Source of the DNA: Chlorobiaceae bacterium
GTDB taxonomy: Bacteria > Bacteroidota > Chlorobiia > Chlorobiales > Chlorobiaceae
NCBI GenBank assembly: GCA_037143555.1
Contig: JBAWYL010000011.1
Coordinates: 6,372 to 70,371, forward strand
Length of the DNA: 64,000 nucleotides
Direction: 5' to 3'
Part shown: positions 1 to 64,000 of the stretch, piece after piece
How the letters are laid out: each line of letters starts with the position of its first letter
Position numbering within the stretch: the first letter of the stretch is position 1
The notes under the pieces: model-generated
Seen by the model: the letters and a program-made list of their open reading frames with translations, nothing else
Told to the model about the DNA's origin: nothing
Databases searched by the model: none
Program-made: the position numbers and the translations under genes

Positions 1-1376
1 CAGTAGTTCAAAAGGCTGTCACGTCCCTCATTGATAATGTTTCCCCAGCTCGGGGTTGGCGGCTGAACTCCAAGACCAAGAAAGGAGAGCCCCGCTTCAG
101 TAAGAATAATGCTGCCGATCCTCAATGTTGCGGCAATAATCACCGGAGTCAGGGTATTGGGCGCAAGGTGGCGAAAGATAATTCTCACGTTGGAAAGACC
201 GAGGGATTTTGCGGCAAGAATAAACTCCTGCTCTTTGAGCGAAAGCACCTGGCTTCTGACTATTCTTGCCACTCCCATCCATCCGGTAAAAGAGAGGGTA
301 ATCACAATCAGATAAATCGAGTTTCCAAAAGTGGCGATGATGATAAGAATAAGAAAGAGAGCCGGAAATGCGATAAGGATATCGACAATTCTCATCATGA
401 CGGCATCTGCCCATCCGCCGAAATATCCCGAAGAGACCCCGATGATCGTCCCGAGAGATACGGAGATCAAGACAACAAGAAAACCGATAGAGAGCGATAT
501 TTTTGAACCGTATATCACCCGGCTGAGTATGTCCCGCCCATATTGGTCTGTCCCGAACAAAAAAGTGCGTGTAACAACAAAATCCGGTTGTTCTTCACCG
601 GCGACCTGCCGCGTGCCGGCAAGTTCATTCATGCCAATTGTTTTTGTGCGTATGCCCTGACGGTAAATAACCCTCTCTCCATCAATGCGGTACTCGTTTA
701 CAAACCTGACCGTATTGGGTTCATTACGCGTTTTCAGCCTCTGGAAATCGCCGATCAGACTGTTGACAAGCCGCACAGTGCTTCCGTTTCCTGGCTGCAG
801 CGGAATCATCAGCGTTTTAGGCTGTTTCAGTACAAGCGCATTCAGTCGCGCAAAAGGCGGCTGATAAGCAGTAACTAAAAAGTCCTGCTGATCATAAGGG
901 CTGAAAGGTGCTATAAACGGAGCAAGAAATGCAAGAGAGTAAAGGATAAAGATCACTGCTGAAGCATACAGTGCTATAGTCTGGCGCATGAAAGCTCTGA
1001 AGCTTATTTTGCCGAGGCTTAGTTCAGCCGTTTGCTTTGTTTTCTTTTCAGCAGTACTTTTTCGGAATTTTCTCCTGGCAACAACAGCAAGAGATAACGG
1101 TATTGCAATAAGGTAGATTGCCCCTATCCAGAATTCAAGAATCTCTGAGGTGAAAATTTCCTTTAAAGCTTCAGGTGCGCTGAATAAAAGTATTGTCGCT
1201 GTGTACAGAGATCGAAAACTGAGCAGCACCAGATCAGCCTCGTTGAACAGAATGAGCAGAAAAGCAATAAAAGAGATCGAAAGAAAAATGATCGATCCTT
1301 TATTCTGTAATCGTATAGGTGCCGCCTTGGGCGCCTGGTTTTGCTGGGATGATGATGTGCCGTTCTCTGTTTTCAA
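1..1376 (-). CDS. Oligopeptide/dipeptide ABC transporter permease (OppC/DppC-like), 3' end runs off the window
   Basis: Not in the ORF track because it has no stop in the window. Manual translation of the minus strand gives FLFGTDQYGRDILSRVIYGSRISL...ARIVRSQVLSLKEQEFILAAKSLG...RHLAPNTLTPVII...EAGLSFLGLGVQPPTPSWG. The frame is open up to a TTG at 1376; the start is uncertain. Confidence 0.9.
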   Translation of the reverse strand, partial: MKTENGTSSSQQNQAPKAAPIRLQNKGSIIFLSISFIAFLLILFNEADLVLLSFRSLYTATILLFSAPEALKEIFTSEILEFWIGAIYLIAIPLSLAVVARRKFRKSTAEKKTKQTAELSLGKISFRAFMRQTIALYASAVIFILYSLAFLAPFIAPFSPYDQQDFLVTAYQPPFARLNALVLKQPKTLMIPLQPGNGSTVRLVNSLIGDFQRLKTRNEPNTVRFVNEYRIDGERVIYRQGIRTKTIGMNELAGTRQVAGEEQPDFVVTRTFLFGTDQYGRDILSRVIYGSKISLSIGFLVVLISVSLGTIIGVSSGYFGGWADAVMMRIVDILIAFPALFLILIIIATFGNSIYLIVITLSFTGWMGVARIVRSQVLSLKEQEFILAAKSLGLSNVRIIFRHLAPNTLTPVIIAATLRIGSIILTEAGLSFLGLGVQPPTPSWGNIINEGRDSLLNY

Positions 1377-1395
1377 GCTTCTGTGGCTTTCGATG

Positions 1396-1432
1396 AAAAA
1401 AAAGCTGCTTTCCCCTGAAGAAAAGCAGCTTT
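1396..1432 (-). terminator. Intrinsic terminator downstream of rplY
   Basis: Inverted repeat aaagctgcttt (1401-1411) / aaagcagcttt (1422-1432), with an A-tract that reads as a U-tract on the minus strand. Confidence 0.75.
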
Positions 1433-1475
1433 GTAAGGTAAAAAGAACCGGTTTCGAAAAAAAGTTGAACAGTTC

Positions 1476-2081
1476 TCAGCTTGCTGTTGTTGCAGCAGCT
1501 GCAGGTTCCGCCGTAGCTTCTGTTTCTGTTTTCGATGGAAGTACAGTAATAACCGGAATATCAGGGTCATCCATAATGATAAGATCAGTATAGGCATCCA
1601 TTGGAATTTCTTTCACATGAATGGAGTGTCCTATTTCCAGTGCTGTAACATCAATGACGAAATGATCCGGCATATGTTCCGGATGACCTTTGATCGTAAG
1701 CGCATGTTTGATAATCTGTAGCTTGCCGCCTTTTTCAACTCCGGCACTGCTGCCTGAAACAGCTACAGGTACTTCGAGCTCAATGATCTCATCAGCAGAA
1801 AAGAGCTGAAAGTCAGTATGAATAATCCTGTCGGTTACCGGGTGAAACTGAACGTCCTTGATAAAAGAACGCTTAATCTTTCCATCCGGGAACTGAAGAT
1901 CAATAATATGAGACTCAGCTGAGTGTACCAGCTTCCTCAGAGCAAGTTCATTGACGCCTACAGCAACTGTTTCTTCGCCTTTATGATAGATAACTGCGGG
2001 CACAATGCCGGTCTTGCGCAGTTTTTCTGCAGCGTTCTTTTTGATAACGCGAGGTTCTACCCCCAATACAATAGTTTCCAT
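1476..2081 (-). CDS. rplY: 50S ribosomal protein L25 / general stress protein Ctc
   Basis: LRKTGIVPAVIYHKG and IKDVQFHPVTDRIIHTDF motifs, plus the C-terminal beta domain of long L25 proteins. Confidence 0.95.
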   Translation of the reverse strand: METIVLGVEPRVIKKNAAEKLRKTGIVPAVIYHKGEETVAVGVNELALRKLVHSAESHIIDLQFPDGKIKRSFIKDVQFHPVTDRIIHTDFQLFSADEIIELEVPVAVSGSSAGVEKGGKLQIIKHALTIKGHPEHMPDHFVIDVTALEIGHSIHVKEIPMDAYTDLIIMDDPDIPVITVLPSKTETEATAEPAAAATTAS

Positions 2082-2114
2082 GTGGACTTCCTTTCTCTCT
2101 TTAATCGCTTGTGT

Positions 2115-3086
2115 TTAGTGAAGGTTCGTAAGTTTTTCAATGATGTTCTTGCTGTCGAAAAGGCAGCTGACCGAATCATCTTCATAAATACGCTTGATAG
2201 CCTCACCGAAGAGGTTGCTGACGGTTACCGTTTCAATTTTCGGTGAATATTCGTGGTTTGTGATCACAGAATCGGTCACAATTACTTTCTCAAGTATTGA
2301 CGCATCAATTCTTTTAATTGCAGGCCCTGAAAGAATCGGGTGTGTTGCTGCCGCATAAATTTTAAGGCCTCCAGCCTCACGGATAGCTTTTGCAGCGTTG
2401 ACCAGGGTTCCGGCAGTATCAATCATATCATCAACCAAAAGAACATTTTTTCCGCTGACATCACCGATAATATTCATGACTTCGGCAACGTTGGCAGCAG
2501 GGCGTCGTTTGTCAACAATAACCAGATCAGTGCCAAGTTCCTCGGCAAATTTTCTGGCAAGCTTTACACCGCCAACATCAGGAGAGGCAACAACAAGGTT
2601 CTCGCGAAATTCTCTATGACGGATATGGTCTATCAGTATAACGCTGGAATAGAGGTGATCAAACGGAATATCAAAAAATCCCTGAATCTGGGGTGCATGC
2701 AGATCCATTGTTAAAATCCTGTTTGCTCCCGCCTGTGTAAGCAGGTTAGCAACAAGTTTGGCTGTAATCGCTACACGAGGTCTGTCCTTTCTGTCCTGCC
2801 GGGCATAGCCGTAATAGGGAATAACAGCAGTGATTCTGGCAGCTGAAGACCTTCTGGCAGCATCAATCATGATCAGCAGTTCCAACAGGTTGTCACCGGG
2901 AGGATTGGTCGACTGTATAATGAAGAGATCCGAACCACGGATCGATTCAAAATAATTGACCGAAATCTCTCCGTCCGAAAAGTTTTCAAGCTTGGCATTG
3001 CCAAGTGACATATCGAGGTACTCAGCAATCTTTTCAGCAAGCGCCGGGTTACTGCGTCCCGCGAATATTTTAATGGGTTTTGCCAT
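2115..3086 (-). CDS. prs: Ribose-phosphate pyrophosphokinase
   Basis: [30 protein letters not shown] and [10 protein letters not shown] motifs. Start taken at MAKPIKIF. Confidence 0.97.
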
Positions 3087-3265
3087 CGTGTCCTGCATAT
3101 TCAGATCAAAGGGGTTATATTATGGCAGTTGTTTTACGCTCCAGAGTTTCCTTAACCGTTTTTCCGAAGTGGATAAATAATCACGAGAACTCAAATATAA
3201 TTAAAAAGGCAGAAAAATTAACTATTTTTTTCCTCTTTCTAAAGCAAGCTACTTGTATTAAAAAT

Positions 3266-4318
3266 ATGACTATTCAGGAGATCAGGGACTATCTCAGCCA
3301 ATTTGTTGGCACCGTTGAGCTGGTTGGTAACGCCGGTGAGTTGATTTCCGGACCTGGTAAAATAGAATCAGCACAAAAAGGGCAGGTCGGCTTTATAGCA
3401 AACGAGAAATATACAAGATTCCTTGCCACCACCGAGGCCTCACTTGTCATTGTACACAAGTCGGTTTGTGTCGATGAGTTCACCCACCGGACTTCCTTTC
3501 TCAAGGTCGGCGATCCGTATACCGCCTTTGTTTTTCTTCTCCAGAAATTTGCAACACCGCGAACAATCGCAATGAAGGGTATTGCCGCCACAGCGGTTAT
3601 CGGTAAAGGTGTCACTATCGGCGAGGGTGTCTCAATCGGAGAGTATGCTGTAATCGGTGACCGCTGTACAATTGGCAGCAACGTCGTCATTGGTCCGAAT
3701 GCCGTCCTTTTTCACGATATCTCTATTGGCGATAATGCCGTTTTATTTCCCAATGTGACCCTTTACGATGGCACACTTATAGGCAAAAGAGTGGTCGTTC
3801 ATTCCGGAACCGTTATCGGAGCGGATGGGTTCGGGTTTGCTCCACAGAGCGATGGCTCATACGTAAAGATTCCCCAGATGGGTATTGTCGAAATTGGTGA
3901 CGATGTTGAAATTGGAGCAAATGCCACAATAGACCGGGCCACCATGGGAAGTACCGTCATAGGCAGAGGTGCCAAAATCGACAACCTTGTTCAAATCGCC
4001 CACAACTGCCGTATTGGTGAAGACACCGTCATCGCCGCTCAGGCCGGTATCTCCGGCAGCGTAACCATAGGCCGCCAGTGCATGATTGGTGGCCAGGCGG
4101 GTTTTGCAGGCCACCTGGAGCTTGCCGACCGCATACACGTCGCCGCACAGGCAGGGATTTCAAAATCCTTTCTTGATCCCGGCATCGCCCTCCGCGGATA
4201 CCCGGCACAACCGATGCGCGATCAGCTCAAGCACGAAGCAATGCTCCGCAACCTCGGTGCCATGAAAGAGAAATTGAATATGCTCGAAGCAGAATTGAAA
4301 GAACTTAAAAATTCGTAG
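3266..4318 (+). CDS. lpxD: UDP-3-O-acyl-glucosamine N-acyltransferase
   Basis: Hexapeptide repeats, [33 protein letters not shown] and [11 protein letters not shown]. Start at ATG 3266; the ORF-track upstream extension overlaps prs and is rejected. Confidence 0.96.
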
Positions 4319-4359
4319 AAGCATCACTAAATTCCCTTCTTTTTATTTTTTTATTCTAA

Positions 4360-4376
4360 GCGCCCCTTTGGGGCGC
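4360..4376. other. Small GC-rich hairpin after lpxD (possible terminator)
   Basis: gcgcccc-ttt-ggggcgc perfect 7-bp stem. It has no canonical downstream U-tract on the plus strand. Confidence 0.4.
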
Positions 4377-4452
4377 AACAGTTTCCCGGGATGACTTTAC
4401 TTCGTTTGATTATCAGCGGGTGCTGCTTATCGGTTCTTCATCCATGTATTGG

Positions 4453-4626
4453 CTATATCTCCATCGAGTCAAGCATCTCCTGCGCCTTATCGCAACCCTG
4501 GGCAGCCGATATCCCAAAAAATTGGGAAAGTCGCAATGCCGTTCCCGGGGTCACACCACGCTTTCCATTGATGATTTCATTGATCCGCTGATACGGGATG
4601 TGAAGAGCATCGGCTAACTGCCTCTG
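4453..4626 (-). pseudogene. HigA-family (XRE HTH) antitoxin remnant
   Basis: Manual translation QRQLADALHIPYQRINEIINGKRGVTPGTALRLSQFFGISA matches the HigA core. The N-terminus is absent, the usual FWxNLQ continuation is lost, and there is no start codon. Confidence 0.75.
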
Positions 4627-4656
4627 AAAAATTATGCCAATGTTGTTAACTGCTTT

Positions 4657-5334
4657 TTAGTTTTGAATATCAGCAACCATTTCATAATAATATTCACTAT
4701 CCTCTATATGCTCATTTCCATCATCATCTTGATAAGATATATCCATAAAATTCCCGCCATCATCATAATCAATAATTAAAATTGGCGAATTGTCCCAACT
4801 GAATATAAGGTTAAATATTTTTCTGACGCCAATATACGTCATTTCAATTTTTTCACATTTAATCGTTACACCTCCTCTTCCAATAGAAGCCATTGAATCT
4901 CCTTCTTTCAATTTCGATATTTTATAATCATCTAAAAGGATTTCAAGAATATCTGCCTCAAAGTCAACTAAATACTCATCTATTAACTCGCCATCTTTAA
5001 CTGTCAGTGAGCCTTTACACGGGTATCCAAAGTTCTCGTAACTAAGTGTAAACTCAATATTAGGAAATCCTGTAGACAGCATTAATACGCAATAGATTGA
5101 CGGTATTTTTTTTGAATCCCAGGTCCATTTGTCGCTGGATATTATAACGGTTTCAGCAAAAGGTATTGATGACTCGTAGTCCCCGATATTAAAAAATTCT
5201 CGGTATTCATTTTCTAATTTAATCATATGCTTGCCTACGTCTTCCAGTGTATCTATATAATCATTTAGCGCATTTATTTCTGAATCTTTTCCGCTAATGA
5301 ACAAAATGTTATAACAGGTGCTTTGCATAATCAA
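4657..5334 (-). CDS. AT-rich acidic hypothetical protein with a possible DUF1281/YubB ferredoxin-like domain
   Basis: 225-aa ORF, visibly AT-rich. The segment WDSKKIPSIYCVLMLSTGFPNIEFTLSYENFGYPCKGSLTVKDGE resembles the F-x-T-A-W..P..L...FP.L.F.L.Y.E.G..F.G pattern. Confidence 0.55.
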   Translation of the reverse strand: MIMQSTCYNILFISGKDSEINALNDYIDTLEDVGKHMIKLENEYREFFNIGDYESSIPFAETVIISSDKWTWDSKKIPSIYCVLMLSTGFPNIEFTLSYENFGYPCKGSLTVKDGELIDEYLVDFEADILEILLDDYKISKLKEGDSMASIGRGGVTIKCEKIEMTYIGVRKIFNLIFSWDNSPILIIDYDDGGNFMDISYQDDDGNEHIEDSEYYYEMVADIQN

Positions 5335-5588
5335 ATCCTTATATTTCAGTTTTAATTATCGTTTTTAGAAAATTAAAGCCTTGGAGATTAATGAAATAAG
5401 TATTTGGTTTAGTTTGGATGAATCGAATAAATAAATATAAGTGGCACATAATGCGCCATAATTGCTTGATAAAGTTCAATAATTTGTAGTCTGCTCGCTA
5501 ATTGAATATTATACATTAGCTTATAAACGCACATTAATTCTGACAGGAATTGAAAATGTGTTGATGCGGATTCAAAAAAGGTTCTTAT

Positions 5589-5651
5589 TGTGACTGGGGG
5601 TGGCACAAATGTGCGGAATTGTGATGAAGGGTGGCACAGGTGTGCGGAAAT
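5589..5651. repeat. Tandem imperfect direct repeat (2 copies, about 31-nt period)
   Basis: tgtgactgggggtggcacaaatgtgcggaat at 5589 and tgtgatgaagggtggcacaggtgtgcggaaat at 5620. Confidence 0.7.
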
Positions 5652-6275
5652 TATATTAATAGCCGCCATTCAGTTCATTCCATCAATCGATATTTTTTGG
5701 CAATCTTTTTTGTTTTAAAAACTGTTGTTGAAGAGTATTCCGAATATTTTGAAATTTATATCACCGGACGTTCAAGCACTTCTGCATTCATCAGATACAC
5801 TTGCCGCTGGTAGCATATGTCTGAAAAGTTCAAGAAATTCTCTGTTGTTTGACGCTTTGTTTTTATTTCAGTCTCTTAAGCTTGCAAAGCTTCCCGTTAA
5901 CCTCCGTGTCACATCAATCTTATTGTGCGGTTCTATATATATTATGTGTATATTATAAGTACATAGTATATGCGTATCGCTATCTGAGCACTATGGATTC
6001 AAGATAGAAATGAATCATTTTGACTTGATGATATCTCATTGTACACCAAAGAAATGAAATATCAGATGAGACCAATGTGGCATTTTTAAATCAATCAAAA
6101 CTTTCAGGGAGATTTACAGGCAATTTCAATCGACGACTGCTACAGAATTTTTATGAAGAGCCATTATAAGTAAATAGCATAAGCAATTAACATGATTTCC
6201 GGCGTTTTCTGATCGGCGTATTATATGGGTATTAGGGGAAGGCATATTTTTACAACCAAAAAAGGAGACAAGATC

Positions 6276-7850
6276 ATGATAAAATCTAACAAAGCATTGA
6301 CACCAAATGAGCGTTTGGAGAATACGGGGCACACCAAGGAAAGTCTGGCCCCCGCCAAAGTCGGCGCTCAGGAAAATGAAAATTGCAACTGCTGCCCCGA
6401 TGGACCAACTTGCATTTGGACAAATAACCCGAATAGTACGCAGAAATATAGTTATTTCGAGACGCTCGATCCATTCTATCCGTTCGTTTTTAACACAAAA
6501 ACCAATATCAATAAGCTGGGCAAAAACGAGATGCGGATCACATTCATGGGGTCAGTCATCCCCTTGAACATGCGCAAAACCCAGCAAGAGATGAGCGTCT
6601 TTGTTGAAGTAGGCTGGGATGATGACAAAGAGATGCCGATGGATCAGTTTATTTTTGACTGCGGTTCTGGCGTGTCCACCAACTATAACGCCATGAACGT
6701 GAACTTGGGAAGGATGAATAAGGTCTTCATAAATCATCTCCATGGTGACCACATGAGCGATCTGACTCACATCTATTGCTTTGGGCCATCTCAATGCCGC
6801 ACATCACCGTTATATGTTTTTGGGCCAAAAAGGTCAGATATAACGACCCCTGACTATATGGGAACACCCGGCAAGAATTATGACGACGGAACCAGAGCCT
6901 ATTGTCAAAATCTTCGCCGGGCTTGTCGGTGGCACACCGAAAGCTTTAGTTTTCAAACAACGATGTATAAAGGCTATCCGACTCAAGAAGAGATCCAGAA
7001 ATCCTGGGGATTGAAGGAACTGCCGGTGCCGGTTGAGGACGATCCATGGGGTGACGGTTATGCCATGGTACCAATCGAGCTGGACTGGGTAAATGGGGGG
7101 ACTGCCTACAATAATTCGGAGACCGGTGTTAAAGTAACGTATTTTCCGGTAATCCATGCAAGAAAAGGGTCCCTCGGATATAAGCTTGAGTGGAAAACAC
7201 CGAGGGGGGAAACATTGTCCATGATCTACTCGAGCGACACCAAGCCCGAATATAACTGCGTTAATCAGGCGATTAACGGGCACAAAGGTGTTGACGTGTT
7301 CATACACGAAATGATCGTTCCGGCGCAGGTATGGGCCATGAAGATGGGGCATATGGAACAGCTTCCCGCCTTTGACAGTGATGGGGTGAAGTGGCTGACA
7401 ATGGTCCAGAACAGCAGCCACTCTCCACAGGGCAGTTTCGGCTATCTGCTCAGTCTGATAGAACCCCGGCCACGCCTTACCGTGGCAACGCATTTCCCTG
7501 TGGCTGATGACACCGTTTCCTGTGCCATGAAAAGCGTCAGGAATCACTGTGACGTTTATCAGGGAAAGCAACCTCCGCTTGAAGGGAAAAACCCGGCCCG
7601 AATCACCTGGTCTAGTGACCTTATGGTAATCAAAGTGACCAAGGAGGATATCGTCGAATTGAGGGGAGAAATAAACGATTATGAGTTTTGTGCAACGGTC
7701 AATTTGCCGGATGGGAAGCCAGTTCCTGCAAAATATTCTAATAAAGGGATCGGTGATCCCTATGCTCAGATCGATCGCGAAACAGAAATTCCTTCTTGCT
7801 GGTTTGAAGGCGAAGACTGCAAGTGCAACTACCGACCTGATGGATATTGA
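6276..7850 (+). CDS. Metallo-beta-lactamase-fold hydrolase (RNase Z / arylsulfatase / GntH-like)
   Basis: RITFMGS, FIFDCGSG, NHLHGDHMSDL (HxHxDH), VIHAR, YSSDT and ATHF motifs. RBS aaggag precedes ATG 6276. Confidence 0.85.
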   Translation: MIKSNKALTPNERLENTGHTKESLAPAKVGAQENENCNCCPDGPTCIWTNNPNSTQKYSYFETLDPFYPFVFNTKTNINKLGKNEMRITFMGSVIPLNMRKTQQEMSVFVEVGWDDDKEMPMDQFIFDCGSGVSTNYNAMNVNLGRMNKVFINHLHGDHMSDLTHIYCFGPSQCRTSPLYVFGPKRSDITTPDYMGTPGKNYDDGTRAYCQNLRRACRWHTESFSFQTTMYKGYPTQEEIQKSWGLKELPVPVEDDPWGDGYAMVPIELDWVNGGTAYNNSETGVKVTYFPVIHARKGSLGYKLEWKTPRGETLSMIYSSDTKPEYNCVNQAINGHKGVDVFIHEMIVPAQVWAMKMGHMEQLPAFDSDGVKWLTMVQNSSHSPQGSFGYLLSLIEPRPRLTVATHFPVADDTVSCAMKSVRNHCDVYQGKQPPLEGKNPARITWSSDLMVIKVTKEDIVELRGEINDYEFCATVNLPDGKPVPAKYSNKGIGDPYAQIDRETEIPSCWFEGEDCKCNYRPDGY

Positions 7851-7852
7851 CC

Positions 7853-8084
7853 CTTGCGATCACGCGCGGCACGGTCGGCTTCAGTCCCAGGTCTTGAAAG
7901 TTCCAATGTGACTGTAGGCAAAAAAAACGAGAATTTAAAAGTGCTACCATTTCATGAAGCATCTCGGAAAAAGCGAAAAAGAGAAAAAATAGGGTGTGAC
8001 AATATCAAGCTGGCAACCCGCTATGAGTTTCAAACGAAGTGGATAGATAACTCGCTCTGTTCCACTGTTCTGCACGATTTTCAT
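7853..8084 (-). pseudogene. 5' remnant resembling the N-terminus of an SNF2/PLD-type helicase-related protein
   Basis: Three frames give MKIVQNSGTERVIYPLRLKLIAGCQLDIVTPYFFSF, then EMLHEMVALLNSRFF, then LELSRPGTEADRAARDR. From memory this resembles the N-termini of helicases heading type III R-M loci. It is frameshifted and truncated. Confidence 0.45.
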
Positions 8085-8277
8085 AGCTGGGGTCCCCTTG
8101 GTTGAGTCGTAGACTATAGGCTTATAATGAAAAAGGTGAGCATAAGTTCATTATAATCAAGTTTATTCAACGCATTATAATTTACAGCATGGGTCGTGTA
8201 CGGTCAAGTCTGGAGCTCAACCGCCTTCAGTTGTCAGATGTAGAAAATTCTAACGCTTGAAACTGCTCAATTATTGC

Positions 8278-10944
8278 CTATTCGAGGGTGCTGTTCAGAT
8301 GCCAGTTATAGGGAAGGAAGCGGATATGCATGGATGAAAGATTTTTTTCAATCCACTCTTTTTTTTCTGGCGGAACATAGGGAAGCAGCGAAAGGACTGT
8401 ATCTCGATTACTGCTTCCAAAATCCTCTTTATACCAGCTGAAGATTGACGATATCCAGAGCGTATTGCTTTGGGTGTCAAGTTTTATTCCATTCCGGTTT
8501 ATAAAACTTCTTGCAGCGGTATCAAGCTGTTGATCAATAATTGCAGCATCATAGAATTCAACGGGAGGGCATGATGAGGCTGCGCAAACCAGTGCAAAGT
8601 GAATGCGGTAATCAAATGAACTGACGATGAAAAGCCTCCGTGGATCAGAGTTGGAAAAAGGCTTGAAGGGAAAGAATGGATGTGGACGGTTATGTCTCAG
8701 GATTCCATGCTCTATGTCATCGGGGGTAAACAGGAATCCGCCGATAGCATAGCTGATCCTGCCGAAAAAATTGATGATTTCAAGCACTGAACCGCGAATG
8801 CCGAATTCAATAACTCCGTGAATGATGAGAATATTGTAAATGTTGATCCAGAATGCTTTTTTTTCATCATCAGTTTGAAGCGTTTCCAGATTAAAGGTGT
8901 TAAGCAACTCCGCCAGCTTAAGGTATTTGTTGAACCCTTCAGATTTTTTGATTGCCTCATAATTGACCGTTCCTTTTTCAGCATTAAAATATGCACCCTG
9001 CAGGGAAACTAATCTCTGTTTAAGCCTGGCGCCGATATCTATGACGTCTGCTTGTTTAACGTCACTGCTTTCATTCAGCGTTACCTTTACCGGTATGAAA
9101 TTTCGCAGCCTCTCGCTGAATGAAGGTTTTTTTTCTTTTGTTTCTGTCACGTGAATGTTGGCAGACAAAATTGCACAAACCGCGTTTATATAGCCGATAT
9201 GACTGAAAGCCTGAGGGAAATTTCCAAGCATCTCCCGGTTTGCAGTGTCAAACTCTTCGGAAAAGAGACCGAGCTTGTTTGATGCAACGACCGTGTCTTT
9301 AAGCAGTTCAAGGGCCTCTTCAGTTTTTCCGGCAAGAGCAAGGCACTCCACCAGCCAAAAATTACACAGAACAAATCCTCCTTCATTTCCCTTAAGTCCA
9401 TCCTGAGAACGGTATCGCATCAGAAAACCCTTATTCATCAATTGCTTCCGGCATGCCTGGATTGTTCTTTCAATCCTTGGATCCCGCACAGGGAGAAATC
9501 CCGTAAGCGGGAGCTGCAGAAGACTCGCGTCAAGATCACTAGAACCGTAAGTCTGTACAAAACATTGAAGGGTATGGTTGTATCCATTGTCAATAATGTC
9601 ATCTTTGATCCGGTTCCGTTCCTTAAGCCAGAGCTCAAGAGGGGCATCAAAGCCAAAACGCCGGGCAATAGTTATTCCTCTGTCTAAAGCAACCCAGCAC
9701 ATGACTTTCGAATAGACAAAATGATGCGGTCCATTTCGCACTTCCCAGATCCCGTCATCCGGTTTTTGCCAGTTTTCAATAGCGAGGCCGCATATCTCTC
9801 TGAAAAAAGGCCAAAGCTTTTCATCAATTTTTCCTGCGTAATCCGACAATCGGAGCGCACAATCCATAACCTCACCATAAATATCCCACTGATGTTGTCG
9901 ATGAGCATCGTTACCTATTCTCACCGGTCGAGAATTGCGGTACCCTTTTAAATGATCGAGTTCTTTTTCCTCAAGGTGTTTAATGCCTTGCAGGGTATAC
10001 ATAATCTGCAAGTTCAGGCTTCCGTATTGACGATAAGTTGAATGCAGCCAGCAGAGATATGCATCAGCTTCAGTAACGTGACCAAGAGCAAAAAAAGCTT
10101 TCAGGGTAAAAGACGCATCTCTCAGCCAGCTGAAGCGGTAATCCCAGTTCCGTTCACCGCCAATAGTTTCCGGCAGGGAAGTCGTAGCGGCTGCGGCAAT
10201 AGCACCGGTTGGCTGAAAGGTCAAGAGTTTTAAAGCAAGCAAAGAACGATTGATCATTGAGGTGAACTCCCCAAGGTATGCACACCGTTCCCCAAAACAC
10301 CGAAAGACCCACTCCTGCCAGAATATTTTGTTTTCTTCAAACGGACAAGGCAGCTGTTCAGTTGTTTCCATGTACCCGTAGAAAAGATCAATATGAGCCT
10401 CTTCAAAAGTGTCAAGCGACAAGGAAAGCCTGAGCTCTCCCGCCCTGTTACTCATCAGGGTTCTCTTGTGGTTCTGAACGGTAAGTGTAAGAGTTTCCAG
10501 GCCGTTACGCATGATGAACCGGTTATCAGCTTCTTCAACAAGAGAGGGAGCTGCCGTTGCATACTCAGGTTTTGGTGCCAGCGTCAAGGTAAATGGCATG
10601 GAGCCACGGATGACTTTCAGACATCGGTGGATGCGCCGTTGTTTTGTATTGCCTGGCGCTGTGTTGTCTACCGGCATGAAGTCATAAAGAAGTGCTTCAG
10701 AGTGTTCTGTTGTGAATCTGCAGGAGAGGATGTTGGTGTTGGCAATATATTCCTGTTCGGAAGTGAAGGGTATTGATGGCTGCAGGCTGAAAAAACCCCC
10801 TTTTTCATCATCAAGCAGAGCTGCAAAGATTGTTGGAGAGTCGAGCCATGGAAGGGAGCAGTAGTCAATAGAGCCATCATTCGAAACAAGGGCGGCAGAA
10901 TGGAGATCCCCGATGAGTCCGTAATCGGCAATGCTTCTGTACAT
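8278..10944 (-). CDS. Glycoside hydrolase family 15 (glucoamylase/trehalase-like) fused to a C-terminal DUF547 domain
   Basis: GH15 motifs: YGLIGDLHSAALV, ERNWDYRFSWLRDAS, DDGIWEVR, LFSEEFD...GNFPQAFSH. DUF547 motifs: AFWINIYNILIIHGV, DDIEHGILR, RIHFALVCAASSCP. Confidence 0.9.
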   Translation of the reverse strand: MYRSIADYGLIGDLHSAALVSNDGSIDYCSLPWLDSPTIFAALLDDEKGGFFSLQPSIPFTSEQEYIANTNILSCRFTTEHSEALLYDFMPVDNTAPGNTKQRRIHRCLKVIRGSMPFTLTLAPKPEYATAAPSLVEEADNRFIMRNGLETLTLTVQNHKRTLMSNRAGELRLSLSLDTFEEAHIDLFYGYMETTEQLPCPFEENKIFWQEWVFRCFGERCAYLGEFTSMINRSLLALKLLTFQPTGAIAAAATTSLPETIGGERNWDYRFSWLRDASFTLKAFFALGHVTEADAYLCWLHSTYRQYGSLNLQIMYTLQGIKHLEEKELDHLKGYRNSRPVRIGNDAHRQHQWDIYGEVMDCALRLSDYAGKIDEKLWPFFREICGLAIENWQKPDDGIWEVRNGPHHFVYSKVMCWVALDRGITIARRFGFDAPLELWLKERNRIKDDIIDNGYNHTLQCFVQTYGSSDLDASLLQLPLTGFLPVRDPRIERTIQACRKQLMNKGFLMRYRSQDGLKGNEGGFVLCNFWLVECLALAGKTEEALELLKDTVVASNKLGLFSEEFDTANREMLGNFPQAFSHIGYINAVCAILSANIHVTETKEKKPSFSERLRNFIPVKVTLNESSDVKQADVIDIGARLKQRLVSLQGAYFNAEKGTVNYEAIKKSEGFNKYLKLAELLNTFNLETLQTDDEKKAFWINIYNILIIHGVIEFGIRGSVLEIINFFGRISYAIGGFLFTPDDIEHGILRHNRPHPFFPFKPFSNSDPRRLFIVSSFDYRIHFALVCAASSCPPVEFYDAAIIDQQLDTAARSFINRNGIKLDTQSNTLWISSIFSWYKEDFGSSNRDTVLSLLPYVPPEKKEWIEKNLSSMHIRFLPYNWHLNSTLE

Positions 10945-11008
10945 TTCGGAATTCCTGTTTTATCAAACAAAAAACCTGAAAACAATCCATAAAGTAAATA
11001 ATAATGAA

Positions 11009-12571
11009 TTATGACGAAGCGCCCGATAAAAGATCGCTAAACAGCAGAGCGGTTTCCTCATTATCAAACGAAAGGAATGTTTCGTGGAATTTTTGGCGTG
11101 CTTCTTCCTGCTTCTGAAACAGGGTTGTCATAAGGCCGCCGAGTGAAGCAGCATAGAGGCAATCTTTTTCGCTGACAGACACTACCGTGAGGCGTTCATG
11201 AAGAAACTGGAGCTGAACGGCAAAATCGACAAAGTCACCGAGATTTTCCTGCAGTTCCTTCATTTTCCTGATAACAGGAGTAATGGTTTTATGAGGAAAA
11301 ATCGAAGAGAAAAATTCAAGCAGATACCGAAGCTTCTTGCAGTCGATTCGAAGCGCATGCAGCTCGGCATCAGTTGTTTCCCGGCTGATTTGGCGACCAT
11401 GTCGGATTACTTTTTTCCATGCTTTTTTTATCGTCCCAACAGCAACGGTCATCGTTGAGAGGGAAGCATTCGGGGGGGCCAGCTTGGAATCAGGAAAAGA
11501 CTCTTGATGCACAAAGAGATTCCACTCTTCAAGAAGGGTTTGATAGGCACCGGATGCAAGATACAGGCAGAACTTTTTATGAAGTTTTTTGCGGGAAGCA
11601 GCAATATCGCTGAAAAAGAGTTTCAGTGGCTGCTGGAGAAATGGCGGGAGATAGTTGAAATAGCTCTTCTGCTGCAGAAGATACACGTCACTGTCCCGTA
11701 ACTGGTTTGTCTGTTTCGCGAGCTCTTTAAAGGCATTGAGGTATAAGGCAGTATCTTCTGAATCATAAACCCCCGTAAGCTGCTTCAGTATCGATCGGGT
11801 TCTGCGAATAGCTACTCGATAATCGTGCAAAAACTCAGTATCAATGTTGTTTCTGATTCCATACTCATTCTTTCGCAAGATGGACAGGGTGAATCGGAGC
11901 AGTTGTTGGGTGCTTTCATGAATGGAGGCATCGGCATCAAGGTCAAGCTTGATTTTCGAGGAGTAGCCTTGAACGTTTTGTCCGGACGCGGTCATGATCA
12001 GCAGAAAAAGCTCTTTGAAATCAAGAACACTTCCATCTGAGTTATAACGAACTGCTTTTTCTATTGTTTCCTGATATCCCCTTAATGGTATTATTGAAAG
12101 AAAAGAGGCGAATGGCTTCTGGTTTTTTTTGTCGGCAAAGTATAATGAGGTCGAGGTGAGAACACCGATGGTTTTTTCGTTGTCATCAAGAATGTGGTAC
12201 GAACGAAGAAAAGTATGTACGGAACAAAGCCTGATGAATGCCCTGATGTCGCTGTAAGTAGTGAGCATATCCTTCAGTTTTCCCGATGGCAGGTCATTAA
12301 GGGAAAAAAAGGAAGGATTCCGGCTGAATGCGACAGAGACAGTTTTATGACCGGTATTGAGGTCGACAAGAGAGAGGCTTTTTTTTGTTTTTACAATCGC
12401 AGCCTCTTTTTCGAATGCATTCCATTCAAAGGTATCGTAGTAATCAAGCTGCTCCTTGCTTGAAGAAAGAGTCTTTAGCTGCCATTCGGAAGGAAAAATA
12501 GTATCCCGCATCAGCCCCGAATCGTCGGAAGACTTTACTTCGAAATAAATTGTTTTCGTGGCGATGTTCAT
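11009..12571 (-). CDS. CHAD domain-containing protein (polyphosphate-binding family)
   Basis: EFLHDYRVAIRRTRSIL, LHALRIDCKKLRYLLEFF and LQENLGDFVD are CHAD signatures. The N-terminal region is CYTH-like. Confidence 0.9.
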   Translation of the reverse strand: MNIATKTIYFEVKSSDDSGLMRDTIFPSEWQLKTLSSSKEQLDYYDTFEWNAFEKEAAIVKTKKSLSLVDLNTGHKTVSVAFSRNPSFFSLNDLPSGKLKDMLTTYSDIRAFIRLCSVHTFLRSYHILDDNEKTIGVLTSTSLYFADKKNQKPFASFLSIIPLRGYQETIEKAVRYNSDGSVLDFKELFLLIMTASGQNVQGYSSKIKLDLDADASIHESTQQLLRFTLSILRKNEYGIRNNIDTEFLHDYRVAIRRTRSILKQLTGVYDSEDTALYLNAFKELAKQTNQLRDSDVYLLQQKSYFNYLPPFLQQPLKLFFSDIAASRKKLHKKFCLYLASGAYQTLLEEWNLFVHQESFPDSKLAPPNASLSTMTVAVGTIKKAWKKVIRHGRQISRETTDAELHALRIDCKKLRYLLEFFSSIFPHKTITPVIRKMKELQENLGDFVDFAVQLQFLHERLTVVSVSEKDCLYAASLGGLMTTLFQKQEEARQKFHETFLSFDNEETALLFSDLLSGASS

Positions 12572-12607
12572 TCTGTGTCAGTGTAAATAAGATATACTCA
12601 GAAAATA

Positions 12608-12639
12608 GCCGGTTGCATTAACCCTTACAAGCAGCCGGC
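12608..12639 (-). terminator. Probable terminator between phoR-like and CHAD genes
   Basis: gccggttgc ... gcagccggc stem, followed on the minus strand by tattttc. Confidence 0.55.
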
Positions 12640-12670
12640 AAAAGGTAGCGTTTTAAACATTACTGAGTTT

Positions 12671-14461
12671 TCAGGTGCTTTTACCGCTATGTTCTGGTGC
12701 AACAGGAAAAATAACACTGAATACGGATCCCTGGTTGACTCTCGAACGAACTTCAACATTGCCTTTATGAGCTAAAACAATATGTTTGACTATTGAGAGC
12801 CCCAGACCTGTTCCCCCGAGTTGCCTGGATCGTGCCTTGTCAACTCGGTAAAACCGTTCAAAAATTCTGTTGAGATCCTCTTTTGCTATACCGATACCGT
12901 TATCTTCAACCTCCACATGAACAGCATTGTCACTCATGAATGCTGAAACTTTTATCTTCCCGTTACTCTCATTAACATATTTAATGGCGTTATCAAGAAG
13001 ATTGCGGATGACAATTTCCAGATATACGGCATCAGCATAGACGGGAGGAAGATTTTTAGGGATATGGAGATCGAGCTTGATATTCTTTTTATCAACTGAT
13101 AGTTTCAGAAGAGTAACCGACTTTGTAATAACGCTTTTTATATCTACTGCCATGAACTTATAGACAATCTGTCCTGACTCAATTTTTGACAGGTCGAGCA
13201 CATCGTTAACCAGAGCCGTAAGCTGATGACTTGCCGCAAATATAATTTTTAGAAATTCAGCTGCATGTTGTGAATCATGCATCGCACCATCAAGCAGCGT
13301 TTCTGTATAGCCACTGATGACCGACAGCGGCGTCCGAAGCTCGTGTGAAACACTCGAAACAAAATCCTTTCGTATTCTCTCAAGCTTACGAAGTTTGGTG
13401 ATATCGTTCAGCACAAAAACGGTTCCATCAAACTGAGTGTTTTTCATGACAGGCATTGAACTGATTTGCAGAATGCGCTCTCCTTTTGAACTCATCACGG
13501 ATTGTTCCTCTTTGCGCAGCGTTATGCGCTCGTGGTGAACCTTGGCAAAAAGCTCTTGAAGCCTGGAATCGGTAAGGATCCTGAGAGGTCGGGACTTAAA
13601 CATAGCGCCTTCAATCCGGAATATTCTCGATGCAGCAGGATTAACCAGAATGATATCTCCGGCACTATCGGTTACAATGATGGCTTCACGAATACCCGAA
13701 AAAACTGCATGGTACCACTCTTCATTGCGATTCATTTTCTGTACGTCCTCACTCAAAACATTGAAAGCACGAGCCAGCAAGCCTATTTCATCCTTGCGAT
13801 CGACAGGGATCGCAGTTGAAAAATCACCATAAACTCTTTTTTGAGCAGTTTCGGCAAGACTCAGCAAGGGACGGGTAAGAAAAAAAGCAGTCAGAAGACC
13901 GGTGACAAGAGAAAAAAATAATGTCAGAAAGAGGCTCTGCTCAATATTCTTGTTCATTCCGATATTAAAGAGGCCTAAATCGTAAAGGGATTTGGAAAAT
14001 CGGAGAATCGCATAGGGCTTGGGTTGGCCTATTGGAACCGCCATATAGAGCATCTGCTCTTTTACGGTTTGACTGAGACGGGTGTTTTCACCATAACCAT
14101 CAACAAGTGCAGACTCAATTTCCGGCCTGTTCCGGTGGCTTTCAACGAGAGAAAGCTTGTCGGGAGAGACATAGGAATCTCCTATAACCCGTCCGTCGAG
14201 GTCAATTACCGTGATCCTGATATCAAGGGCACGGCCTAAGCGGTTTGCCCATGCATTCGCGTTTTCCGGCTTCAGTAATTCCTGAAAATTCTGTTCAAGG
14301 ATCTGCTTGTTGTAAAGAAGATCTTTACGCAGTTCCTTCTTTATTTCAGAAGACTGAATACAGGTAGTCTGACGGGCAAAATAGAGATAGCTTATGGAAG
14401 CGGTACAAAAAACAATCAAGCTGATGACAGCTGCAAGTTTTAAAAAAACCTTACTCTGCAT
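12671..14461 (-). CDS. phoR: PhoR-like sensor histidine kinase (TM-periplasmic-TM-HAMP-PAS-HisKA-HATPase)
   Basis: FVSSVSHELRTPLSVISGYTETLLDG H-box, NLLDNAIKY, and RIFERFYRVDKARSRQLGGTGLGLSIVKHIV. It overlaps the upstream regulator by 11 nt. Confidence 0.85.
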   Translation of the reverse strand: MQSKVFLKLAAVISLIVFCTASISYLYFARQTTCIQSSEIKKELRKDLLYNKQILEQNFQELLKPENANAWANRLGRALDIRITVIDLDGRVIGDSYVSPDKLSLVESHRNRPEIESALVDGYGENTRLSQTVKEQMLYMAVPIGQPKPYAILRFSKSLYDLGLFNIGMNKNIEQSLFLTLFFSLVTGLLTAFFLTRPLLSLAETAQKRVYGDFSTAIPVDRKDEIGLLARAFNVLSEDVQKMNRNEEWYHAVFSGIREAIIVTDSAGDIILVNPAASRIFRIEGAMFKSRPLRILTDSRLQELFAKVHHERITLRKEEQSVMSSKGERILQISSMPVMKNTQFDGTVFVLNDITKLRKLERIRKDFVSSVSHELRTPLSVISGYTETLLDGAMHDSQHAAEFLKIIFAASHQLTALVNDVLDLSKIESGQIVYKFMAVDIKSVITKSVTLLKLSVDKKNIKLDLHIPKNLPPVYADAVYLEIVIRNLLDNAIKYVNESNGKIKVSAFMSDNAVHVEVEDNGIGIAKEDLNRIFERFYRVDKARSRQLGGTGLGLSIVKHIVLAHKGNVEVRSRVNQGSVFSVIFPVAPEHSGKST

Positions 14462-15161
14462 GGACAAAATCCAGTTTTTCCTCAAGTTTGTAACCAAGTC
14501 CACGGACAGTTTTAATCAAACGTCCTGTTTTTCCGAGTTTTTCGCGGATTCTTGTAATATGGGTATCAATGGTTCTTGTGTTGATTGTCATGTCGACATC
14601 CCAGACATCGCTGAGCAGTCTCTCCCTTGACTGGGCCTCTCCTTTATGTTTGAGCAATGCGGCAAGAAGTTTGAATTCCATAAGGGTCAGTAACAGCTCA
14701 TTGCCATCAAGCGTCACAATGTGTCGTGTTAAATCGACTTCAAGACCGGCAACTTTGAGTACCTCCTGCATTTTACCACCTTGTCGCCGATCCCGCTTCA
14801 GGATTGCCCGTATTCTGAGGTTCAGTTCACGAGGGCTGAACGGCTTGACAACATAGTCATCTATGCCAAGTTCAAAGCCGAGAATCCTGTCGATTTCCTC
14901 ACCTTTTGCGGTAAGCATAATGATAGGAATATTTTTATAGAGGTTATGCTGCCTGATATTTCGGCATACTTCAAATCCGTCCATTCCCGGCAGCATGACA
15001 TCAAGCAGTACCAGATCAAAGCTTTTCCGAGAAAGCTGCTCAAGTCCATCTTCACCGGAGCTTGAAAGAAGGCATTTATTGCCAGCCCGTTCAAGGTTAT
15101 ATTCCAGAAGTTTCGCAAGGTTCTGGTCATCCTCTATAACAAGAAGCATTGGATCCGGCAT
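14451..15161 (-). CDS. phoB: PhoB/OmpR-family response regulator
   Basis: IEDD, LLDVMLPGMDG, MLTAKGEE, KPFSPREL and RTIDTHITRIREKL...IKTVRGLGY motifs. It is paired with the PhoR-like kinase. Confidence 0.85.
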   Translation of the reverse strand: MPDPMLLVIEDDQNLAKLLEYNLERAGNKCLLSSSGEDGLEQLSRKSFDLVLLDVMLPGMDGFEVCRNIRQHNLYKNIPIIMLTAKGEEIDRILGFELGIDDYVVKPFSPRELNLRIRAILKRDRRQGGKMQEVLKVAGLEVDLTRHIVTLDGNELLLTLMEFKLLAALLKHKGEAQSRERLLSDVWDVDMTINTRTIDTHITRIREKLGKTGRLIKTVRGLGYKLEEKLDFVHAE

Positions 15162-15300
15162 AGATAGTATGGTTATAAATTATAGAACCAGAATGTAGCT
15201 TTACATCTAAGTGTTATTCCTCTAAGGTATAGTTTGAGTATAACCATTTTTCATAAAGAGGTCAGCGCGAGTTTTCTGTGGATGTGATTTTTTCTATTCT

Positions 15301-15318
15301 TTAACATATCCGTAACAA
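15301..15318 (-). promoter_or_regulatory. Putative Pho box
   Basis: The minus strand reads TTGTTAC-GGAT-ATGTTAA: two 7-nt units with an 11-nt period, resembling CTGTCAT-N4-CTGTCAC. It lies about 140 nt upstream of phoB. Confidence 0.4.
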
Positions 15319-15537
15319 TATATCCTTGTCTATTGATGTAAATTTGGCCGATTATGTTAGAGCAGTTACCTGTTCCCCTGAATGATTGAATGAGATAGTT
15401 ATTTAGTCTCTCTATTGGCGGATGAGAAGAAAGAGTAGAGTCTGGTCGGGTAGAATCGACCATGAAATAGGTATATTCGCCATTATTATGACCTTTTTTT
15501 CGAGAGTTCTGTTGATAATGGATTGTTTTTTGTGACC

Positions 15538-17256
15538 ATGGTAGAAAAGAACTTAAAAAAACCCCTGCCTTATTTTTGGGACCTTGTCGCCTTTGCGCTT
15601 GTAATGGGGCTCATTACCCTTTTGGCATGGGGAAGCCGTCAGATGGCAGTGCCTTACATTCCGGGTGATCAGATACCTCTTTCCCTCGATCCGGTAAATC
15701 TTCCCTTGTACGCACTGCGTACTGTTCTCAGGATGGTGGCAGCACTTTTGTTCTCTTTTGTGTTTACCTTCATCTATGCAACATTAGCAGCCAAAAGCAG
15801 ACGGGCAGAGAGCATTCTTGTACCACTGCTCGACATCCTTCAATCAGTACCGATCCTTGGGTTTCTCTCCATAACTGTCACCGGGTTTATCGCCCTCTTT
15901 CCCGGAAACCTTCTCGGCGTTGAGATGGCCGCCATATTTGCCATCTTCACCTCCCAGGCATGGAATATGGCCTTCAGTTTTTACCAGTCGCTGAAAACTG
16001 TTCCAAAGGAACTTCAGGAAGCTTCTAACCTTTTTGGTCTCTCATCCTGGCAAAAGTTCTGGAAACTTGAGGCCCCTTTTGCCACACCGAACCTGATCTG
16101 GAATACAATGATGTCAGTTTCAGGCGGCTGGTTTTTCGTTGTAGCTTCGGAGGCCATCACTGTTGGTAAAACTGCTGTTACTCTTCCCGGCATTGGTTCC
16201 TATGTGGCTCAGGCTATCCAGAGCAAAAACCTTGCTGCAATCGGTTATGCGCTTCTCACCATGCTGATTGTCATTCTTGTATACGATCAACTCCTGTTTC
16301 GTCCGTTGGTGGCATGGGCCGAAAAGTTCAAGTTTGAGCTGACCGAAAGTCAGGATGCAGCTGAATCATGGATTTTAACCCTGTTTCAACGTGCTCACGT
16401 ACTCCGTAACCTTGTAAAAGGAATCAGTAACGAATGGGTCATACTCGTCGAGCGACTTCCGAAGCTTCCGCGCCGTTCCATGAAGTTCACAGAAACTTCC
16501 TCACTGGTGATAAAAATACAGGGATTTACATGGTATGGGATCCTGATCGGCGCCATGACTGTCGGAGCATGGATGCTCTTGAGCTTCGTCATGAGCGGGG
16601 TGAATCATACCGAAATTTTCAAGGTTTTCATGCTGGGTCTTATAACACTCACCCGTGTCATGGTGTTACTGCTCCTTGCAAGCCTTTTGTGGGTTCCGCT
16701 TGGAGTTATCATTGGTCTCAATCCTCGACTCGCTACAAAGGTGCAGCCTCTTGCGCAGTTTCTGGCAGCCTTTCCGGCAAACCTGTTTTTCCCTGTCGCG
16801 GTATTCTTCCTGGTTAGATATCGTCTTTCACCCGAAATATGGACAGCCCCGCTTATGATCCTCGGTACCCAGTGGTATATCCTGTTCAACGTTATCGCCG
16901 GAGCATCAGCCATTCCAACTGATCTGCGCGAAGCGGCAAAAAACCTTGGACTTTCAGGATGGCGGCTATGGAAACACCTGCTGCTTCCAGGCATCATACC
17001 CTCACTTATCACCGGTTTGATTACTGCTTCAGGAGGTACCTGGAACGCCAGTATTGTTGCGGAGGTTGTCAGTTGGGGCAGTACAACAATTACCGCCACC
17101 GGTCTCGGTTCCTACATTGCCCAGTGGACTGAAAAAGGCGACTATCCGCATATTGTTCTTGGTATTGCTGTCATGAGCCTCTACGTTGTATTTTTCAACC
17201 GTTTCTTCTGGAAGCGGCTTTATAACATGTCCCAGACCCGTTTTCGTCTGGATTAG
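15538..17256 (+). CDS. NitT/TauT-family ABC transporter permease with two fused TM domains
   Basis: Two BPD_transp-like repeats, with EAA loops KTVPKELQEASNLFGLS and SAIPTDLREAAKNLGLS. Confidence 0.9.
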   Translation: MVEKNLKKPLPYFWDLVAFALVMGLITLLAWGSRQMAVPYIPGDQIPLSLDPVNLPLYALRTVLRMVAALLFSFVFTFIYATLAAKSRRAESILVPLLDILQSVPILGFLSITVTGFIALFPGNLLGVEMAAIFAIFTSQAWNMAFSFYQSLKTVPKELQEASNLFGLSSWQKFWKLEAPFATPNLIWNTMMSVSGGWFFVVASEAITVGKTAVTLPGIGSYVAQAIQSKNLAAIGYALLTMLIVILVYDQLLFRPLVAWAEKFKFELTESQDAAESWILTLFQRAHVLRNLVKGISNEWVILVERLPKLPRRSMKFTETSSLVIKIQGFTWYGILIGAMTVGAWMLLSFVMSGVNHTEIFKVFMLGLITLTRVMVLLLLASLLWVPLGVIIGLNPRLATKVQPLAQFLAAFPANLFFPVAVFFLVRYRLSPEIWTAPLMILGTQWYILFNVIAGASAIPTDLREAAKNLGLSGWRLWKHLLLPGIIPSLITGLITASGGTWNASIVAEVVSWGSTTITATGLGSYIAQWTEKGDYPHIVLGIAVMSLYVVFFNRFFWKRLYNMSQTRFRLD

Positions 17257-17266
17257 ATTCATACTT

Positions 17267-18586
17267 ATGAAAACACTGCATCCTCAGAATGATCTGCTGC
17301 ATCTGAAGAATATCGGCAAATCATTCAAAAAGTCCGGGGGAGAAGAGCATCTCGTTCTTGATGGAGTAAACCTCACCATCAAAGAGGGGGAGATCGTTGC
17401 ACTCCTTGGACGGTCAGGTTCGGGCAAGTCAACTCTGCTTCGAATCATTTCCGGCCTTGCCCGTCCGGGAACCGGTGAAGTGTTATACTCCGGTAAACCG
17501 GTTACCGGTCCGGTAAAAGGGCTTGCCATGGTTTTTCAGACGTTTGCCCTTTTCCCCTGGTTTACCGTCCTTGAAAATGTTGAACTCGGTCTCGATGCCA
17601 TGGGGGTGCATAAAGAAGAACGACGAAGGCGCGCTCTCGCTGCAATTGACCTCATCGGCCTTGACGGTTTTGAATCGGCCTACCCTAAGGAACTTTCCGG
17701 CGGGATGCGACAGCGGGTAGGGTTTGCCCGTGCGCTTGTTGTTGAACCGACACTTCTCCTGATGGACGAAGCCTTTTCAGCCCTCGACGTTCTCACTGCC
17801 GAAACGCTCCGCACCGATCTGATTGAACTTTGGCTGGAGCGGCGTATTCCCACCAAAGGGATTCTTCTTGTATCCCATAATATTGAGGAAGCAGTTCTTC
17901 TTGCCGATCGTATTGTCATTCTTGGTACCAATCCAGGGAGAATTCTCTCGGAAATCAAAATTTCCATTGAACATCCGCGCGATCGTGAAGCTCCCGAATT
18001 CCGGAAACTCGTCGATCGCGTCTATGAACTCATGACTAAACGTCCCCGCAGTGCTGCAAGTAAAGTCGAAGCCGTTCCCTTGTCCTATCGGTTACCCAGT
18101 GCCTCCATCAATCAACTTGCAGGGTTCATGGAAGCATTGGCCGCAGAGCCCTATAATGGAAAAGCTGATCTTCCCGAACTGGCCGATCAGATGGGATTTG
18201 ACGTCGAAGAGCTCTTTCCGCTGCTCGAAGCCCTTGAAATCCTTTCTTTCGCTCGTACCGAGGGAGGCGACGTTGAACTGACCCTTTCAGGGAAAAGCTA
18301 CGTGGATGCCGACATCCTGCAGCGCAAGGTGATTTTTGCAGAACATCTCATCCGCCATGTTGCCTTAGTGGCCCATGTTCGTCACGTTATTGATGATCGC
18401 CCCGGTAATCGTGCACCTGAGGACCGCTTTCTTCGGGAGCTCGAAGATTTCTTCAGCGAAGAAGAGGCCGAAAGAGTGCTGCAGGTTGCTATTGAGTGGG
18501 GCCGTTATGCCGAACATTTTGCTTATGAGGAGGGTTCGGGTATCCTGAGTTTCGAAAACCCGGCAAGCTCCCTGTCAGCTCCATAG
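17267..18586 (+). CDS. NitT/TauT-family ABC ATP-binding protein with C-terminal AAA-associated extension
   Basis: [17 protein letters not shown] and LLMDEAF motifs, plus about 170 aa of C-terminal extension (DLPELAD...LEALEILSFA...AIEWGRYAEHFAY). Confidence 0.9.
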   Translation: MKTLHPQNDLLHLKNIGKSFKKSGGEEHLVLDGVNLTIKEGEIVALLGRSGSGKSTLLRIISGLARPGTGEVLYSGKPVTGPVKGLAMVFQTFALFPWFTVLENVELGLDAMGVHKEERRRRALAAIDLIGLDGFESAYPKELSGGMRQRVGFARALVVEPTLLLMDEAFSALDVLTAETLRTDLIELWLERRIPTKGILLVSHNIEEAVLLADRIVILGTNPGRILSEIKISIEHPRDREAPEFRKLVDRVYELMTKRPRSAASKVEAVPLSYRLPSASINQLAGFMEALAAEPYNGKADLPELADQMGFDVEELFPLLEALEILSFARTEGGDVELTLSGKSYVDADILQRKVIFAEHLIRHVALVAHVRHVIDDRPGNRAPEDRFLRELEDFFSEEEAERVLQVAIEWGRYAEHFAYEEGSGILSFENPASSLSAP

Positions 18587-18601
18587 GGCATACAAGTCCG
18601 C

Positions 18602-20212
18602 TCACCGGTTGAGCAGCTTCTTTATCAGTTCAAGCAGTTCACTCTTGTTGATTGGCTTGGTGATGAAACCGTCGCATCCGGCCTTTTCAGCTTTTTCCCG
18701 CTCTTCCAGTGAACAATACGCCGTTTGTCCGATAACCGGCAGTTCAGGACGGAGCTGCTTGATCCGGCAAGTTGCATCATAACCGTTTATCACCGGCATA
18801 TTGATGTCCATAAGGACAAGATTGATTTCCGGATGATTTGCCGTCAGCTCTACGGCAGCCAGGCCGTTATCGGCCGATATGACGGTCATGTTTTCCTTGT
18901 TCAGAATCGCTTTCATCAACAGAGCGCTCACCATGTCATCTTCAGCCAGAAGAACTGTTATTCCTGCTGCAGCTTTTGCCTGTTCCTCTGTAATTGGTGA
19001 ATGTAGCGTGTCTGGTGGATTATAGGGCAGCGTGAAAAAGAACCTGCTTCCCTTGCCCTCTTCCGATTCGACACCGATAGTGCCGCCAAGCAGTGAAGTC
19101 AATGATTTCGCAATGTTCAGTCCCAGACCGGCCCCTTCGCTGTCCCCGATTGCGCGGTTATCAACCTGATGGAATCGATCGAAAATCTTCTCTTGCATAG
19201 CTTCAGGAATCCCGCATCCTGAATCAGCACAATAAAGCTCAAGCATGTTCTCCTTTCTGGCATAACCGATATGTATGCCTCCGGAATTTGTGAACTTCAG
19301 TGCATTATGGATGATGTTTGTCAATATCTGACCTACTCTTAAGCCATCGGTTTCAATGACGCTTTCACTGTCCGAAAGTTCTGTCGTACAGTCAAAATAC
19401 AACCCCTTTTTTTTCGTTTGGACCTCGAAAAAAGCATGAAGATCCCGAAGAAGCTTGTTGATCGTTGTTTGAGTGAACTGCAGTTTTATCTGCTCGGCCT
19501 CAATGCGTGAAATATCGATGAGATCGTTGACAAGATGCAGCAGGCGCTCGCTTCCTTGATGGATAAGATCGATATATTTTGAGAGTTCATCTTTGGTGCA
19601 TTCGGGCTCTTTCAGCAGTTTCGATAAGCCCATTATGCCATGTATCGGAGACCGTAATTCGTGGCTGACATTGCTGAGAAACGTTGATATTATACGGTTC
19701 TCATCCATTTTAGCATGTTTGCGCTCCGTAATATCCGACAGAATAACCCGGCATTCATAAGAAATGTCACTCATGACAGCATCAATCCGAAAGCAATGAC
19801 AAGGAGGAGAGTGTTCGAGTATATCCGTAACAGAAGGTAAAAGAATAACCTCACAATGTGCGGGCACTCTCCTGATGAAAACATTATCAAGCAATGAATC
19901 AATGGCATGATAGTCTTCAGCCGCAGCAAATGTTTTGAATTGAATGCCTTGCAGCAACCGGTATTCTGCCCCGAACATTCTCTTTGCGGTCAGGTTCGCC
20001 TCTATAATTCTGCCGTCACGGGTAAGAGTGAGATAGCCTAAAGGGGCAGAGTAATAAAGCTCGGTATACCGGGAGAGACTCTCCTCCAGCTCCTTTAGCT
20101 GATGCTCAAGCTCGGTCTGGTGAAGAGAGAGCTCCTGGATTATCCGGAACATTACCTCCGGCGTAAGGTGAATATTCTCTTTGCTCATTTCATCGAGCTG
20201 CGATTTCATCAT
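18602..20212 (-). CDS. Hybrid sensor kinase (PAS-HisKA-HATPase-REC)
   Basis: FLSNVSHELRSP, NALKFT, GAGLGLNIA and receiver LAEDD...LMDINMP motifs. The start is uncertain (20242, 20212 or 20188). Confidence 0.88.
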   Translation of the reverse strand: MMKSQLDEMSKENIHLTPEVMFRIIQELSLHQTELEHQLKELEESLSRYTELYYSAPLGYLTLTRDGRIIEANLTAKRMFGAEYRLLQGIQFKTFAAAEDYHAIDSLLDNVFIRRVPAHCEVILLPSVTDILEHSPPCHCFRIDAVMSDISYECRVILSDITERKHAKMDENRIISTFLSNVSHELRSPIHGIMGLSKLLKEPECTKDELSKYIDLIHQGSERLLHLVNDLIDISRIEAEQIKLQFTQTTINKLLRDLHAFFEVQTKKKGLYFDCTTELSDSESVIETDGLRVGQILTNIIHNALKFTNSGGIHIGYARKENMLELYCADSGCGIPEAMQEKIFDRFHQVDNRAIGDSEGAGLGLNIAKSLTSLLGGTIGVESEEGKGSRFFFTLPYNPPDTLHSPITEEQAKAAAGITVLLAEDDMVSALLMKAILNKENMTVISADNGLAAVELTANHPEINLVLMDINMPVINGYDATCRIKQLRPELPVIGQTAYCSLEEREKAEKAGCDGFITKPINKSELLELIKKLLNR

Positions 20213-20511
20213 GGGGGGAGCATTTGTATTGTTACAACGCAAAATGAAAAACCAACTCGCACAAAATTATTATAACAATGCTTACGGGCGAAGGCCGCAG
20301 CAGCCTCTATAGGAGGAATGAAGAAAAATCTCTTTAGGATCGGGGTCTGAAAAAAGGACAAAAAAATAACAGTATTTACTTGCTACTATAATACTTTTTT
20401 TTCCCATAAAAACAAATTTTTCCGGATTGTCAGGGGATACTGCGTCATAAAGCGCCTTGCAGATCCTCGCGGCAAGACAAGGTATAACGGCCGTCATAAA
20501 AAAATGTTTAA

Positions 20512-21846
20512 TCAACGATGATCTGTCATTGATGTGCAGGGGATTTCCTGCAAGGATTTTTCCTTGACAAACGATCTTGATTTTTCAGCAATGGCGGCAG
20601 ATTCTAATTGAAATGCTTCATTGCTGTTATTAAACTTTTTCATCATTGACAATAAGACCTCATACATTGCTGTCTCCGAATCGTAGGTGTATCCGCCTCC
20701 TATGATATCAACAATTTCAGCAGGTCCGGCCACAGTATAGACAATCGGCACACAACCGCATAGCGTCGCTTCTAAAACGGTTATTCCGAAATGTTCAAAA
20801 TTTTCAGGGCGCCTTGACTCGTTCTGACCTAATCCAGCCGCATGAAGGTAAAAGGCTGATTTTTGAAATAACCTGTCCAGTTTATCTCTGTGTATGTTTG
20901 GGAGTATTTCAATATTCAATCCAGTTGCCTCAGAAACAATCTGATTATAATAGGCTGTTTGAGATTCACTGCCCATTTCAAGTCCACCTGCGATGAAAAG
21001 TTTCCATTCGTTCATTTCAGGATTATCAGCGACGACTTTCTTGAATATCTGTACTATTTGCAACTGGTTTTTGCAGTGCCCCCCCTTGAAAAAACGACCT
21101 ACAGAAAGAATGGTTTTATCTTTATTGCCTACGTTAACGTCCATTTTGTAACGTAGCATTCTTATCGGATAGACGATATCACCCTTTATGTTTTTTCCCC
21201 AGAATTTATAAGCCCATTTTTTTGTGTATTCCGAGTTGAATAAAAAAAAATAGGAGGTTAAAAGAGCTTTACTCAAATTTCTGTGCGGAAAATTTACAAT
21301 ATATAACGATATGTTGGCGAGGCTGTTAAGGTTTGATTTGTGGCACGCATTAATAAAGATATCAAACGACTTGGTGTGTGATGTATTGAAATCATGCATA
21401 ATTAATTTTTTGCATGATGATAAATTAATTTGAAAATGATTTTCTATATCATATAAATCAAAGTCTGTTTCAGCAATTAAATATACGCTGCCCTTTTTTT
21501 CCAGTTCTGATACAAATGAAAGTGCATGGCATTCACCGCCACCCTTGAAACTCCAGGAATCATTATAGATGCCAATTTTCTTTGATGTTTCTGAACTGGA
21601 TACATCGCCATTGAGAAGAACAACATCAAGTTCTTGAGTTGTTATTGCCGATTTAAATGCCTTCCTTTTAACGGATTTAATTCTTTTTTTTATGGAATTC
21701 CCTGTTTTTTTTATCAACCTTTTTATATGCCATATCAAGGTGCTGATCTCTCTTTCACGGGTTTTTAATGTCGCAACAAGATCCGGCGCATATACGCTAT
21801 TGTTACGTTGAGGCGGGCCGGGGTGCAGTTTAATAAGGCATGTCAT
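20512..21846 (-). CDS. Glycosyltransferase family 4 (GT-B), AT-rich orphan
   Basis: KGGGECHA, ILSVGRFF..HCKNQ and EHFGITVLEATLCGCVPIVY (EX7E-type) motifs. Confidence 0.85.
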   Translation of the reverse strand: MTCLIKLHPGPPQRNNSVYAPDLVATLKTREREISTLIWHIKRLIKKTGNSIKKRIKSVKRKAFKSAITTQELDVVLLNGDVSSSETSKKIGIYNDSWSFKGGGECHALSFVSELEKKGSVYLIAETDFDLYDIENHFQINLSSCKKLIMHDFNTSHTKSFDIFINACHKSNLNSLANISLYIVNFPHRNLSKALLTSYFFLFNSEYTKKWAYKFWGKNIKGDIVYPIRMLRYKMDVNVGNKDKTILSVGRFFKGGHCKNQLQIVQIFKKVVADNPEMNEWKLFIAGGLEMGSESQTAYYNQIVSEATGLNIEILPNIHRDKLDRLFQKSAFYLHAAGLGQNESRRPENFEHFGITVLEATLCGCVPIVYTVAGPAEIVDIIGGGYTYDSETAMYEVLLSMMKKFNNSNEAFQLESAAIAEKSRSFVKEKSLQEIPCTSMTDHR

Positions 21847-22054
21847 CAGTCACAGATTTCATTGTTGCCGCAATTTCAAGAGGTTTAACGATTATAGCAT
21901 GAAATTTACCATGTCAGGCGGAGACATTGTAACGTATAATAAAAAAAAGCCTTTCATCACGAAGTCCTTTCAGTACAAAAATACCGGCATAGTCAATATT
22001 TATGAACAGCAATGTCCTGTTGTGTGAAAACCATGAAGCTGTGAGGGTCATCCC

Positions 22055-22963
22055 ATGATTATCAGTGCAAGCAGAAGAAGCGATATACCGGCTTTTTATG
22101 GCGACTGGCTTCTCCATCGTCTGCAGGCTGGAGAGGTGCTTGTGCGCAATCCCATGCAGTCTAAACAGGTTAGCAGGATCTCGCTCTCTCCTGACCAGGT
22201 TGAGGCCATTGTTTTCTGGACAAAAAATCCTGCAAACTTTCTTCCCCGGCTGCCGGAGATTGATCGCCTGGGATATGACTACTATTTTCTCTTTACGCTA
22301 ACGCCCTACGATGCTGCGCTTGAACCCGGAGTCGAGGATAAACATAGCATCATTGAGATTTTCCGGCGGCTTTCTCGTCTTATCGGGCCGGAAAAAGTTG
22401 TATGGCGCTACGATCCTGTTATTCTGACGGATGTTTATACTCCAGCCTGGCACGCGGCCTCGTTTCACAAACTTGCCAAAGAACTCTCCGGTTATACTGA
22501 ACGCTGTATCATCAGTTTTTTTGATGAATACCGCAAGCTCAGGATCCGGATGAGCAATATCTGCTACACTATGCCCGACAAGGTGCTGATGGCGGAAATC
22601 GCAGAAAGGTTTGCCGATTCAGCAGGCCGGACCGGTATTGCACTGTACACTTGCAGCCAGGATATAGACCTTTCTCAATGTGGCATCATGCACAGCCGCT
22701 GTATCGACAGTGATCTTGTCGGTCGCATTACCGGGAGGCCGATAACAGGTGCAAAAAAAGACAGTAAACAACGAAAAAACTGCGGTTGTGTCGAGAGCCG
22801 CGATATCGGCAGCTACAACACCTGCACGCACGGCTGCCTTTACTGTTATGCGGTTACCTCCCATGCAAAAGCATGCACGGCCCGTCAGACTTTCGATCCA
22901 GACTCACCCATGCTCTGTGACACCCTGAAAGGAGATGAAACTATCACCAACACCCGTCAATAA
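22055..22963 (+). CDS. DUF1848 family protein (radical-SAM-like)
   Basis: MIISASRRSDIPAFY, IVFWTKNP, WRYDPVI, CGCVESRDIGSYNTCTHGCLYCYA. Confidence 0.9.
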   Translation: MIISASRRSDIPAFYGDWLLHRLQAGEVLVRNPMQSKQVSRISLSPDQVEAIVFWTKNPANFLPRLPEIDRLGYDYYFLFTLTPYDAALEPGVEDKHSIIEIFRRLSRLIGPEKVVWRYDPVILTDVYTPAWHAASFHKLAKELSGYTERCIISFFDEYRKLRIRMSNICYTMPDKVLMAEIAERFADSAGRTGIALYTCSQDIDLSQCGIMHSRCIDSDLVGRITGRPITGAKKDSKQRKNCGCVESRDIGSYNTCTHGCLYCYAVTSHAKACTARQTFDPDSPMLCDTLKGDETITNTRQ

Positions 22964-23002
22964 TCTTTTTACAGCTCTCCCTGTTGTCCTTTTAGTCCCG
23001 TT

Positions 23003-24238
23003 CTACTTTGGTCTCAACGCCTCCACCGGATTGAGATTTGCTGCTTTCCATGCAGGAAAGAGCCCGAATGTCATACCGATGGCAGAGCAGACCATCATGG
23101 AGACGCTTATCCATATCCAGGGAAATATTGGAGGGAGATTGAATTGCAACGCAACGATATTGCCCGCCACAATACCGACCACAATACCGATAACGCCTCC
23201 TGCTATTGAGAGAAAAATCGACTCAAACAGAAACTGGCGAAGAATGCTTCTTTTGGGTGCCCCGATTGATTTTCTGATGCCGATCTCTCTTGTCCGTTCA
23301 GTCACGCTGACCAGCATGATATTCATGATGCCGACACCCGCTGTCAGAAGGGCCATAAAGCTGATAATGAAGGCGCCGGTACTTATGGCACGCTGTATAT
23401 CTCTGAACGAGTCAATGAGTGATTCGTTTGTTCTGATTTCGAAATCGTTTATATCCTTTACGGTCAAACCCCTTGCAAGCCTCATGGCCCCGATTGCCCG
23501 GTCAATGGCAAGCGGATAGTCTTTTTGTGTAAGAGCCTCAACCGTGATGCTCACGCTGCTCTTTTCGTTGATATGATCAAGATAGCGGGTAATGGGAATG
23601 AGTATGAAATTATCCTGGCTTTGTCCGAATGCGGCCCCTTTTTTATCAAAAACGCCAGTAACGATATAGACCTCTCCGTTGACCTTAATGAATTTGTTCT
23701 GCGGGTTCTCACCTGACCCAAAGAGTGTCGCCGCGAGCTCGCTGCCCAGTACCGCGGTGTTTCTTGCTGATTTGATATCGTTTTGTGTGAGATTGCGGCC
23801 ATTCACAACATTGTAGCCGTTGGATGCAGAAAAGTTTTCATCACCGCCGGTCAACATTACATCGGGATTGGTAGTGCGATTGGCATACTTTGCCAGATTG
23901 GCCTGACTGGAGATGGTGAAGCCGATATTGCGGGCGTATGTTTCCATGCTTTTTTTAAAGAACAGTGCCTGCGGATAGGTGATATCCTTTCTGTTTGCAT
24001 AGATGTTTCGTTTATGACCGCTGCCGAAGACTGTGGCAGGATTTTTTTGAATCTGGAAGGTGTTGGCCCCAAGGCTGGTAAGGCCCGATTCAACGCTTTT
24101 ATCAACGGCATCAAGCGCTGTCATGACGGCTATGATCGAAAAGACACCAACAGCAACACCCATAATGGTAAGCCATGAGCGGAGCCTGTTGACACTCAGA
24201 GAGTAAATCGCCTGGATGACGGTTTCACGCAGCAGCAT
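23003..24238 (-). CDS. MacB/FtsX-like ABC permease
   Basis: LRSWLTIMGVAVGV and GVGIMNIMLVSVTERTREIGIRKSIGA motifs. Confidence 0.92.
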   Translation of the reverse strand: MLLRETVIQAIYSLSVNRLRSWLTIMGVAVGVFSIIAVMTALDAVDKSVESGLTSLGANTFQIQKNPATVFGSGHKRNIYANRKDITYPQALFFKKSMETYARNIGFTISSQANLAKYANRTTNPDVMLTGGDENFSASNGYNVVNGRNLTQNDIKSARNTAVLGSELAATLFGSGENPQNKFIKVNGEVYIVTGVFDKKGAAFGQSQDNFILIPITRYLDHINEKSSVSITVEALTQKDYPLAIDRAIGAMRLARGLTVKDINDFEIRTNESLIDSFRDIQRAISTGAFIISFMALLTAGVGIMNIMLVSVTERTREIGIRKSIGAPKRSILRQFLFESIFLSIAGGVIGIVVGIVAGNIVALQFNLPPIFPWIWISVSMMVCSAIGMTFGLFPAWKAANLNPVEALRPK

Positions 24239-24246
24239 AACCCCTC

Positions 24247-25515
24247 CTATTCATAACGAAGTGAGTCTGCAGGGTCGAGCTTCGAAGCCGTAACGGCAGG
24301 AGCAAGACCTGAGATAATACCGGTAATCACTGAAACGGCAAGACTTGCCAGAACAAGATCAAGGGAGAACTGTATCGGAAAATCAGGTGCAATTTTTTCA
24401 ATGGCAAAGGTAATCAGCAGCGCAGTACAGAGGCCGGTAAATCCTCCGATAAGGCAGATCATCACCGATTCAATAAGAAATTGCAGGAGAATGGTCTGTC
24501 GCCTGGCTCCGAGTGCTTTACGAAGTCCGATCTCTTTTGTGCGCTCCTTTACACTGACGAAGGTAATGTTCATGATACCGATAGCTCCGACAAAAAGCGA
24601 CATGCCGGTAATGAAGATACCTGCGATTGCAATTCCGTTTTTTATTGGGTCAAGCTGGCTTTTGAAGGCTCTCTGTTCATTGATCGAAAAATCTTCCTCC
24701 TTTCCTGCCGGAATCCTGCGGATTCTTCTCATCAGACCGAGCAACTCCTCCTTCGCTTCTGTTACATGTGTCTGCTCTTTTATTTTCACCCTGATTGTTG
24801 TAAACATTTTTTTGCCGTAGATCTTTTCAAAAGCTCCGAGCGGCATGATGATTTGATTGTCAAAACTGAAGAGCCCGAGGAACTTTCCCTGTTTTCTGAA
24901 TATGCCGATAATGCGGCATTTGCCGTTTTTCAGCTGAATGGTTTTGTCCAGAGCAGGTTCATTTGGAAAGAGACCAGTGGCAATATCATCGCCGATAACG
25001 CAGACCATTGCGCTGCTGGCAGATTCAGCAGGTGTAAAGAACCTGCCCATAGTGAGTCCGCCTGAAGCTGTCTGCAGGTACTCATGGTTGGTTCCGAGAG
25101 AAAAGACCTGCTCAAGGATTCGATCCCTGTATTTTGCCGATGCCTGATAGGTAGACATCTGAGGAACCGCAAGGAGAAGTTCAGAGAGAGGGTTGCTCGA
25201 AACAATTCTGTTGATCTGATCGGCATACTCTGTTTTCAGATCCGGACGGTTTCTGTAAAGCCACCATTGCCCCATTGTGCTCCATGATGACTTCTGGACG
25301 TAAATGACATCGTACCCGAGCATGGCAAGGCTTTTATCAAATCCCCGGTCGATACCGTTGATGGCTGTGCCCATCATTGTAATGGCAACAATACCAATGA
25401 TGACACCGAGCGCAGTTAGAAACGAACGTATCTTATTTGCCTTGATCTGGAAAAGAGCCATTTTCAGGCTTTCTGTAGTTTCATAGCGAAACTGTCGGTA
25501 GCTACTCTTCATCAC
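24247..25515 (-). CDS. MacB/FtsX-like ABC permease (second paralog)
   Basis: [13 protein letters not shown] and [28 protein letters not shown] motifs. Confidence 0.92.
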
Positions 25516-26198
25516 CTGGTGTCGCTTTCGATTTTTCCATCCCTGAGACGGATGACGCGTCGAGTGTAACGGGCAATATCCTCTTCATGGGTAATCAGTA
25601 TAATGGTATTTCCTGCATCGGAAAGCGCTCCGAAGATATCCATGATATCGTGACTGGTCGCGGTGTCAAGGTTTCCCGTAGGTTCGTCGGCAAGAATGAT
25701 TGAAGGCTTGTTAATCAGTGCCCTTGCTATGGCGACTCTTTGAATCTGCCCTCCGGAGAGCTCTGCAGGTTTGTGGGTAATCCGGTCACCGAGACCAACG
25801 TTCACAAGTGCATCCGCTGCCCTCTGTTCTCGTTCTTCAGGCGGTACACCCGCATAGATCAAAGGCAGTTCGACATTACGAAGGCAGTTGAGGCGCGGGA
25901 GAAGGTTGAAGGTCTGAAAAACAAAACCGATCTCCTTGTTTCTGATACGGGCCAGTTCATCATCGTCCATGTCAGCAACATGCTGACCGTTAAGCTCATA
26001 AATACCTGAAGTTGGCGTATCAAGACAGCCGATAATATTCATAAGTGTCGACTTGCCACTGCCTGATGGGCCCATGATAGCAGCATAGTCGTTGCGCATG
26101 AAATCAAGGTTGATCGAGTCGAGTGCCCGCACCTCCTGTTCGCCCATGGTGTAGAATTTACAGAGCGACTGCATGATGATGATAGCCGGTGACGGCAT
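25512..26198 (-). CDS. ABC ATP-binding protein (MacB/LolD-like)
   Basis: [17 protein letters not shown] and [11 protein letters not shown] motifs. Start trimmed to ATG 26198 because the ORF-track extension overlaps the upstream gene. Confidence 0.92.
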
Positions 26199-26205
26199 GA
26201 CGGCA

Positions 26206-27456
26206 CTAATGTTGCTGCTCTTTGACAAGGCTTCCTTCTTTAAGCTGGCTTGTAATGGCTGTGTAGCTTCCTGAAACAACCTCTTCTCCTTTTGTAACTC
26301 CTTCTGTGATGATAATATGGGTATTGTCTGTTGTTCCGGTTTTGACAGGTCGGAATGATGCTTTACCTGTCTTGATGACAAATACTCCCTGCTGGCTGTC
26401 GGGCGCTTTGGTTTTAGCCGCTATGGTGAGTGACTTTTCAGGCAATTCGTTCTCTTGAGATGTGAACCGGCTTCTGATGGTCACACTTTGAATTGGTACC
26501 ACAAGGGCGTTTTTAACCCGTTGTGATTCAATATCTGCTGTAGCGCTCATGCCAGGTTTAAGCAGGCGGTCATGGTTGAAGATGTGAATCTTGACCGAAA
26601 AATTAGTGACCTCTTCCTGTGTTCCGGTTGCTTTCGAGATGGCTGAATTCGATATTTCATGCACCACTCCCTGGAATATTCGGTCGCCGAAAGCATCGAC
26701 TTTTATGGAAACAGGATTGCCGGGTTTTACATTGATGATATCGTTTTCATTAACCTCAACTTTGACCTGCATACTGTCAAGGTTTGCAAGCCGCAGGACT
26801 TCGGTACCCGGGAACTGACCAGTGCCCACAACACGTTCACCAAGCTTGTTGTTCAAAACGATGATGGAGCCGCTGATTGGAGCCAGCACCACGGTCTTTT
26901 TCAGACGATCCTGATTTGAAACAAGCATGCTCTTGTTCTGTTCTATTGTATGAAGTGAGGACTGGTAGACGGCCCGGGCAGCTTCGGCATTAGTTTTGGA
27001 TGCAAGGTAATCGGATTCAGAAATGAGTTTGTCTTTGAACAGAATCGAGGCCTTGCGGAAATCATCTTCCGATTTGATCTTTTTTGATTGTGACTCAAGG
27101 CTTTGCGATTTTGCTGAATTAAGCTGGGCAAGACTCTGTTCCACCTGATTAATGTAGATGTCTGGCTGAATTTTAAGCAGCAGATCACCTTTTTTTACAA
27201 TCTGTCCATCCTGTATGGGCAATTCGATAATTTCACCAGAGACATCAGGTGAAATGGCAATGACAAGGACAGGCTCTATTTTTCCCGTTGCGGTAACAAT
27301 ATGCACAACCTCTTTTACTGAAACCTTTTCGGTTGTCACCTCGATTGGCTTTTCCCGGAGTGTTATGAACGAAAAGATTGCTCCTCCGGCAATGAGAATT
27401 GCAGCAAGGGTAACCAATATCGATTTGCGGTTCAGCAGTGATTTTTTTTTGCTCAT
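26206..27456 (-). CDS. Efflux membrane fusion protein (MacA-like periplasmic adaptor)
   Basis: [23 protein letters not shown] and [11 protein letters not shown] motifs. Confidence 0.92.
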
Positions 27457-27480
27457 GGATGGCTTGCTTGGATCTGGTTA

Positions 27481-28872
27481 CTATGGTATGGCTATGGTGC
27501 CTGTCGCAAAATCAAGAATGCTCTTTTGAAGCGCCAGATTATAGATGGCCTGAGAAAGATTGGAACGGGCGTTGAAGAAAGAAGCCCTTGCCGAGCTGAG
27601 TTCAACAAAGCCGGTTGCTCCGATTTCATATTTTTTCTTGATGTCTTCAAATGCCGAGCTTGAAGCTGTAAGGCTGACCTTGGATTTTTCGATTTGCATT
27701 AATGCGGAAGCATAGTCATTTGCTGCAAGTTGAAGGTCAAGGACGATATTGTTTTTCAGATCATCATAATCAAGCTTTTGGTTGAAATGGTTTATTTTAG
27801 CCGATTCAACATTGTAGCGTGTTTGAAATCCGTCAAAAATCGACCAGCTGAGATTGAGTGCCACCGAGTATCCTATTGAGTTTCCGAGCTGATCTGAAAG
27901 AGGAGGATAATAATATTCCGTGCTGTACCCGTCGTAGTTCTGGCGCAGGTACCCGGTCCCGCCGGAGCTTGTGCTGACATTAAGATCCAGATGTGGATAC
28001 CAACCTCCCCTGGATTGAGTTATCTGCCATCGTGCAGCTTGTGTGTCCTTCTCCTTGCTTTTCAGGTCGCTTCGCCGTTCAAGGGCGATGGCGACAAGAG
28101 TATCGATATCGGGTTTCAGTAAACGTGCAGCGTTCAGTTCGTTTGAAACAGGTTCGAGAACAAGTTGAGTCAGAGGATCGATTTGCAGGCGGCGCAGCAA
28201 ATCGAGCATACTGCGTTGCATTCGTGTTTCTGCCTGAATGACGCTGAGGCTGCTTTCTGCAGCGGCAGCCTGCTGCTGGTAGAGATCGGTCCTGGATTTC
28301 AGGCCGATTTGAAATTGCCTGTCAGTAAGGGTCAGCTGATCTTTAACCGAGAGAAGGTTTTCCCGGGCAATTTCAAGGAGTTCCTGGTTCAGCAGAACCT
28401 GGTAGTAATTCTGGGTAACATCGTAGACTATGGACTCCAGCGCCCGTGAAAGAGTGTATCCGGCTGCTTGTTCTTTATTGAGAGCTGATTGCAGAGATGC
28501 ATAATCACTGAACCCGTTGAAAAGATTCAGGGAGGTAGTAAGGGTTAGATTAATCGAGCTGTTCTCTGATTTTACTTTGCTTGGCGGAAGGGAAGGATCG
28601 TATTGAACATAGGTTTTGCTGAGCGAATAAGGCGTATAAGAGGGCGAAAACGAAAGCTTTGGAAGAAATTTACCATAATTTCTCAGGACATCAGCACCCT
28701 GCAACGTAAGGGTATATTTCGCTTTTTTGACTGAAGTGGCATTGTTCACCGCTATCTCTATGCAGTTGGCCAGAGAGAGCTTTTTTCCCTTTACTTCGGT
28801 AGCCATGCCGGATAAAGGGTGCGCAATAAACAACGCGATTATGCAGAAAGACAGAAAAAGCCTTACAACCAA
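27481..28872 (-). CDS. TolC-family outer membrane efflux protein
   Basis: Signal peptide, two OEP repeats (LNLFNGFSDYA; WSIFDGFQTRYNVESAK), and its position at the head of the efflux operon. Confidence 0.9.
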   Translation of the reverse strand: MVVRLFLSFCIIALFIAHPLSGMATEVKGKKLSLANCIEIAVNNATSVKKAKYTLTLQGADVLRNYGKFLPKLSFSPSYTPYSLSKTYVQYDPSLPPSKVKSENSSINLTLTTSLNLFNGFSDYASLQSALNKEQAAGYTLSRALESIVYDVTQNYYQVLLNQELLEIARENLLSVKDQLTLTDRQFQIGLKSRTDLYQQQAAAAESSLSVIQAETRMQRSMLDLLRRLQIDPLTQLVLEPVSNELNAARLLKPDIDTLVAIALERRSDLKSKEKDTQAARWQITQSRGGWYPHLDLNVSTSSGGTGYLRQNYDGYSTEYYYPPLSDQLGNSIGYSVALNLSWSIFDGFQTRYNVESAKINHFNQKLDYDDLKNNIVLDLQLAANDYASALMQIEKSKVSLTASSSAFEDIKKKYEIGATGFVELSSARASFFNARSNLSQAIYNLALQKSILDFATGTIAIP

Positions 28873-28989
28873 AATACTGTGTGTTAACCGTTAAAATTGT
28901 CCATTGTTGCTTATAATATAACGACTTCTATACGTTAAGAGAGGTTAAATCGTTCCCTTGCACTGATGCTTGTCTCTGCTTGTACGGTT

Positions 28990-29610
28990 TCAAAGCAGAT
29001 TCAGGAGCGAATCAATCTCTTTTTTATAATGTTCGGCCTTGTCCGGTTTCAGCTGAATGAGAACCGTATAGATTTTTATAGCTTTTTTGTAGGCTCCTTG
29101 CGCTGTGAAAAGGCAGGCAAGGCTCTCTGTGGGAACTGCAATGGCAGTATCGTCTGAAAACGGTTGCTTTTGTTCAAGGATGGAGGTCGGGTCCGAGTTT
29201 TCCGTTGTTTGTACCGGATTAAATGTCATGAGTGCCGCCGTCAGCTTTTCAAGTTCATCGGAAATGGGGTCGAACATGGATGATGGAGTACTGTTTTTAT
29301 CTCCATTTCCTGAAGCTTGAAGGAAGATGAGCTCTTTCCATGCAACCTGGTTAGCCGGCGCAATGGCGCAGCATTTCCTTAAATGTTCTCCGGCAAGTGC
29401 GTGGTTGCTCAGACCCTGGAGAGCTTTTGCATACAGCAGATGAAAAAGATACGAGTCTGAAAAATGGTCGGAAAATGGCTTGAGTTTGTCAATACCCGAC
29501 TGAAAATTATTTCTTGACAGGTCAAGTGAAACCTCCGCAAAAAAAAGATGCGGATTACTGATCATGTCAGTATCATCTCCTTGAGCGGCATCAGTAGGTA
29601 TAAAGGTCAT
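28990..29610 (-). CDS. TPR-like hypothetical protein
   Basis: Helical TPR-like segments and C-terminal [35 protein letters not shown]. It is translationally coupled to ddl. Confidence 0.7.
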
Positions 29611-30713
29611 GATTGCAGGCCATTAGCGTTGCATGGGATGCTGTTTTCAAGGGCGAGCTGGAGCAGTTTCTCTGCAAGTTCCCGAAAACGTATGCCGGTT
29701 GCTTCCATGAGTCTGGGAAACATGCTGATATCGGTGAAACCGGGAATGGTGTTCACTTCGTTGAGAACGATGTTACCAGTGTGTTCATCAACAAAAAAAT
29801 CAATTCTTGACATGCCCCTGCATCCAAGGGCCTTGTATACCTTAAGAGCTTCAGCTTGTACCTTTTTTTGCAGGCTTTCGGGAATTCGGGCAGGAATAAA
29901 GAGTTTTGCCGTGTTATGGATGTATTTGTCCTGGTAGTCGTAAAAGTCGCCGCCAGGTTCAATTTCTCCGCATATTGAAACCTGCGGCAGCTCATTACCG
30001 AGTATGGCAACTTCTATCTCCCGTCCTGTAATAGCTTTTTCGACAAGTACTTTTGCATCAAGAGAGCATGCGTTTTCAAGAGCTTGAGGCAGTTCATCGG
30101 CCCTATGTACTTTTGATATTCCTACCGAAGAACCGAGATTTGCCGGTTTGACGAAAAAAGGGTAATCGAACTGTCTTTTGATGATTTCACAAATCCCTTC
30201 AGGGTTCGCGCGGTAATCTGTGCTGAAAAGGGTAATGGAAGGCGCTACAACAAGACCGGCATCTGCCGCACACAGTTTGGTGAGCGCCTTGTCCATGGTG
30301 AGTGCAGAGGCGAGAACTCCGCACCCGGTATATGGTATGCCGCAGGTATCAAGAAAACCCTGTATGCGACCGTCTTCTCCATAAGAGCCGTGGAGTGCCA
30401 GAAAGGCAACATCAATACCTGCCGACTTGAAATCAAGGTCAAATGGCTTTTGAGAGGCCGCTTGCACCATGTTTCCAATCGTTATGAACACTGCTTCAGG
30501 CGATGAAACTCTCAAAAGAGTCGACAGATCAAGGTTCAGGATGTCACAGGCGATGCCTTCACAGAGCCAGATGCCTTCACGGGTGATATAGACAGGAATG
30601 ACCCTGTATTGATCAGTGCTGATGTTTGCTGCTATTGACTTTGCAGAGATGATTGATATTTCGTGTTCAGCTGACCGGCCTCCGAAAATGAGAGCAACAG
30701 TTGTAAGTGACAT
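29607..30713 (-). CDS. ddl: D-alanine--D-alanine ligase
   Basis: [40 protein letters not shown] and NEVNTIPG motifs. Confidence 0.97.
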
Positions 30714-30750
30714 GAGTGCTTAAGTGACGGTTAATGATGGTAAGCAGTTA

Positions 30751-31164
30751 TTAATGAAAAAGGTGCTGATGTTCGACAGCGATGCATCGGTTTTCCACAA
30801 CAAGAAGTCCCGCGTTTTTTGCTTTCTTTGCGGCTTCTTCATTGGTGATGCCACTCTGCATCCAGATAACTTTCGCCCCGATGGCAATGGCTTCCTCAAC
30901 AATCGGAGGTACGTCAGCAGATTTTCGGAAAATAGTGACAATTTCAATTGTTTTGCTCTGCTGAGGCGGTATTGAAGAGAGCGAAGGGAAACAGGGAAAA
31001 CCAAAAACCTCCTGAAGAGTGGGATTGACCGGAAAAACGGTTAACCCCTCTTGTAACAGATAACGGGCAACACTGTTGCTTGGACGTTCGGGCTTTTCCG
31101 ATATTCCGACAACTGCAATAGTGTGGAATGACGCAAGGATATGCTGTATAACCGTTGTATCCAT
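30751..31164 (-). CDS. CoA-binding protein (YccU-like)
   Basis: TIAVVGISEKPERPS, IFRKSADV, WMQSGI and VENRCIAVEH motifs. Confidence 0.9.
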   Translation of the reverse strand: MDTTVIQHILASFHTIAVVGISEKPERPSNSVARYLLQEGLTVFPVNPTLQEVFGFPCFPSLSSIPPQQSKTIEIVTIFRKSADVPPIVEEAIAIGAKVIWMQSGITNEEAAKKAKNAGLLVVENRCIAVEHQHLFH

Positions 31165-31404
31165 TTAACCCTTTATGAGGTCGCAGTGATTATCAATGTT
31201 TATTTTTTCGCAAAATACCCGTATCGCACGACACAAACAATGTAACAGGCAAAAATAATCAGAAAATGAGGTTTCTGTCTCTCAGTAGAGTTTAAATTTC
31301 CGTAATTGATATGATACGTTCTCTTCCTTTGTTGAGATATCCTTTTCAGCTATCTTAGCTTTTTATAGGTTTTGGCTTTTACAGTATTCGTGAGGATTTG
31401 AGTT

Positions 31405-32217
31405 GTGAATGCTCTTTTTTCTAAGGTTTATTACGTCGATACCGGCTTTGCTGCCGGTGAAGAGAATATGGAGTTTGACCGGCGGCTGATGGCATCATTT
31501 CTTGATGGCCGGTTTCAGCAGCGGTATGGACAGCAGAGCTGTTTATGGCGCTTCTACGCCTGGCGGCCATATGCGGTTACCATAGGGTACAATCAGGACT
31601 CTTCTGAAATTGATGCTGTAAAATGCCGACAGGCCGGTGTTGATATTGTAAGAAGACCGACCGGTGGACGGGCGGTTTTTCATGCCGATGAATTTACCTA
31701 CAGTTTTTTTTCTGACTCTTCGGAGCCGAATGCTGTGCTTTACAGGATGGTTCATGAGGTGATTCGCCAGGCTCTTGAACAGCTGGATATACAAGCGGAG
31801 TTTTGCCGTTCTACTCTTCAGAGGCCTCAGGGAGTGCCGGCTTCAGGCAGTGTCAGTTGCTTTACGGCATCGGCCAGATATGAATTGCAGGTTGAGGGGC
31901 GGAAATTGGTCGGATCGGCACAGCGCAAGACCAGAAATGTTCTTTTGCAGCATGGTTCGCTTCCCCTCTCTGAATGCCACAAGGATTTAAGTCGATTTAT
32001 TGCGTTTTCTGAAAGGGATGGTCTTGATGATATCCTGGGTGAAATGGAACGCAAAACCATCTCTCTCAAAGAGATTCTTGGTTACATTCCACAGTACGAT
32101 CATCTGGCGGATATTATGCGCAAAACTCTGAAAAACCTCTCAGGTACTGACGTTGAGGAACTGCATCCGTTGCAGCTGTATGATATTCTCGAAGGTCATG
32201 AATATTCAATCCATTAA
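31405..32217 (+). CDS. Lipoate-protein ligase / octanoyltransferase family (LplA/LipM-like)
   Basis: VRRPTGGRAVFH and GRKLVGSAQ...LQHGS motifs. Confidence 0.88.
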   Translation: MNALFSKVYYVDTGFAAGEENMEFDRRLMASFLDGRFQQRYGQQSCLWRFYAWRPYAVTIGYNQDSSEIDAVKCRQAGVDIVRRPTGGRAVFHADEFTYSFFSDSSEPNAVLYRMVHEVIRQALEQLDIQAEFCRSTLQRPQGVPASGSVSCFTASARYELQVEGRKLVGSAQRKTRNVLLQHGSLPLSECHKDLSRFIAFSERDGLDDILGEMERKTISLKEILGYIPQYDHLADIMRKTLKNLSGTDVEELHPLQLYDILEGHEYSIH

Positions 32218-32229
32218 GTAGAAATCACT

Positions 32230-33063
32230 ATGAACAGAAGCGCTCAGCAAAAAGCTGCTCATGTTACGACAAGAAGGCTGCTCGACATGAAACAGGGCGG
32301 CGAAAAGATATCGGTACTGACCGCCTACGATTATACAATGGCAAGGATTCTGGATCGTGCGGGGATTGATGTTATTCTTGTCGGCGATTCAGCAAGCAAT
32401 GTTTTTTCCGGTCACAGCACAACCCTGCCGATTACGATTGACGAGATGATCTATCATGCCAAAGCAGTGGTCAGGGGCGTGCAGGACGAGAGCAACAGAG
32501 CTATGGTCGTTATTGACATGCCATTCATGAGCTATCAGCTATCCGGGGAGGAGGCGCTGCGTAATGCCGGAAAGATCATGAAGGAGCATGAATGCGATGC
32601 CGTAAAGCTCGAAGGGGGACGGGTCATTGCTGATACGGTCAAAAGGATCACCGATGTCGGCATTCCTGTTATGGGTCATCTGGGTCTGATGCCGCAGTCT
32701 ATTTATAAGTACGGAAGTTACAAGGTAAGAGCCCGTGAAGGGATGGAAGCCGAACAGCTTCTCGAAGACGCGCGGATTCTTGAAGAAGCGGGAGCATTTG
32801 CGGTAGTGCTCGAAAAAATCCCGTCTGCCCTCGCTTTAGAAGTTACGCGGTCACTGACCATTCCCACTATCGGTATCGGAGCCGGTGCCGAATGTGATGG
32901 CCAGGTCCTTGTTATTAATGACATTCTTGGGCTGAATCGGGAATTTCATCCGCGTTTCGTCCGGCAATATGCTGATGTAAACACTCTTATTGAAAATGTC
33001 GTTCGTCACTACATTCACGATGTCAGGGAAAAAGACTTTCCTTCAGCCGATGAAAGTTACTGA
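32230..33063 (+). CDS. panB: 3-methyl-2-oxobutanoate hydroxymethyltransferase
   Basis: [32 protein letters not shown] and IGIGAG motifs. Confidence 0.97.
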
Positions 33064-33191
33064 GGGTTGCAGCTCTTCTTTTTTCCGTTTAATAACTTCC
33101 TGAAAAGATTGTACTTTTCAAAATCATACCCCAAATTGGTACTCATGTGCCTTTCCGGATAATTTTATTCAGAAGATCTATATTTTTCTAC

Positions 33192-33992
33192 ATGGATGAT
33201 ACTGGCAAAAAAAAGGCTCCAAAACGCTATCCTCCGTTTTTAAAAAACAGTTCACAGGATCGCCCCCAATTATTTTCGTTTGTATCACGTTCATTTGTTC
33301 CTTCTGTTTTTACCGTGATGAACATGGTTTCCGGCTATATCGCAATTGTTATGGCTGGCGAGGGAAGTTTTATGACGGCATGCTGGTTTATTATTCTTGC
33401 AGCTTTTTTTGATACCCTGGATGGTTTCGTAGCCAGAATGACGAATGGAATTTCGGATTTCGGCTTTGAGCTTGACTCTCTTTCTGATCTTGTCTCTTTC
33501 GGAGCGGCTCCGGCTTATCTTGTCTACAAATTTGGTCTTGAAGGTTTGCCCGGGATTACAGGCATTTTTGTCAGCTCTCTGCTTATGATCGGCAGCGGTC
33601 TGAGGCTTGCTCGGTTTAATATCAGTATGATCGGATATACAAAAGAGTCTTTTTCCGGTCTTCCAACACCGGCCCAGGCATTAACCATTGCAGGTTTTGT
33701 TCTCTGGATGATTGTTGATCCTGTCTTTCCTGCGAAATCTATGCATGTTGTTCTTGCATGGCTTTCAACGGGACTTGCGATACTTATGGTCAGCAAGGTA
33801 AACTACGATACTCTTCCAAAGCCTACCGCTGAATCTTTCCGGCAGAAGCCTCTTCAAATGGCGCTTTATATCGTTGCTATTTTCTGTGTTCTTCTCTTTC
33901 ATGCGAAGGCTTTTTTTCTTGCCATGTTGTTGTATATTCTGCTCGGTATTGTAAGGTCGTTCACTTTGTTGTGCCGACAATGGCAGCTTTGA
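33192..33992 (+). CDS. pssA: CDP-diacylglycerol--serine O-phosphatidyltransferase
   Basis: DTLDGFVAR..S.FGFELDSLSDLVSFG CDP-alcohol motif, and LRLARFN...FSGLPTP. Confidence 0.88.
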   Translation: MDDTGKKKAPKRYPPFLKNSSQDRPQLFSFVSRSFVPSVFTVMNMVSGYIAIVMAGEGSFMTACWFIILAAFFDTLDGFVARMTNGISDFGFELDSLSDLVSFGAAPAYLVYKFGLEGLPGITGIFVSSLLMIGSGLRLARFNISMIGYTKESFSGLPTPAQALTIAGFVLWMIVDPVFPAKSMHVVLAWLSTGLAILMVSKVNYDTLPKPTAESFRQKPLQMALYIVAIFCVLLFHAKAFFLAMLLYILLGIVRSFTLLCRQWQL

Positions 33993-34022
33993 TTTTTTTT
34001 CATTCAATCTATACGTGTGATA

Positions 34023-34277
34023 ATGCCCTATACTGCAAAAATAAAGGTTACCCTCCGACAGTCTATCCTTGATGTTCAAGGAAAAGCCGTAGAGCACGCT
34101 TTGAAAAATTTGGGATACGGTACTGTGGAGTCGGCCAGAATCGGCAAATATATTGAAGTTACTATCAATGAGCATGATCTGCATCAAGCCGAACGCATCG
34201 CCAATGAGATCTCACAGAAACTGTTATCGAATCCGGTCATGGAAAATTATTCCTTTGAGCTGGAGCACGTTAAATAA
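34023..34277 (+). CDS. purS: Phosphoribosylformylglycinamidine synthase subunit PurS
   Basis: ILDVQGKAVEHAL and KLLSNPVMENY motifs. Confidence 0.95.
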   Translation: MPYTAKIKVTLRQSILDVQGKAVEHALKNLGYGTVESARIGKYIEVTINEHDLHQAERIANEISQKLLSNPVMENYSFELEHVK

Positions 34278-34290
34278 ATAGCATTCAACT

Positions 34291-34995
34291 ATGGCTGATG
34301 TAATTGTAGGTGTTGTTGTATTTCCTGGTTCCAACTGTGATCATGATACTGAGTATGCTGTTGCTTCCTTTGAAGGAGTAAGGCCGGTTATGCTTTGGCA
34401 CAATGAGCATGATCTGAAAGGCGCACAGGCAATTATTCTTCCCGGCGGCTTTTCCTATGGCGACTATTTGCGAGCTGGGTCAATTGCACGTTTTTCACCA
34501 ATCATGCAGGAGGTTATTGAGTTCGCACGCAAGGGTTTTCCTGTGCTTGGCATCTGCAATGGATTTCAGGTATTGCTTGAAAGCGGACTTCTTGAAGGTG
34601 CTCTTTCCCGGAACAGGGATAAAAAATTTCTCTGTTGCCAGACAAGTATCAAGCCTGTAAACTGTTCCACTATATTTACCTCCGAATATAAAGAGGATCA
34701 AGTTCTCAGTATTCCCATCGCTCATGGTGAAGGTAACTACTTTGCCCCTGCTGAAGTGGTCGAAAGCCTTGAAGAGCACGACCAGATTGTTTTTAAATAT
34801 ACAAATGCACTGGGCGAGGTAACCGATGAAGCCAATCCTAACGGTTCACTCAAGAACATAGCCGGTATCATTAACCGGCAGGGGAATGTGCTTGGTCTGA
34901 TGCCTCATCCGGAAAGAGCCAGCGAAAAGCTGCTGGGATCTCTTGACGGAAGGCCGTTGTTCCATTCTCTCTATAAGCACATAATTGGAGCGTAA
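34291..34995 (+). CDS. purQ: Phosphoribosylformylglycinamidine synthase subunit PurQ
   Basis: [26 protein letters not shown] and MPHPER motifs. Confidence 0.97.
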
Positions 34996-35000
34996 TCGGG

Positions 35001-36302
35001 TTGTTGTGTTTTTTGAAGCCCTCCCAAGTTAAACCTGAACCTATTGTGACGCAGAAATTAAAAGTGTTTTCCTGGTTGCTCTTCGATTTCGCAAACACTT
35101 CCTTCAGCGTTATAATGGTAACCTTCGTTTTCCCCCTCTATTTTAAAAACGTCATCTGTAACGGAGAGCCATCGGGTGATGCTTTGTGGGGGTTCAGTAT
35201 CAGCCTGTCGATGCTGCTCGTTGCACTTATCTCGCCGGTTCTTGGAGCTGCAGCTGATTACTCCGGAAAACGTAAGCGGTTTCTTTTTGTTTTTACCTTG
35301 ATTTCAGTTATTGCTACGGCTATGCTTTCCCTGTCAGGTCCAGGAATGGCCGTTGCCGCTGTCGCCCTTTTTATTCTTGCCAACATAGGTTTTGAGGGTG
35401 GACTTGTTTTTTATGATGCCTATCTCAAGGAAATCGCTACGGACAAAAGTGTCGGCAGAGTCTCCGGATATGGTTTTGCCATGGGCTATCTTGGAGCTTT
35501 TGCCATTCTTCTGCTGACGAAGCCATTGCTGAGTAAAGGAATCATTCTTTCCAATGCTCCAAATGTGCAGTTCAGCTTCTTTGTCGCCTCACTTTTCTTT
35601 GCACTTTTTGCTGCACCGATATTTCTTGTGCTTCGTGATCAGCAAAAAGAGGAAAGACCCGCCATCTCTTTTACAGCACTCGGCAGTTCCATAAAGGAGG
35701 TGAAGCATACCGTTCAGCATATCATGAACTATCCCGATCTTGTGCGCTTTCTCCTTGCTTATTTTTTCTATAATGACGCTATTTTAACTGTTATTGCTTT
35801 CTCGTCGATTTACGCACAGAATACTCTTGGTTTCACTACCGGCGAACTGATTGTTTTTTTTATGCTTGTGCAGACAACAGCCATTGCCGGTTCAATTATT
35901 TTTGGCTTTGTTACCGATAAAATCGGGCCCAAAAAAACCATTGTTATTACCCTTCTGATTTGGTTTGTTGTTGTTTTAGCTGCAATTTTTGCTGACAGCA
36001 AGGAGTTGTTTTTTTACACAGGAATGCTTGCCGGCTTGTCTATGGGTTCATCCCAGGCTGCATCCCGATCTATGATGGCAAGGTTGACACCTCGCGAACA
36101 TGTTACCGAGTTTTTCGGTTTTTATGACGGTACGTTTGGAAAAGCTTCTGCCATAGCCGGGCCCCTCATGTTTGGTCTGGTGTCGGCCCATGCCGGCAGC
36201 CAGAAAGCCGCACTGGCGTCGCTGTTGATGTTTTTCACTATTGGATTGCTGCTTATGACCAGAGTCAGATCTGTTGGAATTGACTACCGCCCTGAAAAGT
36301 GA
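35001..36302 (+). CDS. MFS transporter (UMF1/YxiO-like)
   Basis: SWLLFDFANTSFS, SGYGFAMGYLG and QAASRSMMARL...EFFGFY motifs. The start may be GTG 35046. Confidence 0.88.
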   Translation: MLCFLKPSQVKPEPIVTQKLKVFSWLLFDFANTSFSVIMVTFVFPLYFKNVICNGEPSGDALWGFSISLSMLLVALISPVLGAAADYSGKRKRFLFVFTLISVIATAMLSLSGPGMAVAAVALFILANIGFEGGLVFYDAYLKEIATDKSVGRVSGYGFAMGYLGAFAILLLTKPLLSKGIILSNAPNVQFSFFVASLFFALFAAPIFLVLRDQQKEERPAISFTALGSSIKEVKHTVQHIMNYPDLVRFLLAYFFYNDAILTVIAFSSIYAQNTLGFTTGELIVFFMLVQTTAIAGSIIFGFVTDKIGPKKTIVITLLIWFVVVLAAIFADSKELFFYTGMLAGLSMGSSQAASRSMMARLTPREHVTEFFGFYDGTFGKASAIAGPLMFGLVSAHAGSQKAALASLLMFFTIGLLLMTRVRSVGIDYRPEK

Positions 36303-36317
36303 AGAAAAAAAATCACC

Positions 36318-37601
36318 ATGGAAGAGGCAGAAAAAACAATGAAAAAGCAGAACTTGAGCTCTCGATCTGATGCTGCGCAGTATATGCGTGCTTTTTTGCC
36401 GTTTTTCTGGAAAAATTTTATTCACGACAGGATTTTTCTCGGAGCAGGTTCTCTGGCTTTTCAGACGCTGCTTTCAATTGTGCCGGTTCTTGCCGTCATA
36501 TTGTCAATATTGAGCGTATTTTCTGTATTCGCCCCTTTCAAGCGTTCGATTGAAGACTTTCTCGTTCAGAACTTCATGCCCGGCGCCGGAGCGGTTCTCC
36601 ATCACTACCTCACTGACTTTATTGGAAAAACATCCAGTGTCCCTCTTCTTGGCGGCGTGTTTTTGTTTATCATTGCACTCTTTCTCATATCGACTGTCGA
36701 TCATACCCTGAATGAAATATGGGAGGTCCATGCACCCCGAAAGGCGCTGCAGGGCTTTACCCTCTACTGGACCGTTCTGACGCTTGGACCTGTGCTTATC
36801 GGCAGCAGTCTGGCGGCAAGCTCCTACGTCTGGTATACGGTATTTACTGAAGGGCCGCTGCTTGAGCTCAAAACCCGGCTGCTCTCCTATCTTCCCTTCA
36901 TTAATTCTATTTTTGCCTTTTTTCTGCTCTACATGCTTGTGCCGAATCGTCGGGTAAGGTTTATGCATGCCATATCGGGCGGGTTCCTGGCAGCAGTGTT
37001 GTTCGAGCTCTCAAAAATATGGTTTGTCTTTTACGTCACTCATATTTCCACTTTTGAACATATTTACGGAGCCTTATCGGTGGTTCCGATGCTTTTTTTC
37101 TGGATTTATCTCGGGTGGGTTGTGGTACTGACAGGAGCTGAATTTGTTTTTTGTCTTGGGGCTCTTAAACCCCTGGGAGGTATTGCTGAATCATTCAATC
37201 CTTTGCGGAATGTCCCGGTGATTCTTTCGGTACTTGGTTTTATATGGAATGCCCAGAAGAGCGGTCACACGATCAATATGAAAAAGATTCTTAAGTCAGT
37301 ATACTTGATTCAGCCTTCCGACGTAAGAAAAATTGTTGATATTCTGCTTCAGAACGATTTTCTGCATGTTACGGCAAACGGTGACTTGGCGGTCAGTCGT
37401 GATCTTTATACCTTGACACTTTACGATCTCTATGCAATAATTCCCCCTGGGTTTGCAGGTGATGAAAACGGTTCGCTGATTTCAGTCGTTAATAGCGTAC
37501 ATTTAAAATCAATCAGCAATGGCGTTTCGGAATGTCTGAAAAGCAGAATGGACATGCCCGTTGTGACCTTGTTAGAGGATATTAATATAGAACAGTTATG
37601 A
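36318..37601 (+). CDS. YihY/BrkB-family membrane protein with C-terminal winged-helix-like extension
   Basis: AGSLAFQTLLSIVP, LYMLVPNRRV and IYGALSVVPMLFFWIYLGW motifs. Confidence 0.88.
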   Translation: MEEAEKTMKKQNLSSRSDAAQYMRAFLPFFWKNFIHDRIFLGAGSLAFQTLLSIVPVLAVILSILSVFSVFAPFKRSIEDFLVQNFMPGAGAVLHHYLTDFIGKTSSVPLLGGVFLFIIALFLISTVDHTLNEIWEVHAPRKALQGFTLYWTVLTLGPVLIGSSLAASSYVWYTVFTEGPLLELKTRLLSYLPFINSIFAFFLLYMLVPNRRVRFMHAISGGFLAAVLFELSKIWFVFYVTHISTFEHIYGALSVVPMLFFWIYLGWVVVLTGAEFVFCLGALKPLGGIAESFNPLRNVPVILSVLGFIWNAQKSGHTINMKKILKSVYLIQPSDVRKIVDILLQNDFLHVTANGDLAVSRDLYTLTLYDLYAIIPPGFAGDENGSLISVVNSVHLKSISNGVSECLKSRMDMPVVTLLEDINIEQL

Positions 37602-38791
37602 GTTATCAGGTTATAGCCAGGAAGTACAGGCCTGCAAAGTTTGCCGATATTACCGCACAGGAGCATGTCACCCGAACGATACAGAACTCGCTTCGCATGG
37701 GCAGGGTCGGCCATGGATATATTTTTTCGGGATTGCGTGGAGTTGGCAAAACCACAGCGGCCAGGGTTTTTGCCAAGGCATTGAACTGTCAGAAAATGAT
37801 GGAGGATACTGACTATCTCCAGAAGGTTACCGAGCCTTGCGGCGAGTGCGAGAGCTGCAGGGATTTTGAATCAGGCACCAGTTTCAATATTGCAGAGTTT
37901 GATGCTGCATCCAATAACAGTGTCGATGATATACGCATGCTGCGGGAGAATGTCCGCTACGGACCTCAGAAAGGAAAATACAGGGTCTATATTATCGACG
38001 AAGTGCACATGCTTTCCATTGCCGCATTCAATGCGTTTCTGAAAACTCTGGAGGAACCTCCGCCGCATGCAATTTTTATTTTTGCCACCACTGAGCTTCA
38101 CAAGATTCCAGCTACCATTGCTTCCCGGTGTCAGCGTTTCAACTTCAAGCGCATTCCTCTTGAGGATATCCAGTCCCAGCTACAGCTTATCTGTGATGCT
38201 GAACATATAATGGTGGACGGTGATGCCCTTCAGCTGATAGGTCGCAAAGCTCAGGGTTCGATGCGTGATGCACAGAGTATTCTTGATCAGGTTATTGCCT
38301 TTTCAGCCGAGAATGATCATGAGGGTTCTATCAGTTATCAGGGCGTTGCTGAACTGCTGAACTACATTGACGATGATCAGATGTTTGCCGTCACTGATGC
38401 TGTTTCAGAGCACAATTCTGCCAGGATGCTCGATGTTGCGCAGTTTGTGATCAGAAATGGATACGACGAACAGGATTTTCTTGAAAAACTGATCGAACAT
38501 TTGAGAAATTTTCTGGTAGTACAGAATCTCTCCTCTACCCGTCTGGTTGAGCGCCCCGATGCCGTACGTGAACGCTACCAGCGTGATGCTGCAAAATTAT
38601 CTTCACTCTCGGTCATGCAGATGGTTGATTTTCTTCTGCTGACCCAGAAAGAGCTTAAGTTTCAGTTTGAATACCAGTTTCGTTTTGAACTGGCGCTACT
38701 CAAGCTTATTGATATTGTGCATGCCGTTCCCTCTTCCGCTCAATTGCTCGATCAGCAGCCTCAAAAAAAAAAGTACCTGACAAGTTACTGA
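37598..38791 (+). CDS. dnaX: DNA polymerase III subunit gamma/tau, zero-frame (gamma-like, 397 aa) product
   Basis: ARKYRP, GLRGVGKTT, zinc module CQ..CGECESC, IIDEVHML, FLKTLEEPP and SRCQRF motifs. It ends 6 codons after an A10 run. Confidence 0.96.
   Translation: MSYQVIARKYRPAKFADITAQEHVTRTIQNSLRMGRVGHGYIFSGLRGVGKTTAARVFAKALNCQKMMEDTDYLQKVTEPCGECESCRDFESGTSFNIAEFDAASNNSVDDIRMLRENVRYGPQKGKYRVYIIDEVHMLSIAAFNAFLKTLEEPPPHAIFIFATTELHKIPATIASRCQRFNFKRIPLEDIQSQLQLICDAEHIMVDGDALQLIGRKAQGSMRDAQSILDQVIAFSAENDHEGSISYQGVAELLNYIDDDQMFAVTDAVSEHNSARMLDVAQFVIRNGYDEQDFLEKLIEHLRNFLVVQNLSSTRLVERPDAVRERYQRDAAKLSSLSVMQMVDFLLLTQKELKFQFEYQFRFELALLKLIDIVHAVPSSAQLLDQQPQKKKYLTSY
38763..38773 (+). other. Recoding site: A10 run containing the in-frame heptamer A_AAA_AAG
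   Basis: Zero-frame codons CAA AAA AAA AAG (38762-38773). The -1 frame is open from here to 39354. Confidence 0.85.
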
Positions 38792-39354
38792 AAGAGCCTC
38801 CGGTATCCGCTTCATCAGTGTCAGTGCCTTTGCCAGTCCTTAAGCGCTCAGGAACAGGAGAAATTGATCTTGGTTCATGGCAGAAAAAACTTTCAGGTTT
38901 CGCCTCAAATCCAGCAGTACAGCAAATTCGTGCAGATGTTGCATCCGAAAGTATGCCTGCCGGCAGTGCTGAGGCACTTGAAAGAGTTACTGATATTGTA
39001 TCACTGAAGGTAGAATGGCGCCAGTTTCTTGAACATGTTTCCAGAAAAACACAGAACTTCATGGCAACGCATCTTCAGTCATGCGAACTGGAAGCCTGCA
39101 GTCCGGGTGGAGTACTCGACATTGTCTGCTGCAGAAAATTTTCATATGAAGAGCTTCTCCAGGATGTAGCGGTTCTTCAGCAGGAAGTATCAGAGTTTTA
39201 TGCACTGCCTCTTAAGCTTCGTATTCGATATGATGCCGAAAAAGATGCGTGTACAAAAGAGAAGACTGTTTTTACCATTTTTCAGGAGCTTTCTGAAAAA
39301 AATGAGGTTATCAGGTTTCTTATCAGGGAATTCGGAGGCGAACTTGTATACTGA
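38773..39354 (+). CDS. dnaX: C-terminal (tau-specific) portion of DnaX in the -1 frame
   Basis: Open from the A-run: VPDKLLKEPPVSASSVSVP...EWRQFLEHV...NEVIRFLIREFGGELVY. This is a Pro/Ser linker followed by a tau-like C-terminal domain. The ORF-track GTG 38818 has no evident RBS. Confidence 0.8.
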   Translation, partial: VPDKLLKEPPVSASSVSVPLPVLKRSGTGEIDLGSWQKKLSGFASNPAVQQIRADVASESMPAGSAEALERVTDIVSLKVEWRQFLEHVSRKTQNFMATHLQSCELEACSPGGVLDIVCCRKFSYEELLQDVAVLQQEVSEFYALPLKLRIRYDAEKDACTKEKTVFTIFQELSEKNEVIRFLIREFGGELVY

Positions 39355-39458
39355 GCAGCTCAAGCGGTTTCATAAATTATTAAAAATTCTACATATTCAG
39401 TTTTTTCAAGCGGGGTTTAAATTTTTTTTTTTTTAATACCAAAGGACGATAGAAAAAT

Positions 39459-41279
39459 ATGAGTAAAGCTGCATGTAGCACGCAGGCTCTGAAAAACCGG
39501 TTTCGCTCTGATTATTGCGGGTTATTAAGCCCTGAGCTTGAGCATACCCCTGTGAGGCTTGCAGGATGGGTTCATAGAAAAAGGGATCATGGCGGGTTGA
39601 TTTTTATAGATTTGAGGGACCATACCGGGATCAGTCAGCTTGTTATACAGCCGGAACAGCATGAGCTGTTTGCTAAAGCCGAACAGCTGCATATAGAATC
39701 GGTTATCAGAATAGAGGGCATGGTTGTCCGGCGCGCTCCGGGGGCAGTCAATCCACGTCTGGCATCAGGTGCAATTGAGGTTGTTGTCAGTCAGATCACC
39801 GTCGAAAGTAACGCTCAACCGCTTCCTTTTCCCGTTGCTGATGAGGTACCGACATCGGAGGAGCTCCGTTTAAAATACCGCTTTATTGATCTGCGTCGTG
39901 AAAAGATTCATGAAAATATTATTTATCGCAGCCGTCTGACAGCTGCAGTCCGTCACTATCTTGAGTCGAAAGAATTCATTGAAATACAGACGCCGATTCT
40001 GACCTCAAGTTCTCCTGAAGGGGCAAGGGACTTTCTTGTTCCCAGCCGTCTTCATCCAGGCAGATTTTATGCGCTGCCCCAGGCACCCCAGCAGTTTAAG
40101 CAGCTCCTGATGGTATCAGGTTTTCCCCGATATTTCCAGATAGCACCCTGTTTCAGGGATGAAGATGCCCGTGCAGATCGCAGCCCGGGCGAGTTTTATC
40201 AGCTTGATATGGAAATGGCTTTTATTGAGCAGGATGATCTGTTTTCCATTCTTGAGGGCATGATTGAGCATCTTACCCGGACCATGTCTAATAAGCGGAT
40301 TCCGCAGTTTCCATTTCCGAGGATCAGCTATAAGGAGGTCATGAACCGCTTTGGCACAGATAAGCCCGACCTGAGAATTCCGCTTGAAATCAATGATGTT
40401 ACTTCGCTCTTTGTTGATTCAGGGTTCAAGGTATTTGCCAATAATACCAAAGAGGGTTGTTGTGTGAAAGCGCTGGTTCTCAAGGGTCGCGCTCATGAAT
40501 CAAGGTTGTTTTTTGACAAGGCGGAAAAACGTTCAAAGGAGCTTGGATCTGCTGGTTTGGCTTATATCCAGTTCAGAGAGGAAGGACCAAAAGGCCCTGT
40601 CGTCAAATTTCTTTCTGAAGAGGACCTTTCACATCTTAAAGAGCAGCTCGCTCTTGAAACTGGTGATGTCGTATTTTTTGGAGCTGGTAAATGGGCTTCG
40701 ACCTGCAAGATTATGGGTGGTATGCGAACCTATTTTGCTGATCTCTTTACTCTTGATAAAGACGAACTTTCGTTTTGCTGGATAGTTGATTTTCCGATGT
40801 ATGAATACAACGAAGAAGCAAAAAAGATCGACTTTTCGCACAATCCGTTTTCCATGCCGCAGGGTGAGATGGAAGCGCTCGAAACAATGCCTCCCCTCGA
40901 TATACTCGCCTATCAGTACGACATTGTCTGTAACGGAATAGAACTTTCCAGCGGCGCCATCCGTAACCACAGACCTGATATCATGTACAAGGCATTCGGG
41001 ATTGCCGGCTACTCAAAAGAAGAGGTTGATGAACGTTTTGGTCACATGATCGAAGCGTTTAAACTCGGAGCTCCGCCACACGGAGGAATTGCTCCGGGTC
41101 TTGACCGGCTTGTCATGATTTTACGGGATGAGCAGAATATTCGTGAGGTTATTGCGTTTCCTATGAATCAGCAGGCTCAGGATCTCATGATGTCCTCTCC
41201 TTCGGAAGTAACCCCTGCACAGCTTCGGGAGCTGCATCTAAGGGTTGAACTGCCGAAAAAGCCAGAAGAGAAAAAATAA
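39459..41279 (+). CDS. aspS: Aspartate--tRNA ligase
   Basis: [46 protein letters not shown] and [14 protein letters not shown] motifs. Confidence 0.97.
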
Positions 41280-41282
41280 TCA

Positions 41283-41321
41283 CAAACAGAAAAGGCTGAC
41301 ATTGTCAGCCTTTTCTGTTTG
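41283..41321. terminator. Bidirectional intrinsic terminator between aspS and the thioesterase gene
   Basis: Perfect 18-bp stem caaacagaaaaggctgac-att-gtcagccttttctgtttg between convergent genes. Confidence 0.9.
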
Positions 41322-41356
41322 GTGCGATTTTCAATAATGAAGATGCTGTGCAGGAT

Positions 41357-41809
41357 CTATTGTTGAGCAGTCTCTTTTTTCAGGACAGCAACAGTAAAGC
41401 GGCTGACGCAGGTCAGTTTACCCTCTTCATTTCGTACCTTGATATCCCATACCTGAGAGCTTTTCCCAAGGTGCAGGGGAGTGGCGGTAGCATAGACAAA
41501 TCCTGTTCTGACCGGTCGGATATGGTTTGCGTTTATCTCCTGCCCGACAATGTAGAATGACTCTCGATCGACACAGTATGACGCAGCAATACTCCCTACA
41601 GTTTCAGCAAGAGCCAGCGAAGCCCCTCCATGCAGAATACCGATACGCTGAATGGTACGGTGGTCGACCGGCATTTTCGCCGTCATGAAATCCGCTCCGA
41701 TGTCGGTCATTTCAATGCCAAGATGTCGGGCCATCTGACCATCAATTATTTGAGTTGTGTTGATATCCTCAACACTGACCGGAGTAAAAAAAATAGAGGA
41801 TTGAGTCAT
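41357..41809 (-). CDS. Hotdog-fold thioesterase (MenI/EntH/PaaI-like)
   Basis: MPVDHRTIQRIGILHGGASLALAETVGS, VGQEINANH and GKSSQVWDI motifs. The ORF-track extension overlaps the tRNA and is rejected. Confidence 0.9.
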   Translation of the reverse strand: MTQSSIFFTPVSVEDINTTQIIDGQMARHLGIEMTDIGADFMTAKMPVDHRTIQRIGILHGGASLALAETVGSIAASYCVDRESFYIVGQEINANHIRPVRTGFVYATATPLHLGKSSQVWDIKVRNEEGKLTCVSRFTVAVLKKETAQQ

Positions 41810-41852
41810 GAGAGGTAAAGTGTCAACCAAAAAGAATGATATCCCGTAAAAG

Positions 41853-41925
41853 AGCGGGTGACGAGATTCGAACTCGCGACATTTTGCTTGGGAAGCAAAC
41901 ACTCTACCAACTGAGTTACACCCGC
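41853..41925 (-). tRNA. tRNA-Gly(CCC)
   Basis: gcgggtgtaactcagttggtagagtgtttgctt-ccc-aagcaaaatgtcgcgagttcgaatctcgtcacccgct forms a cloverleaf. CCA is not encoded. Confidence 0.95.
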
Positions 41926-41932
41926 TTTTCTG

Positions 41933-42009
41933 TGGTGGTGAGAGAGGGAGTTGAACCCTCGACCTCAGGGTTATGAATCCTGTGCTCTAACCAACTGAGC
42001 TACCTCACC
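41933..42009 (-). tRNA. tRNA-Met(CAT), elongator-type (Ile2 not excluded)
   Basis: ggtgaggtagctcagttggttagagcacaggatt-cat-aaccctgaggtcgagggttcaactccctctctcaccacca. It has a G1-C72 pair and no GGG/CCC anticodon stem, so it is not an initiator. CCA is encoded. Confidence 0.92.
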
Positions 42010-42089
42010 TTTTTCCGGGCTGAAAATATACCATAGCAGAGAGGAAAAAACAAGCTATGAGAACGTTTTATTTGTTCTTTTTCAGGATG

Positions 42090-42821
42090 TTAAGAACATG
42101 ATGTCATTTGACTGAATATCGCTTCAGCAACAGGAATATCTTCAGGTGTCGTAATTTTTATATTATGATATCCCATCTCAAAAATTCTTATAGGCTGTTC
42201 AGGAAAGAAACGTTCAACAAGTGCGCCGTCATCTGTTGCATACCAGCGTTCAAGTTCCGCCTGCTCGTGAGCCTGTATGAGGGTGCGGCAGCGAAATCCC
42301 TGCGGCGTCTGTACCTGGAGCAGCCTGCTGCGATCCGGAGTTTCTCCGAAAAAGTCAGGATCAGATCCAATATACTTGATCGTGTCTTTAGGCCTGGTTG
42401 CAGGCACACACGCCCCGAACTCCAGTGAAAGGCGAGAGATTTCATCGATCTCCTCGGGCTGTATAAAAGGCCGCGCTCCGTCATGAACAAGAATTGTGTC
42501 CGCTGCATTTCCGGTCATGTGAATTTCATGTTCAATGACCTTGATACAGTTGTTGACCGAATCCTGCCGCTCCTTTCCGCCTTCTATAATCGCTTTGACC
42601 TTACTGAATCCCGAGGACGCAGCTATCTCCTCAAGTATTGCAATGTTTTCCCTTGTGGTGGCAATGTAGATCGCGCTGATTGAAGAGGCCGTCTGGAACG
42701 CCTTTATGGCATGATGAATAACAGGGAATCCGGCAATTTCAAGCAACTGTTTACTTCGACCGTTTTTAAGCTGCATTCGCTTTCCGATACCGCTTGCTGC
42801 AATAATTGCAATGGCATTCAT
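42090..42821 (-). CDS. ispD: 2-C-methyl-D-erythritol 4-phosphate cytidylyltransferase
   Basis: AASGIGKRM, GGKERQDSV, VHDGARPF, QTPQGF and NIKITTPED motifs. Confidence 0.95.
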   Translation of the reverse strand: MNAIAIIAASGIGKRMQLKNGRSKQLLEIAGFPVIHHAIKAFQTASSISAIYIATTRENIAILEEIAASSGFSKVKAIIEGGKERQDSVNNCIKVIEHEIHMTGNAADTILVHDGARPFIQPEEIDEISRLSLEFGACVPATRPKDTIKYIGSDPDFFGETPDRSRLLQVQTPQGFRCRTLIQAHEQAELERWYATDDGALVERFFPEQPIRIFEMGYHNIKITTPEDIPVAEAIFSQMTSCS

Positions 42822-42848
42822 AGTGAACAGGTCAATCTCTTGGGAGGT

Positions 42849-43889
42849 TTAATAAATAAACATGGCATCTCCGTATGCCAGAAAGCGGTAATCTTCTTTC
42901 AGTGCCAATTTATAGGCTTCCATAAGCAGCCGGTGTTCTGCAAATGCACTGACGGCCATGAGCAGAGTTGTTTCAGGAAGCTGAAAATTGGTGATAAGAG
43001 CATCGGTAACTTTAAACTGGTATGGGGGATAGATGAACTTGTCTGTCCAGCCTCTTCCGAATTTTATTTTCCCGTCAACCGTAGCATTGGCTTCGAGTAC
43101 ACGGCATGTTGTTGTTCCGACTGCGATGATCCGTCCTGTTTTGTTGATCTTTGTTTCATTGATTTCCATTGCCGTCTGATAGGGAATATTAAAATATTCC
43201 GAATCCATTTTATGCTTGGAAACGTCCTCTACTTCAATGGCATTGAAAGTGCTTAAACTTGGATGCAGCGTTATCGGAAGAATTTTTACACCGATTTTCT
43301 GGATTTTCTGGAGGAGAGGCATGTTGAAGTGGAGCCCGGCCATAGGTGCTACAACAGCGCCGGTCTGGCTGGCATAAACGGTCTGGTAGTTTTCCTTGTC
43401 TGAAGCAATTGGTGAACGGGTAAAATAGGGCGGCAGGGGAATAGTGCCGATTCTTTCAACAAGACTGAACACATCAATATCAGGATTCAGGAATCGTATG
43501 GTTCTGCCGCGGGAAGTGGTGTTGTCGACCACTTCAGCGACCACATCTTCATCAAAATAAATTTTATTTCCAACCCTTACTTTCCGTGCAGGATCAACAA
43601 GAACATCCCATAATCCAGCCTCCTTATTGAGCACTCTAAGAAGGAATACCTCGATTTTCGCGTCCGTTTTTTCCTTCTGACCAAATATTTTAGCTGGAAA
43701 AACCCGGCTGTTGTTTAAGACAAGCAGATCTCCCTTTTTAAAATAGGACGCAATATCTTCAAAAAATTTATGCTCAATGTCTTTTTTTCGCCGGTTCAGA
43801 ACCATCATTTTGCACTTTTCCCTCGGCGTTGATGGTTCTTCAGCTATTTTACTTTTAGGCAGGGTATATCGAAAATTTGACAGGCGCAT
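42849..43889 (-). CDS. queA: S-adenosylmethionine:tRNA ribosyltransferase-isomerase
   Basis: LVLNNSRVFPA, GTIPLPPY, YQTVYA, AVGTTTCR, TNFQLP and YRFLAYGDAM motifs. Confidence 0.95.
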   Translation of the reverse strand: MRLSNFRYTLPKSKIAEEPSTPREKCKMMVLNRRKKDIEHKFFEDIASYFKKGDLLVLNNSRVFPAKIFGQKEKTDAKIEVFLLRVLNKEAGLWDVLVDPARKVRVGNKIYFDEDVVAEVVDNTTSRGRTIRFLNPDIDVFSLVERIGTIPLPPYFTRSPIASDKENYQTVYASQTGAVVAPMAGLHFNMPLLQKIQKIGVKILPITLHPSLSTFNAIEVEDVSKHKMDSEYFNIPYQTAMEINETKINKTGRIIAVGTTTCRVLEANATVDGKIKFGRGWTDKFIYPPYQFKVTDALITNFQLPETTLLMAVSAFAEHRLLMEAYKLALKEDYRFLAYGDAMFIY

Positions 43890-43951
43890 AGGTGATTCAA
43901 TAGGTAAACAAACAAAAATGAAAGAACTGCAATATGGTTAAAAGGTAAAAA

Positions 43952-43985
43952 TAAAAAAATGAAGGCATCATTATGATGCCTTCAT
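43952..43985 (-). terminator. Intrinsic terminator of the trehalose-related operon
   Basis: 12-bp stem atgaaggcatca-tta-tgatgccttcat, with an A-tract that reads as a U-tract on the minus strand. Confidence 0.85.
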
Positions 43986-43991
43986 AGCTGT

Positions 43992-46900
43992 TCAGACTGA
44001 AGCAGAGTGATAAGGAACTCCCTTTTTCAGCGTGAGATGTCTTCCGGCAATGCATGCAGGCGCTTCATCTCCTTCTGCTTCGATCAGAGTAATGATGATA
44101 TCGTCCGTTGCAATGGTAATGTTATAACGGTTTTTTCTGAAACAGATGCTCAAATTGAGTTTTTTCCAGTGAGCAGGTCTGTTTGGATGCACATTAAGTT
44201 TTTCATTGTAGAACGAAATTCCGGCAAAATAACGGATAACCGTATCCAGTGTTCCCGCCATGACTCCGCAATGAATACCCTCCTGTGTCGTGCCGCCCTG
44301 GGTGTCCTTGATATCGCTATTAAGAGCTTCTGAAAACCATTTCCAAGCCATTTCATGGCCATCATGCAGGTAGCTGGAGATGATACTGTGAACCACTTTG
44401 CTCAAGGTAGAACCATGACTTGTTCTTGGTTCGTAGAAAGCGTAGTTGTTTCTGACCAGAGTCATGTCATCAGGTATTTTATATCCGATCTTTTCCAGCA
44501 GTTCAGCAACTTCACCCGGCGATAGCGTATAGAACGTCATCAGTACATCGGGCTGTTTGGCAACCTTGTACATGTCCGGAGTATCTCCCTCGGCTTTCAG
44601 TATCCTGTCCATACGGTGGATATTGCCATATCTGGTACGGTAGTGAGCCCAGTCGAGCTCCTTGAGGGTTTTATAGCCATCGAACTGCTCAAGGATGCCA
44701 TTGCTGTCGACGAGGATATTCATGCTTCTGCTGATATCCTGCCAGTGCTTCAGTTCATCAAAACCGAGATGGATTTTTGAAATCAGGCGTCTGAGTACGG
44801 TCGGATCAATTTTTTCGCCGATTTCAGCAGCTTTTTCAAAAAGCCAGACAGCCATGATGTTGGTATAGGTATTATCTTTCAATCCCTCTTTACCGCTTCC
44901 GGGCAGAGTTTCATGAAATTCGTCCGGTCCCATCACACCCTCGATATGGTACTTCTGGGTATCAGCTGAATAGGTGGCAATTGACGCCCAGAATCTTGCG
45001 ATTTCAAACATCAGCTCCGCACCGTACTCATTAAGGAACACGGTATCATCAGTATCGTAGATGTAGCGCCAGGTATTATAGAAAACAGCTATCGAAACAT
45101 GTCTTTGAAGGCGGCTGAGGTCAGGACCCCATGAGCCGCTTTTTGGATTGAAGTGGAGAATCTGTGTATCCTCCCTGCCATCATCTGCAGTCTGCCATGG
45201 GAACATGGCGCCCTTATACCCGTTTTCACGAGCATACTCTCTCGCAGCGTCAAGCCGCCGGTAGCGGTACAGCAGGAGAGCTTTTGAAATTTCCGGAAAA
45301 TGGCGGTTGAAAAATGGCAGAATAAATATTTCATCCCAGAAAATATGGCCGCGATAAGCCTCACCGTTAAGGCCGCGGGCGGGCATGCCTGCGTCAATGG
45401 TTTGATTGTGTGGCGAAGCGGTGCACATCATGTGATAAGTATGCAGCCTTAGAGCTTTCTGGCTGAATCTGTCGCCTTCGATAGCAATGTCAGCTTTTTC
45501 CCATATTTTTTCCCATGCTTCAGAATGAGTCTTAAAGAGGGAATCAAAAGAGTCATTGCTTTCAAGAGAGTGTCGGGCGGCTCTTACCGGATCGGCATTT
45601 TTCTGGTCGAGTGTTGTATGTATAGAGGCAAGCTTTTCAATAGTGCAGCTTTTGTTTGGATTCAGCAACACTTTAAAGGACTCTGCAATATAGCGTGAAT
45701 CGCTTAACGACGAACGCTCTATGTTCAAAGGCTTTCCATGGCTCAACACCCTTGTTTTGGCTGCAGTTGCAATGCCGTAATGTGAAACATTGGTTTGTAC
45801 ATGAAGCACTATGATATCATTGTCGCAGCTGCTTTCGATGTGTTCAAGATGGTCGTTTGAGAGCTCGTTATAGCGCGCAACATTTTTATTTTTCACCCGC
45901 CCGTCGATTGACGACCTGAACTCGACTTCAGCACTGTAGTTGACCGGCTTAAGTGTAAATGTAAGCGCACACCGGTGCGGATCATCCATACTTATAAATC
46001 TGCGGGTGCGGATGCTTGATATTCTTCCGAGATTGTCCTGGATAACGATATCCCGCTCCATCAGACCGTGACGCAGATTCAGGTTCTGCTGGTAGCTGAG
46101 GATTTTCTGATCGAACGGATCAATGAACTCACCACCACCTATTCTGAACTCAATCGGGAGCCAGTTCGGCGCGTTGACAAAGTCATTGTTAAAAATTGTC
46201 TGGCCGTGAACTTCAGACGGGACTCTGTTAAAAATACCTGCAATATAGGTGCCGGGATAATGATAGTGGGAAATTGAAGAGCCCTCATATGCGCCTCTGA
46301 CCCCAAGATATCCGTTGCCTGATGATGTCAGGGTTTCGCGAAGTTTCTCATCTTTGGCGGAAAAATCGGTATAGGTCAGGTTCCAGCCCTCAAATTCAAG
46401 GCCATCGCTGAACCATCGTTCGATATCAGCAATAGTGATTTCAGCGAGATCCCTGACAACAACATCGGCGCCCTCCTCCCTCAGTTTTGATCCTTCGATG
46501 TCACGGGCAATACCAAGCACCATGCCGAAGTTGCCGCGAGACCCTGCCTGAACACCTGAAATGGCATCTTCAACAACAACACATTCATGAGGCTCCAGCC
46601 CGAGATTCTGGGCGGCTCTGACAAAAATATCAGGGTTGGGTTTTCCCTTTAAGCCGAGTTCGATAGAGACTTCGCCATCAACACGGGTTTCAAAAAGATG
46701 CTCAAGCTGGGCAAGCTGTAAAATAAGCTTGCAATTGCGGCTTGATGAAGCGATGCCGATTTTTATGCCTTTTTTTATGAGCTCATTGATGAGTTTAATG
46801 GAAGAGGTGTAGACCTCAGGACCTTCTTTAATGAGGATTTCAGAAAAAAGGTTGTTTTTACGGTTCCCAAGACCGCAGATAGTCTCCTTTTCAGGAATGT

Positions 46901-47156
46901 CGTCCAGTTCCCCGTAGGGCAGCTCAATTTCGCGCGACAAAAGAAAGCTTTTAACACCCTCCATGCGAGGCTTTCCGTCTACATATCGGTGATAGTCATG
47001 AGCAGGGTCAAAAGGAACAAAGGTTTCATTGTTGATTTCTGCATAATTTTTCAAAAAATAATTGAACATGGATTCCCAGGCGAGGCTGTGTACTTTTGCC
47101 GTGCCAGTGATAACTCCGTCAAGATCGAAAATTGCGCCTTTGAAGATGTTGCTCAT
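43992..47156 (-). CDS. Beta-phosphoglucomutase-family HAD domain fused to a GH65 phosphorylase
   Basis: N-terminal HAD motifs: [26 protein letters not shown]65 motifs: [40 protein letters not shown]. Confidence 0.92.
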
Positions 47157-47193
47157 ACCAATAGTTAAAAGATTATTATGAACCGGAACGTTG

Positions 47194-48456
47194 TCATAAA
47201 GAAAGCAGACCAAGAATGGTTAAAAGGATATCAGGGTAGGGTACCGTATAGCTGTTCGGGCATATCTCTTTAACCTGCTTTTTTAGCTGATCATCTCTTG
47301 TTACAAAAACTGCCCATACATCACCAAACATCTCAACTGCCTTTTTCAGCATGGGAATGTCTGAAGGTGTATCGCCGCACACAAGAGTCGAACTTTGTGA
47401 TGAATTTATTCCCAGTTTGCTGCATATAAAGGAAAGTCCGTCACCTTTGTCAAAATCTTTGATTGGCGCTTCTCCGGAAACCCCTTCGATGGTTAAAATG
47501 ATTTCAATATCAAGGCCGGTATCCTCAATTCTAAAATTCTTGCCGCTCGGATCTATCTCCCGGACGATGCCTTTCACCTTTTCAAGAAAAGCTGAAGATT
47601 CAGACTCTTTTATGGAGTGGCTTATATCCTGACGGGCAATAGTAGTCTGTCCAAATTTAATCTGTAAAGCCGATCCTATGAAATTGAATTTTTCAAAATT
47701 CGGATCCTGAAGAAGAACCAGCATCCTGTCATTTAACAGTCGTATCAGTTTCTGCTTGTTGTCTTCGATGGGAAAGCAGTTAAACTCATCATTCAGGTCG
47801 ATGAACTCTCTGCCCTTCGATCCGGCGTAGACAAACGTGTTGCTCGGATTGATGGAAACATTCAGTATGCCAAAGTCTTTCAGTGGAGCAGAGGTGATGA
47901 TAATAGGGTACTGGCAGCAGTTTTTTGCAAACCGGGTTAGAAAAACCGAGTTATAGATTGGCTGTACTGAAGAGCGGTATCGTCCGCAGTAGTTATTCGT
48001 AGTTCCGTCACGATCAGTGACAAAAGCATTAAACTTCTTGCCCCTTAGAAATTTCACGCCTTGGTTAACATAGACCCGGAAATCCGGAATAAACTTGGCA
48101 AGGTAATCGATGAATTTATCCTCGCCATACTCAAGATAGTAGATATCCTTTTGGAGTTCCCTGATTTCATACGTCAAATCAACCTCTATCTGCTTCATGC
48201 CGTCAAGACGAAGAAGCCTGTGCCCTGTATCATCGTCAATATAGATGGTTTCCAGAGAGTAAAGCGCGTTTTTAAGCGATTCTACACATGACTGACCGAC
48301 AACCCTCTGCTTGATGATGTTTCTGACGACAGGTTCTCGCAGTTCACGTGTTTCTGCTTTCAGCTGATAAAGTTCTTTAAGCGTCCGGATGTCCTGTAAC
48401 GTGATCGATGTGGAGCATGTGTTCAGCTGACGTTCTTTAAGAATACTCTCGTGCAT
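47194..48456 (-). CDS. Trehalose-6-phosphate phosphatase, nematode (Gob-1/T6PP)-type HAD with N-terminal helical domain
   Basis: HAD motif I TDRDGT, motif III/IV DKGDG and [10 protein letters not shown]. It is colinear with the nematode T6PP sequence as recalled (YC..Y....QP.Y....TRFA; GS.GRE). Confidence 0.8.
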
Positions 48457-48634
48457 GTGTTGCGGGTAAGGAAGTGAAGATGAAGTAATAAGTTTTTTAA
48501 TTTAAGGAAAAAATTTGCAAAAGCGTTAGAAAACTTTATAGAAATAATATCGATGATAGAGTAACAGTTTTTTGTCACTTTTTTCTTCTGTTGTGCTATG
48601 GCTTGCAATGTTCAGGCACTCGAAACCGCGATAC

Positions 48635-49273
48635 TCATGAAGAGAATCGTTCCTCCAAAAGCGCTACGATTTGCCGATGAATGACCGCTTCCGGCAGAAG
48701 GGCGTCCATGACGACAAATCGTTCTTTATGTTGTTGGATTATCTCAAGGTATCCCCGACGGACATTTCGATAGAACTCGGTTCCGGAACGCTCCATTCGG
48801 TCAAGCTCATCATCATCAAACGAGAGAGGAATTGATGTTTTGGCAAATTTTCTTCTCAAAGCTTCTTCTGGCTCTATATCAAGATAGACGGTGACGTCGG
48901 GAATAATGCCGCAGGTGGAAATTGAAATGATCGACTGGAGCACTGTAAGGTCGATCCCTCTTCCATAACCCTGATAGGCGGTAGTTGAGTCGAAAAACCG
49001 GTCAAGGATGACAGTTTTTCCATCAGCAATCGCCGGCAGGATTACTTTCTGGACAAGCTCTGCCCTGCATGCCGAAAAGAGGAGCAGTTCCCCGATAGGG
49101 CTTATGTCGAGCCGGCTTTCAAGAAGGATAGTACGGATATTTTCAGCCGTCTCAGTGCCTCCGGGTTCCCTTAACGTTAGTACTTCCCGGTTTTGGCTGG
49201 TCAGAGAGGTGACAAGCTTTTTTATCTGGGTTGACTTGCCTGCGCCGTCTATTCCTTCAAATGTTATGAGCAT
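48635..49273 (-). CDS. tmk: Thymidylate kinase
   Basis: [17 protein letters not shown] and [13 protein letters not shown] motifs. Confidence 0.96.
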
Positions 49274-49320
49274 AAATCCTGCATAGAATGATATTCCCGA
49301 AAATGTGTCATGACGGATTC

Positions 49321-50025
49321 TTAATGAAGCTGCCCTGTAGGCCTGATAAGAATGTCGTTGACATCTACATGCGGTGGTTGGCTCACAGCGAACAAAACAG
49401 CCCGGGCGATATCGTCAGGCTGTAATTCTTTTGCTGAGTCCGGTTTCTGAAGATTATCCCAGAAGGGTGTATCCACAATTCCCGGCTCTACCAGAGTTAC
49501 GCGAATTCCGGTTTCCGCCATCTCATTGCGGATAGCCTGAGCCATTCCTGTGACGGCCCACTTGGTTGCCGAGTACAGATTCCGTATAGAGGTGACACGC
49601 CCTACCACCGAACCGGTGATAAGAAGATGTCCTTTGTTTTTTACAAGTTCAGGCAGGGTTAGCCGGGCAGTAGCAGCAGCGCCATAGACGTTGACCATAA
49701 CCATCTCCTGCCATTCGTCAGGTTTATCCTCGCCGCCGTAAAAAGTTGACCCCTTGGAAAAACCGGCGTTCGCAAAAACAACATCAATTCTTCCGAAATG
49801 CTGTAAGGCTTTTTTTACCATCTCCCGCTGCGATTGCCAGTTCGCAACATCGCAAGTGACGGCAAGTGCCCTTCCGGGGCCAAGTTCACTCTCCAGACGT
49901 TCAAGCTTCTCGGCAGATCGCGCCGCAAGTACAACCTTGAATCCCGCTTCTGCTGCCCGGATTGCTGTCGCTTCACCAATACCTGTAGAGGCTCCGGTAA
50001 TCAGAAATACTTTGTTTTCCATCAT
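49321..50025 (-). CDS. Short-chain dehydrogenase/reductase (YdfG-like)
   Basis: [12 protein letters not shown] and YSATK (YxxxK) motifs. Confidence 0.92.
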
Positions 50026-51521
50026 CCTTTTGTTGAAACGTTACTGTTGTTCATTATGCTGTGCTTGCGGCCGTAAAAATAGTAGATGACAAACCCGATA
50101 AGGAGCCAGCCTATAAGTCTGATCCAGTTTTCGGCCGGCAGTGAGAGCATAAGGATGATGCAGGTGAAAATTCCTGCCAAAGGGACAAACGGCACCAAAG
50201 GAGCTCTGAAGGGGCGTTCAACTTCCGGATGTTTTTTTCTCATAATGAGAACCGCACTGCAGACTACTACAAAGGCAAAAAGTGTTCCGATATTGACCAG
50301 CTCAGCCAGTAGTCTCAGGGGGAGAAGTGCTCCAAGCAAGGCAACAAAAAGACCGGTCAGGATGGTTGATTTCCAGGGGGTTTTAAATTTTTCATGAATT
50401 GCCCCGAAAAAAGATTTTGGCAGAAGGCCGTCGCGGGCCATGGCAAGAAATATCCTTGGCTGACTGAGCATCATGACAAGAAGTACAGAGGTGATTCCGG
50501 TGATTGCTCCGAGTGAAATGATAAACTGTGCCCAGCTGATCCCGACCTGTTTGAAGGCATTTGAAACCGGGGCGTCAATATTGATCTGTTGATAGGGCAC
50601 CATGCCGGTTATAACCAAAGCAACGGCAATATAAAGTACGGTACAGAGAACAAGCGAACTGATAAGGGCTATAGGAATATCTTTCTGAGGGTTTCTGGCC
50701 TCCTCGGCATGGGTTGAAATAGAGTCAAAGCCGATATAGGCAAAAAATATCATGGCAGCTCCAGCAAGTACTCCTACTGGTGCACCTTCTGGACTTGCAT
50801 CGCCAAGAACAGTATGGCCAAATATGCTGAGGCCTGAAAATCCGAAAGGAGCAAAAGGATGCCAGTTTGCCGGGTTTACATACATTGCGCCGAGTGCTAT
50901 GACCAGCAGTACGATCGCAACTTTGACAATGACCATCCCTGCATTGAACCGGGCACTCTCCTTGATACCCTTTACCAGAACAGCGGTCACTGCAAAAGTA
51001 ATCAGTACGGCCGGAAGATCCAGCCAGGATCCGGTCAAGCTCATCATGCCGGTTTTTGGATCAAAATCGAGCGGTGCATTGGCAAAAATTTTGGGCACCC
51101 CAAGGCCGAATATTCCTATGAAATCCTGAAAGTAGTGCGACCATCCGTGAGCGACCGTCGCAGAAGCTACTCCATATTCCAGAATCAGATCCCATCCAAT
51201 GATCCAGGCAAACAGTTCACCGAGCGTTGCATAGGCATAAGTATAGGCTGACCCTGCAACCGGTACCATTGAGGCAAACTCCGCATAACAGAGAGCTGCA
51301 AAAATGCAGGCCAGGCCGGCGAGAGCAAACGAAAGGCTTACTGCCGGGCCTGCCTTGTCATGAGCAGCCACCCCGATGAGCACGAATATTCCTGTTCCAA
51401 TGATGGCTCCGACACCGAGACTTGTCAGGGCAACTGGTCCAAGAACCCTGTTAAGTCTATGTTCGCTTTTCATTTCTTCAAGCAGAAGCGACAGAGGTTT
51501 TTTTCTGAAACTTTGTTTCAA
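50022..51521 (-). CDS. APC-family amino acid permease
   Basis: LGVGAIIGTGIFVL, CYAEFASMVPVAGSAYTY and FAYIGFDSIST motifs. Start probably TTG 51521, because ATG 51554 lies inside the upstream terminator. Confidence 0.92.
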   Translation of the reverse strand: MKQSFRKKPLSLLLEEMKSEHRLNRVLGPVALTSLGVGAIIGTGIFVLIGVAAHDKAGPAVSLSFALAGLACIFAALCYAEFASMVPVAGSAYTYAYATLGELFAWIIGWDLILEYGVASATVAHGWSHYFQDFIGIFGLGVPKIFANAPLDFDPKTGMMSLTGSWLDLPAVLITFAVTAVLVKGIKESARFNAGMVIVKVAIVLLVIALGAMYVNPANWHPFAPFGFSGLSIFGHTVLGDASPEGAPVGVLAGAAMIFFAYIGFDSISTHAEEARNPQKDIPIALISSLVLCTVLYIAVALVITGMVPYQQINIDAPVSNAFKQVGISWAQFIISLGAITGITSVLLVMMLSQPRIFLAMARDGLLPKSFFGAIHEKFKTPWKSTILTGLFVALLGALLPLRLLAELVNIGTLFAFVVVCSAVLIMRKKHPEVERPFRAPLVPFVPLAGIFTCIILMLSLPAENWIRLIGWLLIGFVIYYFYGRKHSIMNNSNVSTKG

Positions 51522-51542
51522 AGGTATGATGGGGTTGATTGT

Positions 51543-51567
51543 AAAAAAAGGCACCTGCCAGGGTGCC
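51543..51567 (-). terminator. Probable terminator after the zinc metallopeptidase gene
   Basis: ggcacc/ggtgcc stem plus an A7 tract (U7 on the minus strand). Confidence 0.55.
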
Positions 51568-51580
51568 CTTTGGTCAGATA

Positions 51581-52273
51581 TTATGAATTTCTACGGTTCA
51601 TGACGGTAAGGAAGTAGAGCAGCTGTGTAATGGCTTGAGCTGCAGCGGCAACATAGGTCAGAGCAGCAGCATCCAGCACGGCATTGACTCCTTTCATCTC
51701 GGCACTCGATACAATTCCTTGTGAAACAAGAAGTTCTTTAGCCCGGCGGCTTGCATCGAATTCTACAGGAAGAGTCACAAGAGCAAACAGTGCAGTTGCA
51801 CCAAACAGCAGGATGCCAGCCCATGCCAGGGTAGTTCCAAGTGTTCCGGCAAGGAACATGCCGGCCATAAAGACAATCGGGCCAAGATTGCTGCCGATAG
51901 AGACTGCCGGCACCATTATAGAGCGCAGCTGCAACGGCATATAGCCCGACTTATCCTGCAATGCGTGTCCGGCTTCGTGAGCAGCAACGCCGACCGAGGC
52001 AATGCTTGGCAGACTGAATACATCAGCACTTAATCGCAACGCTTTGCTGCGGGGATCATAGTGGTCTGAAAGCATGCCCTGAGCGGATTCTATAGTGACA
52101 GCACCGAGACCGCCACGCTCAAGAATACGCCTGGCAGCTTCGGCACCGTTAATGCCGGTCTGGGTGCGTACCTGCGAATATTTTTTGAATGCAGATTTTA
52201 CCTTGAACTGTGCCCATAAGCCAAGAACCATCGGAGGCAGGGCAAAAACAAAATACATTGGATCAAAATACAT
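51581..52273 (-). CDS. Neutral zinc metallopeptidase (YugP family)
   Basis: DHYDPRSKALRLS, VAAHEAGHALQ (HExxH), LPVEFDASRRA and AAALTYVAAA motifs. Confidence 0.92.
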   Translation of the reverse strand: MYFDPMYFVFALPPMVLGLWAQFKVKSAFKKYSQVRTQTGINGAEAARRILERGGLGAVTIESAQGMLSDHYDPRSKALRLSADVFSLPSIASVGVAAHEAGHALQDKSGYMPLQLRSIMVPAVSIGSNLGPIVFMAGMFLAGTLGTTLAWAGILLFGATALFALVTLPVEFDASRRAKELLVSQGIVSSAEMKGVNAVLDAAALTYVAAAAQAITQLLYFLTVMNRRNS

Positions 52274-52420
52274 ATCAGTAAAGATTATCGTTATCGTAAG
52301 TATCGTAAGTACAGGACTAAAACAAGAAACCTGTAAAATAAGTTTTCTCAATTATAAATGAAGATACATTCGTCTGCGGACATATAATACACTCAATTGT
52401 AACATTATAGCTGAAAAATC

Positions 52421-52436
52421 AAAACGATATCGTTTT
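52421..52436. promoter_or_regulatory. Perfect 16-bp palindrome, candidate operator
   Basis: AAAACGATATCGTTTT lies between two divergent genes. Confidence 0.45.
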
Positions 52437-52615
52437 TTTTGCGTATAAAATTTTCATTCTGCCCTGTAAAGGTTTTTATTACAGATTCGATATGTTCTGT
52501 TGAGTTTTTACATTATGAATTGCATTGCTCTGTATCGATAAACGATCAGTCCGGATGAGTCAGCTTGACGTCGACCATAGAAATATATATCACATTGCAT
52601 TAGAGAAGGGATTTT

Positions 52616-55600
52616 ATGACGAACAACCAGAGCGAAAATAAACAGAGGCTCCAACTCGACAACCTGCTGTTGAGTGCTGAACAGGAGCAGCTTTTCAGCA
52701 AAACAGTGGTTGATACTATACATGGCTCATTTTTCATGCTTGATGAAAATGCCCGATTTGTCAGGTGGAACGCATACCTGCGTGATAAAATAACAGGGAA
52801 AACCGATAGTGAAATGGCGGGTGTTGATGCAATATCGTTTATTCATCCTGATGACCGTCCGCTTATACATCAAAAAATAGCAAATGTACTCAATACTGGA
52901 GTTACAGAGATAGCTGAATTGAGAGTGCTTCTTCACGGAGGGCCAAAAACAAGTTGGCGACTGATTACCGGTAGAAGGATAATCATCGATGGTAAGACTT
53001 TTCTTGTCGGTATGGGTTTTGATATTACTGATCGCAAGCATGCCGAGGACGAGCTTTGCCGACTGAATCGTGTAGTCCTTGCAACCAGCAATTGCAATCA
53101 CGCACTGATTCATACTTTTGACGAAATGGAATTGTTGCAAAAAATCTGCAGCATCATCGTTGAAACAGGCGGTTACCGGATGGCATGGGTCGGATATGCT
53201 GTTCAGGATAAGTCAAAAAGCATATCTCCGGTTGCTCAAGCAGGTTTTGAGAACGGTTACCTTGAAACACTGAAGATCTCCTGGGGAGAAGGCCCGTTAG
53301 GCGTCGGACCTGCTGGAACTGCAATTCGTACTGCTCAACCATGTTTTACGCCTGATATTAAGAGCGACCCGCGGTTTGAATTATGGCGTCATGAAGCCAT
53401 AAAGAGAGATTATGCTTCCGTTTACAGTATTCCCTTGATGGTCGACGAAATCGCTGTTGGCGCATTAACTATATATTCCGAGTCGCCGGATGCTTTTAAT
53501 GCTAAGGAAGTGGCTCTGCTTACAGCAATGGCCGACAACCTGTCGTTTGGAATCACGACACTGCGAAATCGGGTGTCGCGTGAGCTGGCAGAGAGCTTGC
53601 TGACGCGAAGCGAAAAATGTTTCAGGACGCTTTTTGAACAGCATTCGGCAATCAAGTTTCTTCTTGACCCCGATACCGGGCATATTATTGATGCCAACAA
53701 GGCGGCAGCGGATTTTTACGGATGGTCAACTGAAGAACTCAGGCAGATGAACATACGACAAATAAACCCCTGCTCATCTGAAGTCATGCACGACACTTTT
53801 GAAAAAGTAAGGTTTTCAAAGCAACACCGGTTTTTATTTAAACACAACCGGGCTGATGGTTCTTTTCGTGATGTCGAGATACACAGTAATTTAATTAAGC
53901 TTGAGGATAAAGATGTTCTTTATGCGATTGTCCATGATAACACCGAACGCCGGCGCTTCGAATTACTCAATGCATTCCGTATTCGCCTTCTGGATATAGC
54001 TGAGACCAGTTCTGTTGAAACATTGCTGAAAATTACCCTTGAAGAAGCCGAAAGAATAACAGGCAGTTCAATCGGGTTTTTCCATATTCTCGATGATGAC
54101 CACAGTTCGATTTCAAACCGGACATGGTCAGCCGGCACTATTAAGGCAATTGGCAAGGGGAGAGAAAGTGGCAGGAAGTTTAACATGAAAGAGAGTGAAT
54201 TATTGTCAGATACGGTAAGGGAGCAAAGAGCGCTGATATGCAACGATGAATCTCCGGATACCTTTTACCGTGTCACCACTGACGGTTATAGAGAGGTCAA
54301 GCGAGAAGTGAGTGTGCCGGTGAAGCGCGGAGATACTGTTTTGGCAGTTCTGGTGTTAGGAAACAAGCCTGACAAATATACTGAAGATGACATCACCTTG
54401 TTGGAATCGCTCGCCGATACAGCATGGGATATAGTTGCCCGCAAACGGTCAGAGCTTTCAGAACAGGGCATACGGGAAGCATTGATCCAATCCCAGAAAA
54501 TGGAGCTGATAGGTCAGCTTGCCGGAGGCATAGCCCATGATTTAAACAATATGCTCGGGGTGATTATCGGTAACGTGGAAATGGCCATGGATCGAGAAGA
54601 AATTCAAGAGCCGCTGCAGCGTAATTTCAAGGACATTCTAAATGCTACTGAACACTCCGCTAATCTGACCAGGCAACTGCTTGCTTTTGCCCGGAAGGAG
54701 CCGGTGATGCCGATAGTTCTCGATCTCAGCACAATGATTGAAAAGATGCTCTCAATGCTCCGCCGGCTGATTGGAGAAAATATTTCAGTTGTTTGGGTTC
54801 CTGAAAGTCATCCAGCTCTGGTAAAAGTAGATCCATCGCAGATCGACCAGGTTCTTGTCAACCTGTGTCTTAACTCCCGTGACGCCATTGGAGGCATCGG
54901 TCAAATTACTATCGAAACCACGATAACAACCGTTAAAAAGAACGATTGTACCACGCTTTCTTCCCGCAAGATACCCGGTGAGTATGTCATGCTTTCTGTT
55001 ACGGACAACGGTTGTGGTATTGAAAAAGAGCATCAGCCCCATATTTTCGAGCCATTTTTCACCACAAAGGAAAAAGGAAAAGGGATTGGTTTAGGGCTCT
55101 CGACCGTTTATGGAATCGTCAAACAGAACAACGGTTTTATTGAGTTTCAGAGCGAGCTGAACAAAGGAACCGCCTTTAAAATTTATCTTCCTCGCCATAG
55201 AGGCTATACAGATCCTGATGAGAGTGAGCAGCCGGAACTGCCGGTCAAGCTGGCCAGGGAAACAATTCTTCTTGTTGAAGACGAACCCGAAATGCTTCAT
55301 CTCAGCCAGCGAATGCTTGAAAAACGCGGTTACATGGTGCTTTCGGCCTCTAAACCCGATGAAGCTATCAAACTGGCGCAAAAACACAATGGTGGTATTG
55401 ACCTGCTTCTGACTGACGTGGTTATGCCCGGGATGAACGGATGTGATCTTTCAAAAAAGCTTCAGTCCGCCATTCCGCAGCTTAAAACACTCTTTATGTC
55501 TGGATACACTACCGATGTCTTTTTACCATATGACGAACCCGATGAGCGAATCCATTTTATCCAGAAGCCATTCTCTTTCAAATCACTGATGATGACGGTT

Positions 55601-55624
55601 CATGAAATAATCAACTCCCGATAA
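52616..55624 (+). CDS. Hybrid sensor kinase (PAS-GAF-PAS-GAF-HisKA-HATPase-REC)
   Basis: FIHPDDR PAS, GETGGYRMAWVG GAF, IAHDLNNML H-box, GIGLGLSTVYGIVKQ and LLTDVVMP receiver motifs. Confidence 0.92.
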   Translation: MTNNQSENKQRLQLDNLLLSAEQEQLFSKTVVDTIHGSFFMLDENARFVRWNAYLRDKITGKTDSEMAGVDAISFIHPDDRPLIHQKIANVLNTGVTEIAELRVLLHGGPKTSWRLITGRRIIIDGKTFLVGMGFDITDRKHAEDELCRLNRVVLATSNCNHALIHTFDEMELLQKICSIIVETGGYRMAWVGYAVQDKSKSISPVAQAGFENGYLETLKISWGEGPLGVGPAGTAIRTAQPCFTPDIKSDPRFELWRHEAIKRDYASVYSIPLMVDEIAVGALTIYSESPDAFNAKEVALLTAMADNLSFGITTLRNRVSRELAESLLTRSEKCFRTLFEQHSAIKFLLDPDTGHIIDANKAAADFYGWSTEELRQMNIRQINPCSSEVMHDTFEKVRFSKQHRFLFKHNRADGSFRDVEIHSNLIKLEDKDVLYAIVHDNTERRRFELLNAFRIRLLDIAETSSVETLLKITLEEAERITGSSIGFFHILDDDHSSISNRTWSAGTIKAIGKGRESGRKFNMKESELLSDTVREQRALICNDESPDTFYRVTTDGYREVKREVSVPVKRGDTVLAVLVLGNKPDKYTEDDITLLESLADTAWDIVARKRSELSEQGIREALIQSQKMELIGQLAGGIAHDLNNMLGVIIGNVEMAMDREEIQEPLQRNFKDILNATEHSANLTRQLLAFARKEPVMPIVLDLSTMIEKMLSMLRRLIGENISVVWVPESHPALVKVDPSQIDQVLVNLCLNSRDAIGGIGQITIETTITTVKKNDCTTLSSRKIPGEYVMLSVTDNGCGIEKEHQPHIFEPFFTTKEKGKGIGLGLSTVYGIVKQNNGFIEFQSELNKGTAFKIYLPRHRGYTDPDESEQPELPVKLARETILLVEDEPEMLHLSQRMLEKRGYMVLSASKPDEAIKLAQKHNGGIDLLLTDVVMPGMNGCDLSKKLQSAIPQLKTLFMSGYTTDVFLPYDEPDERIHFIQKPFSFKSLMMTVHEIINSR

Positions 55625-55660
55625 TTCTTGAAACAGAATCATATTTAAAGAAAAATAATT

Positions 55661-56716
55661 ATGTCTGATTTGTTTACCCCGTTGCAAATCGGTGGCCTTA
55701 CGTTACCAAATCGAATCCTGATGGCTCCGTTGACGCGGTGCCGTGCAGGCGAAGGACGCATTCCCAATGCGTTGATGGCAGAATATTATGTTCAGCGCGC
55801 ATCGGCAGGACTTATCCTTGCCGAAGCCACCTCAGTTACGCCAATGGGAGTAGGTTATCCCGATACTCCCGGCATCTGGTCCCCTGAGCAGATTGAAGGA
55901 TGGAAGCTTATTACCAAAGCGGTGCATAATGCCGGAGGTAGAATACTTCTGCAGCTATGGCATGTCGGGCGCATTTCTCATCCCTTTTTTCTGAACGGTG
56001 CACAGCCTGTAGCACCAAGCGCCATTGCAGCAGAAGGGCATGTGCGGCTGCTGGATAAGTCGGAGTTATATCCGGTTCCTCGAGCTCTTGAGCTTGAAGA
56101 GATCCCCGGTATTATAGAGGCATTCCGCAAAGGTGCCGAGAATGCACTGGAAGCAGGATTCGATGCCGTTGAAATCCATGGCGCCAACGGCTATCTGCTC
56201 GACCAGTTTTTACAGGACAGCACCAATAAGCGGAACGATCAATATGGAGGTTCTATCGAAAATCGCGGACGTTTGATGCTCGAAGTGACCGATGCTGTGA
56301 TCTCTGTGTGGGGTGCGGGACGTGTCGGCATGCATCTCGCCCCGCGTTGTGATACGCAATCAATGGGTGATTCAAATCCTGCAGCTACGTTCGGCTATAT
56401 TGCTCGCGAACTCGGCAGGCGCAAAATTGCCTTCATCTTCACACGGGAACATCTTGGAGAAGACAGTCTTGCGCCGCAACTCAAAAAAGCGTTCGGCGGT
56501 CTTTATTTCGCCAACGAAGGTTTCACCAAATCAACAGCAGAACAGGTGCTTGCCAGAGGGGAAGCCGATGCCGTGGCTTTTGGCGTCATGTATATAGCTA
56601 ATCCGGATCTGCCTGAGCGCTTCCGCCTGAACGCTGCGCTTAACGAACCGCAACCTTCAACGTTCTTTGCCAGTGGCCCGGCAGGGTATACCGATTATCC
56701 GGCAATGTCGAAGTAG
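55661..56716 (+). CDS. Old yellow enzyme family alkene reductase (NemA-like)
   Basis: NRILMAPLTR, LQLWHVGRISH and EIHGANGYLLDQFL motifs. Confidence 0.93.
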   Translation: MSDLFTPLQIGGLTLPNRILMAPLTRCRAGEGRIPNALMAEYYVQRASAGLILAEATSVTPMGVGYPDTPGIWSPEQIEGWKLITKAVHNAGGRILLQLWHVGRISHPFFLNGAQPVAPSAIAAEGHVRLLDKSELYPVPRALELEEIPGIIEAFRKGAENALEAGFDAVEIHGANGYLLDQFLQDSTNKRNDQYGGSIENRGRLMLEVTDAVISVWGAGRVGMHLAPRCDTQSMGDSNPAATFGYIARELGRRKIAFIFTREHLGEDSLAPQLKKAFGGLYFANEGFTKSTAEQVLARGEADAVAFGVMYIANPDLPERFRLNAALNEPQPSTFFASGPAGYTDYPAMSK

Positions 56717-56818
56717 AGCGTTGGCAATTACTTTTGCGGGAACTGTTATTGAAATAATAAGTTTAAAGAGATAATAATCTTGAGCTTCATTATTATAACT
56801 GCCATACCACCTATTGCC

Positions 56819-57127
56819 ATGGGAACCACAACAACGAAAGCTGATCTCGTTAATGCCATTTCGGGAAAGACCGGTTTGGCGAAATACGAAACAGAATCGG
56901 TGGTTGATGCCTTTTTTGAAAGTGTCATTGAATCGCTGAAAGCCGGTAAAAGAATCGAGATACGGGGTTTCGGTTCGTTCAATATCCGGCACAAGAATTT
57001 GCGTGATGCAAGAAATCCCAGAACAGGGGAAAAAGTGACGGTTGATGCTAAAAATGTGCCTGCATTCAAAATCTCGAAAGAGTTCAAGCATGCGGTGATT
57101 GACAGCCTGAAAGCCGGAGCCCGGTAA
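56819..57127 (+). CDS. HU/IHF-family DNA-binding protein
   Basis: TKADLVNAIS, IEIRGFGSF, ARNPRTGE and PAFKISKEFK motifs. Confidence 0.93.
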   Translation: MGTTTTKADLVNAISGKTGLAKYETESVVDAFFESVIESLKAGKRIEIRGFGSFNIRHKNLRDARNPRTGEKVTVDAKNVPAFKISKEFKHAVIDSLKAGAR

Positions 57128-57553
57128 AGCACGAATTTCCTGTTTTACTGGAGCCGCTGAAGAGGTGAAACTGTTTCTTGAACTCTGCCCTGCTTCCGCG
57201 CGGGTTGTTAGAACGAACCTCTTTGCCTGAACTGACAGGCTTAAGGTGACTGTTTTTATCCCTGATAACTGTTAACAGATAATCTGAAATATAGTTACAT
57301 TGATCATACGGCATTGAAAAAATTGAAGGTAAAGGAGCAGCTGTTCTCAGAAAACATCCTGTAGACCAGTTGCAAGTGTTTTATGCATGGATGCAAGGCA
57401 CTGGACTTGTTTTCAAAAAGGCGAACCGAAATGATCAGAATTACGCTGAGGCCTGAGAGCCTCCAATCAAACGCCCCTCAAAAAAACCACACTCATGCTC
57501 CTTTGGAGCCCTCAATCCGGGAATTTTTCGCTTAACCACTAACGCGTATTGTT

Positions 57554-58336
57554 ATGGCAGATAAATTATTCAGAATTCTGCTCGTAGTAGTTTTTTCTTC
57601 ATTTTTTATGTTATCGGGTTGCGATAAAAGAGAAAAAATTACCAGGCTTCAGCAACTTGATGGCAGGGAGTTCGCTGTCCCGACTGGAACCGTCGCTGAC
57701 AAGCTGGTACTCTCAAAACTGCCCAATGCAAAGTTCAAGTACTTCAACAGTGTCATGGATGCCGTGCTGGCGGTTAAAACAGGCAAGGCTGATGCGGCAG
57801 CTTATGATGAACCGATACTGAAGAACATCGCCGCAAAAAACAGCGGCCTATTGGTGCTTCCAGAAATGATAACCACCGATAATTACGGATTTGCTGTTCA
57901 GTCTGATAATCGGGAACTGAAAAAAAATATTGACCTTGTTGTAAGCGAACTGAAAAAAAACGGAGGTTATGATGACATGATGCGGCGCTGGTTTCCCAAA
58001 ACAGGCAATCCCGCTCCAATGCCGGCTATTCCGTTAACCGGTACCAAAGGAGTGTTGAGGCTTGGAACATCCAGTGTGACAGAGCCGTTTTCTTTTGTTG
58101 ATGGCTCAGGCGGCATCGTGGGATTTGATATCGAACTTGCCCGTTATATTGCAAAAAAGCTCGATATGAAACTTGAAATTGTCAATATGGAGTTTGGCGC
58201 AATGATTCCCGCCTTGATTTCCGGCAAAGTTGATATGATTGCTGCATGTATCACCATTACCGATGAGCGCGCAAAAAAAGTCCTCTTTTCTGATCCTTAC
58301 TACATCGGAGGCATAGCAGCAGTTATCAATGAATAA
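57554..58336 (+). CDS. Polar amino-acid ABC substrate-binding lipoprotein (family 3), circularly permuted
   Basis: Lipobox LSGC. The usual C-terminal half (FAVPTGT...YGFAV...RRWF) precedes the usual N-terminal half (LRLGT..EPFSF...GFDIELA...FSDPYY). Confidence 0.85.
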   Translation: MADKLFRILLVVVFSSFFMLSGCDKREKITRLQQLDGREFAVPTGTVADKLVLSKLPNAKFKYFNSVMDAVLAVKTGKADAAAYDEPILKNIAAKNSGLLVLPEMITTDNYGFAVQSDNRELKKNIDLVVSELKKNGGYDDMMRRWFPKTGNPAPMPAIPLTGTKGVLRLGTSSVTEPFSFVDGSGGIVGFDIELARYIAKKLDMKLEIVNMEFGAMIPALISGKVDMIAACITITDERAKKVLFSDPYYIGGIAAVINE

Positions 58337-58346
58337 AGCGTGCAAT

Positions 58347-59234
58347 ATGAAAAAGAGTGTGCTCTTTCTGCTTTCCATTATGTTGCTTTTCACTTCTTTG
58401 GCAGGGTGCCGTAAAAGCGATACGGTCATTACGGGTTTTGCTGATGCAGCACTCTTCAGTCACGATGGGCTGAAAAAAAGTACAGCAGGAGACAACCCGT
58501 TATCGGAGCACAAAGAGACCGGTGGCAATTCCTCATTTCTTGCAGGGATAGCGAACAGCTTTCAGAGCAATATCGTTCAGGAAAATCGTTATTTGCTTAT
58601 TCTGGAAGGCCTTAAGACTACGGTTCTTATTTCGGTGCTCGCTACTGTTTTCGGTACCTTCCTTGGGGCTGTTGTCTGTTTTATGAGAATGTCTAAAAAT
58701 GCAATACTCAATGTGCCGGCAAAAATCTATATATCAATTCTGAGAGGAACACCGGTTCTTGTGTTTTTAATGCTGATATTTTATGTCGTCTTTGCTTCGG
58801 TAAATATCGATCCAGTTTTTGTTTCAGTTATTGCATTCGGGATGAATTTTGCAGCGTATGTTGCGGAAATATATCGTTCAGGCATAGAAAGTATTGATAA
58901 AGGACAGTCTGAAGCTGGTATCGCCATGGGCTTTACCAGGGTAAACACATTCCTTTTTATTATCCTCCCGCAAACTGTTCAGCGAATTTTACCTGTCTAT
59001 AAGGGTGAATTTATTTCGCTGGTAAAAATGACCTCCATTGTTGGATACATCGCTGTACAGGATTTGACCAAGGCGAGTGACATTATTCGCAGCCGTACCT
59101 TTGATGCCTTTTTTCCTCTCATTATGGTTGCTGTTTTTTATTACATGATTTCATGGTTCCTCATGTTGCTCATGGAGTACGCGGAACGCTTGGCCAACCC
59201 TAAACTCAACAGAAAACTGATAACAGACGCATGA
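58347..59234 (+). CDS. Polar amino-acid ABC permease (HisM/GlnP) with lipoprotein-like N-terminal leader
   Basis: [35 protein letters not shown] and LVKMTSIV motifs. The N-terminus [21 protein letters not shown] carries a lipobox. Confidence 0.9.
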
Positions 59235-60322
59235 TAAAGATAGATCATCTTTCCAAGAGTTTTGGTAATCTGGAAGTGCTGAAAGATGTCACCGTCAATA
59301 TAAAGGAAGGCGAAGTTATTTCAATTATAGGCCCTTCCGGAACAGGTAAAAGTACTTTCTTGCGTTGTATTAACCTCCTTGACCGGCCAACCGGCGGTTC
59401 AATCCGTATTGATGGAGTTGATATTCTCGATCCGAAAACCGATGTTCCAAAAATCCGGCAGAAGATGAACATGGTTTTTCAGTCGTTCAACCTTTTTTCT
59501 CATCTCTCCGTGCTGGATAATTTGACGCTCGGACCGATCAGGCTGTTAGGAATGAGTAAACAGGATGCCGAGCAGAAAGCTATGGATCTGCTCAAACAGG
59601 TAGGCCTTGTCGAGAAGTCGGGGAGCTATCCTGAAGAGCTTTCCGGAGGTCAGAAACAACGGGTTGCCATTGCCCGCTGCATGGCTATGGACCCCAAAAT
59701 TATTCTCTTTGACGAGCCGACTTCAGCGCTTGATCCAACCATGGTCAGTGAGGTTCTGTCGGTTATTCGCCGACTGGCCAAAGCAGGTATGACCATGGCA
59801 ATTGTCACCCATGAAATGGATTTTGCCCGTGACGTTTCAAACAGGGTCTTTTATATGGATGAGGGCATTATCTATGAAGAAGGTACTCCTGAGCAGATAT
59901 TTGATCAGCCGCAAAAGGAAAAAACCAGGACATTCATAAACCGGATCAGAAGCTTCCGTTATCATATAGCATCTCCCGATTATGATTTGTATGCAATGAA
60001 TGCCGAAATACAAACATTTTGTGAAAAGCAGATTCTGCCAGTGAAGACCCGGCAAAATCTGCTGATGCTGGTTGAAAAGATGCTTCAGATATACAATCCG
60101 CTCCTTTCCGAGGTGCTTCTTGATATAAATCTTGCCTATTCAGAGAAAAATGAAAGTCTGGAGGTTGTCTTTGAAAGCACGGGTGAGCCAAAGAATTTGC
60201 TCGACAACGGCATGATATCTGAAGAGTTCGGCTTGGCCCTCATTCAAAGCGTGACGGACAGCATGGATTACCACCGGCAGAACAATAAAAACAGGTTGAC
60301 ACTGGTTTTGAAAAAACAGTAG
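59231..60322 (+). CDS. Polar amino-acid ABC ATPase (GlnQ-like) with a ~120-aa C-terminal extension
   Basis: [17 protein letters not shown] and [11 protein letters not shown] motifs. The extension begins after FINRIR. Confidence 0.92.
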
Positions 60323-60508
60323 ATATATCCCGCCAAAGTTGCAATACCCAACCGGAAATCAAGCACTCACAATTAAAACCCGATGGATCCTCTTGCCCAG
60401 GGCTCCACTGATGAACTCACCGGCCCCCGGTGTTGTTGCAATCAGCTCCCTATAGCTCAGCCTCATCTCCTCCTGACCAGTCTGGTATAGAAACTCATTT
60501 TTGTTAAA

Positions 60509-60543
60509 AAAAGCACCTTATCCATTTGGCATAAGGTGCTTTT
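60509..60543. terminator. Terminator downstream of the chlorosome protein gene (possibly bidirectional)
   Basis: 13-bp stem aaaagcaccttat / ataaggtgctttt with flanking A and T tracts. Confidence 0.85.
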
Positions 60544-60560
60544 CAAACAAAAAGGACAGC

Positions 60561-60788
60561 TCACTGTTTAGGAGCAATAACGGACTGGACACCCTCCAGA
60601 ACCGAGCCGACACCCTTTAACACGCTGTTTGCGATGTTGATGGAGGTTGTTGCGGCAAAAGTAATAATGTTAACCGCTGATACGATTCCAAATTTCAACG
60701 CTTCAAGCGGAAAAAGGGCGACTTTGCCAAGAGTTCCCGTTAGATTGCTTAAAACTCCGGGATTCTGTTGAAGTGATTCGTTTGCCAT
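60561..60788 (-). CDS. Chlorosome envelope protein, CsmB/CsmF family
   Basis: 75 aa, amphipathic. It starts MANES and ends VIAPKQ, like CsmB/CsmF proteins as recalled, and has its own terminator. Confidence 0.7.
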   Translation of the reverse strand: MANESLQQNPGVLSNLTGTLGKVALFPLEALKFGIVSAVNIITFAATTSINIANSVLKGVGSVLEGVQSVIAPKQ

Positions 60789-61102
60789 GGTTGTGATAGT
60801 TTTAGTTTAAGTAGAGGTCAACAAGTTCAGTGTTGAATTTGCGGTACATTAAAAATGTATATATTTCGCTGTAATATTCTAAAGATTATTTTTACGCTGC
60901 TGCGTTGTGTTTTCTTTGGAGGGGTTTGGTTGTTTTGTTATCTGATTAATATTTATGGTTTTGAGTGTGGTATAATTATCTGTATACTGCGAATGACAAA
61001 TATTTGTTGGCTAGTATTATTTTTGGCGGAAGAGACGTATGTATATAAATGGTATATTGTGTTGTTTCAGGACTGGCAGAAATAATTGAAAAGGAGCTCA
61101 TA

Positions 61103-61283
61103 ATGACACTGCCGTGTAACTTCGCAGTTATCAAAGCGATCACCTATCGCATCATCATTATTTTTCTTGATTTTCTGGCGATATATCTGTTTACCTGAGC
61201 GGCTTTTTTTATGATGTTGGGCAAGTATTTATTCAATTCTATCATGCGTTATGCATGAAAGAGTACTGAATCGCAGGTATTAG
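61103..61283 (+). pseudogene. DUF2061-family membrane protein remnant
   Basis: RBS aaggag, then KAITYRIIIIFLDFLAIYLFT ending at a premature TGA (61196). Another frame later gives HERVLNR, matching the DUF2061 KAxxYR...YYxHERxW pattern. Confidence 0.55.
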
Positions 61284-61387
61284 ACGACAGAGGGTGCTTG
61301 AAAAGTTCTTGTTTTTTGACAATAAGCAAACGTTTAAGCCCCCCGTTATAAAGATATCTCTTCAGGTACGGAGGGCTTATTTTGTGT

Positions 61388-61990
61388 TCATATGGCCATT
61401 TTGAGAACAACCGGAGCCGTTTTTCCATCAGCTACAGTGACCTTTGTGTTGCCCTGTGGCTTTAGTTTTTCGCTCCAGGCCCTTATTTCATAAGTACCTG
61501 CAGGAACATTGCGGATTGTGAATTTGCCGTCATGTTCGCTCACTGCTGCATATTGATTTTTTGTAATGATAACCCAGGCGGACATCTCTGAATGGGCTTT
61601 GTTGAGTAACTGAACCGCACCAGGCTTGTTAAAGGTTAGCTTTCTGGAACTGCCTTGATCCAGTTTGTCTACGTTGAATTTTTTCGCAGGGCTGATTGAA
61701 ATGATATGTGAGTAGAGTTTATCGTTGTTTTTAAACTCAACGGTAGAGCCGACAGGTATCGTTGTTACTTTAGGAACAAAAGTCAGGCTTTGCTGTTCAA
61801 TAATTTTATGCTGTGGCACAACAGGAGCGTTGATGCCCACCAGGTAGACAACTGCATCTCCTTTGTATTTTGGCATGTTTGTATCAATGGTGCCGGTGAT
61901 GGTTCCACTGCAAAAAGCATTCGTAGTGATGAACCCGAAGCTTGTCATGAACAAAACTGTTTTGATGAACCGGGTAGTATTATTAATCAT
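61388..61990 (-). CDS. Secreted cupredoxin-like protein with C-terminal carboxypeptidase-regulatory-like domain
   Basis: Signal peptide, then IEQQSLTFVPKV..IPVGSTVEFKNND, FNKPGAV, and DGKFTIRNVPAGTYEIRAW. Confidence 0.8.
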   Translation of the reverse strand: MINNTTRFIKTVLFMTSFGFITTNAFCSGTITGTIDTNMPKYKGDAVVYLVGINAPVVPQHKIIEQQSLTFVPKVTTIPVGSTVEFKNNDKLYSHIISISPAKKFNVDKLDQGSSRKLTFNKPGAVQLLNKAHSEMSAWVIITKNQYAAVSEHDGKFTIRNVPAGTYEIRAWSEKLKPQGNTKVTVADGKTAPVVLKMAI

Positions 61991-62238
61991 TATAAGCTCC
62001 TTAAGTTTTGGCTATTAAAATATTTCCCTGCAAATCAGACAAATCAGTGCCTGCAGAGACTATGTTAATAAACACATCCTTAAAGGAGGCTTAATGTTCC
62101 CTTAAATATTACGCAAAAAAGACATTAGTGCTGGAATTTGCACGATACATGAAAATGCTTGTTCTGTAAGCATGAACAGTAACAGCTTTTTTTATTACAG
62201 CTAAACATTAATTGAAACGCAAACAACAGGAGAAATTT

Positions 62239-62733
62239 ATGATTAAAATGAAATATCGCAGCTGGCTTAAAACTGTTTTTGCTGCATCCTCATTGTTGAT
62301 CACCTGTGCCATACCTCATAAAGGTTATGCCCAGCAAGGGTTTGGTATTGGTGGCATTGTCGGGGAGCCAAGCGGAGTGAGTGTGAAATACTGGATTGAT
62401 CGAACCAGTGCTTTTGATGCAGCTTTTGCCTGGTCGCTTGTCGACAACAGCCCTTTTCAGTTTCATGCAGACTACCTTATGCACGGCGCTTCTTTAACCG
62501 GCAGCTCTTCCGAAGCAAAAGGGAGACTTCCATGGTACTTTGGTTTTGGAGGACGGGTTAAAAACATCAATAACGAATCCCATATAGGTATTCGGGTTCC
62601 TTTGGGAATTACCTATCTGGTCTCTGATGCTCCGTTAGATATTTTTGCTGAAATATCTCCAGTGCTTGATGTAACACCTTCCGTTAATCTCAATTGGAAT
62701 GGGGGTGTTGGAGTGCGCTTTTATTTCCATTAA
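62239..62733 (+). CDS. Small outer-membrane beta-barrel protein
   Basis: Signal peptide, GFGIGGIVGEPSGVSVKYW, alternating beta strands and an aromatic C-terminus GVGVRFYFH. RBS aggag. Confidence 0.8.
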   Translation: MIKMKYRSWLKTVFAASSLLITCAIPHKGYAQQGFGIGGIVGEPSGVSVKYWIDRTSAFDAAFAWSLVDNSPFQFHADYLMHGASLTGSSSEAKGRLPWYFGFGGRVKNINNESHIGIRVPLGITYLVSDAPLDIFAEISPVLDVTPSVNLNWNGGVGVRFYFH

Positions 62734-62773
62734 TACTCATCCAGCGGAGATCATTTTTTTACACTTGCTGGTT

Positions 62774-62811
62774 AGCGAACAACCCCCGTTGAATCCCGGG
62801 GTTTGTTCGCT
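62774..62811. terminator. Hairpin, probable terminator
   Basis: agcgaacaacccc / ggggtttgttcgct stem with one bulge, between convergent sequences. Confidence 0.55.
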
Positions 62812-62820
62812 GCTGCCTTT

Positions 62821-63091
62821 TTGTTCTTGGCCCCCTTTCGGTGGACCGATTCGACATAACCTGCCATCCTTTTGCAGATTGTGTTCAATCGACCGGGTTT
62901 GAAAGGCCGGGCATTTGAGCGAATTCAGCAAAAGTCATGGAGCAATTCTGATAAAGCGCATTAACGGTTTTCTCCGACGTTTTTACGAGGACTTCCGTCA
63001 TGGTATCCCGCAATGCCAGCAGCATAAATGCAATAAACGGCTTGTCCACTTTTGCGATCCTGTCCGTCTCAGCCAGTGCCCCGAACCAGAC
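62821..63091 (-). pseudogene. C-terminal remnant of a Fic-family protein with winged-helix tail
   Basis: GALAETDRIAKVDKPFIAFMLLALRDTMTEV..KTSEK...MTFAEFAQMPGLS, then a frameshift to TRSIEHNLQKDGRLCRIGPPKGG. This matches the Fic-wHTH C-terminal pattern (L.RIGP.KGG.W). Confidence 0.65.
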
Positions 63092-63094
63092 GCT

Positions 63095-63358
63095 TTACAT
63101 GGAACTGCTTGAGTGAACAATAGTATCGAAGTCAACCGGGAATGATGGTTCGACATTATTGAAGCGATCCCGTCCTTCCGGCATCATGTGGATACCTGTA
63201 GGCAAAACTTTATTCACCATGATGTATTCACCGAGATAATTTGTGAGACGGTAGTAGCCGCTCGGTTTGCCAGTTGTTTCGAGCAATGGCTTGCCGAAAG
63301 CCCATCGCTCAACAATCTGTTCAACCAATGCCTGCTCGGAGGCTTTCAATGTATCCAT
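63095..63358 (-). CDS. Hypothetical protein (87 aa)
   Basis: ATG-started ORF with protein-like composition (ERWAFGKPLLE..KPSGYYRLTNYL). No function recognised. Confidence 0.6.
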   Translation of the reverse strand: MDTLKASEQALVEQIVERWAFGKPLLETTGKPSGYYRLTNYLGEYIMVNKVLPTGIHMMPEGRDRFNNVEPSFPVDFDTIVHSSSSM

Positions 63359-63420
63359 AAATAATGCCGTTCTTCGTTATTTCAGAAAATGTTCACCTCT
63401 CTCATTATACGAAAGTAACG

Positions 63421-63563
63421 TTGTTCAATAGCGGCAATAGATGGACGAGGTCACTTCAAAAGATTCTCGGTCACACTCAGGTAAACAAACTGCCCGGCGG
63501 TATGCACACTTGAGTCAGGATTCCCTGATATCATCAGCCAATATCGCTTCTAACATAATTCCC
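63421..63563 (+). pseudogene. Tyrosine recombinase/integrase C-terminal remnant
   Basis: With frameshifts it reads LFNSG...EV-LQKILGHTQV-TARRYAHLSQDSLISSANIAS, which includes the catalytic H(LGH) and Y(RYAH) boxes. Confidence 0.7.
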
Positions 63564-63830
63564 TTTTCGATAATGATGCCAAAAAACAGTAAGCAATGTT
63601 CAGTTGCTTGCAACTAAGGCAGGGTAGTATACCCGGCTTATTTGCAATTTGCAAAAGCTGGCTGTGAACTGCCACTTGCATTGTATACGGCATTGCCGTT
63701 CGCTTCTGTAACCAGTCGTGCCGTGTTAAAAAGTATCTGACATAAGCAGTGCATCATGTGAAAGGTCGATATAAATGTAAATGAGCAGTATATTGTATCT
63801 GCACTATGAAATGTATTAGCGAAAAAGGAG

Positions 63831-64000
63831 ATGGCTATGTTGACATATAATCTGATGATTGTTCTGATTCTTTTGGCAGCTTTTCTGGCTTCATCGGTTA
63901 AAATTCTCAGGGAGTACGAAAGGGGAGTAGTGTTTCGTCTGGGCCGCATCATCGGTGCGAAGGGGCCGGGGCTTATTATTCTTGTTCCGTGGATCGACAA
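63831..64000 (+). CDS. SPFH/band 7 (slipin/stomatin-like) protein, 5' part
   Basis: RBS aaaggag, then [56 protein letters not shown]. Not in the ORF track because it runs off the window. Confidence 0.92.

Follow-up and report, generated by a model that had tools for sequence, protein, structure and literature searches.

A single dnaX gene with two probable decodings at an A10 run in a Chlorobiaceae genome, with tau probably arising mainly through RNA polymerase slippage

The window analyzed here (a stretch of 64,000 nucleotides from a Chlorobiaceae bacterium; GenBank assembly GCA_037143555.1, contig JBAWYL010000011.1, positions 6,372 to 70,371 of the forward strand) carries the sole dnaX of its genome, a gene whose coding sequence is divided between two reading frames at a run of ten A residues. 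The features of this locus are as follows.

37598..38791, forward strand: dnaX zero-frame ORF of 397 aa, a gamma-like clamp-loader subunit with domains I-III and the 5-residue tail YLTSY
38763..38772, forward strand: A10 run, candidate slippage site; the next base is G and the zero-frame codons are cAA AAA AAA AAG
38767..38773, forward strand: zero-frame heptamer A_AAA_AAG, where a -1 ribosomal shift could occur instead, identical to the E. coli dnaX heptamer (PMC5009743)
38773..38994, forward strand: tau-specific linker in the -1 frame, VPDKLLKEPPVSASSVSVPLPV..., of variable length, rich in Pro, Ser and Ala, with low AF2 confidence
38778..38780, forward strand: third-frame (+1) TGA, 2 codons past the run, which would terminate A9 and A12 mRNAs (...QKKST and ...QKKKST)
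38789..38791, forward strand: gamma-ending TGA in the zero frame, 16 nt past the A10 run
38995..39354, forward strand: conserved C-terminal domain and stop in the -1 frame, about residues 75-193 of the 193-aa tail, with 11 invariant residues over 4 families

The zero frame starts with an ATG at 37598, and its product ends in ...QQPQKKKYLTSY ahead of the TGA at 38789-38791; PF13177 (DNA_pol3_delta2), PF22608 (ATPase lid), and PF12169 (gamma3) were each detected above the Pfam cut-off in this first ORF, in line with a preliminary description of the locus that had taken the unshifted product to be gamma. The -1 frame has no stop between 38713 and the TGA at 39352-39354, and fusion of the two frames gives a protein of 585 aa with the junction QPQKKK/VPDK, which is identical whether it comes from a -1 shift or from one A added to the mRNA. 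The preliminary description had given the zero-frame stop at 38789-38791 with an ORF length of 397 aa, the -1 frame open from the A10 run to 39354, a product of about 585 aa joined at QPQKKKVPDK, and an in-frame A_AAA_AAG at 38767-38773, all of which were reproduced from the sequence. Its remark that standard annotation makes two genes of such a locus also holds for the public databases, where dnaX of this kind is divided into a 395-402-aa "gamma/tau" entry and a separate short ORF.

Downstream of the run, the Pro/Ser linker and tau-like C-terminal domain proposed for the -1 frame were borne out by comparison with relatives, as 20 related species have continuous DnaX proteins of 594-632 aa whose C-terminal part can be aligned with the tail of the window gene; by this alignment, dnaX ORF2 is identified as the C-terminus of proteins that are continuous DnaX elsewhere. 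[quoted passage not shown] An AF2 model of the C-terminal domain had a pLDDT of about 90, and a Foldseek search with this model ranked DnaA domain I, DciA, and RbfA highest; the C-terminal chain of E. coli tau, 5fku_E, came at rank 5 (E 0.04, probability 0.90) and 2aya at rank 26, a weak match overall. The modeled domain has a KH-like fold of the type seen in tau domain V, with a weak resemblance to E. coli domain V. A Pfam search gave no match for the window tail and one match, with E=0.1, among the tails of 22 relatives; PF12170 had no match over the whole genome, though among 14 control genomes this family clears its cut-off in just one, and a profile search of the PDB with the tail returned a chance-level match only. 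Rfam matched no family over 37400-39600.

The genome (2.46 Mb) contains 161 A/T runs of at least 9 nucleotides, and only the dnaX run joins two long frames of one protein; the break at the A10 run is far beyond chance. A second candidate A10 junction, on contig C16, was rejected as two ordinary adjacent genes, the downstream one with its own ATG. To place the dnaX break in a wider context, 124 species of the order, representing 4 families, were surveyed, the species counts not being mutually independent. An A run is present at the equivalent position in all 124 species, and 104 of them, from 4 families, have an identical break at a run of A9-A11; in the other 20 species tau is in frame and the run is retained. 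The comparison among Chlorobiaceae proposed in the preliminary description thus found both break and run conserved, and relatives with one continuous ORF, which had been named there as evidence against a functional split, are a minority that has kept the A run in each case. On the dnaX tree, the state of the gene (split or continuous) switches at least 12 times, at least 7 of these on well-supported branches, while the run stays, and one natural continuous ORF (P0103) bears the exact predicted junction QPQKKKVPDK. Some close relatives, such as L084 and L086, are distinguished solely by whether gamma or tau is in frame. We take the split as real and selected because the break is conserved, the run is kept through the switches of state, periodicity follows the tau frame, start codons that could serve ORF2 are few, and the predicted junction occurs in P0103. 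The split dnaX is best read as one gene with two decodings at the A10 run, and both the anatomy and the conservation of the split are directly established.

Three readings that would dispense with recoding were weighed against these data. An assembly error or a pseudogene, the true gene being continuous with A11, has in its favor that homopolymers are error-prone and that the contig of one close relative has A11 with the same junction; this reading is nonetheless extremely improbable because 104 of 124 species share the break in independent assemblies that include single-contig genomes, the zero-frame stop lies at a fixed 16 nt from the run in 87 of the 104 split species, the genome has no second dnaX, and finished genomes show the same break (Antonov et al. 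2013, PMC3711429). Variation of the run at the DNA level, in which subpopulations with A10 and A11 would supply tau in some cells in the manner of phase variation, would accord with pairs of assemblies from the same species that differ by one base, namely L036 (A10) and the JGI contig L129 (A11), which share 99.9% identity over 1894 nt, L016 (A11) and L140 (A10), and L069 (A10) and L148 (A9). However, homopolymer errors or RNA-derived contigs explain such one-base differences equally well, the assembled state is A10 in 112 of the 124 species, and tau, which is essential in E. coli, would be missing from most cells, so that we consider this reading very unlikely. A metagenome scan for run length found, among the matches listed, at least nine Chlorobium-type dnaX contigs, eight with A10 and one with A9, too small a number to weigh run-length variants; no paper was found on JGI sample 3300016680, the source of the A11 contig Ga0180046_133719. 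Finally, ORF2 could be translated separately as its own protein from the GTG at 38818, which heads an ORF of 178 aa, and gene callers do annotate such ORFs (97-207 aa). Their called starts differ widely, however, and we consider that ORF2 is not independently translated because half of the split species lack a start codon before the conserved C-terminal region (no ATG, GTG, or TTG precedes the conserved W in the tau frame in 53 of 104) and just 6 of 104 have a start preceded by an SD-like motif. An independent start at GTG 38818, which the preliminary description had raised as a possible objection, found no support: this GTG lacks both conservation and an SD-like motif, and codon periodicity starts 45 nt upstream of it, at the run. 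A scan of 38700-39480 found no promoter-like site or terminator, and a free C-terminal domain would be unable to tether polymerase to the clamp loader; separate translation is hardly credible.

With regard to how the two frames are joined, we consider it probable that the A10 run allows two readings of dnaX, with tau made mainly through RNA polymerase slippage that adds one A. The templated A10 mRNA, under standard decoding, would yield the 397-aa gamma-like subunit, while slippage of RNA polymerase on the run would produce an A11 mRNA in which 38773-39354 comes into frame and the 585-aa tau is made; A9 or A12 mRNAs would run into the third-frame TGA at 38778-38780, with gamma-like products of 393-394 aa, and some tau may also come from a -1 shift of the ribosome on the in-frame A_AAA_AAG. 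That slippage occurs, that it is mainly transcriptional, and in what ratio the products are made we infer from comparative evidence, which leans toward the transcriptional route; the preliminary description had not chosen between ribosomal and transcriptional slippage. In the literature searched, no RNA or protein data were found for any Chlorobium dnaX.

Polymerase slippage is favored over a -1 ribosomal shift because the run is long, the third frame is closed, a stem-loop and an SD-like motif are absent, and a tRNA-Lys(CUU) is present. Run length among the 124 species is A10 in 112, A9 in 8, A11 in 2, and A7 in 2, and the retention of 9-11 A residues in 122 of 124 species, though a ribosomal site needs just 7, argues for the polymerase; AAA makes up only 45% of the Lys codons elsewhere in these dnaX genes. 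The third frame is shut within 3 codons of the run in 94 of 104 split species, as compared to 15% at control positions, and in 117 of 124 species neither non-tau frame stays open beyond 9 codons (closed in the window by the TGAs at 38778-38780 and 38789-38791). These closed frames include one that a -1 ribosomal shift never enters, which again points to polymerase slippage, as described for Thermus (PMC5009743, PMC1088944); part of this conservation could be at the protein level, as the third-frame TGA overlaps a conserved Pro-Asp of tau. A T at +6, a synonymous site in a tau-frame Pro codon, is retained in 73 of 80 species. Two observations temper a purely transcriptional account: SD-like 4-mers are found upstream of the run in 45 of 124 relatives vs. 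16 of 124 in a control window, which counts against pure polymerase slippage, and the same genome has about eight further A10 runs within long open frames, where efficient slippage at every A10 would come at a cost.

The main competing explanation assigns most tau synthesis to a -1 shift of the ribosome on A_AAA_AAG (38767-38773), as in E. coli but with the two frames trading roles, and seems to us rather unlikely. It predicts the same product as slippage with one added A, reversed dnaX genes were framed as ribosomal frameshifting by Atkins et al. 2016 (PMC5009743), and the heptamer without any stimulators gives about 14-16% shifting in E. coli systems and about 14% in vitro (bioRxiv 10.1101/2025.10.02.679949). 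In the window gene and in every split relative the heptamer is also in frame, and it is as strictly conserved as the run, but its conservation follows from the geometry of the site and hence cannot discriminate between the two routes. Ribosomal frameshifting would leave the three extra A residues and the closed third frame unexplained, and the stimulators expected for it were not seen: no SD-like motif (GGAG, GAGG, AGGA, or GGGG) lies within 22 nt upstream of the run in the window, a stable stem-loop 5-8 nt downstream is absent (the best 60-nt fold, at -14.3 kcal/mol with z -1.6, starts at +1, and the first 40 nt reach -4.8 kcal/mol), and over 125 species RNA structure downstream of the run showed no excess and no conservation, with a mean z-score of 0. 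The genome encodes tRNA-Lys(CUU) as well as tRNA-Lys(UUU), which speaks against the ribosomal route; Tsuchihashi and Brown reportedly found in 1992 that E. coli shifts less on AAG when tRNA-Lys(CUU) is supplied. This tRNA was also found in 4 relatives, and its use to discriminate A10 from A7 species was dropped, since it occurs in both and shows no correlation. By contrast, the two A7 relatives (L090 and L092) have the SD-like box GGGAGGGG upstream, a hairpin downstream, and no nearby third-frame stop; judged by these features, they look E. coli-like. Stimulators in A7 species lend some weight to ribosomal decoding in the group and are as expected if, with a short run, tau has to come by way of the ribosome.

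The statement in the preliminary description that this arrangement had been reported for Chlorobium dnaX is correct. Antonov et al. 2013 (NAR 41:6514, PMC3711429) described two-ORF ("reversed") dnaX genes that depend on recoding for tau, as restated by Atkins et al. 2016 (PMC5009743), so the split arrangement is already known for Chlorobium since 2013. The genes named by Antonov et al. are those of Chlorobium luteolum, C. tepidum, C. chlorochromatii, C. phaeobacteroides, Prosthecochloris, and Chloroherpeton, with runs of A10, A9, A8, and A7; the same transcriptional slippage mechanism was proposed there by aligning the sites with Thermus, and E. coli-like stimulators have been mentioned for C. 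phaeobacteroides dnaX (PMC5009743). The window gene has the same gamma-length ORF1, poly-A junction, and tau tail, and nothing essential differs, the present data extending the arrangement to another Chlorobium species: ORF1 carries domains I-III and stops just past the junction, the run falls within 7-10 A residues, the tail is in the -1 frame, and the break is conserved. Added here beyond the 2013 study are counts drawn from 124 species, closure of the third frame, the difference between A10 sites lacking stimulators and A7 sites that have them, and the repeated exchange of the in-frame product.

Among better known systems, Thermus thermophilus dnaX (Larsen et al. 2000, as relayed in PMC1088944 and PMC5009743) resembles the window gene in having at least 9 A residues and then a G where gamma and tau part, stops close to the run in the frames other than tau, and, according to these accounts, no need for RNA stimulators. 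It differs, on the same accounts, in that tau comes from the templated mRNA and gamma from slipped mRNAs; here the templated frame encodes gamma, and by putative slippage tau would come only from an mRNA with one added A (also -2 or +4). The 20 continuous relatives match the Thermus layout, with tau encoded by the templated mRNA. E. coli dnaX shares with the window gene an in-frame A_AAA_AAG at the same domain boundary and two products with common domains I-III, but its frameshift product is gamma, and it has an SD-like stimulator, a stem-loop, and a single tRNA-Lys, none of which applies to the window gene. In Shigella flexneri mxiE (Penno et al., as relayed in PMC1088944), one extra nucleotide inserted during transcription of a homopolymer likewise fuses two overlapping ORFs into a longer product; that account concerns an unrelated gene, for a transcription activator outside the essential replication machinery, whose run is of U/T.

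Through tau, the replicative polymerase is linked to both the clamp loader and the helicase. An organism without a templated tau hence depends on a decoding "error" for replication, a point already made in 2013. For annotation, split dnaX entries should become one recoded CDS, and the family survey yields sequence criteria that separate the mechanisms, namely how long the run is, whether the third frame is closed, and whether stimulators are present. We suggest, tentatively and as a possibility somewhat against the odds, that within one family the dnaX site may have switched repeatedly both in its templated product (at least 7-12 exchanges, the run being kept) and in its mechanism, between polymerase slippage at A10 and a -1 ribosomal shift at A7 with an SD-like box and hairpin. 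If this is true, the family would be a natural series for how slippage efficiency sets the tau:gamma ratio, and this ratio could respond to conditions that alter polymerase slippage.

The dnaX locus of the window has the layout given in the preliminary description, namely a zero-frame ORF1, a run of ten A's (A10), an open -1 frame and a 585-aa fusion, and is the only dnaX copy in this genome (2.46 Mb, 97% complete). Its features are:

37598-38791, + strand: dnaX ORF1, ATG 37598 to TGA 38789-38791, 397 codons
38713-39354, + strand: -1 frame, open from 38713 to its stop at 39352-39354
38763-38772, + strand: A10 run, read in the zero frame as cAA AAA AAA AAG
38767-38773, + strand: heptamer A_AAA_AAG, in the zero frame
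38778-38780, + strand: TGA closing the third (+1) frame

ORF1, whose start (ATG 37598) overlaps the stop of an upstream BrkB/YihY-family gene, encodes all three clamp-loader domains (PF13177, the PF22608 lid and PF12169, the last at residues 248-375). As computed, a -1 shift at the heptamer and one A added to the mRNA give the identical 585-aa protein, with ...QQPQKKK joined to VPDKLLKEPP... By its named relatives in the databases, the organism belongs to Chlorobium/Chlorobiaceae.

Comparison of dnaX regions across 124 species (111 members of three genera in the window's family, plus 13 that belong to three further families of its order) showed that both the A run and the frame break are conserved, an alignment proposed in the preliminary description. 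The run was found at the same position in all 124 species (A10 in 112, A9 in 8, A11 in 2, A7 in 2), and the C-terminal part lay in the -1 frame, as in the window, in 104 of them, with the zero-frame stop exactly 16 nt past the run in 87 of these 104 split species. Relatives with a single continuous ORF, which had been named as evidence against recoding, do exist (20 of 124), all of them retaining the run; the other 104 are split. Several of the split genomes are single-contig assemblies, and among the 161 A/T runs of at least 9 in the window's own genome this run is the only one joining two long frames. A second junction candidate, an A10 at position 44605 of contig C16, was rejected as two ordinary adjoining genes; this A10 encodes the C-terminal end (..FKKKI*) of a PAP2-like membrane protein, and the next gene, for an ArnT-like glycosyltransferase, has its ATG 5 nt farther on. 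Evidence from one assembly is weak because assemblies of the same species can differ by one A in the run (A10 in locus L036 vs A11 in L129; A11 in L016 vs A10 in L140; A10 in L069 vs A9 in L148); agreement among approximately 100 assemblies is not weak evidence, and we conclude from these comparisons that the break is not an artefact. As a separate observation, L129 (JGI contig Ga0180046_133719, sample 3300016680; 1894 nt) is 99.9% identical to L036, with one mismatch and one gap, and its A11 run (1251-1261, A10 in L036) yields an uninterrupted DnaX of 582 aa whose junction reads QPQKKKVPDK; this A11 would represent a slipped mRNA if the sample is a metatranscriptome.

The tail encoded in the -1 frame is predicted to be read from the run rather than from a start codon of its own. 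In a gap-free alignment of 80 species, variability immediately past the run tracks codon position in the tau frame, mean entropy in the first 16 nt being 0.94, 0.92 and 1.27 bits at positions 1, 2 and 3; farther 3' there follows a clear xCx periodicity of the kind that Pro/Ala/Ser codons usually give. Of the 104 split species, 53 lack any tau-frame ATG, GTG or TTG from the run up to W36, the tail's first invariant residue, and only 6 have a candidate start preceded by an SD-like motif; ORF2 starts assigned by gene callers scatter from 97 to 207 codons from the end. Independent translation from GTG 38818, considered previously, is not supported, as this GTG is neither conserved nor preceded by an SD-like motif, and a promoter scan from the run to the end of dnaX found no promoter-like site. 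The final ~120 residues of the tail are conserved throughout the four families; 11 residues are invariant, and the tail ends in ...EFGGELVY. Its position is the stronger argument for regarding the tail as the tau C-terminus: it forms the C-terminus of continuous DnaX proteins (594-632 aa) in 20 species, and P0103, a continuous ORF on a metagenome contig, has the junction EQQPQKKKVPDKPLK exactly as predicted for the window. Sequence profiles found no connection between the tail and the Pfam tau domain V. An AlphaFold model (pLDDT ~90 across residues 75-190) matched replication-initiation proteins of KH-like fold, namely DnaA domain I and DciA; its matches also included the C-terminal part of tau in the E. 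coli Pol III complex (chain 5fku_E; rank 5, E 0.04, prob 0.90) and 2aya (rank 26). This weakly suggests that the tail may be tau domain V-like by fold.

Transcriptional slippage is probably the main route to tau; one extra A put into the mRNA by RNA polymerase would bring the tail in frame and give the 585-aa protein. We infer slippage as such from comparative anatomy. A run of 9-11 A's is kept in 122 of 124 species, whereas a ribosomal site requires only seven bases, and AAA accounts for only 45% of Lys codons elsewhere in the dnaX genes compared. The third frame of split genes, entered by neither normal decoding nor a -1 ribosomal shift, is closed within three codons past the run in 94 of 104 split species, vs 15% at control positions; in the window, the T of the closing TGA (38778-38780) occupies a synonymous site of a Pro codon in the tau frame, but is more strongly conserved (73 of 80 species) than any other third position of the region. 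Both non-tau frames are closed within nine codons in 117 of 124 species, a feature these species and the window share with Thermus dnaX, where stops lie nearby in both non-tau frames and mRNAs with varied A counts are made (PMC5009743, PMC1088944).

Production of tau by -1 ribosomal frameshifting at the heptamer seems rather unlikely. Three points count for this route and against transcriptional slippage: the heptamer is in the zero frame everywhere, although the geometry dictates this; on its own it supports ~14-16% shifting in E. coli systems (bioRxiv 10.1101/2025.10.02.679949); and relatives show a mild enrichment of SD-like 4-mers 5' of the run (45/124 vs 16/124 in the control). On the side of transcriptional slippage, RNA structure 3' of the run was no better than in shuffled sequence (mean z 0; 125 species), the first 40 nt past the window's run having a folding energy of -4.8 kcal/mol, and no SD-like motif was found within 22 nt upstream of that run. 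According to Tsuchihashi and Brown in 1992, a cognate CUU tRNA reportedly reduces shifting on AAG. The window's genome and four relatives have both tRNA-Lys(CUU) and tRNA-Lys(UUU); about half of bacteria, including E. coli, have a single Lys tRNA (PMC5009743). Also counting against transcriptional slippage, approximately eight further A10 runs lie within long open frames in the window's genome, and the species compared are related and hence represent non-independent observations. All routes other than these two, taken jointly, are very improbable. Contig C6 of the same genome, outside the window, carries four same-strand A10 runs inside long open frames (9387, 16132, 19511 and 43029), an unusual cluster spanning at most 35 kb given that only 28 of the 161 runs of at least 9 lie inside such frames.

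Two species, L090 (genome G129) and L092 (G123), are the only ones among the 124 with a minimal A7G site. Both have GGGAGGGG 6 nt upstream of the run and, 7 nt downstream of it, a 6-bp hairpin (GUGCAG..CUGCAU); the third-frame stop is distant in both (11 and 15 codons). Upstream motif and hairpin resemble the E. coli dnaX cassette, unlike the window with its missing SD-like motif, and as judged from sequence features these sites form ribosomal frameshift cassettes of the E. coli type within an otherwise A10 family. The A7 exceptions are in keeping with transcriptional slippage as the main route in the other species, and agree with E. coli-like signals remarked on in C. phaeobacteroides by Atkins et al. 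(2016; PMC5009743).

In the 20 continuous genes, tau is in frame in three ways: by one additional A (L016); by an upstream one-base change that shifts the codon phase of the run (e.g., L046 vs L006; also L021, L025, L068, L084, L089, L098, L118 and L119); or, in 10 species of a second genus, by a 5-nt deletion directly past the run, these species resembling E. coli in that a TGA closes the -1 frame one to three codons past the run. On a FastTree phylogeny of the N-terminal 370 residues, split and continuous states exchange at least 12 times, at least seven of them on well-supported branches, these counts being rough; such an exchange of roles was foreseen by Atkins et al. (PMC5009743). Locus L105 (G065, a single contig of 2,154,946 bp) has A10 inside a continuous 620-aa dnaX, the -1 frame meeting a TGA one codon past the run, and its site sequence matches the "Chlorobium_tepidum" line in Fig. 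S3 of Antonov et al. (2013), where it is listed with a DNA-level frameshift, at odds with the continuous ORF seen here.

Downstream of dnaX, a non-coding motif at 39368-39402, GTTTCATAAATTATTAAAAATTCTACATATTCAG, lies between the dnaX stop and aspS (ATG 39459) and is conserved in three genera while its flanks are not; it has no match in Rfam or to the sigma-70 consensus, and is possibly the aspS promoter. The genome's longest homopolymer, a T13 run, lies at 39422-39434, 25 nt before the start of aspS; relatives have shorter T-rich stretches at this position.

The observation is thus confirmed and its interpretation supported; the kind of split dnaX is already known, for Chlorobium itself, as the preliminary description correctly noted. 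Antonov et al. (2013; PMC3711429) reported 17 two-ORF dnaX genes from 12 genera, nine with A10, naming Chlorobium luteolum, C. tepidum, Prosthecochloris, Flavobacterium, Cytophaga and Coraliomargarita as well as Chloroherpeton (A9), C. chlorochromatii (A8) and C. phaeobacteroides (A7); from the parallel with Thermus they proposed transcriptional realignment. In the literature searched, only that study and the 2016 review mention the layout, and neither describes an experiment on a Chlorobium gene. Our analysis adds no new phenomenon but refines the known one, with counts across the whole family, closure of the third frame, a contrast of A10 with A7 cassettes, and roles exchanged repeatedly between split and continuous genes.

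Follow-up and report, generated by a model that had tools for sequence, protein, structure and literature searches.

How might green sulfur bacteria make trehalose, a sugar that they amass under salt stress according to Welsh and Herbert (1993), as cited in PMC7824335? The question is raised by two adjacent genes in a Chlorobiaceae genome (contig JBAWYL010000011.1), of which we analysed a stretch of 64,000 nucleotides, here called the window. Gene A is predicted to encode a trehalose-6-phosphate (T6P) phosphatase, and gene B a fusion of beta-phosphoglucomutase (beta-PGM) with a GH65 phosphorylase. Reasoning from the genome, we consider it fairly probable that the operon serves to make trehalose without a nucleotide sugar. 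The features of the locus, in window coordinates, are:

48635-49273: tmk, a thymidylate kinase-like open reading frame, on the other side of the AT-rich spacer from gene A
48457..48634, minus strand: AT-rich spacer of 178 nt from tmk to gene A, presumed promoter region (read from the sequence)
47194..48456, minus strand: gene A, 420 aa, homologue of nematode-type T6P phosphatase (Pfam, PDB sequence match, AlphaFold model)
48085..48384, minus strand: T6PP_N helical-bundle (MIT-like) domain, gene A residues 25-124 (Pfam, model helices, full-length 4ofz alignment)
47224..48024, minus strand: T6PP_C HAD phosphatase core and cap, gene A residues 145-411 (Pfam)
48001-48018, minus strand: TDRDGT of gene A, with the Asp nucleophile D148 and D150 (motif position)
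47359-47379, minus strand: GDTPSD of gene A (motif position)
47157..47193, minus strand: intergenic spacer between genes A and B, 37 nt
43992..47156, minus strand: gene B, 1054 aa from the ATG at 47156, predicted fusion of beta-PGM and T6P-phosphorylase-type GH65 (profiles, homologue lengths)
46422..47144, minus strand: beta-PGM-like HAD domain, gene B residues 5-245 (TIGR02009, PDB 8h5s)
44028..46376, minus strand: GH65 phosphorylase, gene B residues 261-1043, N, central and C domains (Pfam, PDB match, tree, motifs)
45186-45203, minus strand: FPWQTA of GH65, which holds specificity positions 392 and 394
44910-44930, minus strand: GPDEFHE, GH65 catalytic motif, residue 743
44547-44558, minus strand: KQPD of GH65, residue 867
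44400-44417, minus strand: HGSTLS of GH65, residue 914
43949..43985, minus strand: intrinsic terminator with a 12-bp stem (ATGAAGGCATCA / TGATGCCTTCAT), a 3-nt loop and then TTTTTTTATTT (seven T)

The preliminary description of this DNA had two co-oriented genes 37 nt apart followed by one strong terminator, and both the coordinates and a terminator scan bore this out. The terminator hairpin (43985-43959, minus strand) begins 6 nt past the stop codon of gene B, and the 37-nt spacer between the genes holds no terminator-like site. The longest open frame of gene B has a TTG start at 47213, upstream of the ATG at 47156; we took the latter as the start because homologues are 1050-1057 aa long at 100% coverage and because of the exact 37-nt gap. 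A consensus scan of the spacer upstream of gene A (48457..48634) gave no sigma-70-like site, other promoter types lying outside the reach of such a scan.

Two predicted enzymes

Both T6PP Pfam domains, T6PP_N (PF18572; 75.2 bits, cut-off 25, 4e-21) and T6PP_C (PF21141; 284.5 bits, cut-off 26.7, 1e-84, profile positions 1-267 of 267), were found in gene A above their curated cut-offs, in order and over its whole length, and the Pfam search returned no glycosyltransferase domain. The protein matched the Brugia T6P phosphatase (4ofz) in the PDB at 2e-35. The same structure was the best fold match of the AlphaFold model of gene A (pLDDT 91.6, pTM 0.90), with TM 0.82/0.82 and E 5e-29 over the full length; the next nine matches are all T6P phosphatases, and the model has a three-domain fold made of a helical bundle, a Rossmann core and a C2B cap. 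Pfam and fold agree here with the earlier reading of the first gene as a HAD phosphatase of the nematode type, free of a glycosyltransferase, and by both gene A is a predicted nematode-type T6P phosphatase. Its T6PP_N plus T6PP_C architecture and fold are those of Brugia malayi T6PP and C. elegans GOB-1, at 26% identity to the Brugia enzyme in the structural alignment.

Residues D148, D150, K337, D362 and D366 of gene A (DxDGT, Lys and GDxxxD motifs) are invariant in 40 homologues, and D148/D150 align with D213/D215 of Brugia. Seven of the ten residues studied by mutagenesis in the Brugia enzyme (PMC4081830) are kept in gene A (D213, D215, Y221, Q332, K334, T339 and E384), and three are replaced (D336 by Gly, R337 by Gln, E386 by Ile). 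The replacements extend to the whole microbial clade, where D336 is Gly, R337 is Gln/Glu and E386 is variable; since these residues act in catalysis or binding in Brugia, this counts against T6P as the substrate.

The N-terminal HAD domain of gene B passed the subfamily model TIGR02009 (159.6, cut-off 153.35) and stayed under the NCBIfam beta-PGM equivalog TIGR01990 (114.4 bits, cut-off 189.4). Its wider subfamily takes in sugar phosphatases too, and missing the equivalog cut-off counts against the beta-PGM assignment. The best solved match of the domain is 8h5s (2e-64), deposited as 'Beta-phosphoglucomutase', with which it has in common the insert FVPFDPA..DYH.YVDGK.R, and its motifs are FDLDG (D11, D13), GKPR (R64), SSSRN, KGKP and VEDA. 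The residues that we take to be the catalytic and substrate residues of Lactococcus lactis beta-PGM (D8, D10, T16, H20, R49, S114, S116, K117, N118, K145, E169 and D170, with R49 placed via the 3nas alignment) align identically in gene B, save K117, which is Arg. The N-terminal beta-PGM-type domain of the preliminary description stands up to the 8h5s match and to these kept residues; we call the domain beta-PGM-like and predict that it has mutase activity.

The GH65 part of gene B is complete, with Pfam E-values of 6e-68, 4e-119 and 8e-9 for the N, central and C domains, and every motif earlier named for it (catalytic GPDEFHE, and KQPD and HGSTLS of the phosphate site) is present. Among solved structures it is closest to 9lb6 (492 bits; kojibiose phosphorylase scores 368), which we take to be a T6P phosphorylase from Feng 2025, as cited in PMC13121652, and whose PDB title reads 'hydrolase'. 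In the tree the domain shares one clade with 9lb6 at support 100/99, apart from the kojibiose, maltose and glucosylglycerol phosphorylases; 9lb6, on a long branch, is the one characterised T6P phosphorylase in this tree, which leaves out the Caldithrix abyssi and Ca. Kuenenia enzymes. Specificity was read at positions 64, 392, 394, 402, 416 and 585 (CsKP numbering); T6P phosphorylases are subgroup 22 of De Beul 2021. The experimentally verified T6P phosphorylase motif, DQGQDE (PMC8537180), occurs in 9lb6 and in a paralogous fusion; gene B has DQAQDE, identical at five of six positions, and the motifs of the kojibiose, maltose and glucosylglycerol enzymes are very different from it. Gene B and 9lb6 also have clade-specific loops in common, namely ..QRH.., HGSTLS and eight residues inserted after GPDEFHE. 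Tree, motif and loops all place the domain with the T6P phosphorylase, as the preliminary description had supposed, and we predict from them that it is of the T6P-phosphorylase type, not of the maltose, kojibiose or glucosylglycerol type. A trehalose phosphorylase, with glucose as the acceptor, was rejected, because motif and tree group the domain with T6P phosphorylases and because the phosphatase partner would then be left without a substrate.

Two points count against the T6P-phosphorylase assignment: the domain shares just 34.5% identity with 9lb6 and 32.6% with kojibiose phosphorylase, and at position 394 gene B has Ala (the fusions have Ala, Ser or Cys) where the verified motif has Gly. 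Together with the systematic differences of the microbial phosphatases from the Brugia enzyme at D336, R337 and E386, they favour a reading in which the phosphorylase takes not G6P but another acceptor (glycerol-3-phosphate, 3-phosphoglycerate or fructose-6-phosphate, for example) and the phosphatase frees another alpha-glucoside. We hold this to be improbable, as the domain agrees with T6P phosphorylases at five of six specificity positions and in all clade-specific loops, gene A has only T6P phosphatases among its nearest fold matches, other de novo trehalose routes were not found (see below), and trehalose is the sugar reported both in green sulfur bacteria, in the work cited in PMC7824335, and in Diplonema, described as trehalose-rich (PMC8611851).

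Distribution of the gene pair

Among the sampled Chlorobiaceae the phosphatase was found in 105/106 genomes and the fusion in 106/106, the two being adjacent in every sampled genome with both listed; in the rest of the phylum sample the phosphatase was found in 0/237. In other phyla the order phosphatase, then HAD-GH65, was kept in 72/77 informative loci, and the co-occurrence that the preliminary description looked to across genomes is thereby borne out. Chance adjacency was rejected on these data, given the same order throughout the sampled Chlorobiaceae and at the 72/77 loci elsewhere. The two genes of an archaeal pair overlap by 4 nt, and all three domains lie in a single protein in Diplonema, Flectonema, Artemidia and Euglena (diplonemids and euglenids) and in one Polyangiaceae bacterium.

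The phosphatase family is present in 417 prokaryotic species genomes, whereas the 2014 structure paper reported the T6PP N-terminal domain from nematodes and mycobacteria alone (PMC4081830). OtsB1 of Mycobacterium tuberculosis (Rv2006), 1327 aa long, is described as having no known function (PMC11046441). One genus has a second phosphatase paralogue, which adjoins no GH65.

Five phosphatase loci have no fusion nearby; their neighbours are unrelated (kinases, regulators, an esterase) and do not include OtsA, and by themselves these loci are neither for nor against the pathway. Desulfosarcina BuS5 has the fusion without an adjoining phosphatase, and this lone fusion, taken with the five lone phosphatase loci, counts against the proposed trehalose synthesis.

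The proposed route and the direction of flux

In the proposed route the beta-PGM domain of gene B would convert G6P to beta-G1P, and the GH65 domain fused to it, working in the synthetic direction, would combine beta-G1P with G6P to give alpha,alpha-trehalose-6-phosphate and Pi. The gene A phosphatase would then hydrolyse T6P to trehalose, which would make the sequence irreversible. The net reaction would be 2 G6P + H2O -> trehalose + 2 Pi, with no nucleotide sugar. The equilibrium of beta-PGM favours G6P, so flux would rely on the pull of the phosphatase, a point against the route. Green sulfur bacteria would use the trehalose as an osmolyte, and it could also enter the TreS-maltokinase/GlgE route to alpha-glucan. 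What each enzyme acts on, which way the flux runs and what the route does physiologically are inferred from the genome.

Along with the domain identities, their intact catalytic motifs and the linkage of the genes, we observe that other de novo routes to trehalose are not found. In this genome, which is 97.5% complete, OtsA (GT20, PF00982) had no match; it was found in none of 106 Chlorobiaceae (0/106), and across the class none of 121 genomes had a match above cut-off. OtsB-type phosphatase (PF02358) likewise had no match in the genome and was found in 0/61 Chlorobiaceae, the count also obtained for TreY and for TreT. The preliminary description had named otsA, treYZ and treS as the genes to look for elsewhere in the genome: OtsA was not found in the genome or its 106 relatives, nor TreY, for the treYZ route, in any of the 61, but TreS is present, fused to maltokinase, and is an alternative source of trehalose.

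TreS scored above its curated cut-off in the genome and was found in 55/61 Chlorobiaceae; it could form trehalose from maltose, which counts against the operon as the source. TreS would then make trehalose from glycogen-derived maltose, and the operon would control T6P or beta-G1P pools, or recycle beta-G1P released by a kojibiose-type GH65; a second GH65 of the kojibiose-phosphorylase type (motif EEAPYN), encoded elsewhere in the genome, would yield such beta-G1P. This account has, in our judgement, a small chance of being right. The maltokinase-fused TreS lies beside GlgE, an arrangement through which trehalose is turned into glucan in mycobacteria (PMC11046441), and by that precedent TreS would here consume trehalose; beta-G1P recycling has no need of a T6P phosphatase or of a T6P-type phosphorylase; and the fusion of all three domains in single proteins speaks for one pathway made up of the three activities.

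The trePP-pgmB pair of L. lactis (EC 2.4.1.216 and EC 5.4.2.6) has the same two enzyme families as gene B and catalyses the same reversible reactions (T6P + Pi <-> beta-G1P + G6P; beta-G1P <-> G6P). There, however, separate proteins break down T6P imported by the PTS, whereas here one polypeptide is accompanied by a T6P phosphatase. PTS_EIIC (PF02378) had no match in the 97.5%-complete genome, which argues against imported T6P for breakdown, and a genome in which neither PTS EIIC nor OtsA was found implies the direction opposite to that in L. lactis. That the module nonetheless splits T6P into two G6P, with the phosphatase merely guarding against toxic T6P build-up, is very unlikely: catabolism is the only physiologically established role of T6P phosphorylase with beta-PGM (Andersson 2001, as relayed in PMC12125463), and a paralogous fusion that lacks a phosphatase adjoins, in some Chlorobium genomes, phosphoketolase and acetate kinase genes, a catabolic setting, but no source of T6P was found, neither PTS EIIC nor OtsA, and a phosphatase that destroys the substrate would hardly have kept its translational linkage or fusion to the pathway in bacteria, archaea and eukaryotes alike.

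Relation to known trehalose routes

The synthesis route proposed for the operon resembles OtsA/OtsB (TPS/TPP) in its T6P intermediate and in a HAD phosphatase as the final irreversible step. In OtsA/OtsB, however, a GT20 transferase uses UDP- or ADP-glucose, whereas the GH65 phosphorylase would use beta-G1P, and the phosphatases are unrelated by Pfam (PF02358 for the OtsB type, PF21141 for gene A). Brugia malayi T6PP and C. elegans GOB-1 likewise have a GT20 synthase as partner, where gene A has a phosphorylase. Closer to the proposal are the in vitro T6P cascades (Taguchi 2020; PMC13121652), in which a phosphorylase runs in the synthetic direction, with a 93% yield of T6P (PMC13121652), and beta-PGM supplies one of its substrates; these are man-made, start from maltose and end at T6P, whereas the operon is natural, would start from G6P and adds the phosphatase.

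The trehalose routes given in reviews are OtsAB, TreYZ, TreS, TreT and TreP, and our limited literature search found no description of the three-activity route. The claim that it lies outside the commonly listed pathways fits with recent reviews, which assign T6P phosphorylase a purely degradative role (PMC12125463), and with a 2026 paper that terms phosphorylase-based T6P synthesis 'new-to-nature' (PMC13121652).

If the proposal is true, it would add a further natural route to trehalose, cheaper in that no UTP or ATP is needed for sugar activation, and it is directly testable with two recombinant proteins. It would also assign a role to a gene pair widespread in sulfate reducers and archaea and to giant fusion proteins of abundant marine protists, and would provide a third possible feeder of the GlgE pathway, for which a 2024 review names OtsAB and TreYZ only. 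A wider version, which we put forward tentatively and think somewhat unlikely as a whole, is that green sulfur bacteria have no de novo source of trehalose but the operon, which also feeds TreS-maltokinase/GlgE (G6P -> T6P -> trehalose -> maltose -> maltose-1-P -> alpha-glucan), providing the osmolyte and part or more of the storage glucan without nucleotide sugar, and that diplonemids and euglenids have the fused module as their trehalose synthase. For the green sulfur bacteria, the proposed route would explain the trehalose of a whole family in which OtsA is not found.

The two genes and their phosphatase

Two co-oriented genes, 37 nt apart and followed by a terminator, had been noted in the preliminary description as a candidate operon for OtsA-independent trehalose synthesis. 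Their layout is confirmed:

48456..47194, minus strand: gene A, 420 aa, homologue of nematode-type trehalose-6-phosphate (T6P) phosphatases
start at ATG 47156, minus strand: gene B, 1054 aa from that start, beta-phosphoglucomutase (beta-PGM) domain fused to a GH65 phosphorylase
43985-43959, minus strand: terminator, 12-bp hairpin and run of seven T TTTTTTTATTT, 6 nt past the gene B stop

The 37-nt gap is counted from the ATG at 47156, a start that agrees with homologues of 1050-1057 aa aligned at full coverage, and no terminator-like site was found between the genes. A thymidylate kinase-like ORF lies upstream of gene A, beyond a 178-nt AT-rich spacer, and a queA-like ORF lies downstream of gene B. 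The source genome (2.46 Mb, completeness 97.5%) was placed in Chlorobiaceae by the organisms from which its closest homologues come.

Gene A matches T6PP_N (4e-21) and the entire T6PP_C profile (1e-84), with no further notable match in Pfam, consistent with the earlier reading of a HAD phosphatase that carries no glycosyltransferase domain. Given this domain content, the label 'trehalose 6-phosphate synthase' that NCBI attaches to the Chlorobiaceae phosphatases (P0128, P0137, P0155 and others) is wrong. The only solved sequence relatives are entries for the Brugia malayi T6P phosphatase (2e-35). An AlphaFold model made from 40 homologues was confident (pLDDT 91.6, pTM 0.90); its closest fold is the Brugia enzyme (TM 0.82, over the full length including the helical bundle), and matches 2-10, which come from fungi, Mycobacterium, Burkholderia and Salmonella, are T6P phosphatases without exception. 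Ten residues known from mutagenesis of the Brugia enzyme (PMC4081830) were compared. Seven of them (D213, D215, Y221, Q332, K334, T339 and E384) are kept; across about 120 microbial homologues D336 has become Gly, R337 is Gln or Glu, and E386 varies. The modelled fold and the catalytic machinery are thus those expected of a T6P phosphatase, although the sugar pocket is not identical to that of Brugia. The family is tied to T6P outside nematodes too, since in one member (P0341) a GT20 (OtsA-type) fragment is fused ahead of T6PP_N and T6PP_C.

One Chlorobiaceae genus has a second nematode-type phosphatase of 445-454 aa in all 16 sampled genomes (L033, L004-L015). At the one locus examined (L033, G050:C1, 8142-9479) no GH65 gene adjoins it, and its neighbours, judged by N-terminal sequence only, are transporter-like ORFs and a hemL-like ORF.

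Specificity of the fused enzyme

The fusion of a beta-PGM HAD domain to a complete GH65 enzyme was likewise borne out, the two parts spanning residues 5-245 and 261-1043 of gene B. The HAD-IA domain scores above the cut-off of the NCBIfam beta-PGM/YqaB subfamily model and below that of the beta-PGM equivalog model. By far its best solved relative, 8h5s (2e-64), was deposited as a beta-phosphoglucomutase and has a distinctive insert in common with it. The catalytic residues of L. lactis beta-PGM are identical in the alignment, except for one Lys-to-Arg replacement.

The GH65 domain would probably make T6P, a different glucoside phosphate being a rival product. Its pairwise identity is modest both to 9lb6 (34.5%) and to the kojibiose enzyme (32.6%). 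Among solved structures the domain scores highest against 9lb6 (492 bits), ahead of kojibiose (368), maltose (250) and glucosylglycerol (216) phosphorylases. Although titled 'trehalose-6-phosphate hydrolase' in the PDB, 9lb6 is most likely the structure from the 2025 T6P phosphorylase paper as cited in PMC13121652. The stronger arguments for specificity come from the tree, the specificity positions and the loops. In the tree, 9lb6 and all beta-PGM/GH65 fusions form one clade (support 100/99), separate from other specificities. At the six specificity positions of De Beul et al. (PMC8537180), gene B has DQAQDE and 31 of 32 sampled fusions have DQ[A/G/S/C]QD[E/D] (DQAPDE in the remaining one); DQGQDE is the motif that experiments have confirmed for T6P phosphorylases (PMC8537180), and kojibiose enzymes have EEAPxx. 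Several clade-specific loops are common to the gene B domain and 9lb6 and missing in other enzymes.

The genome also encodes a stand-alone GH65 enzyme of 787 aa adjoining dnaE (contig C3, about 52202-54565; L035:8203-10566, minus strand), which has the motif EEAPYN and groups with kojibiose phosphorylase (97/96). Enzymes of this type were found in most sampled Chlorobiaceae.

Conservation and fusion of the pair

The phosphatase is present in 105 of 106 Chlorobiaceae genomes and the fusion in all 106; wherever both were listed, they are adjacent and in unchanged order. In other families of the same order neither gene was found (0/14 each), and the phosphatase was absent from 237 other genomes of the phylum sample. 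This distribution suggests that the pair was gained at the base of Chlorobiaceae. Relatives of the phosphatase occur in 417 species-representative genomes. The best 80 of these loci are mostly from Desulfobacterota, the others coming from Acidobacteriota, Myxococcota, Elusimicrobiota, Actinomycetota, one gammaproteobacterium, and Pseudodesulfovibrio and Desulfovibrio strains in culture. A HAD-GH65 gene lies directly downstream on the same strand in 72 of the 77 that have readable downstream sequence, though this count overstates the number of separate events because related genomes are not independent. The pair, whose co-occurrence was to be checked, is thus co-conserved within Chlorobiaceae and beyond. 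It is also present on an archaeal contig, where the genes overlap by 4 nt.

In some organisms all three domains lie in one protein. A search of representatives revealed HAD-GH65-T6PP_N-T6PP_C in a 1939-aa protein of Diplonema papillatum, named 'trehalose 6-phosphate phosphorylase' at NCBI; Diplonema is reported to be trehalose-rich (PMC8611851). Long fusions of this type occur in Flectonema, Artemidia and an Euglena-containing cluster, the HAD domain not being detected in every one, and a Polyangiaceae bacterium has the order T6PP-HAD-GH65. The GH65 parts of the three-domain fusions fall inside the clade of 9lb6 and the beta-PGM/GH65 fusions, with the same motif.

In the phosphatase domain of the Artemidia motanka fusion (P0354), Ser replaces the nucleophilic Asp and further residues have changed as well (the ten Brugia positions read S, D, R, Q, R, G, L, V, A, S); this domain may be inactive. 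Two long proteins from eukaryotic transcriptomes (P0359 and P0366), of which one belongs to the dinoflagellate Biecheleria, have T6PP_C together with a weakly matching N-terminal GH65 domain, and no recognisable GH65 catalytic domain.

Fusions without an adjoining phosphatase were also seen. On the Desulfosarcina sp. BuS5 chromosome (L016) a lone beta-PGM/GH65 fusion follows an Rnf operon, and the 6 kb around it hold no phosphatase gene. About ten Chlorobium genomes have a second fusion (43% identical, motif DQGQDE); at the one locus examined (L034, G053:C51, 4996-8199, minus strand) acetate kinase and phosphoketolase genes lie immediately upstream of it and a two-component system adjoins it, a setting that, unlike that of the phosphatase-linked copy, is catabolic-looking.

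A proposed route to trehalose and its place in the cell

In the proposed pathway the beta-PGM domain would convert G6P to beta-G1P, the GH65 domain would join beta-G1P and G6P to give T6P and Pi, and the phosphatase would release trehalose and Pi. Both the beta-PGM and the T6P phosphorylase step can run freely in either direction, with G6P favoured at equilibrium in the former; the pull would come from the phosphatase. High T6P yields were obtained in vitro with T6P phosphorylase in the synthetic direction (PMC13121652). We consider it probable, on predicted substrates, that the operon makes trehalose from G6P by this route. This reading, proposed earlier, is supported by comparative evidence, including the GH65 clade and motif and the conservation of the pair. 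OtsA (GT20) was not found in this genome, as had been surmised, nor in any of 106 Chlorobiaceae.

TreS could instead be the real source of trehalose. Of the two other enzymes to be sought, TreY gave no match above cut-off here or in 61 relatives, whereas TreS is present above cut-off here and in 55 of 61 Chlorobiaceae sampled. OtsB-type phosphatase (PF02358) and TreT were not found in this genome or in the 61 relatives. On contig C4 (8806-14247), GlgE (GlgE_dom_N_S and GLGE_C) is directly followed by a 1100-aa TreS-maltokinase fusion, which by its domains is the GlgE alpha-glucan pathway. In mycobacteria this arrangement turns trehalose into alpha-glucan, and a 2024 review gives only OtsAB and TreYZ as trehalose suppliers of the pathway (PMC11046441). 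The GlgC model TIGR02091 found nothing at cut-off in the whole genome (best 52.7 versus 424.9 bits), and a GT5 GlgA-like gene lies at C4:113690-114388. A catabolic role, as the same chemistry has in Lactococcus, would lack an entry point, since PTS EIIC was not found in this genome.

Judged by sequence, the enzymes of the operon are members of known families, and man-made cascades use such chemistry. Sugar activation costs OtsAB a nucleotide triphosphate, which synthesis from G6P would save. The phosphatase belongs to a Pfam family other than the PF02358 of OtsB-type systems (M. tuberculosis OtsB1 is a 1327-aa protein of unknown function; PMC11046441). T6P phosphorylase appears among the degradation pathways in a 2025 review (PMC12125463), T6P synthesis by phosphorylase is described as new-to-nature in a paper of 2026 (PMC13121652), and the words 'fusion' and 'fused' are absent from the text of the GH65 review. 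Within the searchable literature, the suggestion that the route is missing from the commonly listed trehalose pathways thus holds; there appears to be no description of a T6P phosphorylase that works in synthesis in nature, of one coupled to a T6P phosphatase, or of such a route as the apparent standard of a whole bacterial family.

Trehalose accumulation under salt stress has been reported in green sulfur bacteria (Welsh and Herbert 1993, as cited in PMC7824335). In the window, an 888-aa GH15-DUF547 fusion (8278-10944, minus strand) also has an N-terminal TREH_N domain (8e-13) and may be a GH15-type trehalase. If so, this genome would hold a complete set for making and breaking trehalose.
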